Shown in pieces: positions 1-39,144 of a stretch of DNA of 39,144 bases. The number at the start of each line of letters is the position of its first letter. Positions within the stretch are counted from its first letter, which is position 1. Origin of the DNA: a virus. Its lineage: Duplodnaviria > Caudoviricetes. The position numbers were made by a program, and so were the translations under genes. The notes beneath the pieces were generated by a model. That model worked only from the letters and a program-made list of their open reading frames with translations, did not search any database and had not been told where the DNA came from. The DNA lies in IMG/VR virus record IMGVR_UViG_3300037424_000319, positions 1 through 39,144 of that record; one strand, written 5' to 3'.

Positions 1-840
1 GCCCTCCCGACCGATGAACACGCGGGGCACGTTCTCGGACTGTGTTCGCCAGATGTGGAGTTGAAGCGCGAGCGCCCCGACCGGACGATCGAGAAGTACA
101 CGCCCAAGCTCACCGCCACCCAGGAATGGCTTTGGGAGGCGTGGACGGAGGACATTCGCGGCCTGAAGCAACTCGCCGGCAAGGACGAGATTGTCGTCTT
201 CGACCTCGGCGACCCGGTTCAGGGAAATGCCTTCCCCCGCGAGCTGGTGTCCACGAGGCAGGCTGACCATTACGCCATCGCTGAGGCAAACAAGATCCCG
301 CTCCTATCGATGAACAACGTGCGGCGCGCCTTCTTCGTGAAGGGGACCGGCGTCCACGAGTTCGGGGAGGGGTCTGCTCAAAGCGTCCTGGCTAACGCGC
401 TGCAGGCAAAGCTCGGGAAGCAGATCGATGTCATGTACCACGCCGAGGCCGCACTGGATGGCTTCGTCATGGACCTCGCCCATCACGGCCCTCCCCCCGG
501 CGTTCGCAACTGGCTCCGGGGGAACATCCTCCGGCTCTACGCGCAGTCCATCATGGACGACTGCCTGAAGTCAGAAAAGCAGCCCCCAAATTTCCTTGGC
601 CGAGGCCATTACCACCAGTTCGTCACCGAGGTCGTGACGCGGCAGAACGCCAAGACGTGGGAGTGCCGTGCGACAATCTGCCCGGCCTACTGCCTGATCG
701 ACGACTACGCTCGCAAGGTTGCCAAGTCGCCCTACCGCGCAACTGTTGGGATGATCGCCCTGGAGATAGTCGGCGGCCGGCTGGTGCAACAGCACGAGTT
801 CATCAGAACTATTGACTTTAGAACCAGACTCACTTTGTAG
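1..840 (+). CDS. Calcineurin-like metallophosphoesterase, 5'-truncated by window edge
   Basis: Frame is open from base 1 (ALPTDEHAGH...). Motifs DxH, LGDP, GTGVHE, AHHG and GHYH occur in canonical order. Confidence 0.8.
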   Translation, partial: ALPTDEHAGHVLGLCSPDVELKRERPDRTIEKYTPKLTATQEWLWEAWTEDIRGLKQLAGKDEIVVFDLGDPVQGNAFPRELVSTRQADHYAIAEANKIPLLSMNNVRRAFFVKGTGVHEFGEGSAQSVLANALQAKLGKQIDVMYHAEAALDGFVMDLAHHGPPPGVRNWLRGNILRLYAQSIMDDCLKSEKQPPNFLGRGHYHQFVTEVVTRQNAKTWECRATICPAYCLIDDYARKVAKSPYRATVGMIALEIVGGRLVQQHEFIRTIDFRTRLTL

Positions 841-849
841 GCCAATGCA

Positions 850-1470
850 ATGAAAACATGCACGAAGTGTCACCAGGAGAAGCCGCGACAAATGTTCGGG
901 CCGGGTCGAGGGAAAGATGGTCTCCATCAGTGGTGCCGATCATGTAGGGCGGCGGCCACTCGGGCCTATCTTCTTCGGTACCCAGAGAGGCGTTACCGTA
1001 TATCCCATCCATCAGAAGCGGCGGACTCCGGTCGGAAATACGCTAGGGCGCATAGGAAACAGATCAATGCGCGTCGTCGGCGATGGTATGCCGATAACAA
1101 AGAGCGTCTTCGCGCCTATCACCTCGCGCAGTACCACAGTCATCGGGATGATCGTCTCGCTAAGCATCGCGAGTACATGAAGTCGGAGGCCGGTCTACTT
1201 GTCTATCGAGCGGCCAATCATCGACGACGCTCGCGCCTCCTCGGCGGTCTATCCGCAAAGGAAATCGGGCGTCTCTTGGCTGAAGCTCGTGGCCGGTGTT
1301 TCTACTGTCGGAATGCCGCGAAACTAGAGATCGATCATGTGATCCCAATCTCTAGGGGCGGGCCACATGCCATTGGAAATCTTGTCGCCTCATGTCGTCC
1401 ATGCAACATGAAGAAGGGAAATAGAATGCCGTCGGAATGGCTGAGTTTCCGCACCCGCCTGGAGTTGTGA
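850..1470 (+). CDS. HNH (homing) endonuclease
   Basis: N-terminal CxxC...CxxC; C-terminal CFYC...EIDHVIPISRGG...NLVASCRPCNMKKG. Confidence 0.92.
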   Translation: MKTCTKCHQEKPRQMFGPGRGKDGLHQWCRSCRAAATRAYLLRYPERRYRISHPSEAADSGRKYARAHRKQINARRRRWYADNKERLRAYHLAQYHSHRDDRLAKHREYMKSEAGLLVYRAANHRRRSRLLGGLSAKEIGRLLAEARGRCFYCRNAAKLEIDHVIPISRGGPHAIGNLVASCRPCNMKKGNRMPSEWLSFRTRLEL

Positions 1471-1471
1471 G

Positions 1472-1705
1472 ATGAAATCACTTCAGGACCAGATGCTGGC
1501 CGAGATCGAGGCGCTGAGGGAGGAGCTTGCTCCCGAGGTCCCCGACTACGCCATCACATTCGAGCAAATGATGCAGAGGTTGGGGCCGGGGGCAAACGTC
1601 GGACGACTCCACAAGTGGCTCGCGGAGGAGGTCAAGGCCGGGCGTTGGAAGAAGGCGCGCATCCCTGGCGGACAGGCGCGGACGGTCTACTGGAAGGCAG
1701 AATGA
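1472..1705 (+). CDS. Small hypothetical protein, possibly winged-helix
   Basis: Tightly coupled to flanking genes; helix-rich with C-terminal beta-like segment. Confidence 0.65.
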   Translation: MKSLQDQMLAEIEALREELAPEVPDYAITFEQMMQRLGPGANVGRLHKWLAEEVKAGRWKKARIPGGQARTVYWKAE

Positions 1706-2049
1706 GAGTCTATGTCGCTGGCCCTTTGAGTCGGTCGGACGATTGGCCCGACATGGCCATGAATGTCAGGCGGGCTATTGAGGCGGCCGGAGAACTCGCG
1801 GATGCAGGACACACACCATTCTGTCCCCATCTGTCGCACTTCTGGCACATGATGTTTCCGCGTCCCTATGAGGACTGGTTGCGGATGGATTTCGAGTGGA
1901 TTTCCGTATGTCACGCTCTCCTTAGGATGTCTGGCCACAGTCCTGGTGGGGATCGCGAGGTCGCTGAGGCCAAGAGACTTGGACTCCCCGTCTTCTTTAG
2001 TGTGGCCGATTTCGTCGCGTGGGCCCAAGATCATGCTTCGGTGGCTTAG
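1702..2049 (+). CDS. DUF4406/DUF1937-like (nucleoside deoxyribosyltransferase-fold) protein
   Basis: MRVYVAGP...GHTPFCPH...DFEWISVCHALLRMSGHSPGGDREV pattern; ATGA overlap at 1702. Confidence 0.75.
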   Translation: MRVYVAGPLSRSDDWPDMAMNVRRAIEAAGELADAGHTPFCPHLSHFWHMMFPRPYEDWLRMDFEWISVCHALLRMSGHSPGGDREVAEAKRLGLPVFFSVADFVAWAQDHASVA

Positions 2050-2176
2050 GCGCTTGATGGCGAAGGTCTTGCTATGGGCCGGACTCGCGGCCGGCAACGG
2101 GCCGGCATGCAACCCTTGGACGGACGCGCAGTACGGCGAAGTCACGGAAGAGGACATACGGGAGATACTGGGTTGA
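2033..2176 (+). CDS. Small hypothetical protein
   Basis: ATG 2033; fills the gap and overlaps both neighbours; hydrophobic N-terminal segment. Confidence 0.4.
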   Translation: MLRWLRRLMAKVLLWAGLAAGNGPACNPWTDAQYGEVTEEDIREILG

Positions 2177-2805
2177 AGACACTCACCATCCTGGGTATCC
2201 CCGCCATCGAGTTTTACGGCAACGGGCCCTCCGTCGTGCTGCTGGCCGGCCTGCACGGGGAAGAGAGCGCGCCTCCGGTTGCCGTGCAGGCGATGATGCC
2301 CATCATAGAGTCGTGGGACTTCCCCGTCCTCGTTATCCCGAATGCCAATCCTGCCGGAATCGTCCAGGGCAAACGCAAACCCGACTGGCTGACGAACGGC
2401 AGCATCGGCGCCGACGATTTGTTCGCTGCCGAAATAGAACGAAGTCGGGACGTCGCATTGCTGGTGGATCTGCACGAGGACGAGAAGGCCACCATGCCGT
2501 ACCTCTTCGGCTACGGCAGTCGGGAAGTCACCATCTCCCTGAGGAATGCCCTGTACGGTATCGGGGTGGAGTTTCCGAAGTCGATCAGGAAGTGGTGGTC
2601 GAAGAAGGTTCAGGCAGTCAACACGTTCGAGGGGATCATCTGGGACGACGAGGACGAGTCGGTCGATGCCAGGCTGGAGACGAAAGCCTCCATTGTCGTC
2701 GAGACCCCCATCGCCTGGCCCCTGGCCTACCGCGTAGCCGTGCAGTGCTTCGTCATCTCCCAAGTCCCCCTGCTGTACCAGCGCCTGGCCGAAGAAACCC
2801 CCTAG
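2173..2805 (+). CDS. M14-family metallocarboxypeptidase / AstE-AspA-like hydrolase
   Basis: GLHGEE (HxxE), PNANPAG, LVDLHED and C-terminal VETP; TTG start after GGAG. Confidence 0.7.
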   Translation: MKTLTILGIPAIEFYGNGPSVVLLAGLHGEESAPPVAVQAMMPIIESWDFPVLVIPNANPAGIVQGKRKPDWLTNGSIGADDLFAAEIERSRDVALLVDLHEDEKATMPYLFGYGSREVTISLRNALYGIGVEFPKSIRKWWSKKVQAVNTFEGIIWDDEDESVDARLETKASIVVETPIAWPLAYRVAVQCFVISQVPLLYQRLAEETP

Positions 2806-3107
2806 CCCCTCGGCGGCCGGCAGACGGGGCAGGCCGGCTTGAGTGCGCCGCCGCAGTTCGGGCAGACATGCCGGCGCCGGACCACTAGCCGCTCCCGAAT
2901 GTCCTTCCGCTTTGGCCAGTACCCGCCCTTGGCTATCCGGCAGACCGTCCCGGCTGGAAGGCCGATTTCGCGCCCTACGGCCCGCCAGCTTCCCATGACA
3001 CGGTAAAGCTCCATAAGACGCTTGCGGGCGGCGTCACGACCCGTGACGGGCCAGCCAGATGGCACGCTAGGCCTCGTCCGGGCCCTGCTGTGGCTCTCCG
3101 GCGGCAA
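2802..3107 (-). CDS. HTH plus double zinc-ribbon protein (true start probably further inside)
   Basis: GSWRAVGREIGLPAGTVCRIAKG HTH; CPNC and CPVC. Confidence 0.6.
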   Translation of the reverse strand: MPPESHSRARTRPSVPSGWPVTGRDAARKRLMELYRVMGSWRAVGREIGLPAGTVCRIAKGGYWPKRKDIRERLVVRRRHVCPNCGGALKPACPVCRPPRG

Positions 3108-3143
3108 TGTCGCTATCGTGATAGGTCATGGCTTCACCTCCCC

Positions 3144-3620
3144 TTGGGCTTCTCGGAAGCCTGGCCCTGCCGGGGACTTGTAGCTAGGCCCGGCTTCCAA
3201 AGGCTCGTTGGGCGACGGCGTCATTCGTCAACCCGTCGGACAAGGCCGTCTGCAACACAAACGTCAAGCCAGAACGCCACTGCGCCGCTTTTGGCATCAG
3301 TCCAGTCTGCCTCGACGCGATCCTTGTTCCATACCCCATTGCGCCTCAATCGTCGGGCGCGTTTGGCAATCTTGTCTTCTGGAATGCCAAGCAGCTTGCC
3401 AATTCTTCCGGCATGAGGCCCAACTAAAGCACTTGCGAGGAGCATGGCGGCCGTCTCCGCAGAGGCCTCCTCGCACTTGGGGTCCATCTTATAGACCAAG
3501 TCATAGATTTCTTTGGCCGTCATTTGCTTCTCTGCCATCTCTCTACTCCTCGCCCGACATCTATTCGGGCTGCGTCGTGTGATTCAAGTCCCCGGTAGGG
3601 CCTTGTTGGGCTTCTCGGAA
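3144..3620. mobile_element. Putative non-autonomous single-gene insertion cassette with bipartite inverted ends and 15-bp direct repeats
   Basis: TTGGGCTTCTCGGAA at 3144-3158 and 3606-3620. Inverted 18-mers at 3163-3180 and 3585-3602 (17/18). Inverted 9-mers at 3207-3215 and 3550-3558 (8/9), each 26 bp inside its 18-mer. Confidence 0.65.
3221..3538 (-). CDS. Hypothetical (HTH-like) cargo protein of the cassette
   Basis: 105 aa ORF with GAGGAG RBS, fully enclosed by the inverted ends. Confidence 0.75.
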   Translation of the reverse strand: MAEKQMTAKEIYDLVYKMDPKCEEASAETAAMLLASALVGPHAGRIGKLLGIPEDKIAKRARRLRRNGVWNKDRVEADWTDAKSGAVAFWLDVCVADGLVRRVDE

Positions 3621-3794
3621 TGCCGCAAGGGCCGGCTTCGCGTGCGGATCGTGGCCGCACCATTCGCACTTCAGGCGCGCCCCGCAATTCGTACAGGTCA
3701 TGGCCGCCTTCACGAGAACCTCTATCCGCTTGTCGCGGCGCTGAATGGCCTCGGAGGCGGCGGTGCGCTCGGCCGGCGTGAGGGGTGCGTTCAT
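3561..3794 (-). CDS. Small zinc-ribbon protein; last 14 codons supplied by cassette end
   Basis: CTNC...CEWC; FREAQ codons coincide with the direct repeat. Confidence 0.6.
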   Translation of the reverse strand: MNAPLTPAERTAASEAIQRRDKRIEVLVKAAMTCTNCGARLKCEWCGHDPHAKPALAAFREAQQGPTGDLNHTTQPE

Positions 3795-3803
3795 CGGAAC
3801 CGT

Positions 3804-3835
3804 TGTCTACCGGGGGAGTCGTCCCCCGGTAGACA
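3804..3835. repeat. Perfect 14-bp inverted repeat (hairpin), possible terminator or processing site after the SSB-like gene
   Basis: TGTCTACCGGGGGA-GTCG-TCCCCCGGTAGACA; no U-tract. Confidence 0.7.
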
Positions 3836-3849
3836 TCTCGGTCGCATCC

Positions 3850-4221
3850 CTAGCTTAGGTCCGCGCCCGTTGGCGCGTAGTCGTCTTCCTCGGGCGGAGG
3901 AGGAACGACCGTCGGCTTGGGGACGACACGAACAGCTGGTACCTGCTCGCCCTTGAATGTCACCATCGCCGAGTACAGTTTGATCTTCTTGCCGACCCAG
4001 GAACCATCATCGTTGCCGTGCCAGCCGGCGATGATGTCCCAGTTCGTGGCGTTGCAGACGAGTCCTTTGCCGCCACCCTTGAAGCGAAGGACCAGCTTGT
4101 TCTCTTTTTCCTCGCCAACCTGCTCTTCTTCACAGGCCTCGATGACGACTGTCAGGCCCTCGGCCGGGAGGTCGGAGGCTTTCAGCCATTTGCTTGGGTA
4201 TCGCTCTGCTTTGGTAGCCAT
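3850..4221 (-). CDS. Phage ssDNA-binding-like (OB-fold) protein
   Basis: PSKWLKASDL...KLVLRF...LVCNATN...WVGKKIKLY family pattern with acidic, proline-rich tail; AGGAG RBS. Confidence 0.6.
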   Translation of the reverse strand: MATKAERYPSKWLKASDLPAEGLTVVIEACEEEQVGEEKENKLVLRFKGGGKGLVCNATNWDIIAGWHGNDDGSWVGKKIKLYSAMVTFKGEQVPAVRVVPKPTVVPPPPEEDDYAPTGADLS

Positions 4222-4275
4222 TGTGTAGGTCTCCTGTGTGGATCGTTCGGCGACTCGGGTTTGGGTTGCGGCGAG

Positions 4276-4497
4276 TTATCTGCTTCGGGGATTCTCCTTG
4301 GGTTTCAGCGGCTTGGTGTCCACGAGTTTCTTGGCGGCCAGTGCGTCGATCTGCTTCTGCTCGATAGGCCCCGGCTGCCCACAAAAGATGCAGCCGCCGG
4401 TGCCGTCCATGTGGATCTTCGTGGGGATGCCCTGCTTGCCGGGGATGCGGAGGCAGGTGTGCGTCCACGAACCGGGCACGATGTGGATGGGGGTCAT
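4276..4497 (-). CDS. Small Cys-containing hypothetical protein
   Basis: ATG overlaps upstream stop; HTC...CIFC. Confidence 0.5.
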   Translation of the reverse strand: MTPIHIVPGSWTHTCLRIPGKQGIPTKIHMDGTGGCIFCGQPGPIEQKQIDALAAKKLVDTKPLKPKENPRSR

Positions 4498-4742
4498 GCG
4501 AACGCCTCTCTCACCTTGTCGACCTTGGTCCAACCCCGCCAGCCTGCCCCGACGTGTTCGGCCGCTTCACTCGCCAGCCGCCAGGCGTCTTGTGGGCTCC
4601 AGCCGGAGGAGATCAGCCGCTCGGCCGCACGCCGCTCCTCATGCGCCAGGGCGTGCAGGATGGCGTCGTCGTTGGCACCCGACATCACGCGGTACCAGCT
4701 CTTGTGCATCATCCGCCGGTGGGAGAACTTCGTTTGCTTCAT
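4494..4742 (-). CDS. Hypothetical protein
   Basis: 82 aa ORF in the leftward operon. Confidence 0.55.
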   Translation of the reverse strand: MKQTKFSHRRMMHKSWYRVMSGANDDAILHALAHEERRAAERLISSGWSPQDAWRLASEAAEHVGAGWRGWTKVDKVREAFA

Positions 4743-4754
4743 GCCCCAATTGTA
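4743..4754 (-). promoter_or_regulatory. Candidate -10 box (TACAAT) 6 nt before ATG, leaderless-type
   Basis: Minus strand TACAAT-TGGGGC-ATG; same TACAATTG core upstream of parB. Confidence 0.35.
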
Positions 4755-4788
4755 TTACGAAACAAGGTGGGCATAGATGAGAGTCGGA

Positions 4789-4965
4789 TTAGAGCTTCTC
4801 CGGCTTGGCTGACGCCCGGCTGACTTTCCCATCCAGGTAGTCCAGGATCAGCCTGCGCAGCCAGGAGGACCTAGTACGCTGGTCCTCCTGGGCGGCACGG
4901 TCGATCCTGGCGAGGTCGTCGGGCCGAAGCCTGAGAACGACGCTGGCGGACTTCTGGTCAGCCAT
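4789..4965 (-). CDS. Ribbon-helix-helix (CopG-like) regulator
   Basis: VVLRLRPDDLARIDRAAQEDQRTRSSWLRRLILDYL; GGAGG RBS. Confidence 0.8.
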   Translation of the reverse strand: MADQKSASVVLRLRPDDLARIDRAAQEDQRTRSSWLRRLILDYLDGKVSRASAKPEKL

Positions 4966-5329
4966 CGGGGGCCTCCAGTTGAGACGGCTCAAAGCCGCCA
5001 TGCGATATACCGTGGTTCTTGCCACCGCAGGCGCATCGGCAGTCCGGCTGTGTTGCCGTCTCGCAGTTGCGGTTGCAGACAATGGCGTCATCCGTAGACG
5101 CGACCCCAAATCGACCGAAGTAGAGCCGGCCATTCCTGAGGATCATGGGGTATTCGTCGTCCACGGCGCCGTCATTCTTGATGTGGCTACCCAAGCCGTG
5201 ATAGCCGGTGTGCTGTCGCGGGTCGCCATCCAGGGTGAATGCAAACTCTCCCGTGTCGGCGTTGTAGAAGAACCACCGCGTGTTCTGCGTAGTCTCCCAG
5301 GACCAATGGCCGTGCCGCTTGGACTTCAT
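4958..5329 (-). CDS. Hypothetical protein with Cys/His metal-binding C-terminus
   Basis: CNRNCETATQPDCRCACGGKNHG. Confidence 0.65.
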   Translation of the reverse strand: MKSKRHGHWSWETTQNTRWFFYNADTGEFAFTLDGDPRQHTGYHGLGSHIKNDGAVDDEYPMILRNGRLYFGRFGVASTDDAIVCNRNCETATQPDCRCACGGKNHGISHGGFEPSQLEAPDG

Positions 5330-6252
5330 TCTAGCCTCGCAATCCCCTTGTCGATGTCCGCCAGCAGGCGGGCCGTCAGGGTTCGCAGTCGGCGGAGGAC
5401 GGCCTTGCCGCCCTTGGGGTCACGGTCACCCTTGGCAATCATCGACACGATGCTCCGAGCAGCCTCGATGGCGTCCTCGGCCATGAGTACCTGCCGGTCC
5501 TTGATCCACTCGAAGAGGACCCGGCCCGTGGCCTCGCGCACCGTGGGCTTCGGCATCGGCTTACGGGGCGGCAGGTTATCGGCGTACTCAAGGATTCTCG
5601 CCGTCGGCATCGCCAGCGTGCGCGTGACGGCCTTCTGCCCGCCGAAGTCCGAGGCTCGCTTGACGACCTCGGCCATCTTACGGGTGTCGCGGCTGGAAAG
5701 TTCGTCCTTGGCTGCCTTCTGGAGAACTTGGGCGGCAAGTTTGGTGTCGCCGCCAGTTCCCTGGCGGGCCTCGCGGACATTTCGTTCGGTAAGTAAACCC
5801 GGGTTTACTTCGACGACTTTGCGAATGGCCCCCTCTAGCATCTCAAGATACTGAGAGATGCGCATCTTTGTCCATCCGAGCTTCTTCGCGAGTTCCTCCT
5901 GCGTGCAACCCGTCTCATCGATGATGGCCTGGAGCGCCTTGGCGATATCGATGGCAGCCATGTCCTCCCGGACAACGTTCTCGATGAGGCTCTGAGTCAG
6001 CAACTTGTCGTCGGGCACGTCCGCCACCAGCGCCTCGATGTCCTTCTGCCCAGCGGCCTTGGCGGCCATGACGCGGCGGTGGCCGTAGACGAGAACGTAG
6101 CCCGTCCCGTTCGGACGAACCTTGATGGGGACGAGCTGGCCTTGTTCCCGGATGCTGGCTTCCAACTCTTCCAGTTTCTCGGGGGACATCTGCTTTCTGA
6201 CGCGCTTCTCCAGGCCCTTGATCTCGTTCAGTGCGATTGTCTGTAGTTTCAT
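5326..6252 (-). CDS. parB: ParB/RepB/Spo0J-family protein
   Basis: LEASIREQGQLVPIKV...YGHRRVMAA...LIENVVREDM...TQEELAKKLG HTH; start ATG 6252 with GGAGG RBS. Confidence 0.9.
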   Translation of the reverse strand: MKLQTIALNEIKGLEKRVRKQMSPEKLEELEASIREQGQLVPIKVRPNGTGYVLVYGHRRVMAAKAAGQKDIEALVADVPDDKLLTQSLIENVVREDMAAIDIAKALQAIIDETGCTQEELAKKLGWTKMRISQYLEMLEGAIRKVVEVNPGLLTERNVREARQGTGGDTKLAAQVLQKAAKDELSSRDTRKMAEVVKRASDFGGQKAVTRTLAMPTARILEYADNLPPRKPMPKPTVREATGRVLFEWIKDRQVLMAEDAIEAARSIVSMIAKGDRDPKGGKAVLRRLRTLTARLLADIDKGIARLE

Positions 6253-6274
6253 TCGTTCCTCCTGTTTGTGTCTG

Positions 6275-6361
6275 CAATTGTACGACATGCCCCAGACAGG
6301 AAGATTAGAGTATGATGAGAGAATTGCGGCCTGGCGGAGATTTGGCCTTAGAATTGCGGCC
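6275..6361. promoter_or_regulatory. Divergent promoter region with 12-bp direct repeat
   Basis: TACAAT on minus (6277-6282), TATGAT on plus (6311-6316), AGAATTGCGGCC at 6320-6331 and 6350-6361. Confidence 0.4.
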
Positions 6362-6604
6362 ATGCAACCGGCTGAACTTCCTGGACACTCTGGCGTGTAT
6401 GCCCTCTGGCAGGATGGCGAATGCCTGTATGTTGGCGCGTCGCAGAACATCAGGCGGCGGTGGGGTGGCTTGATCAAGTCCCGGAATGACATCCCAAAGA
6501 AGGGCGTCGAGGTACAGGTCTGGCTTTGCCCACCCGATGAGCTCGGACGACTTGAGAAGAGTAAAATAGCGGAGTTGCATCCCACCCTCAACGGTGCCGG
6601 TTAG
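6362..6604 (+). CDS. Minimal GIY-YIG nuclease (alternative start 6287)
   Basis: GVY...LYVGASQNIRRRW...LEKSKIAELHPTLN. Confidence 0.8.
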   Translation: MQPAELPGHSGVYALWQDGECLYVGASQNIRRRWGGLIKSRNDIPKKGVEVQVWLCPPDELGRLEKSKIAELHPTLNGAG

Positions 6605-6771
6605 CCTGCGCGCCTCGCGCCCCTGGCTCTGGCACCGTTCCCCCCTCGGTGCCGAGAGAACCCCTCACCGGGGCGCGAGGCGGGCCGGCAAATCGGGCCG
6701 ACTCTCCTCCTTGGGTGGGCCGGGTCGTGCGGCAGGGGTCGGCGACCCGGCCCCAAGGGGAGCAGGTTTGC
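6597..6771. other. Structured intergenic element (two long hairpins), candidate ncRNA or DNA structure
   Basis: 13-bp stem 6611-6623/6670-6682 with inner 7-bp stem; 11-bp stem 6717-6727/6743-6753 with outer extension. Confidence 0.5.
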
Positions 6772-6794
6772 GCCCCCCGACTCAAGGCTACGGC

Positions 6795-7073
6795 ATGAGA
6801 CAACCCAGAAGGGTGATCTGTAAGGTGGATGAAAGTCTCCGTTCGCGACTCTTCGTGGCCTACAACGCGGCACGGCGCGCGGCAAAGTCTGGCCTGCTGG
6901 ACAAGCGCCGGCTGGACCGCGCGCTCGGGTTGGCTCTGCGGAAGACGTACACCCAAACGTACAAGACGACTCTGCGCGGCTGTTCGTGCCGGGACGCGGA
7001 GATACACCCGGGAGTCTGGTGCAAGCATCGTCTTGCGCTAGCCCTGAGACGAAAGGCGGAGGCCGAAGAGTGA
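6795..7073 (+). CDS. SWIM zinc-finger protein
   Basis: CSCRD...CKHRLAL (CxC...CxH). Confidence 0.75.
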   Translation: MRQPRRVICKVDESLRSRLFVAYNAARRAAKSGLLDKRRLDRALGLALRKTYTQTYKTTLRGCSCRDAEIHPGVWCKHRLALALRRKAEAEE

Positions 7074-7360
7074 CAGTAGCAGCGTGTACCAAATGCGGGA
7101 TCGTCCGAAGGATGCACAGGGACCACATTGTTCCGAGGGCGCTCGGCGGCGGGGAAGAGCTGGAGAACATTCAACTTCTCTGCGCCAACTGCCACGAGGA
7201 CAAGACCGTGGCCGATCTTGCGACTATCTCCAGGCTGCCAGATAGCCGAGCGAGGAAGTCGCGGGCGATGCGCGGTAATCAGAATGCGCTGGGGTATCGC
7301 CATAGCGCAGAGGCAAAGTCTCTAATGTCTCTGTACAGGCGATTGGCGGCTCAAAAATGA
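7070..7360 (+). CDS. HNH endonuclease with NUMOD3-like tail
   Basis: CTKC...DHIVPRALGG...NIQLLCANCHEDKT; GYRHSAEAKSLMS. Confidence 0.85.
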   Translation: MTVAACTKCGIVRRMHRDHIVPRALGGGEELENIQLLCANCHEDKTVADLATISRLPDSRARKSRAMRGNQNALGYRHSAEAKSLMSLYRRLAAQK

Positions 7361-8427
7361 CGCGTTCTATGATCCCCGCGATTTCGTCCGGCCCATTTGA
7401 GGCGACCCCAACCAGGCTCGTCGTTCGACAAAAGGATGTCGCATTCGAGATCTGGCAAGCATATGGGGAGGGGCTAAGGCGAGTAGAGGGAGCCCTCCAG
7501 TGGGTTATAGGAGACTGGATCAATTACGGTGAGGCGGCCTATGGCGAGACGTATGCCCAGGCTCTGGAGCTTTGGCCGGAAGCCGAGTACACGTCTCTCT
7601 CTAATTACAAGGTGACGGCCGAGAGGGTTTCCAAACGTTTGGAAACCCTCTCTTGGGCCCATCACTTCGAAGTCCGTCGGCTTGAGCCAACCGAACAGGC
7701 AAGGTGGCTGTCGGAGGCGGAAGCCAAGAACTGGAGCGTACGCGATCTTCGTCGCGCCATCCAGGCACAAACGCCGAGGAAGGATTGGCTACAACTTTAC
7801 AGTCTGTGGCGCTTTGATACGCCCGACCCCGCATTCGGCCAGGGGCATCCCGGCAACATCCCCGGCCAGGTGAACATGAACCTGAATTACTACCTCACGG
7901 AGCCGGGCGAGTTGATCGTGGACCTCTTCGCAGGCGGTGGGACGACGCTCGATGTCTGCGCCGAGGACAACGACGATTACGGCAATCGGAAGTGTCTCTC
8001 CTTCGACCGGAAGCCCGTCCGCAAAGAGATCAAGAAGTGGGACTTGACCGATGGTCTGCCCGACTTCCCCGGCGCGGCGATGGTGTTTCTCGACCCGCCG
8101 TACTGGGGACAGAAGGCCGGCGAGTATAGCGGCGATCCAACAGACCTGGCGAACATGCCGCTGGAGCAATTCAACAAGACGCTCGCCGCCGTCGTGGATG
8201 CAAGCCTGAAGCGCGCCCGATGCGTGGCCCTCATCATCGGGGCGACTCAGAAGGACGGCCAATTCTACGACCACGCGGCATGGCTGATGGGCGCGTTCGG
8301 AGCCCCGCGTCATCGCTTTCAGGTTCCGTATTCCACCGAGCAGTACAAGGCCTTCGACGTGGTGCGGGCGAAGAAGAACAAGGCATATCTCAATGTCTGT
8401 CGCGACCTCATGGTGTGGGCCCAATGA
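7357..8427 (+). CDS. Amino (N6-A/N4-C) DNA methyltransferase with N-terminal helical domain
   Basis: VDLFAGGGTT (motif I) followed by FLDPPY (motif IV). Confidence 0.8.
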   Translation: MTRSMIPAISSGPFEATPTRLVVRQKDVAFEIWQAYGEGLRRVEGALQWVIGDWINYGEAAYGETYAQALELWPEAEYTSLSNYKVTAERVSKRLETLSWAHHFEVRRLEPTEQARWLSEAEAKNWSVRDLRRAIQAQTPRKDWLQLYSLWRFDTPDPAFGQGHPGNIPGQVNMNLNYYLTEPGELIVDLFAGGGTTLDVCAEDNDDYGNRKCLSFDRKPVRKEIKKWDLTDGLPDFPGAAMVFLDPPYWGQKAGEYSGDPTDLANMPLEQFNKTLAAVVDASLKRARCVALIIGATQKDGQFYDHAAWLMGAFGAPRHRFQVPYSTEQYKAFDVVRAKKNKAYLNVCRDLMVWAQ

Positions 8428-8894
8428 TTCTGCGGGAATCCAGGGAGGAACGACTTTATCACTACCGCGAATGGGAAATGGATTTCGCCGCCACGCCCTG
8501 CAGGCTCGTATATCCATATCCGCAGTGCGGGGGGCACTGGGTGAAGAACGGCGGTCCTGGCTGTGACTTCATTTGCAGTGCCTGCCGCCGATGGGCCGAT
8601 GCCAAGTACTCAGGGAAGATGATTGATCTGAATCACGTCAGGTTCAATTGTTCGCGCCAGCCTTGGGATCACTATCTTGCCACCACGCTTCTGGTAGTAA
8701 GGACGGCCTGGGATAGCACGCCGAACGATGTCGCACTGCTGAAGGGCGACGGCAAGATAGTGGGAACACATGCCCCGTCCGAACGAGGAACAAAGCAATT
8801 TGGCAGCACGCCTTATTACGAGATCCAGTCGATCTGCTATCCAATTCTTACGAATGCAATGATGGCGGTCTTGAGAAGCGAGGCCTCCGCATGA
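8424..8894 (+). CDS. Hypothetical protein
   Basis: ATGA overlap with the methyltransferase stop; Cys-rich; 156 aa. Confidence 0.6.
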   Translation: MILRESREERLYHYREWEMDFAATPCRLVYPYPQCGGHWVKNGGPGCDFICSACRRWADAKYSGKMIDLNHVRFNCSRQPWDHYLATTLLVVRTAWDSTPNDVALLKGDGKIVGTHAPSERGTKQFGSTPYYEIQSICYPILTNAMMAVLRSEASA

Positions 8895-8967
8895 TCCCTC
8901 TCCCCGTCCGTCTGTTCATAGCCGCGTGGTGGGCGTTATGCCTCGCCGCTTTTGGAGTGTTGCAGCC

Positions 8968-9156
8968 ATGAATGACCCCTGGACGACTGACGACTTGGAC
9001 CGACTGCGGGCGGCGTTTGACGCGTTCGACAAGGAGCAGAGACGGTGCGCCCAGCAAGAGTTGTGGTTCATCGTCAAGGGAGTGCTGCTGATCGTGCTGG
9101 TGATTGCCGGGATTGTTGGGTTGTCGCTGCTGTTCGGGTGGGGGGTGGGATGGTGA
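8968..9156 (+). CDS. Small membrane protein
   Basis: C-terminal hydrophobic helix LWFIVKGVLLIVLVIAGIVGLSLLFGW. Confidence 0.55.
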   Translation: MNDPWTTDDLDRLRAAFDAFDKEQRRCAQQELWFIVKGVLLIVLVIAGIVGLSLLFGWGVGW

Positions 9157-9254
9157 AGTTCAGCTGCGTAATATGCGGCTTGGTGTTCAAACGCCTCGAC
9201 TGGCTGCTGGCGCATGTCGGCCAGTGTTCGGCGTGGCTGAGGAGAGCGAATTGA
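9150..9254 (+). CDS. 34-aa classical zinc-finger-like peptide
   Basis: FSCVICGLVFKRLDWLLAHVGQC; overlaps both neighbours. Confidence 0.5.
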   Translation: MVKFSCVICGLVFKRLDWLLAHVGQCSAWLRRAN

Positions 9255-9796
9255 GCGGAGAGCGTAGACCAATTAGCAAGGGAGCACGCTTCGACGTATT
9301 CCGGCGAGACGCATTCACGTGCCAATACTGCGGCCGACGGCCACCGGAGGCGGTGCTAGAGGTAGATCATGTTCTTGCGGTCGTCGAAGGCGGCGGCAAC
9401 GACGAAATGAATCTCGTCACGAGTTGTGCCGACTGCAACCGCGGCAAGGGGCGAAAGCGTCTTGAGGCAATTCCAAGACCGGACGCCGAGGACGCTTGGC
9501 TTGAAATCCAGCAAGAGGTCGCGGAGCTTCGTCGTTATCAGGAGGGCAAAGCCGGAAGGGACGCGATCCGAAAGGCGGTTGTCGATGGCTTAGCCGAGAT
9601 GTGGTGTGAACAGATGGGCCTCGATTGGTACCCGCAGGAGAGAACGCTCGAGGACTGGGTGTCGAAGTTTGGCCCGGAGATGGTTGAACAAGCCATCCGC
9701 GCCGTGGCCCCCAAGGTTGTCTCGGGAAGAGTTGCGGCTAGCACGGCTGCAATCGCCTATACCAGGGGCGTGCTCAACAAGATGGCCGAGCGATGA
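9251..9796 (+). CDS. HNH endonuclease-domain protein
   Basis: RFDVFRRDAFTCQYCG...LEVDHV...NLVTSCADCNRGKG; TTG start after GGAG. Confidence 0.88.
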   Translation: MSGERRPISKGARFDVFRRDAFTCQYCGRRPPEAVLEVDHVLAVVEGGGNDEMNLVTSCADCNRGKGRKRLEAIPRPDAEDAWLEIQQEVAELRRYQEGKAGRDAIRKAVVDGLAEMWCEQMGLDWYPQERTLEDWVSKFGPEMVEQAIRAVAPKVVSGRVAASTAAIAYTRGVLNKMAER

Positions 9797-10608
9797 GCAT
9801 CAAAGCCATGACGCACGTCTGGGAGACGAGTCAGCATAAGCACTCCACGCTGCTGGTGCTACTGGCAATCGCCGACTACGCCAACGACGCCGGCCAGGCG
9901 TGGCCGAGCATAGACAGTCTGGCCAGGAAGGCCAGGACTTCCAGGCGCCAGGTGATTGACATCATCAAGCGCCTGGAGGCTGGTGGCGAACTCGGAGTAG
10001 CGGTGGGGGCGTCACCCTTCGGGACGAACATCTATACCATATCTGGCGGTGCGGAAAACGCAAATGGCATATTCTACGCGAATCGCGACGCGAAACTGCA
10101 CCCGATCCGTCATGAACAGTCTTCTTCTTCCCAAAATGGGGCCGCGAATGTTCTTGAGGGATTGGGTGCGGTTTCCGGCGGGAATGGCGCGCGGAAGCCG
10201 GACGGTTCCTTCGGCGCCGTCATTCACGCCTGGGAGTCTTTGTGCGGCCCCATAACGACGGCAGCCGCGGAGCAGCTGAACGACCTAGCCGACGAGGCGG
10301 AGTCTCGTCGGCTTCTCTTGCCGGCGGGGTCGGCGGGGGCGACGGAGTCGGGTCCGGGGTGGTTGCTTGCGGCGATTGAGGAGGCGACTCGTGCGTCGAC
10401 GAACGGCCGCGTGTCGGTGAACTTCGTGAACTCGATACTCTCGAGGTGGTACCGGGACGGGTTCAAGGCGGCGTTCCGGAAGGTGGCGAAAGCGGACCAA
10501 GGCGGCGAGGTGCTGTCCGAGTCCGACTGGGATAAGCGCCGGGCCGAAGTGAAGGCGGCACGGGAAAAGCACGAGGCCGCGCTGAAGGCGAAGGAGGCCG
10601 TGAAGTGA
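9793..10608 (+). CDS. Phage replication initiator (N-terminal HTH, DnaD-like C-terminal)
   Basis: LVLLAIADYANDAGQAWPSIDSLA HTH; NFVNSILSRWYRDG DnaD-like motif; followed by loader ATPase. Confidence 0.8.
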   Translation: MSIKAMTHVWETSQHKHSTLLVLLAIADYANDAGQAWPSIDSLARKARTSRRQVIDIIKRLEAGGELGVAVGASPFGTNIYTISGGAENANGIFYANRDAKLHPIRHEQSSSSQNGAANVLEGLGAVSGGNGARKPDGSFGAVIHAWESLCGPITTAAAEQLNDLADEAESRRLLLPAGSAGATESGPGWLLAAIEEATRASTNGRVSVNFVNSILSRWYRDGFKAAFRKVAKADQGGEVLSESDWDKRRAEVKAAREKHEAALKAKEAVK

Positions 10609-11372
10609 TCCACGTCCAGGAAGTCTTGGGTGAGGCCGCCAAGAGGCACATTGCCGAGATGCGGGACCGGCCGCCGGCCTTCCAGCGATCGATCTGCGCG
10701 CCGGGATGTCCATTGTGCGGTGGGCTGGGCTACCTCCGCGAGAGTCGTGCGATTGGGGATCCGCAGTACGGCAAGCTGGAGCTGTGCCCGAACGTCGATC
10801 GGTTGGGTCTTCCGGGCGCGGCACGGTACGGGGTCACGCACGACGAGCTCGCGTCCCTGTCATGGGACAGCGTGACTGACCAGGGCCAGGCATTGGCTGC
10901 GGCCGAGGTGGTGAGAGCGACTCTCGAGCGCGGCTACGGCTGGGTGTTCTTGTGGGGCGGGTACGGGCTGGCCAAGACGCTGATCCTCAAGGTGGCGGTG
11001 ACTCAATGGCTCAAGGCAGGCGGGGAAGCGGCCTACACGCGCATGGCGTCGGTGATCGACAACCTGCGCGCGGCGTTCGACGCGGACGATCCCAGCGAGG
11101 AGAGTGAGCGCCGGCTGGCATGGTGGACTTCGGTTCCGGTTCTGGCGGTGGACGAGTTCGACCGCGTGCGTTCGACGGAGTACGCCGACGAGAGGCGCTT
11201 CCTGCTCATGGACCGACGGTACGAGGCCGCCGGCCGGGAGAAGACGGTGACTCTCATGGCGTCGAACACGGACCCGCGGCAGCTACCGGGGTACCTGGCC
11301 GACCGCGTGTTGGACGGCCGGTTCAAGGTTGTGCAGCTGACGGGCCAGTCGTTCAGACCGGGAATGGGATGA
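10605..11372 (+). CDS. DnaC/IstB-like AAA+ helicase loader
   Basis: CPLC zinc motif, Walker A variant GGYGLAKT, Walker B LAVDEFD, DRRY, ASN, DRV. Confidence 0.88.
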   Translation: MIHVQEVLGEAAKRHIAEMRDRPPAFQRSICAPGCPLCGGLGYLRESRAIGDPQYGKLELCPNVDRLGLPGAARYGVTHDELASLSWDSVTDQGQALAAAEVVRATLERGYGWVFLWGGYGLAKTLILKVAVTQWLKAGGEAAYTRMASVIDNLRAAFDADDPSEESERRLAWWTSVPVLAVDEFDRVRSTEYADERRFLLMDRRYEAAGREKTVTLMASNTDPRQLPGYLADRVLDGRFKVVQLTGQSFRPGMG

Positions 11373-11824
11373 AGGGATTGGCGGATGGCAATTAGGATTC
11401 GATCAGTAGAGGGCGTTATGGTGGCACTCTGTGCCGCGCGCTCCGTTGGAAAGGTCGGCGATGTGTATCTTGACGATGCCCAACACCACGCCTTGTACGA
11501 GAAGTTCGCAGAGGACTTCGAATCGGAGGGTTATGACACGAGGCCATTATGTGACGAGGAGACAAGAGTGCGAGCGAGAGAAGAGGCCAACAATCCCGCA
11601 CGGGCATGGTGGGACGCAACCTACTGTCGTGAGACGTAGAACGGGCCAGAGCTTCCGGCCAGGGATGGGGTGAGATGAGAGCCGCGCATCACTGGTCGCA
11701 TTTCGTAGAACCTGACAAATCAGATGTCTCGCTGACCGGGGTACTTGGCCGACCGCGTGTTGGACGGCCGGTTCAAGGTTGTGCAGCTGACGGGCCAGTC
11801 ATTCAGACCGGGGATGGGGTGAAG
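11285..11824 (+). repeat. Three copies of the DnaC-like 3' end
   Basis: 11285-11374 matches 11735-11824 (86/90). 11641-11673 encodes the same TGQSFRPGMG* with different codons. Confidence 0.92.
11385..11639 (+). CDS. Hypothetical protein (inserted moron)
   Basis: 84 aa ORF between repeat copies. Confidence 0.65.
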   Translation: MAIRIRSVEGVMVALCAARSVGKVGDVYLDDAQHHALYEKFAEDFESEGYDTRPLCDEETRVRAREEANNPARAWWDATYCRET

Positions 11825-11825
11825 C

Positions 11826-12062
11826 ATGTATCCACAAACGTACTGTCCGTTCTGCCACGGGGTGACCGGCACGGGCGGCTTCGTGCATGAATGGAATTGC
11901 CCGAACAATCCGGTGAACCATACTGCGGGCGGGGACACAACCCCGCTGGGCTGGCGCTGTCCTAGTTGCGGGCAAGTCTATTCCCCGTTCGTTGGGGAGT
12001 GTCACAACTGTCGGCCCAGGATGGTCACGGGCAATACCTCGGGCGTGTTCAATGCCGACTGA
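11826..12062 (+). CDS. Zinc-ribbon protein
   Basis: CPFC...GWRCPSCGQVYSPFVGECHNC. Confidence 0.65.
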   Translation: MYPQTYCPFCHGVTGTGGFVHEWNCPNNPVNHTAGGDTTPLGWRCPSCGQVYSPFVGECHNCRPRMVTGNTSGVFNAD

Positions 12063-12294
12063 TGCTTGCCTCTGTTCCCACCCGCGCCAGTCGCACGACT
12101 ACGACGGCGCGTGCCAACTCTGTCGTTGTCTGCAGCTTGAACTCGGCCCATCGTCGGGAGTGCCGAGTGTGTACCGGGTGCCCGAGACACGAACGAAGTT
12201 ACCGGTCGACCCGGCGTTGGAGCGGGCGAAGGCGAGTGCGGAGCTGGTGGAGCACGTGCCGGCGGGAAGCATACCGACGGGAGATGCGCTATGA
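12052..12294 (+). CDS. Small Cys/His-rich hypothetical protein
   Basis: CLCSH...H...CQLCRC. Confidence 0.5.
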   Translation: MPTDACLCSHPRQSHDYDGACQLCRCLQLELGPSSGVPSVYRVPETRTKLPVDPALERAKASAELVEHVPAGSIPTGDAL

Positions 12295-12307
12295 GAGAGG
12301 AGGGGAC

Positions 12308-12751
12308 GTGAGCGAGAAGACGTACACCCCCGAGACGCTGCGGGCGCTGGCCTTTGTTGACGCAGACGGGTACGCCGCCCGCATCGGCAAGGCCGACATA
12401 GATGCCCACGCCGACGCCTGGGAGACGCAGCACCTCACGAACATGGCGTACCTCGAAGCGGCGGATGAGACTATCAAAGAACTGCGGGCGCAATTGGAGG
12501 CGTTCGCCCCGGATGAAGACGTGGCCCTTGCGCGGGCGCTGTTCGAAGCTTCGCCCGACGTAGCCCAGGTAGGGGAGTTCACAGCGACCGTGGAGAACGT
12601 GCTGGTGGTACACAACAAATCGACCGCATACGACGAGGAGGAATGGAGCCGCCTCATGGATATTGAATTGAGGTTCTATGGGCTTCGTCCCGACACTCGT
12701 CTCTCGTTCCGATATATCCCGGCCGCCTCCCTCGTCGCGGAAGACAAGTGA
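12308..12751 (+). CDS. Hypothetical protein
   Basis: GTG start after GAGGAGG; coupled to the next ORF. Confidence 0.65.
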   Translation: MSEKTYTPETLRALAFVDADGYAARIGKADIDAHADAWETQHLTNMAYLEAADETIKELRAQLEAFAPDEDVALARALFEASPDVAQVGEFTATVENVLVVHNKSTAYDEEEWSRLMDIELRFYGLRPDTRLSFRYIPAASLVAEDK

Positions 12752-13116
12752 CCCGCCAACTCCGGCAAAAGACTGGCGCAGCCTCGGATGCCTACGAGCG
12801 GCCAAGGAAGAGATGCAAAGGAATCTGCCAGCGATTGGTGTACGACGACATGATGCAGTACGGGATGTGTGCGGAGTGCTTGGCGGTGATGTCGAAAGGG
12901 CACCCGAACGAGGGGCGGAACGAGAAGCGCATGACGATCATCCACGACCCGTCGGGGACGTACCGGGAGGGGCATGCGCAGCTTCCGCTGACTCAGTTCG
13001 AGGCGGGGTTGAGGCTGATGACTCTGGATGCCGGGACGGTGGTGCAGGACTCTGAGGGGAACCTGTTGAGGGTGTGTGAAACGAAAGGGATGAAGCAGTG
13101 GATTGAGCCCGAGTAG
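12748..13116 (+). CDS. Hypothetical protein
   Basis: GTGA overlap; C-terminus KGMKQWIEPE recurs at 13456-13491. Confidence 0.6.
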   Translation: MTRQLRQKTGAASDAYERPRKRCKGICQRLVYDDMMQYGMCAECLAVMSKGHPNEGRNEKRMTIIHDPSGTYREGHAQLPLTQFEAGLRLMTLDAGTVVQDSEGNLLRVCETKGMKQWIEPE

Positions 13117-13136
13117 GGCGAGAGGAGAAAAGGAAA

Positions 13137-13325
13137 ATGGCTACGATAACGCTTCAAATCAAGGCAGTGGTATCCAAAGAGATTCAGTTCGCGACGCTGG
13201 AGGAACTGATCGAGCTTGGTGCAGAATTGGCAAAGGAGTATAGCCCGGCCAGTAAGGGATGGTCATACTGCGATGGATCGGTGGTACTCATCGGCGTCGA
13301 AAACGAGTGGGACACGGAGGCATGA
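13137..13325 (+). CDS. Hypothetical protein (inserted moron)
   Basis: Strong RBS; stop overlaps the repeated cassette end. Confidence 0.65.
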   Translation: MATITLQIKAVVSKEIQFATLEELIELGAELAKEYSPASKGWSYCDGSVVLIGVENEWDTEA

Positions 13326-13379
13326 CGCCGTCGCCCAACGTACCTGCTGAAGCGGACTCTAGCTACAAGTCCCCGGCAG
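13322..13379 (+). repeat. Second copy of cassette end (inverted relative to 3167-3224)
   Basis: 49/58 identity: identical 19-bp and 21-bp blocks flanking a diverged 18-bp middle. Confidence 0.9.
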
Positions 13380-13510
13380 TGTCATAAGGGGAGGGCTCGT
13401 CATCGACCCAGAGCAACCCCCGACGCCTACCGAGACCGCGAAGGCGGAGTAACCAAAGGGGATGAGGCAATGGCTGGAACCGGAAGCGTGACACCGCTGG
13501 AGAGGAGACG

Positions 13511-13906
13511 ATGATGACCAACTATGGCCAAGGCTATTGGACGGCTGAGACGTGGCGCAGGCTTGGGGCGTTCTCCCGACTGGCTGATGCCCGCGGGATT
13601 GCCTACTGGAAGCGTCAAGCGGAGGCCGAGCACGAGCGGGCGGAGAGGCTAGAGTCCATGCTGGAAGTCTATCGTGGTGAGTATGGACGCGGTTACGACC
13701 TCGGGCTGTCGGTTTTCAGGGCCGAGCGCGACGAAGCCCGCCAGGTGGCGATGCAGCTGCTGCGGCTGGCGAAGGCACAAGACGCGCTGTTGCTGGCCCA
13801 AGATGAGCATGGGCCGCATGACTGGCGAGCCACCGAGAGGCTATGTCTGCTTGATGATGCCTGGGTGGCCATGTCGCCCGCGTTGCGCCGGCTGGTGGAG
13901 GAGTGA
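13511..13906 (+). CDS. Coiled-coil hypothetical protein
   Basis: GAGGAG RBS; RAERDEAR coiled-coil pattern. Confidence 0.6.
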   Translation: MMTNYGQGYWTAETWRRLGAFSRLADARGIAYWKRQAEAEHERAERLESMLEVYRGEYGRGYDLGLSVFRAERDEARQVAMQLLRLAKAQDALLLAQDEHGPHDWRATERLCLLDDAWVAMSPALRRLVEE

Positions 13907-14241
13907 AGATTCGACTGTCTCGCGCTGATGCGGAGTTCTCGAGGGCGATCAAAGAGAGGGATGGCTGGCGATGTCGTCGGTGCGGGACTCAGTACGCTGA
14001 AGGCTCACGGGGGTTACATTGTGCCCACATTGTCGGCCGGCGGAACCGAGAGTTGAGGTGGGATGAGAGGAATGCCGTGTCTCTCTGTGCATCGTGTCAC
14101 TTCTGGGCACACGGGAACCCCATAGGCTTCACGTCATGGGTGCGCAGCGAGATAGGGGCGACAGGATACAACTGGCTTAAGCGGATCGGGGCAACACCCA
14201 AGAAGGTTCGAGAGACAGCGTGTAAAGGAGAATCGAAATGA
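13903..14241 (+). CDS. NinG/Rap-like HNH-fold nuclease
   Basis: ADAEFSRAIKERDGWRCRRC...HCAHIVGRRN...RWDERNAVSLCASCH. Confidence 0.78.
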   Translation: MKIRLSRADAEFSRAIKERDGWRCRRCGTQYAEGSRGLHCAHIVGRRNRELRWDERNAVSLCASCHFWAHGNPIGFTSWVRSEIGATGYNWLKRIGATPKKVRETACKGESK

Positions 14242-14528
14242 CAGTCTGGTACACGAATCAGTTATGCCGCCCGCGTGCTAGGGCCGCCCTGGACGGCCAG
14301 AAGCACCCGTTGGTCGACATCGGCCACCGGATCGTGGAGGCGGAAGAGTCGCATGAGTGGATCCGTTCGACGGAGGAAATGCCCGAGCCCTATCCGCGGG
14401 CCTGGTACCTTCGGGAGTGGCTGTCCGAACCGGCCATCCCCCCGACGACATCGCCCCCAACAACGTCGGTGGACGAGGCGGTGCTGGTCGTGTGGCACGC
14501 CCTGTTGGAGGCGCTGAGGGGTGGCTGA
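14238..14528 (+). CDS. Hypothetical protein
   Basis: AGGAG RBS, ATGA overlap; PPTTS tandem duplication. Confidence 0.55.
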   Translation: MTVWYTNQLCRPRARAALDGQKHPLVDIGHRIVEAEESHEWIRSTEEMPEPYPRAWYLREWLSEPAIPPTTSPPTTSVDEAVLVVWHALLEALRGG

Positions 14529-14763
14529 GGTCCTGCGCTGCCCCCCTCGCAACAGAAACGACAGAACGCCCGAGGAGCGCGCCGCTTTGGTGGTGTGGCA
14601 CCTGTCACATGGAGACGCGTTCCGCACGAGTGAGGCCGCAAGGATGACGGGCCTCACTTGGGGCGGAGCGGAGAGACTTCTAGGGGCGATCTCCCGCGTG
14701 ATCCCGATCTACCAGGACGACGAAGGCATGTGGCAGGTGCTAGCGATGCAAGAAGGTCAATAG
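14521..14763 (+). CDS. HTH protein, possible late regulator
   Basis: FRTSEAARMTGLTWGGAERLL; last rightward gene before the packaging module. Confidence 0.6.
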   Translation: MAEVLRCPPRNRNDRTPEERAALVVWHLSHGDAFRTSEAARMTGLTWGGAERLLGAISRVIPIYQDDEGMWQVLAMQEGQ

Positions 14764-15053
14764 ACATCCAGCGAAAGAAGCAGGAAGTCGCCATTGGACC
14801 TGCGCTCAACCATGCATTCGTATTGATTGCCCTGGTCTGCGTACCACACGCGGACCAAGAACTGCTCGCCCGACAAATGTAGGACCCCGGACTCTCTGTA
14901 ATCCTCAGCGTCCAAGAACGATAGCCCGTACTGTTTCTCGACAAACAGCGTGCAGGCAGTCCACGCGTTCTCCTCGACGCTTGACGTTCTGGTTCCTCCA
15001 CCGCACGCGACCAGCATAAGAGACAGCGCGATCACGGCCATCAAGGGTTTCAT
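14757..15053 (-). CDS. Lipoprotein moron
   Basis: MKPLMAVIALSLMLVA-C lipobox; GAGG RBS; antisense to neighbours. Confidence 0.75.
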   Translation of the reverse strand: MKPLMAVIALSLMLVACGGGTRTSSVEENAWTACTLFVEKQYGLSFLDAEDYRESGVLHLSGEQFLVRVWYADQGNQYECMVERRSNGDFLLLSLDVY

Positions 15054-15293
15054 GTTGGCCTCCTCTCTTGCCGTTGATTATCGCTTGGTTTCTCCAATCC
15101 GTCACAGACTCCCCAATAGGACACCCACGGGTAGCCCGTGTTGTAGTGTGGGGCCGTAGAGATACGGCTTTTCCAAGGCCGGCTACCGGGGTAGGCCAAA
15201 TGCCTGTAACCGCCCGGACAACTGAGGCTCGCCGACGCCCGCCATGCGTGGGCGCTCGGCGTTTCCGTTTCGGCCATTTAGACGGCAGCGCTC

Positions 15294-15665
15294 ATGGATG
15301 AGCGGAAAGCGAACGGCCAGTTCGCAGAAGGCGGGCCGGGCGGGCCGGGCAGGCCGCCGAAAGCCCGCGAGCTCGCGTACCTCGCGATCCTCAAAGAAGT
15401 CGTCACGCTCGACGCGTGGCGCGAGATCGTCGCCAAAGCCGTCGAAGATGCAACGGCGAGCGCGGACCCGATCGCACGGAACCAAGCGCGGCGGTTCCTC
15501 GCCGAGTACGCGATCGGGAAGCCGACGCAGTCGATCCGCGTCCGGAGCGACAGCGATCCGTTCGAGGACTTCGCCAGTCTCTCCGACGAAGAGCTCGAAG
15601 CGATCGCTTCTGACACCGACGACGGCGAGGCAGGTCCTCGCCGAGAGGAAGCATCGGAGGAGTAG
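15294..15665 (+). CDS. terS: Terminase small subunit
   Basis: NGQFAEGGPGGPGRPP N-terminus, IGKPTQ, LSDEELEAIA; directly upstream of terL. Confidence 0.8.
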   Translation: MDERKANGQFAEGGPGGPGRPPKARELAYLAILKEVVTLDAWREIVAKAVEDATASADPIARNQARRFLAEYAIGKPTQSIRVRSDSDPFEDFASLSDEELEAIASDTDDGEAGPRREEASEE

Positions 15666-17079
15666 AGCTGCCAGGGTCGTCCTGGCCCGGCGCCGACTCC
15701 TGCACCTTACCAACCTAACGTTTCCGGGATACCGGGCGGAGGCGGCTCACAAGCTGATCGCCTCCTACTTGGACCGGGTCGTCTCGGGCGACATCAAGCG
15801 CCTGATGATCTTTGCGCCTCCTCAGCATGGGAAGAGCGAGCTGGTCAGCGTGCGCCTTCCGGCCTTCTTTCTCGGGCGCCACCCGGACGATCCGGTCATC
15901 CTGGCCAGCTATGCCGCCTCCCTGGCAGAGTCGAAGAGCCGCCAGGCGCGCCAGATCGTCGAGAGCGAGGACTACGGGGAGATCTTCCCCGGCATTGCGA
16001 CTCGTTCCGACAGCCGGGCCGTGGACAGGTGGGAGCTCGAGGGTCACAAGGGGTCCATGCTCGCTGCTGGCGTGGGTGGACCGATCACCGGGCACGGAGC
16101 GAAGCTCGGGATCATCGACGATCCCTTCGAGAACTGGGAGCAGGCTCAGTCCGAGGTCATCCGCGAGAAGGTTTGGGAATGGTGGCGCACGACCTTCCGC
16201 ACCCGCATCTGGGAGGGCGGGGCCATCGTCCTGGTGATGTCGCGCTGGCACGAGGACGACCTGGCGGGTCGGATCCTGGCGCAGCAGGGGAAGAAGTGGA
16301 CGGTGCTTCGCCTCCCTGCCTTGGCCGAGACGCAGAAGGAATGGGACCGCAATAGCCGCTACCTGCATCTCCCGACCGGTCAGTCGGACCCGATTGGCCG
16401 AGAGCCTGGCGAGGCGCTCTGCCCTCTGCGCTTCAGCAAGGACACGCTGGAGGAGATCCGGGTCGATGTTGGCTCGATAGCCTGGGGTTCCGAGTACCAG
16501 GGTGTGCCTCGGGCGCAGGAAGGCAACCGTTTCAAGCGGCCCTGGTTCAGGATCGTGGCGGCAGCCCCGACAAAAGCCCGCCGGGTGCGTTACTGGGACA
16601 AGGCCGCAACGGAGAGCGGTGGAGCCTACAGTGTGGGTCTGCGAATGTCGCGCGACGAAGAGGGCATCTACTACATCGAGCACGTAGTCCGAGGTCAATG
16701 GTCATCGGGCCAACGGGACCATGTCATGCGTCAGACGGCTGAGATTGACGGGACTCTTGTAAGGCAATGGGTTGAGCAAGAGCCAGGCTCGGGCGGAAAG
16801 GAAAGTGCTCAATCGTCGGTGCGCCTTTTCGCAGGCTTTCCTGTGAGCCTCGACAAAGTGACAGGCTCAAAGGATGTACGGCTGGAGCCGTTCGCGGCAC
16901 AAACAGAGGCCGGAAACGTGAGGTTGGTGCGGGGAGATTGGAACGAGCCGTACATCGAGGAGCTTTGCGCCATACCGAATGGCGCATACAGGGATCAAGG
17001 TGATGCGAGTTCTGGCGCCTTCAACAAGCTGGCATCGGGGAATCCTCACGGGGCATCTCTCGTGGACTACGTGAAATGA
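15610..17079 (+). CDS. terL: Terminase large subunit (start uncertain, possibly CTG 15610)
   Basis: RLMIFAPPQHGKSEL Walker A, GIIDDP Walker B, RWHEDDLAG, RYWDKA nuclease, DQGDA. Confidence 0.93.
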   Translation: MTPTTARQVLAERKHRRSRAARVVLARRRLLHLTNLTFPGYRAEAAHKLIASYLDRVVSGDIKRLMIFAPPQHGKSELVSVRLPAFFLGRHPDDPVILASYAASLAESKSRQARQIVESEDYGEIFPGIATRSDSRAVDRWELEGHKGSMLAAGVGGPITGHGAKLGIIDDPFENWEQAQSEVIREKVWEWWRTTFRTRIWEGGAIVLVMSRWHEDDLAGRILAQQGKKWTVLRLPALAETQKEWDRNSRYLHLPTGQSDPIGREPGEALCPLRFSKDTLEEIRVDVGSIAWGSEYQGVPRAQEGNRFKRPWFRIVAAAPTKARRVRYWDKAATESGGAYSVGLRMSRDEEGIYYIEHVVRGQWSSGQRDHVMRQTAEIDGTLVRQWVEQEPGSGGKESAQSSVRLFAGFPVSLDKVTGSKDVRLEPFAAQTEAGNVRLVRGDWNEPYIEELCAIPNGAYRDQGDASSGAFNKLASGNPHGASLVDYVK

Positions 17080-18638
17080 GTCTTCTCGACACGCTCGCCC
17101 GCAGACTCGGATATGCAAAAGCGCAGGCCCCGGTGCCGGGCACCATCCTGGCTATGGCCGAGGGGCAGCAGTGGAACGTGCCCGAGTTTGCCACCGCAGA
17201 GAAGCAGACCGACCTTTACCGCGTCCTGAGCTGGATGCAGATTGCAGTCTCGCATGTGGCAGAGCAAGCGGCGGGCATGGAATTCAGCGTCAAGCAGATC
17301 ATGGGGGAAGACACCGAGGACATCAGCAATCATCCGTTCGAGCTTCTTCTGCACCACCCGAATGAACTCCAGTCCCGGTTCGAGTTTCTCGTGGCGACGT
17401 TCAGCTACTACAAGCTGACGGGCAACGCGTATTGGTGGCTCAATCGCCCATCCGGGAGTGAGCCGGCCGAGATGTGGGTGATCCCGTCCCACATGATCCG
17501 CCCCATCCCGGATGGGCGGATGTTCCTGCGCGGCTATGAGTACATGCCGGGCAGCGAGGCGGCGCAAGTTCTGCCCGTTGAGGACGTGTGTCACTTCCGT
17601 CGCTACAACCCCAGGTCTCCCTTCGTGGGTCTATCGCCCATCGAGGCGTTGGCGACGGTGTCGGTCAGTGACTTGGCGATGCAGAAGTACAACGCCAACT
17701 TCTTCGCCAAGGAGAACGCCAAGGTACCAGGAGCCCTTGCCTTCGCCGACCCCGTCCCGGATCCTGACTGGGCGACCCTGAAGTCCGACCTGAAAGAGCA
17801 ATGGGGCGGGACGAACCGAAGCGGCCCGTTGCTTCTGCGCAGTGTCGGGGCCGGGGGCGTGCAGTACTTGATGATGGGCCTCAGCCAAGAAGACATGCAG
17901 TTCCTGGAGGGGCGGAAGTTCACCAAGGAAGAGATCTTCGCCCACTTCTCGCCCGGGCTCGCCTCTGTTCTGGACGTGAATGCTACCGAGGCTAACGCCA
18001 AGAGCGGGCGGGCAACGCTGATGGAGTACGCGGTGTGGCCCGTGCTTGTCCCCGTGGCCGAGAAGATCACCAGCACAGTCCTGCCTCTGTATGGCGACGA
18101 TCTTATTGGTGAGTTCGACGACCCCCGCATCACGGACAGACAACTGGAACTCAGCGAGCAGCAGACCTACGAGCACACGCACACGGTGGATGAGATCAGA
18201 AGCGAGTACTACGACGAGGAAGAGTTGGGCGACGAACGGGGGAAATTGTTCCCGGTTGAGGTAGGCAAGTCCGCCGCGCCAACATTCGGGCAGCCGCCTC
18301 CGTTCGGGCAAGAGCAGGGCCAGCCGAATCCATTCGAGAAGCGACCGCAAGAGCAACCCACGGCAGAGACTGTCCCCAGTATGGAGACGAATGACATCAC
18401 GCGCTGGGAGCGAAAGTGTCTCAAGGCGCTGTCTGCAGGCAAGTCGGCCTCGGTGCAGTTCCTCAGTGACGAGATCCCCGAGGAGCAGCACGCGCGTATC
18501 CGCAAAGGTCTGGAGACGGCCACGACTGCAGACGCCATCAAGTCCGTATTCGCCGCAGAGCGAATAGCCGACCCGATTGCGGCACTGACGGCGAAATTGT
18601 CCGAGGCCATCACGGTGGCGCGGGAGTTGGCGGCGTGA
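17076..18638 (+). CDS. Portal protein (HK97-like)
   Basis: HPFELLLHHPNE, LTGNAYW, GLSPIEA, DMQFLEGRKF; position after terL. Confidence 0.92.
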   Translation: MSLLDTLARRLGYAKAQAPVPGTILAMAEGQQWNVPEFATAEKQTDLYRVLSWMQIAVSHVAEQAAGMEFSVKQIMGEDTEDISNHPFELLLHHPNELQSRFEFLVATFSYYKLTGNAYWWLNRPSGSEPAEMWVIPSHMIRPIPDGRMFLRGYEYMPGSEAAQVLPVEDVCHFRRYNPRSPFVGLSPIEALATVSVSDLAMQKYNANFFAKENAKVPGALAFADPVPDPDWATLKSDLKEQWGGTNRSGPLLLRSVGAGGVQYLMMGLSQEDMQFLEGRKFTKEEIFAHFSPGLASVLDVNATEANAKSGRATLMEYAVWPVLVPVAEKITSTVLPLYGDDLIGEFDDPRITDRQLELSEQQTYEHTHTVDEIRSEYYDEEELGDERGKLFPVEVGKSAAPTFGQPPPFGQEQGQPNPFEKRPQEQPTAETVPSMETNDITRWERKCLKALSAGKSASVQFLSDEIPEEQHARIRKGLETATTADAIKSVFAAERIADPIAALTAKLSEAITVARELAA

Positions 18639-19477
18639 ACGACATGGCCCTCGGCCTCTTCGACTCCGCGCTCGACGTGGCTGACCACTTCGAGGCTATT
18701 GGGCATCCCCTCGATCTCTCCATCAAGCGGCGAGATCGACGCGAGCCCGGCCGCCGGCAGAAGGAAGCTGCCGAGTTGCGGCTGATGGCGATCATGCGGC
18801 GCTACTGGAGAGGTCAGCGCAAGCGCATCCGCGAGAGGCTGCAGAACCGCTTTGCATGGCGCAAGGCGATAGGGGACATCGACTACTTGGCCTCTGACTT
18901 CGCCGAGGACTTCTGGAATCAGGAGGCCCAAGAACTGACGCCTGACCTTCTGAAGCTTCTGTTTAGCGGTGCCGTTGGCGGGACGGAGATCCTAGCCAGC
19001 TCCAGCAGGATAGGACTCGATACGGCGTCGGCCATCGCTCGAGCATCGGAGTGGGCCAGGCACTATGTAGGCGAACTGGTGAAGCAGATCAACCAGACAA
19101 CGCTGGCGAGTCTACGCCAGGCCGTTGCCACCTTCGTCGAGACGCAGGGCTTCACGATTGCGGACGTGATGGACATGCTGCCCTATGGAGACTCCAGGGC
19201 CGAAAGGATCGCCATCACTGAGGTTACCAACGCCTACGCCGAGGGGCAGTTGCTGGCAGGCGAAGAGCTGGCCGAGCAGTTTCCCGGTGTAGCCGTGGTC
19301 AAACTGTGGATGACGGAGATGGACGACCGTGTGTGTGAAATCTGCGGCCCGATGGACGGGCAGGAAGTCGACATCGAAGCGGAATTCAAGGGCGGCGACG
19401 GAGAGTTGTATCAGCAGCCGCCGGCACATCCGCGATGCCGATGTTTTCTTGAGACCAGGACGGACATCAGTGCCTGA
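18635..19477 (+). CDS. Head morphogenesis protein (Mu gpF / SPP1 gp7)
   Basis: RAERIAITEV, DDRVCEIC, PPAHPRCRC. Confidence 0.9.
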   Translation: MNDMALGLFDSALDVADHFEAIGHPLDLSIKRRDRREPGRRQKEAAELRLMAIMRRYWRGQRKRIRERLQNRFAWRKAIGDIDYLASDFAEDFWNQEAQELTPDLLKLLFSGAVGGTEILASSSRIGLDTASAIARASEWARHYVGELVKQINQTTLASLRQAVATFVETQGFTIADVMDMLPYGDSRAERIAITEVTNAYAEGQLLAGEELAEQFPGVAVVKLWMTEMDDRVCEICGPMDGQEVDIEAEFKGGDGELYQQPPAHPRCRCFLETRTDISA

Positions 19478-19685
19478 CTTCCTGAAGATACGAGTGACTC
19501 CAGAGTTCATGGACGCCATCTTCGTCCGAGACGAGAGGTGCAATCGATTGCATCTTGAGTTGGGAGAGCCGGATGCGGACGGATTCTATACCCCGGTGGT
19601 TCATGTTGACACCACTGACAACCCGCTAACGTCTCTCCTTCTCCAGCATTCTTCCTGGTCTGGGCGCAGAGGCAACTATGCCTGA
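19470..19685 (+). CDS. Small hypothetical protein
   Basis: GTG start overlapping the gpF stop; stop overlaps the next ATG. Confidence 0.55.
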   Translation: MPDFLKIRVTPEFMDAIFVRDERCNRLHLELGEPDADGFYTPVVHVDTTDNPLTSLLLQHSSWSGRRGNYA

Positions 19686-20145
19686 CGGCTTGTCGATCAC
19701 GATCAAGGGCATGGATGAGGTTATCGCCGCCCTGGATCGATTCCCGAAGGAGATCTACCGCTACATGGTGGCGGCCGGGAAAGAGGCTGGGTCTCGGGTC
19801 ATTTCTACCCGGGGGCTGAAGAGATACCCGCCGGCGACGGAGGCCAACGTCCCTCCGGTGCCGTTCTACATTCGGGGCATGGGTACGCAGTACGCCACGC
19901 GCAACCTAGACAATTCAGAACACTACGGCTCCAATTTCTACGTGAAGGCTTCGGCCTACGGCGCCGAGGTCGGGAACACAGAGACCAGCTATGCGAAGTA
20001 TCTCGGAGGCGACGAACAGGCAGGACGCATGGCGAAGATCGGATGGCGGAAGCTGCTTGAGGTCGCGCAGGAAAAGGTCGGACTCATCACGGATGTCTAC
20101 GAGCGCTGGGTCGCGAAGCTAATCAAGGACCTGGGGCTGAGGTGA
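19678..20145 (+). CDS. HK97 gp10-like virion morphogenesis protein
   Basis: ITIKGMDEVIAAL N-terminus, AEVGNT..YAKY. Confidence 0.55.
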   Translation: MPDGLSITIKGMDEVIAALDRFPKEIYRYMVAAGKEAGSRVISTRGLKRYPPATEANVPPVPFYIRGMGTQYATRNLDNSEHYGSNFYVKASAYGAEVGNTETSYAKYLGGDEQAGRMAKIGWRKLLEVAQEKVGLITDVYERWVAKLIKDLGLR

Positions 20146-20148
20146 AGC

Positions 20149-22323
20149 ATGCCACAGATTGAACCGGGCGAAGAACAAGAACACTGGATGGAGCGGTGCG
20201 TCCCCATGATGGTCGAGGAGGGGCGCGATCAGGAACAGGCCGTAGCAGTCTGCATGCAGATGTTCCGCGATGGCCAGAAGGCCGAGGAAGCCCCCGACAT
20301 CACGACCGCCCAAGCCCTCAAGGCCGTCGGTGATTGGGAGGTTGAGGTCCTGGCCGTTCCCTTTGGTGGGCCGAAGGGCGGGAAGGACTCGCATGGTGAG
20401 TTCTTCGATGCGAAGAGCGATGTCGGTCTAGCCAAGGCCGTTTCTCCTTACGTTCACTACTACCACGGCTTCACGCCCGAGGGGAGTCCTCAGGGAAAGC
20501 CAGAGGAAATCGGGAACGCAAGGTACTCACACACCAATGAGCAGGGACATTGGTACAGGATCGTGTTTGACAAGGCGAAGAAGCTTGCCCGGCAAGTATG
20601 GGAGGCTGCAAAGCAAGGGATGGCATTCGCCTCCAGCGGGAGCATACAGCACCTTGTCAGGATTTCTGCCAATGGCCATATCGATTATTGGCCGGTGGCC
20701 GAGATCAGTGTCTTTGACGTCGCGGGTCGGCGACAGCCGGCCAATATGTACGCGGTTGCAACGCCTGTAGCCAAGGCGTTCTGCACCAAGATGGGCGAAC
20801 CGTATCCGGGAGATGACGAGGCCAGAGGCGCCCAGGAAAGCGCAGAGCCCGTAGTCGCTCCCATCAAATCAGCAAAGGGAGTGATTGAAATGGACGAGAA
20901 AGAACTGGAAGGGAAGATCACCGGCGCTGTGGGTAGCGCGGTGAAGGCTGCCCTTGAGGCCCAGGAAGTTGATCGGAAGGCCAAAGAGGAAGCCGAGAAA
21001 ACCGAAAAGGAACGCATCGATGCGGCCGTGAAGGCGGAGCGTGAGAAATGGGAGGCCGACGCAGCCAAGGCCAATCGGCTGCCCTTCGACATCCCCGTGG
21101 TTGCGAAGTTCGGCGACCATGCCTACGACCACCTGGATGCTGGCGACATGGCTCTGCTGGCGGGCGTTCTCGGCTCGGCCGGGAAGCGTGTCAGCGAAGT
21201 CGCCATCAAGTCGCTCGCGGCCAAGCTGGAAACCGACAAGACCGGCGTCGGCGAGATGGGCCGCCAGGCCATGAAGATGGCCGGGATCAAGGCCAACGAG
21301 ATCGACTACTCGACTTCGGCCGGCTTCGGCGATGAGTGGGTCGGCGTTGCCTACTCCCAGGCTATCTGGGAAGCGATCCGCTTGGGAACCCCCGTGGTTG
21401 CCAAGCTACCGACCGTCGAGGTTCCTCAGGGCATGGAGTCGATCTACCTGCCTCTGGAATCGACCGACCCCGTGTTCTACAAGGTGGCCGAGGCTACGAG
21501 CGTCGAATCGACGCTGAAGATCCCGCAGGCCACTGTCACCAACTCGCCGCTCGTGACGGCTCGGGTTCAGCTGACGCTCGCAAAGATTGGCGCGCGTGTC
21601 CTCTGGACCGGCGAGATGGAAGAGAGCTCGCTGGTGCCGTTCGTCAATCAGCTTCGGTCCCAGCTCGTGGTGGCCGGCCAGGAGTACCTGGAGTCGGCGG
21701 TCATCGATGGTGACACCGATGCCACCATCAACACGAACATCAACGACATCGACGGCACCCCGGCCGCGACGGACTGGTTCTTGGTCTTCAACGGGTTCCG
21801 CAAGAGCCCGCTGATCACGACCACGGCCAACAGCCGAAGCGCGGCGGGATCCCTTGATGTGACCGACTACCTCGAGACCGTGAAGCTCATGGGCGCGGGC
21901 GGGAAGAACGGTTTCGATCGATCCAAGGTCGGGTTCATCGTGGACATTCCGACGCACTACAAGACCTCCACGCTGCCGGAAGTCCTCACGCGCGACGTGT
22001 TCGTGTCGCCGACCATCGAGGGTGGGAAGCTCAATGGCCTGTTCGGCTACGAGATTCTTCCCTCGGCCCAGATGTGCAAGAACGGCGGCAACAACCTGTC
22101 CGAGTCGACCGGCAAGGTGGACGAGACCACGGCGGACAACGCCTACGGGTCCATCCTGGCCGTTCGCTGGGATCAGTGGAAGTTCGGTTGGCGCCGGCGC
22201 ATGACGATCGAGACCACCCGAATCGCCAACGCCGACTCGACCGAGATCGTCGCCATGTTGCGCTGCGGCCTGATCCAGCGCGATACGGAAGCCTCGGCGA
22301 TCACGTACTACGTCGGGGTCTGA
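20149..22323 (+). CDS. Prohead protease / scaffold / major capsid fusion
   Basis: AVPFGG..KDSHGEFF, HG, ASSGS, EISV..PAN protease motifs; charged coiled-coil; HK97-like capsid domain (ESAVIDGD, FNGFRK, LFGYEI). Confidence 0.85.
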   Translation: MPQIEPGEEQEHWMERCVPMMVEEGRDQEQAVAVCMQMFRDGQKAEEAPDITTAQALKAVGDWEVEVLAVPFGGPKGGKDSHGEFFDAKSDVGLAKAVSPYVHYYHGFTPEGSPQGKPEEIGNARYSHTNEQGHWYRIVFDKAKKLARQVWEAAKQGMAFASSGSIQHLVRISANGHIDYWPVAEISVFDVAGRRQPANMYAVATPVAKAFCTKMGEPYPGDDEARGAQESAEPVVAPIKSAKGVIEMDEKELEGKITGAVGSAVKAALEAQEVDRKAKEEAEKTEKERIDAAVKAEREKWEADAAKANRLPFDIPVVAKFGDHAYDHLDAGDMALLAGVLGSAGKRVSEVAIKSLAAKLETDKTGVGEMGRQAMKMAGIKANEIDYSTSAGFGDEWVGVAYSQAIWEAIRLGTPVVAKLPTVEVPQGMESIYLPLESTDPVFYKVAEATSVESTLKIPQATVTNSPLVTARVQLTLAKIGARVLWTGEMEESSLVPFVNQLRSQLVVAGQEYLESAVIDGDTDATINTNINDIDGTPAATDWFLVFNGFRKSPLITTTANSRSAAGSLDVTDYLETVKLMGAGGKNGFDRSKVGFIVDIPTHYKTSTLPEVLTRDVFVSPTIEGGKLNGLFGYEILPSAQMCKNGGNNLSESTGKVDETTADNAYGSILAVRWDQWKFGWRRRMTIETTRIANADSTEIVAMLRCGLIQRDTEASAITYYVGV

Positions 22324-22342
22324 GTTTCGCTGAACGACTAGA

Positions 22343-22371
22343 GGGAGGGCGAGGAGGCGCCTCGCCCTCCC
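22343..22371 (+). terminator. 12-bp GC hairpin after capsid gene (attenuator or mRNA stabiliser; no U-tract)
   Basis: GGGAGGGCGAGG-AGGCG-CCTCGCCCTCCC. Confidence 0.5.
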
Positions 22372-22426
22372 AAGGCCAAAGGGCTCCGGTAACACGGGCA
22401 CCTCGGCCTAAATGGGGAGATGTGAT

Positions 22427-23170
22427 ATGGCAAGCAAACTGTACGTTCTGCGCAAGGGGAACGATGTGGTCGTACGCGGCCTCACGGCAGCCCCGCGCGT
22501 TGCGCTCACCACCCAGAGCTACGGCTATGGCGTGAGCATCGGATCGGATGACGGTCGGTTCTTCACTGCCGGCGCTGCCCAGAAGCGGTACCTAGTTTCC
22601 ATCACGGGTACGCGTGCATCGGGCGCCGCAGTCACGGGCGACTCGAATGATGCCCTGCTGAAGATGTCCGGCAACAACTACGCCGCGAACGATGCGAACT
22701 TCATCTGGCGCGGAGCTAACCTGGCCATCGCCAACCGCTCCGGTGGCGTGGCGGGCAGGATGGAGCACTCGCTAGGCGTGCAGGCCAAGTCCGGCGGCAC
22801 GGTAAGCACGCTCCTGGGCCTCACGATCACGATGGAGAACTATGGCACCTGCGCGACTGAGGCGGGCGGCCTGGACCTCATCGTGCGCAATGAGGCCACT
22901 ACCGGATTGGCACTGAGCTACGGGCTGCGCATCCGCAACGACGACCAATCGGGTCAGGCGGCAGTGCAGAGCGCGATCAGTGTCTCCAGCCACGCCTCCT
23001 CGGGCGGGTTCCGAGAGCTGATCGATGCCTCGGGTGCAGTCCTGACCGAGTACGACACCGGAACGCAGGTGGTGCTGATGAAGTTCAAGGGCGCCAATGC
23101 GACCACGTACTATCTGGTCCACGACACGGATAGTGCTACTGCCGTGTCCGTCGCGACAAGCGTCAGCTAG
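22427..23170 (+). CDS. Putative virion protein (decoration or fibre-like)
   Basis: G/A/S/T-rich and beta-rich; directly after capsid; GGAG RBS. Confidence 0.55.
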   Translation: MASKLYVLRKGNDVVVRGLTAAPRVALTTQSYGYGVSIGSDDGRFFTAGAAQKRYLVSITGTRASGAAVTGDSNDALLKMSGNNYAANDANFIWRGANLAIANRSGGVAGRMEHSLGVQAKSGGTVSTLLGLTITMENYGTCATEAGGLDLIVRNEATTGLALSYGLRIRNDDQSGQAAVQSAISVSSHASSGGFRELIDASGAVLTEYDTGTQVVLMKFKGANATTYYLVHDTDSATAVSVATSVS

Positions 23171-23186
23171 AAGGGAGAGAAGGGCG

Positions 23187-23357
23187 ATGCAACTGACGAA
23201 GGAACGCCTCCAGCCTGAGCTAGACAACCTGCGCCTTACACATGAGGGCACGCGGGAGCTGCTCGCCAAGGAGGCGGGAGCAATCGAAATCCTTGAGCAG
23301 TTGATCGCCCTTCTCGACGCTCCTGAGCCCGAGAAGGCAGAGGAAGGTGAATCATGA
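23187..23357 (+). CDS. Small coiled-coil protein
   Basis: RBS and coupling; LQPELDNL...AGAIEILEQL. Confidence 0.55.
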   Translation: MQLTKERLQPELDNLRLTHEGTRELLAKEAGAIEILEQLIALLDAPEPEKAEEGES

Positions 23358-23644
23358 AGATCAAGTTTCTAGTTGGCTTCCAGGGCACGGAGACCAGGAA
23401 CCTCTGGTTCGAGGCCGGGAAAGTCGTAGACATGCAGGATGAGGACATGGCGGAGCTTCTGGTCCGTAATGGGCGCGCCGTTCTCGTGAACGACGACGGC
23501 TCCCCGCTTGAGGCCAGCGTGGCAGGCAGCGAGAGCTTCGCTGAACCTAGCGAGGCCCCACTGGGGCCCATGCCGGAAGGCAATGACGCTCCTGTCGTCG
23601 TACCCGAGCCGAAGAAGCGCGGGCGCAAGCGAGGTGCCAAATGA
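23354..23644 (+). CDS. Small head-region protein
   Basis: MKIKFL...GKVVDMQD..AELLVRNGRAV pattern typical of post-capsid genes. Confidence 0.65.
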   Translation: MKIKFLVGFQGTETRNLWFEAGKVVDMQDEDMAELLVRNGRAVLVNDDGSPLEASVAGSESFAEPSEAPLGPMPEGNDAPVVVPEPKKRGRKRGAK

Positions 23645-24009
23645 GGCGCATGAGACTTCCGTACACAACCGACGCTAGCGGGGACGCGACGGTCGATGGC
23701 GATCGATCGCTACTCGGACGGCTGTATGCGGTGCAGACGGACATCGACGGGACAGTAGCTAACGCCATCGACCTGACGATCTCGACCCAGGGGGCGGCCG
23801 GGGCCAAGACGCTCTTGACCATCACCGACGCCGCGGCGGATGCCCTGTACTACCCGCGGGATGTCGTGCATGACGCTGCTGGAACGGCGCTCACGGGCAC
23901 CTCTGGCGGGGACCGGGCCATGCCTTTGCTGGACGGCCTGCCGCGAGTGGTCGTGGCTGATGGCGGCGATACGCTGTCTGGGTCTGTGGTTCTGTACTTT
24001 GAGGAGTAG
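23641..24009 (+). CDS. Putative structural protein
   Basis: Beta-rich and T/D/G-rich; coupled. Confidence 0.6.
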   Translation: MRRMRLPYTTDASGDATVDGDRSLLGRLYAVQTDIDGTVANAIDLTISTQGAAGAKTLLTITDAAADALYYPRDVVHDAAGTALTGTSGGDRAMPLLDGLPRVVVADGGDTLSGSVVLYFEE

Positions 24010-24013
24010 GCCA

Positions 24014-24151
24014 ATGGCCGGCGACGAGGTTGAACAGCAAGAGCCCAAGCACTACGTTCTGGAAGTCCAGAGCGTGGTTATTCGCGGCAAATCCGAAGTA
24101 GAGGCCGAAGAAGAGGCCAAGGAGAACGACGATGGCGAAAGCAGCTCCTGA
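24014..24151 (+). CDS. Small acidic protein
   Basis: GAGGAG RBS; 45 aa. Confidence 0.45.
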   Translation: MAGDEVEQQEPKHYVLEVQSVVIRGKSEVEAEEEAKENDDGESSS

Positions 24152-24515
24152 CGCAGTGTTGGACAAGATACCGACCGAGATTGCCACGGCTACCCGACTG
24201 ACGGTGTGTGCCGGCCAGCCGACGACCTACGCCCAGGCCATCACGGACAACAAGCTGGCCGACGTGGATCTGACTGCCGGTGACGGGAACGGCGATTACG
24301 TTATCAGCAACGGAGACACGAGTGGTCGCAAGGTGCGCGTGCAGGCACAGTCGGCAGTACCAATCGACACCGGCGGCACGGCGGACCATGTGGCCTTGGT
24401 GCGCGTGTCAGACACCACGCTGATCTTCGTGACCACCTGCACGTCACAGGTGCTCACGGGCGGCGGCACGGTCGATGTCCCGGTGTGGGACGTGGAAGTC
24501 GCGGACCCGGCCTGA
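24132..24515 (+). CDS. Putative structural protein
   Basis: AGGAG RBS; GTADHVAL...VDVPVWDVEVADP beta-rich. Confidence 0.7.
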   Translation: MAKAAPDAVLDKIPTEIATATRLTVCAGQPTTYAQAITDNKLADVDLTAGDGNGDYVISNGDTSGRKVRVQAQSAVPIDTGGTADHVALVRVSDTTLIFVTTCTSQVLTGGGTVDVPVWDVEVADPA

Positions 24516-25330
24516 TGCCCGTAGTCTTCCCTCCCTCCGGCTTCGGCCGACCCTACCAGCAGACGGCGAAGAACGGCGTCACCGTCACGGCGAGTGCTAC
24601 CCCCCACACGATGGGGAACTGGGTCACGCTCATCGATCCGGTTTCCTATGACGTGTTCGGCATCCATCTCTCGGCGTGGGGCGTATCGGGGTCGGCAGCC
24701 AACACCGGCCTTCTGCTCAATGTCGGTGTTGGACCAACGGGAGGCGGGAGCGAGCAAATCGTCATCCCGTATCTCGACCTCGGCGCGACGGACATCACTG
24801 CCGGAAACGGAAAGAAGTACTTCTTCCCCTTATACATTCCGGCCGGAAAAGCCCTACGGGCGCAGTGTCAGTCGGTGATTTCCGGCGACACGGTAGTTCT
24901 TTCCGTTGCGGCCTACGAGCTTCCGCCCCACGGCTTCGCGGAGGACGCCCCGCAAGAATGGGCGCAGTACGGTGCGGACGCCGCAAATACTCGAGGCACG
25001 GCGGTCACATCGGGCAGCAACGCATACGGAACCGAGGCGCAGATAACCGCCTCAACAACGAGGGCGCATCGCTGGTTCCATGTGGGGTTGGACTTTGCGG
25101 CCAACACCACGGTTACAGCCGGGGGCTACCGAGTTCGTCTTTCCAGAGATACGGGCGGGGCCGACGTCATTGGTGTCTGGGACTTCAAGGCCCTCAGCGC
25201 CAGCGAGAACATGGGTGGTCCGCTGCCGGACTTCCCGGCGTGCATACCCGTGGCGGCTGGTTCGACCCTTTACGTTGACGTGGACGGAGCCACCACAGAG
25301 GCGCTGGGCGTGGTTGTGTACGCCGCATAG
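24515..25330 (+). CDS. Putative structural protein with two-fold internal repeat
   Basis: Paired segments TMGNWVTLI/AYGTEAQIT and FPLYIPAGKAL/ACIPVAAGSTL. Confidence 0.65.
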   Translation: MPVVFPPSGFGRPYQQTAKNGVTVTASATPHTMGNWVTLIDPVSYDVFGIHLSAWGVSGSAANTGLLLNVGVGPTGGGSEQIVIPYLDLGATDITAGNGKKYFFPLYIPAGKALRAQCQSVISGDTVVLSVAAYELPPHGFAEDAPQEWAQYGADAANTRGTAVTSGSNAYGTEAQITASTTRAHRWFHVGLDFAANTTVTAGGYRVRLSRDTGGADVIGVWDFKALSASENMGGPLPDFPACIPVAAGSTLYVDVDGATTEALGVVVYAA

Positions 25331-25339
25331 GATGGACAC

Positions 25340-25678
25340 ATGACGATTTCCGTTGTCATAAACAGCGCAACGATAGGAACCACCGAACACTGGCTGGCGT
25401 CCAACTCCACGTCCAAGGTTGACCAGACAGAAGACAACATCAACCAGGTCTGGATTGACTTCGGCGCAATGTTAGCGGGCGACGTGTACGAGTGGCGCCC
25501 GGTGGAGAAGGTCAACGCCGGAACTCAGCGCACCTTGTACACGGGCCGCGTGGTAGGCGTGCAGGGAAGCCCGGTCATCGTCACCGGGTTCTTCCTGGCC
25601 GAGGGCTGGGAGATCGGCGTCAAGAAGATCAGTGGGACCGACAGAGCCATTGCGTGGTCGCTTCGCAAGGTGATATGA
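25340..25678 (+). CDS. Putative structural protein
   Basis: Beta-rich; ends KKISGTDRAIAWSLRK. Confidence 0.65.
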   Translation: MTISVVINSATIGTTEHWLASNSTSKVDQTEDNINQVWIDFGAMLAGDVYEWRPVEKVNAGTQRTLYTGRVVGVQGSPVIVTGFFLAEGWEIGVKKISGTDRAIAWSLRKVI

Positions 25679-25679
25679 C

Positions 25680-26672
25680 GTGAGTTGGGTCTGGCAGCCA
25701 CTAGCTCTAGGAGGACAGCAGTCGTCGGGCGCTGGCGCGACTCAGTTGGTCGTCCAGGACGCGACGCTTGCGCTCGCTGCCGATAGCCCCACCCTAACTC
25801 AGCACCAGATCCTAGTAGTGGCCGATGCCCTGCTTGCGCTGGCGGCGGACAATCCCGGCCTCACCCAGCACCAGATTCTCGCCGTCGCAGACGCCCTCCT
25901 GGCTCTGGCTGCGGAGAGTCCGACTCTTACGGCGCATGAGCCAGCCATTCAGCTGGTGGTGCAGGATGCGCTACTAGGCCTCGGGGCAGGGGCCGCGGCA
26001 CTGACGCAACACAACGCCCTTGCGGTTGCTGATGCGCTACTGGCTATGGCCGCCGATGGAGTGGCACTCTCGCAGCACAACGCCCTCGCCGTGGCCGATG
26101 CGCTTCTCGGCCTGTCGGCGGAAGCGCCATCTCTTCTGCAACACCAGATCCTAGTTGTGTCAGATGCCAGCCTCACGCTGAGCGCAGAGAACATTGTCCT
26201 GGAGGTCGCCGGCGCTCTGGCCGTGCAGGATGCAACGGTTGCGCTGTCTGCAGACAATGTGGCCTTGGTTCAGCATGCCGTTCTCGTCGTTCAAGATGCA
26301 ACGCTGGGCTTGGCGACGGAGAGTCCAACTCTCACTGCCCATGACCCGGCCGTACAACTGATTGTGCAGGATGCCTCACTCGTGCTTGGCGTTGATAGTC
26401 TGGCCCTAACGCAGCACAACTTCCTTGTAGTCGCGGACGCCACTCTCGCCATCACCGCGGAGTCTCCGAATATGGCGATCCCGGTTCAGTTGATTATTCA
26501 GGGTGCCATTCTTGGCCTGACGTCAGATGCCTTATTGCTGGTCTTGCGAAACATCGCCGGTTCCGCGGAAATACTTACCTCCTATGTAACCGCACTGGAC
26601 GGATCGACAAGCCATGTCTTAGACCTGACGGTCGATTCCGAACTGCCCTGGATCGTGGAGATCACCGAATGA
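25680..26672 (+). CDS. 22-residue tandem-repeat protein (putative fibre/stalk)
   Basis: About 12 repeats of consensus LxVxDAxLxLxA(D/E)xxxLTQHxx. Confidence 0.75.
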   Translation: MSWVWQPLALGGQQSSGAGATQLVVQDATLALAADSPTLTQHQILVVADALLALAADNPGLTQHQILAVADALLALAAESPTLTAHEPAIQLVVQDALLGLGAGAAALTQHNALAVADALLAMAADGVALSQHNALAVADALLGLSAEAPSLLQHQILVVSDASLTLSAENIVLEVAGALAVQDATVALSADNVALVQHAVLVVQDATLGLATESPTLTAHDPAVQLIVQDASLVLGVDSLALTQHNFLVVADATLAITAESPNMAIPVQLIIQGAILGLTSDALLLVLRNIAGSAEILTSYVTALDGSTSHVLDLTVDSELPWIVEITE

Positions 26673-26959
26673 GCGCCTATGAGAAGGATCAGGTCGTGAG
26701 GGCGACCGGGACGTTCAGGGATACGGCAGGAACTCTAGTCGATCCTACCACGGTGAAGTTTCGCACGCGCACGCCAGCCGGCGTGGTTGTTGAGTATGTC
26801 TACGGGGTCGATGCTGATTTGGTGAAGGATTCGACGGGGATCTACCACTTCGATATCACTTTTGTGAGCTCGGGTCTTTGGAAGTACCGATGGATCACCA
26901 CCGGCGTTGGCGCCACGGCGAAAACCGTGAACCTTGATGTCGCGGATACGGGGTTCTGA
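26669..26959 (+). CDS. Ig-like small structural protein
   Basis: GTLVDPTTV...DSTGIYH...GLWKYRW. Confidence 0.6.
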   Translation: MSAYEKDQVVRATGTFRDTAGTLVDPTTVKFRTRTPAGVVVEYVYGVDADLVKDSTGIYHFDITFVSSGLWKYRWITTGVGATAKTVNLDVADTGF

Positions 26960-27555
26960 TGGCAATCACAAACGGCTACTGCACGCTCGTCGAGTTCAAG
27001 GCGTACGTCGATCCTGGCGGAACGATGGGCACCAATTCCACGGATGACACGGTATTGGAGACCATCATCGAGGCCGCCAGCCGATACCTGGATGACCAGA
27101 CGGGAAGGACGTTCTACGCCAGAACCGAGACCCGCCTGTACGACATTCCGAAGGGAAGAGAGCTGCATCTTGACGACGACTTGCTCACGGTGACGACGTT
27201 GACGAATGGGGACAGTACAGTCATCCCCTCGACTCAATACATCCTTAGCCCGGCGAACGTATACCCCAAGCGAGCCATCGAGCTCAAGGGAAGCTCGTCC
27301 TACGCCTGGCAGACGACATCTTCGGGAGACACAAAGCAAGTCATCTCCGTGGCGGGGACGTGGGGCTGGACTTCGACGACCCCAACGGAGATCAAAGAGG
27401 CCACACGGCAGATAGCCAAGAACGTGGCCAACAGGCGGACGGGGGAGAACTCTGCTGGTGAAGCCCTCATCCTGCCTTCTGGGATCGTTGTCTCGCCCCA
27501 AGACCTGAGCGGGTTTGCCAAGGGCGTGATTGCTCGCTATCGGAGGAAGTGGTGA
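26959..27555 (+). CDS. Head-tail adaptor/connector
   Basis: NGYCTLVEFK, DDTVLETIIEAASRYLDDQTGRTF, GTWGW..TPTEIKEA. Confidence 0.82.
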   Translation: MAITNGYCTLVEFKAYVDPGGTMGTNSTDDTVLETIIEAASRYLDDQTGRTFYARTETRLYDIPKGRELHLDDDLLTVTTLTNGDSTVIPSTQYILSPANVYPKRAIELKGSSSYAWQTTSSGDTKQVISVAGTWGWTSTTPTEIKEATRQIAKNVANRRTGENSAGEALILPSGIVVSPQDLSGFAKGVIARYRRKW

Positions 27556-28001
27556 GTCTCTCGGCCGTAACGATTGCCAACAGCATAGCCGGGATCACGG
27601 TCTCGGGCGTCACGATGCGCGACTTGGACGAGATCCCTCAGGGCGCTCTGGCACGTGACTGCCCGATGGTCTACCCGAAGCCCGATGGGTTCCTGTCCGG
27701 TTTGAGCGTCAACCGGGACAGCTTCGGGGCGGCGGCCGCCAAGATGACGGCGAACTACACGCTGACCTATGTCTTCCTTCATTCCCCGGTTGGTTCGGGC
27801 CGCGGGCTATTCGACATCTACGAGGACATGGTCACCAAGGGACTGTCGGTGATCGATGCAATCCTGGCTACCGCGACTCTCGCGGGCGCGGTCGATGTGC
27901 AGATCGGCGACATGCTGGACTTCGGCCCCGTCAACGATCCTGCGGGGAACACGTTCCACGGGTGTCTGATCGCGCTCAACTGCTCGGAGTTCATCAACTA
28001 A
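27549..28001 (+). CDS. Tail terminator/completion-like protein
   Basis: Size and position; ATLAGAV motif. Confidence 0.6.
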   Translation: MVSLSAVTIANSIAGITVSGVTMRDLDEIPQGALARDCPMVYPKPDGFLSGLSVNRDSFGAAAAKMTANYTLTYVFLHSPVGSGRGLFDIYEDMVTKGLSVIDAILATATLAGAVDVQIGDMLDFGPVNDPAGNTFHGCLIALNCSEFIN

Positions 28002-28011
28002 AGGCGGACCT

Positions 28012-28788
28012 ATGGCGACAGGAAGAACAGTCAGCAAACACACAAGAGTCTACGCGGATGGGTATGACCTGTCGGGCTACACCCGCTCCATCGGCCCCCT
28101 CGCCGTTGAGTTTGACGAGGCCAAGCTGGTGGCCATGACGGATGGTGTACAGGGCGTTCTACCGGATTCGGGAAAGGTCAGCCTTGGGACGCTCAACGGG
28201 ATCTTCGACGATACCGCCACTACGGGACTTCATATCGTTGCCCGTGCGGCCGGCGTGAAGAGAACAATGATGGTCCCAGTCGGCATCCGGGCAGCTCCAG
28301 CGCAAGGAGATCCGTGCTTCCTGGGTCAGTTCGAGCAGGGCGCCTACATGGGACAGCCCGACGGGAACGTGATGGTGGCAACTCTGCCATTCGAGAACTG
28401 GTCAGGCAGCGCGAGTTCGTTGCTCTACTCGAAGCCCTGGGGCGTCTTGCTCCACGCGAATGACGCGGCAGCCGGGGCCAACACAGCGATCGGGGTTGAC
28501 GATTACGGGGATGCAACGGCAAGGGGTGGCTACTTGGTCTACCAGATCTTCGACTACGAGGGAACGGGGAGCGCGGTCATCACCGTGCAAGAGGCGGACA
28601 CGAATCTCAACGGCTCCTTTGCCCTCCTGTCGGGCGCGACCAGCGGAAGCATCGCGCATACAGCTATGCCAACGGCCGGCCTGGTGGCGATCTCCCCGAC
28701 GGCCGACGTGAAGCAGTTCCTGCGGTGGCAACTCGCGTTGACGACTCTCACCAGTTTGACGTTCGCCCTGGCATGGGTTCGGGGCTAA
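28012..28788 (+). CDS. Tail tube-like protein 1
   Basis: RVYADGYDLSG...GIFDD; position after terminator. Confidence 0.6.
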   Translation: MATGRTVSKHTRVYADGYDLSGYTRSIGPLAVEFDEAKLVAMTDGVQGVLPDSGKVSLGTLNGIFDDTATTGLHIVARAAGVKRTMMVPVGIRAAPAQGDPCFLGQFEQGAYMGQPDGNVMVATLPFENWSGSASSLLYSKPWGVLLHANDAAAGANTAIGVDDYGDATARGGYLVYQIFDYEGTGSAVITVQEADTNLNGSFALLSGATSGSIAHTAMPTAGLVAISPTADVKQFLRWQLALTTLTSLTFALAWVRG

Positions 28789-28800
28789 GGAGAAAGAGAC

Positions 28801-29304
28801 ATGGCTGCACAGACGGGACGCACTGTTTCGAAATGGGTCAAGGTGTACTTGGACGACTCGACTGCGACGTTGCGCGAGATCCCAGTCGATTCGATCAACG
28901 GCGTGGGGTTCGACTATCCCGCGAAGGACCTGACGGCCTTCCAGGATGCGCTCCATACCGTCCTGCCGGAGATCCCCGACTTGGAGATCACGCTGACGGG
29001 GCCGTTCGATAGCACAGCTGCGGTGGGCGCCTCGGGATCTGGGGTTGCTCCTGCGCTGTCGGGATCTCACACGGTTCTCAGCGGGATCGTCGGCGGGAAT
29101 ACTCCGTTGGCCTTCGGGATCGCCGTGGGCATGCGGCAGTATTACACGAGTGGCGAACCGGTCTTCGGCATCACGGGAACCACAGCCAATGGGTTCCTGT
29201 GCCTGAGCTACGTCGTGAACATGGACGACATGAAGTACACGGCGAAGTTCAAGGTCATGACGGGATCGGCCGCTCCCGCTTGGGGAACGAGTCTTGTGAC
29301 GTGA
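28801..29304 (+). CDS. Tail tube-like protein 2
   Basis: Shares N-terminal TGRTVSK with the previous gene; DLTAFQD...ITLTGPFD. Confidence 0.6.
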   Translation: MAAQTGRTVSKWVKVYLDDSTATLREIPVDSINGVGFDYPAKDLTAFQDALHTVLPEIPDLEITLTGPFDSTAAVGASGSGVAPALSGSHTVLSGIVGGNTPLAFGIAVGMRQYYTSGEPVFGITGTTANGFLCLSYVVNMDDMKYTAKFKVMTGSAAPAWGTSLVT

Positions 29305-29311
29305 ATTGGTC

Positions 29312-29719
29312 CTATTTCTTCGAGGACCAGAACTTCCGTTTTCTGGCCTCTCGCATGGAAGCCGAAATGCGTTGCTTCAAGTCGGGATGGTCAATGTGAA
29401 GCCGGCGGATCATGGCACTTCTCGCGAGGCGTTGTTCGAGTGTCCATCGCGGCCTGGACTGTTTCAGTCTTGCCCGATGCGCGTCAGAAATGGGATGCTT
29501 GGCCGAGTGGATCTTCGGGGAGACGACGGCGAGGTTCTCAATCCGATTGTCGAGGCGGTTACCGTTGATGTGATGAACGAGTTCATCGGGAAGCAAGGAT
29601 CGCCCAAGATGCAGTTCCATGAGATGTCTATGGAGAGGCATCTGCCGACCGTTCACACGGCATTTCCGGTACCTGGCGCGCATCTCGTCATCGGGTTTTG
29701 TCGAGCCCTTGCTTGGCAT
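29312..29719 (-). CDS. HNH homing endonuclease, antisense within tail operon
   Basis: LHRHLMELHLGRSLLPDELVHHINGNRLDNRIENL; AGGAGG RBS. Confidence 0.92.
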   Translation of the reverse strand: MPSKGSTKPDDEMRARYRKCRVNGRQMPLHRHLMELHLGRSLLPDELVHHINGNRLDNRIENLAVVSPKIHSAKHPISDAHRARLKQSRPRWTLEQRLARSAMIRRLHIDHPDLKQRISASMREARKRKFWSSKK

Positions 29720-29721
29720 GT

Positions 29722-29739
29722 TGACCTCCTAAAAGGTCA
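29722..29739 (-). promoter_or_regulatory. RBS-sequestering hairpin of the HNH gene
   Basis: Minus strand TGACCT-TTTAGG-AGGTCA-AC-ATG. Confidence 0.6.
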
Positions 29740-29764
29740 CGGCCCAACCGTCGGTGTTGCACTT

Positions 29765-29829
29765 GTCTAGGGTGCGCCACTTATGACGGAGGGCCGTGTC
29801 GGAAACAAGAAGTGGCGCTCACCCTAGAC
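29765..29829. repeat. 18-bp imperfect inverted repeat
   Basis: GTCTAGGGTGCGCCACTT ... AAGTGGCG(CT)CACCCTAGAC. Confidence 0.75.
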
Positions 29830-29846
29830 GGAGAGAATTGTACCAC

Positions 29847-30206
29847 ATGCCGAAAACGATAACAAGTCCCGTCAAGAAATGGCCGGGGACAGTCGTGCTA
29901 CAGGACCCGATCCTGTTCCCGGCCTACATTGCCTGGAAGCAAGCTGTTGACGCGGCGGCAGCACTCGAGCCAGAGGGAGAGTCGTTGACCATCGTTGGCG
30001 CATCGGCAACTGCTGAGATGGCGCAAGCTATTCTTCCTGGCATTTGCGCCGTTGTCCAAGAATGGAAGCTGGAGGGCCTGCCAGCAAGTATGGTGCCGGA
30101 GAGCTTTCCGGCTACGCCGCGTAAGGCATCGGTGTTGCTTCTGGCATGGCTGATATCAGAGATCACCAGCCTAGTCGTTGGGGAGGAAGAGATCCCAAAC
30201 GCCTGA
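29847..30206 (+). CDS. Tail assembly chaperone (G-like)
   Basis: Between tail tube and tape measure; ends at a slippery site. Confidence 0.75.
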   Translation: MPKTITSPVKKWPGTVVLQDPILFPAYIAWKQAVDAAAALEPEGESLTIVGASATAEMAQAILPGICAVVQEWKLEGLPASMVPESFPATPRKASVLLLAWLISEITSLVVGEEEIPNA

Positions 30207-30472
30207 TGGCCCGCGCCTACGCGTATGCGGAAGGCGACGGGCCGGAGCCCTGGGAATTGACTCAACTTCGGGCAATTGATCGCTTTGGGGCGCAGGCCGT
30301 CATGGGAAGGTGCCTGTCAGTGGGAGAGATACGCAGGATGACCGTGGCGCAGAGCATCGTCGGCGCTTATCAAGCAAGGGCCAAGGCAGAGAACTGGGCG
30401 GATTGGGCGCGCAGGAACCCCGATCTGAGCAGTCTCTTGAATGGCGCCATGCTCAAGGATGATGATGGCTGA
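30194..30472 (+). CDS. Tail assembly chaperone T-portion (-1 frame, GT-like)
   Basis: C CCA AAC at 30194-30200 leads into the open -1 frame. Confidence 0.7.
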   Translation, partial: PKRLMARAYAYAEGDGPEPWELTQLRAIDRFGAQAVMGRCLSVGEIRRMTVAQSIVGAYQARAKAENWADWARRNPDLSSLLNGAMLKDDDG

Positions 30473-32039
30473 CGTACAGATTCGGATCCTGGCCGAGGTT
30501 GCCAAGGCCAATTCGCAATTGAAGTCCCTCGATGATCGCATGAAGAGCATGAATGCGACCTCCGCCACGTTGTCGAAGGGCTTCTCCACCGTAGGCATCG
30601 CCCTGGCCGGAATCGTCTCCGCTGGATATACCGCCAGGAAGATGTGGGATGCCACGGCCGGATCCGTCATCGCCTACAACAAGACGATCCTGGATTCGGC
30701 TATGGCCACCGGGAACTCAACCGAGGAATTCTCCAGGATCGTTGAGGTCGCCGGCGATTTCGGCATTGCCATCGGTGATGTTACCCGCGTGCTGGAGTTC
30801 ATGACGAAGAAGGGCATAACGCCGACGATCGACAACCTGGCAGCCTTCATGGACCAGATGAATGCGATCGAGGACCCATCTAGGCGGGCTGCGGAAATTT
30901 CTAAAGTCATGGGCCGGAACTGGGCAATCCTTGATCCAGTCATGCAGGCCGGCGGCGCGGCATTCCGATCTGCCACAGGCGCCGTTCAGGCCGGAATTGT
31001 CGTGACACAGAAGGAGGCCGAGGAAACCGAACAACTCCGTATGGAAATTGAAACCCTCACCGACTCGTGGACGTCCTACAAGAATACGGTGGGGCTCGCA
31101 GTCGTTGGGGCAATCAACGACGAGATCGAGGCCGGAGATCGCCAGAGCGATAGCATCGACTACCGCCAGCGCGCCTACCAGGACCTGGTCGCACGGGGAA
31201 TCCAACCGACGACAGCCAGCATTTCGCGCCTTGCCGCGGAGATGAAGCGGGCGGACACCGCTGCGGCCGAGGGCGCTAGAAACATCGAACTCCTAGCCGT
31301 GGCCGGCCGGAACCTGCCGACTGAGTTCCACGGAATGCTCCGAGATTTCCATGTTGCGGCCGCGGTCGACCTCACCATTGCCAACCCCGAGAGCTTCCGT
31401 GAAGCCGTGATGGGCATCGTGACACAGCGTGCAGAGACTACTGCAACGGCCGGCGCTGAAGCTGCAGCAGACTGGATCGCTGGGTGGATGGCCGAGAACC
31501 CCGGGAAGACAGTAACGGAGGCTTTTCAGGCGTATCTCGACGACTTCAACGCGTCACTTGCGAGCACCCAAGACAATCTTAGCGTCGGGATTCTGGGGGG
31601 ATTACTTGACGCTGGTATTGAGGCCGCGGCGATCCCCGTGAAAGCTGGTGATGTAAGCGCATGGGCAGCCGCCAAGAAACTGGCGAACACATTCTCTGTC
31701 GAGCTGGCTAACGCCGGAGATAACGCTTGGGACATCGTGAGGGCAATTCAGGCGATCAATGACGCTGGGGGAGTCCCGAACATCGGTGGCGATGGCGGCG
31801 GCGACGGGGAAAGGCCCGGCGGGGAGTCCGAATTCCAGCACGGTGCCGACTTCGTCGTGCCACCGGGATTCCCCAATGACTCCTTCCCCATGCGCGTGAG
31901 TTCAGGAGAACGGGTTGTCGTGATCCCGCAGAACACGCAGAACAACAGCCGATCCTTCACTTTCAATACGACCGTCAATGACAGCGCGGGCGGCATGGGC
32001 CTTCTTGAACGCATGAAGCAGGATGTGCGGAGACTATAG
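30465..32039 (+). CDS. Tape measure protein
   Basis: Ala-rich helical; ADVQIRILAE start; FQHGADFVVPPGFPNDSF...VSSGERVVVIP C-terminal motif. Confidence 0.85.
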   Translation: MADVQIRILAEVAKANSQLKSLDDRMKSMNATSATLSKGFSTVGIALAGIVSAGYTARKMWDATAGSVIAYNKTILDSAMATGNSTEEFSRIVEVAGDFGIAIGDVTRVLEFMTKKGITPTIDNLAAFMDQMNAIEDPSRRAAEISKVMGRNWAILDPVMQAGGAAFRSATGAVQAGIVVTQKEAEETEQLRMEIETLTDSWTSYKNTVGLAVVGAINDEIEAGDRQSDSIDYRQRAYQDLVARGIQPTTASISRLAAEMKRADTAAAEGARNIELLAVAGRNLPTEFHGMLRDFHVAAAVDLTIANPESFREAVMGIVTQRAETTATAGAEAAADWIAGWMAENPGKTVTEAFQAYLDDFNASLASTQDNLSVGILGGLLDAGIEAAAIPVKAGDVSAWAAAKKLANTFSVELANAGDNAWDIVRAIQAINDAGGVPNIGGDGGGDGERPGGESEFQHGADFVVPPGFPNDSFPMRVSSGERVVVIPQNTQNNSRSFTFNTTVNDSAGGMGLLERMKQDVRRL

Positions 32040-34037
32040 ATGGCCGTCACCTATTCCCTCACGGATGGCACGACGACCATCGACCTGATCGCGGCAACGA
32101 CGATCAGTATCAGGGATACCTCTCAGCCCCCATCCATTCCGGGCGTGGCGATCCAGGAACCGACCCGCGTGACCGAACGCTGGGCCCTCCGCGTGAAGGG
32201 AACGAGCAACGACAACCTGGCGTCGCAGCTGCAGACTCTCATCAAGCTCCTGAGAAAAGCAAGCGACTTCGAGGATGGAGTCGTCTTCACGAAGCCGGTG
32301 TATTTGCAGGTGCAGATGGCGAATGAGACGGGGGCCCGCTATGCCCTGGTACATGGCGCCACAGACCTTGAATTCCCATTCGGGATTGAGAAGTACGTCC
32401 AGAACTCCAGCACGGCAGAGATCGACGTCACAATCGAGCGAGAGCACCCCTGGCGCTCGGCGGCCCCCAATACTCTTCCCACGGCCTCCACGCTGACGGC
32501 ATCGGATGGCCCTGCCTCACCCACGATGGTGCATGTCGCCAACTTCCGGGACGACGGAGTCTTAAGCAGCGTCAAGGTGGACGACGGGGGGGCCTTCACC
32601 GACATCATCAGCGCGGTCACGGGGACAAATCTCTTCCCTGCTGCGCCGGCCGCCAACGATGCGCTGTACTTCCTGGCAACCGACATCCCATTCAAGCACT
32701 GCTGTGCGGGCGTGGCGACGGCGATGGCGAGTTTCGCGGGGACGCTGGTGGCCGAGTACTACTCTGGCGCGGCCTACTCGGCCATGACTCTCGGGACCCA
32801 TTTCACCGTGTTTGACGCGAGCGGCCGGGAGATCACCAGCCTCAATGAGTTGTTCACGCGAACCGGGTTGTGGTCGATCAACATCTTCCCGCCCTCGGAC
32901 TGGGCGACCGTTGCCGTAGATGGTCAAACGGTCTACCCCTTCCGAATTCGCATCAGCGCATTCACGTCCATCGGTACGGTCCCCACGAAAGACGGCAACG
33001 CGATCTATGCCCAGCGCAAGAACTACGTCGAGATCCCGGCGGCCTCGCTGGTGGGGGACAGTCCCCAAACGACTCTCATTCGCCTGTTCTCCCCCTCGGG
33101 TGGCGGGGCGACGGTTGGGAAGGCGAATCTATCGCGCATCCTGATCGGGACGAAGTCGGACCCGGCATCCACCTTCGAGCCGGTCCTGAACTTGGGGAAC
33201 GTGGACAACCCGGCTGGCTGGACGACGGCCTACGGCACCGACTCGTCTTCGGTGGCCGACAACCTCGCGCCCGGGCGCGCGCACGCGGCAGTCTCGTTCG
33301 CCACAGAGGCGACATCGGTCGTCCGTGTAACTCTCACAGGAGACGATCTTCTCTCGTCCTACGCGCCGGGAGAGTACCTGGTTATGGTGCGCTGCCAGCA
33401 GATCGGGGGTAGCCCGGGAGACTGCAAGGTCAGCGTCGATGTGGCTATCGGGGGGAGCGGCGCCTACGTCCCCCACGTCTTCCTGGGAGAAGCGTCCCCA
33501 ACCGAAGGAGCGGACGATGGGCCGGAAGTCCTTTGCATGGGCGGGATCGACGATCCCGTCCTGCTGCAGCTTCCGTTCTCGCGGGCCTACAACTCCGACT
33601 CCCTGGCCTCCACCGACATCGTCGTTCGAGTGTACGCAGAACGCGAGAGCGGGGCTTCCGTCCTCAGACTCTACGACCTGTGGCTCATGCCAATCCACGA
33701 GGGATCAGTCTCCGCCGACGATCCGGTGACGGACACCACGAATGGCAGTTCAGCCCTCAGAGGCGGGACGATCCTGGACGTCGACGGCGGGGTTCTGGCC
33801 AACCGGACGATGAAGCAGATCGTCGTCGGGGCGAACTTCATCCCGGCCGAGGAATGGACGCGCGTGAACCGACTCCCAGAGTTGAAGAACATCGGGGTCA
33901 AGACCCGGCTGTACTTCCTCATGCTCCACTACGCCACGGCCTGGGATAGCGGGCCGCTGGTGGCCAGCCTCGGCAATCACCTGGCATGCTCCGTCTACGC
34001 CCATTCGCGGTACGCAATGTTGAGGGGCGCAGGATGA
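32040..34037 (+). CDS. Distal tail (Dit-like) protein with inserted beta domains
   Basis: Follows tape measure; LTDGTTTIDL start, IEREHPW. Confidence 0.6.
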   Translation: MAVTYSLTDGTTTIDLIAATTISIRDTSQPPSIPGVAIQEPTRVTERWALRVKGTSNDNLASQLQTLIKLLRKASDFEDGVVFTKPVYLQVQMANETGARYALVHGATDLEFPFGIEKYVQNSSTAEIDVTIEREHPWRSAAPNTLPTASTLTASDGPASPTMVHVANFRDDGVLSSVKVDDGGAFTDIISAVTGTNLFPAAPAANDALYFLATDIPFKHCCAGVATAMASFAGTLVAEYYSGAAYSAMTLGTHFTVFDASGREITSLNELFTRTGLWSINIFPPSDWATVAVDGQTVYPFRIRISAFTSIGTVPTKDGNAIYAQRKNYVEIPAASLVGDSPQTTLIRLFSPSGGGATVGKANLSRILIGTKSDPASTFEPVLNLGNVDNPAGWTTAYGTDSSSVADNLAPGRAHAAVSFATEATSVVRVTLTGDDLLSSYAPGEYLVMVRCQQIGGSPGDCKVSVDVAIGGSGAYVPHVFLGEASPTEGADDGPEVLCMGGIDDPVLLQLPFSRAYNSDSLASTDIVVRVYAERESGASVLRLYDLWLMPIHEGSVSADDPVTDTTNGSSALRGGTILDVDGGVLANRTMKQIVVGANFIPAEEWTRVNRLPELKNIGVKTRLYFLMLHYATAWDSGPLVASLGNHLACSVYAHSRYAMLRGAG

Positions 34038-34336
34038 CAACCTACACCTTGGGAACCACGCAATGCACGGCTCTCATTCGTGACCAGGACGAGGGATGGA
34101 TCTTCGAGATCTCCTTCCGCCTGCTGAGGAATGACGGGACGGGCCCGGTGGACATTGGCGGGATCGTCCAGAGATATGGAGAGGCGACGAGCAATCTGGA
34201 GATGCGAACGAACCTGCTTGCGCAAATCAAGGAGCTGGCCGAGGTCGACTACGCCGGCCAGCAGCAGGCCACGAGAGACGCACGGGCGGCGGCGATCCTT
34301 GCGGCCTTGAGCGACTGGAGTCTAACGAGGCCGTGA
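34034..34336 (+). CDS. Small tail-region protein
   Basis: ATGA/GTGA coupling on both sides. Confidence 0.55.
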   Translation: MTTYTLGTTQCTALIRDQDEGWIFEISFRLLRNDGTGPVDIGGIVQRYGEATSNLEMRTNLLAQIKELAEVDYAGQQQATRDARAAAILAALSDWSLTRP

Positions 34337-35985
34337 CGACCATCGGCAGCATCATCCTCAAGGCGGATCCCGTAAAGAGGCGGGAATACTACGCCCGAAC
34401 ACTCGTGCCTATGGGTTCGCCGGGGCCGTGCGAGATGTATTTCTCCGACTACCGCCCGTCCTACCAGTCCGAGGGCTGGTTTCACAGCGCGTCGTTTCGC
34501 GTGCACGCGCGCGAGAACGTGCTGAAGGAACTCTACGCCAACGGGCTTGGAAGAATGGTCGAGGTGTGGGGCTACGGCCTGAAGCAACACTTCGAGGGCC
34601 GGGTGGTGGAGGTGGTGTTCAACTTGCCCCCCGACCAGTTCACCAAGACGCTGGATCAGATCGGCAACAAGACATGGATGCGCGCCGATGTGGATGGCGA
34701 CGGCACAGTGGACCGGTCGACGGAACTCCAGAACACAGACAGCCAGGGGAAGTACGGGACGACCGACTTGGTGATCTCCGGCGGGCAGATCCAAGGGTTG
34801 ACCGTGGCCGATCAGGCCGTCCAGGCATTTCTGGACCTGAAGGCGTTTCCCAAGCCAGCGGCCGATCTTGGTGGCGGCAGGGGCCAGGCGTACATCGAAC
34901 TGTTCTGCCGTGGGTGGATCAACACCCTCGGCAACCGTGTGTGGAACCAGACGGCGGACACCGGCACACAGGCCATGAGCGCCGAGATACGGGACATCAT
35001 CGGGACGCCGGCGGTTCCTGCGCATCCCTATCTGCCCGAGGCAACTCTTCTGCCTGGAATGATCGCCTGGTGGCCGATGGATGAACATTCGGGAACGTCG
35101 GTTCACAGCGAGATTTCCGGTGGGGTTGGTGGAACCTTGGGGGCAGGGGCAGCAGCGCCAACTCTGGCCGCGGCCGGAATTGGGGACGGGCGAAGCGCGT
35201 TCTCCTTCGACGGCGGGGACTACGTTGATGTCTACAGTGGGGCTTTGGCCGCGGCGTTCGACGGTGCGAAGGGCTCCATGCTCATCTGGGTGCGCATCAC
35301 GGATGCGGCGGTGTGGGCGGATGCGGCAATCAGGATTTTCGCGTCCCTGTTTGCGGATGCGAACAACTGGATACGGCTATCAAAAGGAACCGTCGCCAAT
35401 CAAGTTAGGTTCCGATACTCTGCCGCTGGCACCCTTGAAGATGTCGTTGACACCTCCTTGGCCGCGTCTACGGACTGGTTCCTAATGGGCCTGACTTGGG
35501 ACGCGGCGGCCGATGAAGTGAAGGCCTATCTTCAGGGAGCGCAAGTAGGAGCGACTCAAACCGGCCTCGGAATATGGTCCGGTTCCCCGAACAATACAGA
35601 AACACTAATTGGTTCGTTCACTGCCGGCACCGCTGGGCACAAGGGCATCCTTCAGCATCCGATGGTCTTTGCCAATCGCGTCCTGACTGCGGCGGAGATT
35701 CTCGCCATCTATGCAGGCGGTGACGGGATGGTCGCGGCCGTCGCGGCTTCGGGCGTCGGGGAATACATCGCCTCACAGCACAGGGCGCCGAACACCACGA
35801 GCGTAACGAAGGAACTGGACGCCGACCGGAAGGCGCTGGACATCATCAACAACATGACCTCCCTGGGTGACGCGGACAACAACCGCTACCTGCTTCAGGG
35901 GAGAGGCAGAACACCAACGTCCGTGAAGGGCCGCCGGGGCGTGTTCAAGCAGGCCGCGCCCGTCGTGGTGCCCCCGAGTATCTGA
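34333..35985 (+). CDS. Baseplate hub/Tal-like protein with LamG (concanavalin A-like) domain
   Basis: FEGRVVEV, SQGKYG hub-like motifs; AWWPMDE...FDGGDYV...GLTWD...RVLTAAEI LamG pattern at about 35050-35720. Confidence 0.7.
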   Translation: MTTIGSIILKADPVKRREYYARTLVPMGSPGPCEMYFSDYRPSYQSEGWFHSASFRVHARENVLKELYANGLGRMVEVWGYGLKQHFEGRVVEVVFNLPPDQFTKTLDQIGNKTWMRADVDGDGTVDRSTELQNTDSQGKYGTTDLVISGGQIQGLTVADQAVQAFLDLKAFPKPAADLGGGRGQAYIELFCRGWINTLGNRVWNQTADTGTQAMSAEIRDIIGTPAVPAHPYLPEATLLPGMIAWWPMDEHSGTSVHSEISGGVGGTLGAGAAAPTLAAAGIGDGRSAFSFDGGDYVDVYSGALAAAFDGAKGSMLIWVRITDAAVWADAAIRIFASLFADANNWIRLSKGTVANQVRFRYSAAGTLEDVVDTSLAASTDWFLMGLTWDAAADEVKAYLQGAQVGATQTGLGIWSGSPNNTETLIGSFTAGTAGHKGILQHPMVFANRVLTAAEILAIYAGGDGMVAAVAASGVGEYIASQHRAPNTTSVTKELDADRKALDIINNMTSLGDADNNRYLLQGRGRTPTSVKGRRGVFKQAAPVVVPPSI

Positions 35986-37484
35986 TGGCCGTCAAAGCCG
36001 GCAGCTTCCAGATCGGTACCGGGGCCATTGGCACGGAATACGGTGTCACTGGTCTGGCATTTCGACCTGCAGGCGTGTTCTTCCGCTGGTCAGGTTTCAA
36101 TGGCACGGACACGGGGCCAACGGAGAGCGCCGTTCAAGGCGGCTATGGGTTCATTCTCGAGAATGGGAAGCGTGGATGCGTGGCGTACTACGGCCAGAAC
36201 GGGGCTGATCCTTACGGGACATATTCGGCGCTGTGGAACACCGAGGCCATCGTCAAACAATACGCGGGCGGTCCAACGTCCCTTGGGAGAGCCGACTTCC
36301 TGTCGATGAACGATGATGGGTTCACCCTGATCATCGACGAGGTGATGAGTTTTGAGATAACCGTCTTCTACCTGGCAATCTCGGGCGTGGAGTTCAACGC
36401 CATAGAAATCACTGAGCCGGGCGCTATCGGTCAGGTCGCCTACGCCGATGCCGGCTTCAGGCCAACCTTCGTGAACATTCTCGGCAGTCATGCTACTGCC
36501 TTCGACACGGCTACGCAGGACGCATCCTACTGCGTAGGCGCGTCGTCCGGGGCCTCCGCAGACACCAACGCTGTATCGGCGAAGTTCGCCGACAGCTCTC
36601 TGGGCTTTTCCGCGCTTGCTAGTTACGACACGGACACCGAATGCCTGGCGATCATGGAGAGTGGCCCCATCGTTTCCGTGCGCGCCAGCCTAGTAGCTTT
36701 CGGGTCTGATGGCATCACTCTCGACTGGCTTGAGCGGAACGGCTCTCGGAAGTTCATTGCGGTTGTGGCAAGCGGACGGTGGAACGTTGGCAATGTCAGC
36801 ATGCCGACAGATACCAACCCGTTTACCGAGACAGGCATGACGTGGACACCGGAGGGGTTGGCGGTCTTCGGCGGGGGTTACCCAAAGGATGCCCAAGATA
36901 CTGCCCTGGCTGGTGCCCACCAGTTCTCGGTCGGGTTCGGAACGGGGCCTACCGAACGCTTCGTGTGCCAGACGATGGACAACAGCGGAACGGTCAACAG
37001 CAGAATCTCCGCCTATCACCAGTCCGATGCGATCTACGCCAACATCAATAATGGAGGAAGTTGGCCAACGAATCAAGGCCAATGCGACATCAACAGTGCC
37101 TTCGCCGCTGACACTATCGAACTGGTAATGGACACCGCCGAAACCCTGGCGTCCTTTGCGTGGTACTTCGCCTTCGGCCCGCCCATCCTCGCGTTCAGGC
37201 AGCGCCTTGTCAGATACCAGCACAACACCTACTCCAGCCGAGCTGCCGGAAGGACGATTGTTCGGGATGTTCTCGGAAGGACGATCTCCGGCTGGGAACT
37301 GAGGCCGGACAACTGGCTCTTCTCCGGCGGCCCGGGATTCGTAACACCCAAGAAGTTCGCATCGCTCTTGGTGAATCCGTCGACCTTCTACATGGAGACC
37401 GTGCAGCCGGCAGAAGGCAGCGCCAAGATCGAGACGAACCGCGAGGCCCTGTTCGTGTCCCTCATGCGGAGGCTTGCAGGCTGA
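35985..37484 (+). CDS. Tail tip / receptor-binding protein with three tandem ~130-aa domains
   Basis: GLAFRP...DDGFTL, AGFRP...SDGITL, GMTWTP...ADTIEL. Confidence 0.6.
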   Translation: MAVKAGSFQIGTGAIGTEYGVTGLAFRPAGVFFRWSGFNGTDTGPTESAVQGGYGFILENGKRGCVAYYGQNGADPYGTYSALWNTEAIVKQYAGGPTSLGRADFLSMNDDGFTLIIDEVMSFEITVFYLAISGVEFNAIEITEPGAIGQVAYADAGFRPTFVNILGSHATAFDTATQDASYCVGASSGASADTNAVSAKFADSSLGFSALASYDTDTECLAIMESGPIVSVRASLVAFGSDGITLDWLERNGSRKFIAVVASGRWNVGNVSMPTDTNPFTETGMTWTPEGLAVFGGGYPKDAQDTALAGAHQFSVGFGTGPTERFVCQTMDNSGTVNSRISAYHQSDAIYANINNGGSWPTNQGQCDINSAFAADTIELVMDTAETLASFAWYFAFGPPILAFRQRLVRYQHNTYSSRAAGRTIVRDVLGRTISGWELRPDNWLFSGGPGFVTPKKFASLLVNPSTFYMETVQPAEGSAKIETNREALFVSLMRRLAG

Positions 37485-37726
37485 TGCCATTCAACGAGGA
37501 CAACTGGGGTGTGGAGGTGGATGTAGGAATGAATACGCCAAGCAAACTTGACGCGTCCGGCGTCGTGACGGTTACAAAGGGGAGTCAAGGCGGAAAGATC
37601 GGGGCAGTCAGAACGCAGTCGGGAACACTCGGCCGGGCGCTGCAAGAGCAAGACACTCAGAAGTACGGGGCAACCATCGACATCTACGACCCAGAGTTGG
37701 CGGCGTTTCTCGGATCGAATCTATGA
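37484..37726 (+). CDS. Small hypothetical protein
   Basis: TGATG coupling; 80 aa. Confidence 0.55.
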   Translation: MPFNEDNWGVEVDVGMNTPSKLDASGVVTVTKGSQGGKIGAVRTQSGTLGRALQEQDTQKYGATIDIYDPELAAFLGSNL

Positions 37727-37731
37727 GGCTG

Positions 37732-37938
37732 TCATGCCGACGGGAACCAGGGATGATGCTTGACCTTTGGGAGGCGCTGGTTATGACACGGAGCAAGGCC
37801 GGTGTTGTAGTCAGGTCCAACCTCGAAGCACCAGTTGGATGTCTCCCGATCCTTGAACAACGACGTTGGCTTCTCGGCCCGCTTGATGTCAGAGAAGGCG
37901 GTCAGGACCAGGAGGGCTACGAGGGCGAGTTTCTTCAT
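37732..37938 (-). CDS. Small secreted-type protein (moron)
   Basis: MKKLALVALLVLTAFS signal-peptide-like start; two Cys. Confidence 0.45.
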   Translation of the reverse strand: MKKLALVALLVLTAFSDIKRAEKPTSLFKDRETSNWCFEVGPDYNTGLAPCHNQRLPKVKHHPWFPSA

Positions 37939-38030
37939 GCTCTAAGTATGCCACGGATTCGCCTCTGGGAACTGACGGCATGCTGACAAGCAAGGTCGTA
38001 GAACACCCGTTCGTGGTACTGGAGGACTAG

Positions 38031-38870
38031 ATGAGCTGGCCCGAGAAGTCATCCGTTGTGAATGCGACTGACTGGAGCTACTTCCAGCAGATCAATCAGC
38101 ACACCCCGCCGAGGATTATCCCCATCGAGTCCTTCTGCGCGGCCAATCCGACGCTGGAGGTCTTCATCCTGCGGGCCTGCTGGCCGTCGGGCCTTCCCGA
38201 CCCGCTGTACCCTCTCTACTACGACGCGCTGACTGCGGCCGGGAAGAAGGTCGCTGCCTACTTGTGGCCGAACGTCACGAAGAAGATCGGCGTGACCGAG
38301 GAGAACTGGAAGGCCGCGCTGGGAGACCGGGTGCCGAAGCTGCTCATGCTGGACTTCGAGGAGCCAAGGTACGGAGCAACGAAGGACCAGCTCACGGACA
38401 ACGCGGACGACAGCCTGGAGGCGCTGGCGGCTCTCTATCCCGGCCGTCACGTCATCGGATACTGCCGGGCCAACTGGTGGGAGGCGTTCATCAATCGCAA
38501 GATCGAGGCCCATTGGAAGTGGATACTGGCGCAGTACCCGCTCCCATTCCCGGACGGCGAGGGCGGATTCAGGCAGTACCGGACGCATGCCGAGCTCGCC
38601 AAGCACCTGCCGATCGGGAACAGCTTCACCCCCTACATGGGGAAGACCGGGAGGTTCACCCACGCCAATGTCATCGGCTGGCAGTTCAGCGAGTACGGCT
38701 ATCTCCCCGGCTGGACCCGACGCCTGGACCTGGACAGCCTGAAGCGCGACTTCGTGCTGCAGGTCTTCGGTGAGGTTGCGCCTACGCCACCTGTCCCGCC
38801 CTTCCCCCCGACGCTCGAGCAGCGGGTGGACGACCACGAGAAGCGAATAGCCGCCCTGGAGGCCGAGTGA
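38031..38870 (+). CDS. Endolysin, GH25 muramidase-like
   Basis: DWSYFQ, FILRA, LDFEE (DxE), WQFSE.G, LDLD; Pro linker and coiled tail; GGAGG RBS. Confidence 0.8.
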   Translation: MSWPEKSSVVNATDWSYFQQINQHTPPRIIPIESFCAANPTLEVFILRACWPSGLPDPLYPLYYDALTAAGKKVAAYLWPNVTKKIGVTEENWKAALGDRVPKLLMLDFEEPRYGATKDQLTDNADDSLEALAALYPGRHVIGYCRANWWEAFINRKIEAHWKWILAQYPLPFPDGEGGFRQYRTHAELAKHLPIGNSFTPYMGKTGRFTHANVIGWQFSEYGYLPGWTRRLDLDSLKRDFVLQVFGEVAPTPPVPPFPPTLEQRVDDHEKRIAALEAE

Positions 38871-39144
38871 ACTACGCCATCGCTGTTGTGCTTGGAACGG
38901 GCGTGCTGACCTGGCCCCTCTGGCAAGAGGCAGTGCCTACCAATTGGGGCGAGTGGCCGCTGAACATCGCGGTCATGGGCTTCGCGCTGACTGTCCTCAA
39001 GATCATCATCTCGTTCGTCCAGTCTAGGGACGACAAGTTCACCGCAGCCCTGGCCTCGATTGAGGAGAAGCATCAGGACGCATTGGTGGACTTCGGCAAA
39101 ATGCTCAAGGAGGTGGGAGATAAGACAACGGCGGCCGCGGAGGC
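38867..39144 (+). CDS. Probable holin, 3'-truncated
   Basis: GTG after GGAGG; MNYAIAVVLGTGVLTW...NIAVMGFALTVLKIIISF gives two hydrophobic segments, then a coiled coil; follows lysin. Confidence 0.55.
   Translation, partial: MNYAIAVVLGTGVLTWPLWQEAVPTNWGEWPLNIAVMGFALTVLKIIISFVQSRDDKFTAALASIEEKHQDALVDFGKMLKEVGDKTTAAAE

Follow-up and report, generated by a model that had tools for sequence, protein, structure and literature searches.

The window, as we call the whole 39,144-nt stretch of viral DNA analyzed here, carries a 447-bp insertion enclosed by inverted ends of about 57 bp. We propose that this insertion probably moves as a non-autonomous unit resembling MITEs and mobile insertion cassettes (MICs), its insertion presumably due to an enzyme acting in trans and the exchange of its cargo to recombination inside the ends. 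The alleles observed comprise empty sites, filled sites and sites with exchanged cargo, and phage gene mosaicism is thereby tied to a defined DNA end that is shared with host chromosomes. Both the cassette and the repeat family to which its ends belong are real and apparently have not been described previously.

Architecture of the cassette

The window is a tailed-phage contig, 53% complete, with terminase, portal and lysin genes. The cassette and its surroundings comprise the following features:

3144-3158, plus strand: first 15-bp copy of the target duplication (reduced to 14 bp should the element extend 4 nt beyond each 18-mer)
3159-3215, plus strand: downstream end, with a 4-nt tip, the 18-mer at 3163-3180, a partly conserved 26-nt spacer and the 9-mer at 3207-3215
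3221-3538, minus strand: cargo gene, 105 aa, of a widespread family without a name and with a predicted winged-helix fold
3539-3549, minus strand: ribosome-binding leader, adjoining the inner 9-mer and common to alternative cargo genes
3550-3606, minus strand: upstream end, with the tip at 3603-3605/3606, the 18-mer at 3585-3602, a 26-nt spacer and the 9-mer at 3550-3558
3606-3620, plus strand: second copy of the target duplication, a perfect direct repeat of 3144-3158
3561-3794, minus strand: upstream phage ORF 3794, the frame of which now continues through the duplication into the upstream end

An initial sequence-only reading had proposed two inverted 53-bp ends around the gene at 3221-3538 and a perfect 15-bp direct repeat outside them; all coordinates of the ends check out and both repeat copies are present. 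The 18-mer arms are 94% complementary, and the 18-mer occurs three times in the window with up to three mismatches, versus 0.13 expected occurrences. The downstream end scores 51 bits with a hidden Markov model (HMM) of the family, for which reversed sequence, as a control, gave at most 9.3 bits. The spacers are both 26 nt long, as had been noted, but they are not unconserved as had been claimed, since they hold fixed positions (a G after the 9-mer, GG..GC and GCT). The interior lacks a transposase and is enclosed by terminal inverted repeats, as in MITEs and MICs, and the description as a transposase-free single-gene cassette is supported.

The cargo protein has 659 relatives at E ≤ 0.001 among representatives at 50% identity and no Pfam or PHROG match. 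Its structure was modeled with a pLDDT of 96 (the single-sequence model was poor), and its best structural neighbors are winged-helix regulators, with IscR at a middling Z-score of 6.9 (r.m.s.d. 3.2, 75 aligned); Foldseek returned no significant match, and the atlas matches were all under 0.9. The model thus predicts a winged-helix protein. As Pfam, PHROG and structure comparisons detected no nuclease or recombinase domain in the cargo, which is moreover replaced by other genes between the same ends, the cargo is unlikely to be the mobilizer.

Other features of the window adjoin no end, namely a ParB-domain protein (5326-6591) and four HNH-domain ORFs (850-1470, 6986-7360, 9104-9796 and 13903-14241). 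A perfect 14-bp inverted repeat with arms resembling the 18-mer core lies at 3804-3835, just upstream of ORF 3794, and a variant of it is present in runs X2 and X3.

A related phage carries the empty site

With the upstream ORF as query, we retrieved a close phage relative, G002, in which the flanks of the cassette are joined directly around a single copy of the 15-mer. The flanks of the window agree with this site almost letter for letter, and the insert amounts to 447 bp plus one repeat copy. An empty allele in a related phage had been named beforehand as one check on the cassette, and an intact one exists in G002.

The comparison also revises one detail. The sequence-only reading held that deleting the element and one repeat would restore ORF 3794 with the tail ...AAFREAQGEMKP*. 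The empty site is real, but this tail is not native to ORF 3794: in G002, the 15-mer falls within the coding tail of another gene, 80 aa long, which ends in these residues and lies behind the ORF 3794 homologue (68% identical). On this comparison, ORF 3794 would own the tail only through a deletion or a module swap in the lineage of the window.

Both junctions lie 3-4 nt beyond the 18-mer, where family conservation fades. Because this conservation reaches about 4 nt beyond the 18-mer (consensus ...GGGCC-ATGA), the ends can be read either as symmetric, with a 14-bp duplication, or as extending 3 and 4 nt, with a 15-bp duplication.

Small early genes of these phages have short gene-tail and leader modules in common, which end in a purine-rich leader followed by ATGA and were noted at window positions 3125-3143 and in three other loci (L143, L193 and L283). 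This second layer signals shuffling as well.

Different genes occupy the same ends

The window holds a second locus with a third copy of the end, which the sequence-only reading had missed:

13113-13121, plus strand: inner-box remnant, which opens the second cargo slot and overlaps the stop of the upstream gene
13137-13325, plus strand: second cargo gene, 62 aa, with an unrelated gene in its place in G002
13331-13383, plus strand: third end copy, behind the second cargo gene, with no partner 18-mer and no direct repeat

The third copy follows the 62-aa gene with the same stop-to-box junction as at the first locus. As far as the inner-box remnant, the window is about 90% similar to G002; each then carries a gene unrelated to that of the other, and the similarity resumes with the 9-mer of the downstream end. 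Directly outside this end, 65 bp of the window (13395-13459) are absent in G002.

Cargo exchange is also observed in short contigs from three runs of one wastewater study (X2, X4 and X5), in which the upstream end and its leader precede at least three other gene starts, reading MMIETLF, MAKTPV and MKDEDR (from 30 letters each). These contigs of 147-326 nt, none of which spans the whole element, match the window from 3540/3544 onward with 0-1 differences; their upstream genes diverge beyond 3632, different upstream genes having a 27-nt gene-tail module in common. With contigs this short and upstream genes that differ, the same slot here means the same end together with the gene-tail module. The expectation that the same ends would surround other cargo is thus borne out both by these gene starts and by the slot at 13113-13383.

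Among phage-like loci, the inner box is directly followed by a leader and a start codon in 9 of 34 cases, and a comparison of L219 with L243 reveals a one-sided gain or loss that begins at the inner box and speaks against transposition as a unit.

The ends belong to a repeat family of one bacterial lineage

The ends are copies of a dispersed repeat of about 57 bp that is present 12-74 times in each of five genomes of one Anaerolineales family. Using a sequence model with up to 150 candidates scored per genome, we counted 74 matches in G001, 28 in G264, 19 in G332, 13 in G338 and 12 in G258. An exact 16-mer was found in 9 of the 81 genomes of the family (control, 0) and exact matches in four of 301 genomes of the order, while in a phylum sample of 401 genomes only G001 proved real, two single matches being at chance level. 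Pattern scans yielded five IMG/VR contigs with seven loci (one of which is a chance match), 85 metagenome stretches with an end (a few likewise) and the Anaerolineales record L056; the latter is, by a rough score, the one clear true match of a loose-pattern scan of genome contigs that covered six of 64 parts and returned mostly chance matches. No match to the end was found among 50,697 GenBank phages, in PLSDB plasmids or, for six loci, in Rfam, and no description of the sequence in the open-access literature.

Judged by the shared repeat alone, this Anaerolineales family (Chloroflexota) likely comprises the hosts of these phages, and the repeat thereby connects uncultured phages to a likely host group. 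Relatives of the other flanking genes of the window and of the phage G004 were found only in contigs already in the set, and a further candidate, L417, was rejected as a chance coding match. In G005, a tyrosine integrase is followed by the apparent 3′ part of a tRNA gene (L384, 1220-2150), a candidate attachment site for which five candidate host genomes gave no match.

Within the family, 110 of the 129 ends measured have a spacer of 25 or 26 nt, and in six of eight measurable locus pairs the spacer has diverged more than the outer flank. Close neighbors (≤600 bp apart) face outward in 47 of 60 cases, and many copies lack an intact partner. The chromosomal copies are intergenic among core genes, for example rpoB, rpoC, dnaK, rpsB and ftsZ, mostly with no gene inside and with no bias in the orientation of the surrounding genes. 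Orthologous slots retain the end pair in genomes that are only 70-80% alike, a pattern more easily reconciled with the retention of a functional site than with an active transposon. Slot interiors vary and often hold hairpin repeats like those flanking DUF559 and four-helix-bundle genes, and extra hairpin DNA is often inserted directly behind the TCCCC of the 18-mer.

Several variants were observed alongside. In G001 and G264, a hairpin of 24 bp, in some cases expanded in tandem, is inserted behind TCCCC and gives rise to a long form of the end (L355-L361 and L351). The two arms of L351 agree in a rare variant across about 110 bp, as if one arm had recently been copied to the other. On a 2.09-Mb contig of G338 (C3), the unpaired top matches, some of which have degenerate partners, are possibly polarized by replichore or transcription: those at 161, 362, 473 and 791 kb lie on the minus strand, those at 1321 and 1731 kb on the plus strand. 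Small genes on one 10.5-kb metagenome contig (L211-L214) are surrounded by 12 or more ends, which do not all point the same way. The same host genomes contain DUF559, four-helix-bundle and short GIY-YIG genes within repeats of their own and without the ends described here (L371, L373, L374, L378, L379, L381, L431 and L439).

Search for a mobilizing enzyme

The sequence-only reading had looked to the same ends around a transposase or recombinase. None was found: Pfam assigned no such function to any of the 242 ORFs adjoining ends (150 of 170 plus 92 of 111 scanned), and none of 114 enzyme or small-nuclease loci had an end nearby. Among phage ORFs, 85 of 137 were scanned, and no mobilizing gene was found. 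The families searched were IntI, DDE_Tnp_1, Y1, DUF559, four-helix bundle, phage integrase, Cas1, IS110, GIY-YIG, rve and resolvase; these searches were run in incomplete assemblies.

DDE_Tnp_1 (PF01609) is encoded in one of the five repeat-rich genomes and the IS110 transposase (PF01548) in none of them and in two of the nine genomes searched, with no end at the loci of either family. The short core used by IS110 and IS1111 elements takes the place of a long duplication. The resemblance to IS1111-type elements raised in the sequence-only reading is therefore unsupported on two counts, the missing IS110 transposase in the repeat-rich genomes and the 14-15-bp repeat. REP/REPIN systems with RAYT, in which palindromic repeats flank a Y1 transposase, were likewise rejected, as none of 11 Y1_Tnp loci has an end and the repeats give no fold signal.

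Mechanism and alternative interpretations

In the mechanism that we consider probable, the unit inserted at its target, as shown by comparison with G002, where it is absent, and by the two copies of the 14-15-mer that surround it here. An enzyme supplied in trans would bind the double-stranded ends, in which conserved blocks lie at roughly helical spacing, cut about 4 nt beyond the 18-mers and join the ends to a staggered target. The ends would from then on act as fixed brackets: unrelated genes or small repeats replace the DNA between the inner 9-mers in the alleles observed, likely by recombination within the ends, with the end providing the ribosome-binding leader. In chromosomes, the same brackets would persist at intergenic slots among core genes. 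We infer mobilization in trans, and no enzyme was identified among the families tested; if such an enzyme exists, it would produce an unusual 14-15-bp duplication, tolerate any cargo and fall outside those families.

A long direct repeat flanks only one of 47 end pairs, that of the window, so that insertion as a unit rests on one event. The other pairs match the null expectation, including four gene-sized phage-like pairs; about four of the 47 are probably false and two are near-duplicates. Most of these pairs are chromosomal and may be old.

The missing repeat at 46 of the 47 pairs is what one would expect if the ends were a host protein-binding or regulatory repeat of REP/BIME or PeSL type that phages acquired, with cargo shuffled by homologous recombination between copies, an alternative that we regard as tenable but doubtful. 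The 15-bp repeat of the window would then reflect a one-off microhomology recombination in the common gene-tail module, and the occurrence of the 27-nt tail module behind different upstream genes agrees with this, as do the copies that keep their position at core-gene slots and the failure to find an enzyme among the families tested. Of 154 outer ends at host loci, 58 have promoter-like boxes pointing outward in the adjoining 90 nt of outside sequence, compared with seven on the reverse strand and 11 in shuffled sequences, which favors a regulatory role but may only mirror places where insertion is tolerated. Against this interpretation, the downstream repeat copy begins exactly at the family tip and leaves out the remainder of the tail module, in agreement with a staggered cut; palindromes and promoter-terminators are both ruled out as descriptions of the repeats; and the strict outward pairing needs a cause.

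We consider it rather unlikely that the inverted end pairs are docking slots, in host chromosomes and phages alike, of a dedicated cassette-exchange system of a new kind. Here the host lineage would have an enzyme of its own, with no relationship to known transposases or integron integrases, that plants the slots with a 14-15-bp duplication and swaps whole reading frames, placing ORFs exactly behind the built-in leader. Were this true, phages would draw single genes from a source comparable to an integron, with no integron involved.

The remaining interpretations fare far worse. In one of them, the 15-mer would be the core of a circle that is excised and integrated site-specifically, with the 18-mers as recombinase arms. 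This had been suggested by the sequence-only reading and by a small palindrome at the would-be circle junction, and G001 does have a tyrosine-recombinase-like gene near one pair, at a distance of about 0.5 kb and beyond an intervening gene. Yet the 15-mer is coding sequence from the tail of the target gene and present at none of the other 46 pairs, the palindrome is off-center, and no tyrosine integrase was found in the window, G002, G003 or the complete G004, which makes this model very improbable. The contigs listed for source run X1 include no skip, empty-site or circle joint at the element; as contigs drop rare forms, absence is not implied.

That an integron integrase uses the ends as single-stranded sites resembling attC is also most unlikely. 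An RYYYAAC-like box just behind the stop codon, a leader and start codon behind a GTTRRRY-like box (PMC5027507) and the presence of IntI in G001 and G264 speak for such sites, and the sequence-only reading had likened the first of these boxes to an attC R″ box. The paired R boxes described for attC (PMC5027507) are missing from the family: among 116 aligned copies, picked by a pattern that fixes both boxes and the 25-26-nt spacer, one R-box pair is broken in all 116 and no compensatory pairs occur. The consensus fold is a 3-bp stem only, with double changes in three of the 116 copies. Neither strand gives a fold signal (mean z of −0.3 to −0.5, 60 rows). The ends are furthermore inverted instead of direct, show no conserved hairpin and no gene-orientation bias, and come with a target duplication; neither IntI locus has an end, and no IntI scores above the cut-off in G258 or G028. 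In the absence of a consensus fold beyond 3 bp, attC, tRNA-mimic and ribozyme readings were rejected, and the ends look like double-stranded binding sites.

A mini-casposon moved by a Cas1-family casposase would account for the 14-15-bp duplication and for a TCCCC motif read at the end, both described for casposase (PMC5137440, PMC6614799), and TCCCC is nearly invariant here; but the motif lies 13 nt inside the tip, the elements measure 0.1-0.6 kb and lack Cas1 and polymerase, and no Cas1 was detected in any of the five (incompletely assembled) repeat-rich genomes, so that we give this reading hardly any credence.

Comparison with known systems

The closest comparators of a MITE- or MIC-like unit are MIC231 of IS231/IS4, the Tn3-type MICs of Xanthomonas (PMC4337579) and prokaryotic MITEs (PMC10969869). 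As described for these, a passenger gene or short interior lies between inverted ends, with no transposase and a target duplication, and there are many gene-less copies in intergenic DNA (PMC4337579, PMC10969869). Here, in contrast, no cognate IS was found for the ends, which consist of two parts around a rapidly changing spacer; the exchange of cargo takes place in situ, at the start codon, and chromosomal slots are kept across diverged genomes. The (T)CAT consensus of the tip recalls the 5′-CAT ends given for IS231 and ISH8, whereas the duplication of 14-15 bp exceeds the 7-13 bp reported for IS4 subgroups (PMC2266710).

Among phage elements, PeSL cassettes of T4-type phages are similar in being short, repeated and placed beside small non-essential genes, and in allowing gene replacement by recombination between copies; PeSL is described as a promoter plus a terminator (PMC2839356), neither of which was found in the ends, and the copies described here also form inverted pairs in bacterial chromosomes. 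The mycobacteriophage elements MPME1 and MPME2, of about 440 bp, likewise have inverted ends and clean empty sites in phage genomes, but are described as constant in sequence with six unrelated base pairs at one end (PMC3029335), whereas the elements described here have variable cargo, a duplicated target and ends that also occur across host chromosomes.
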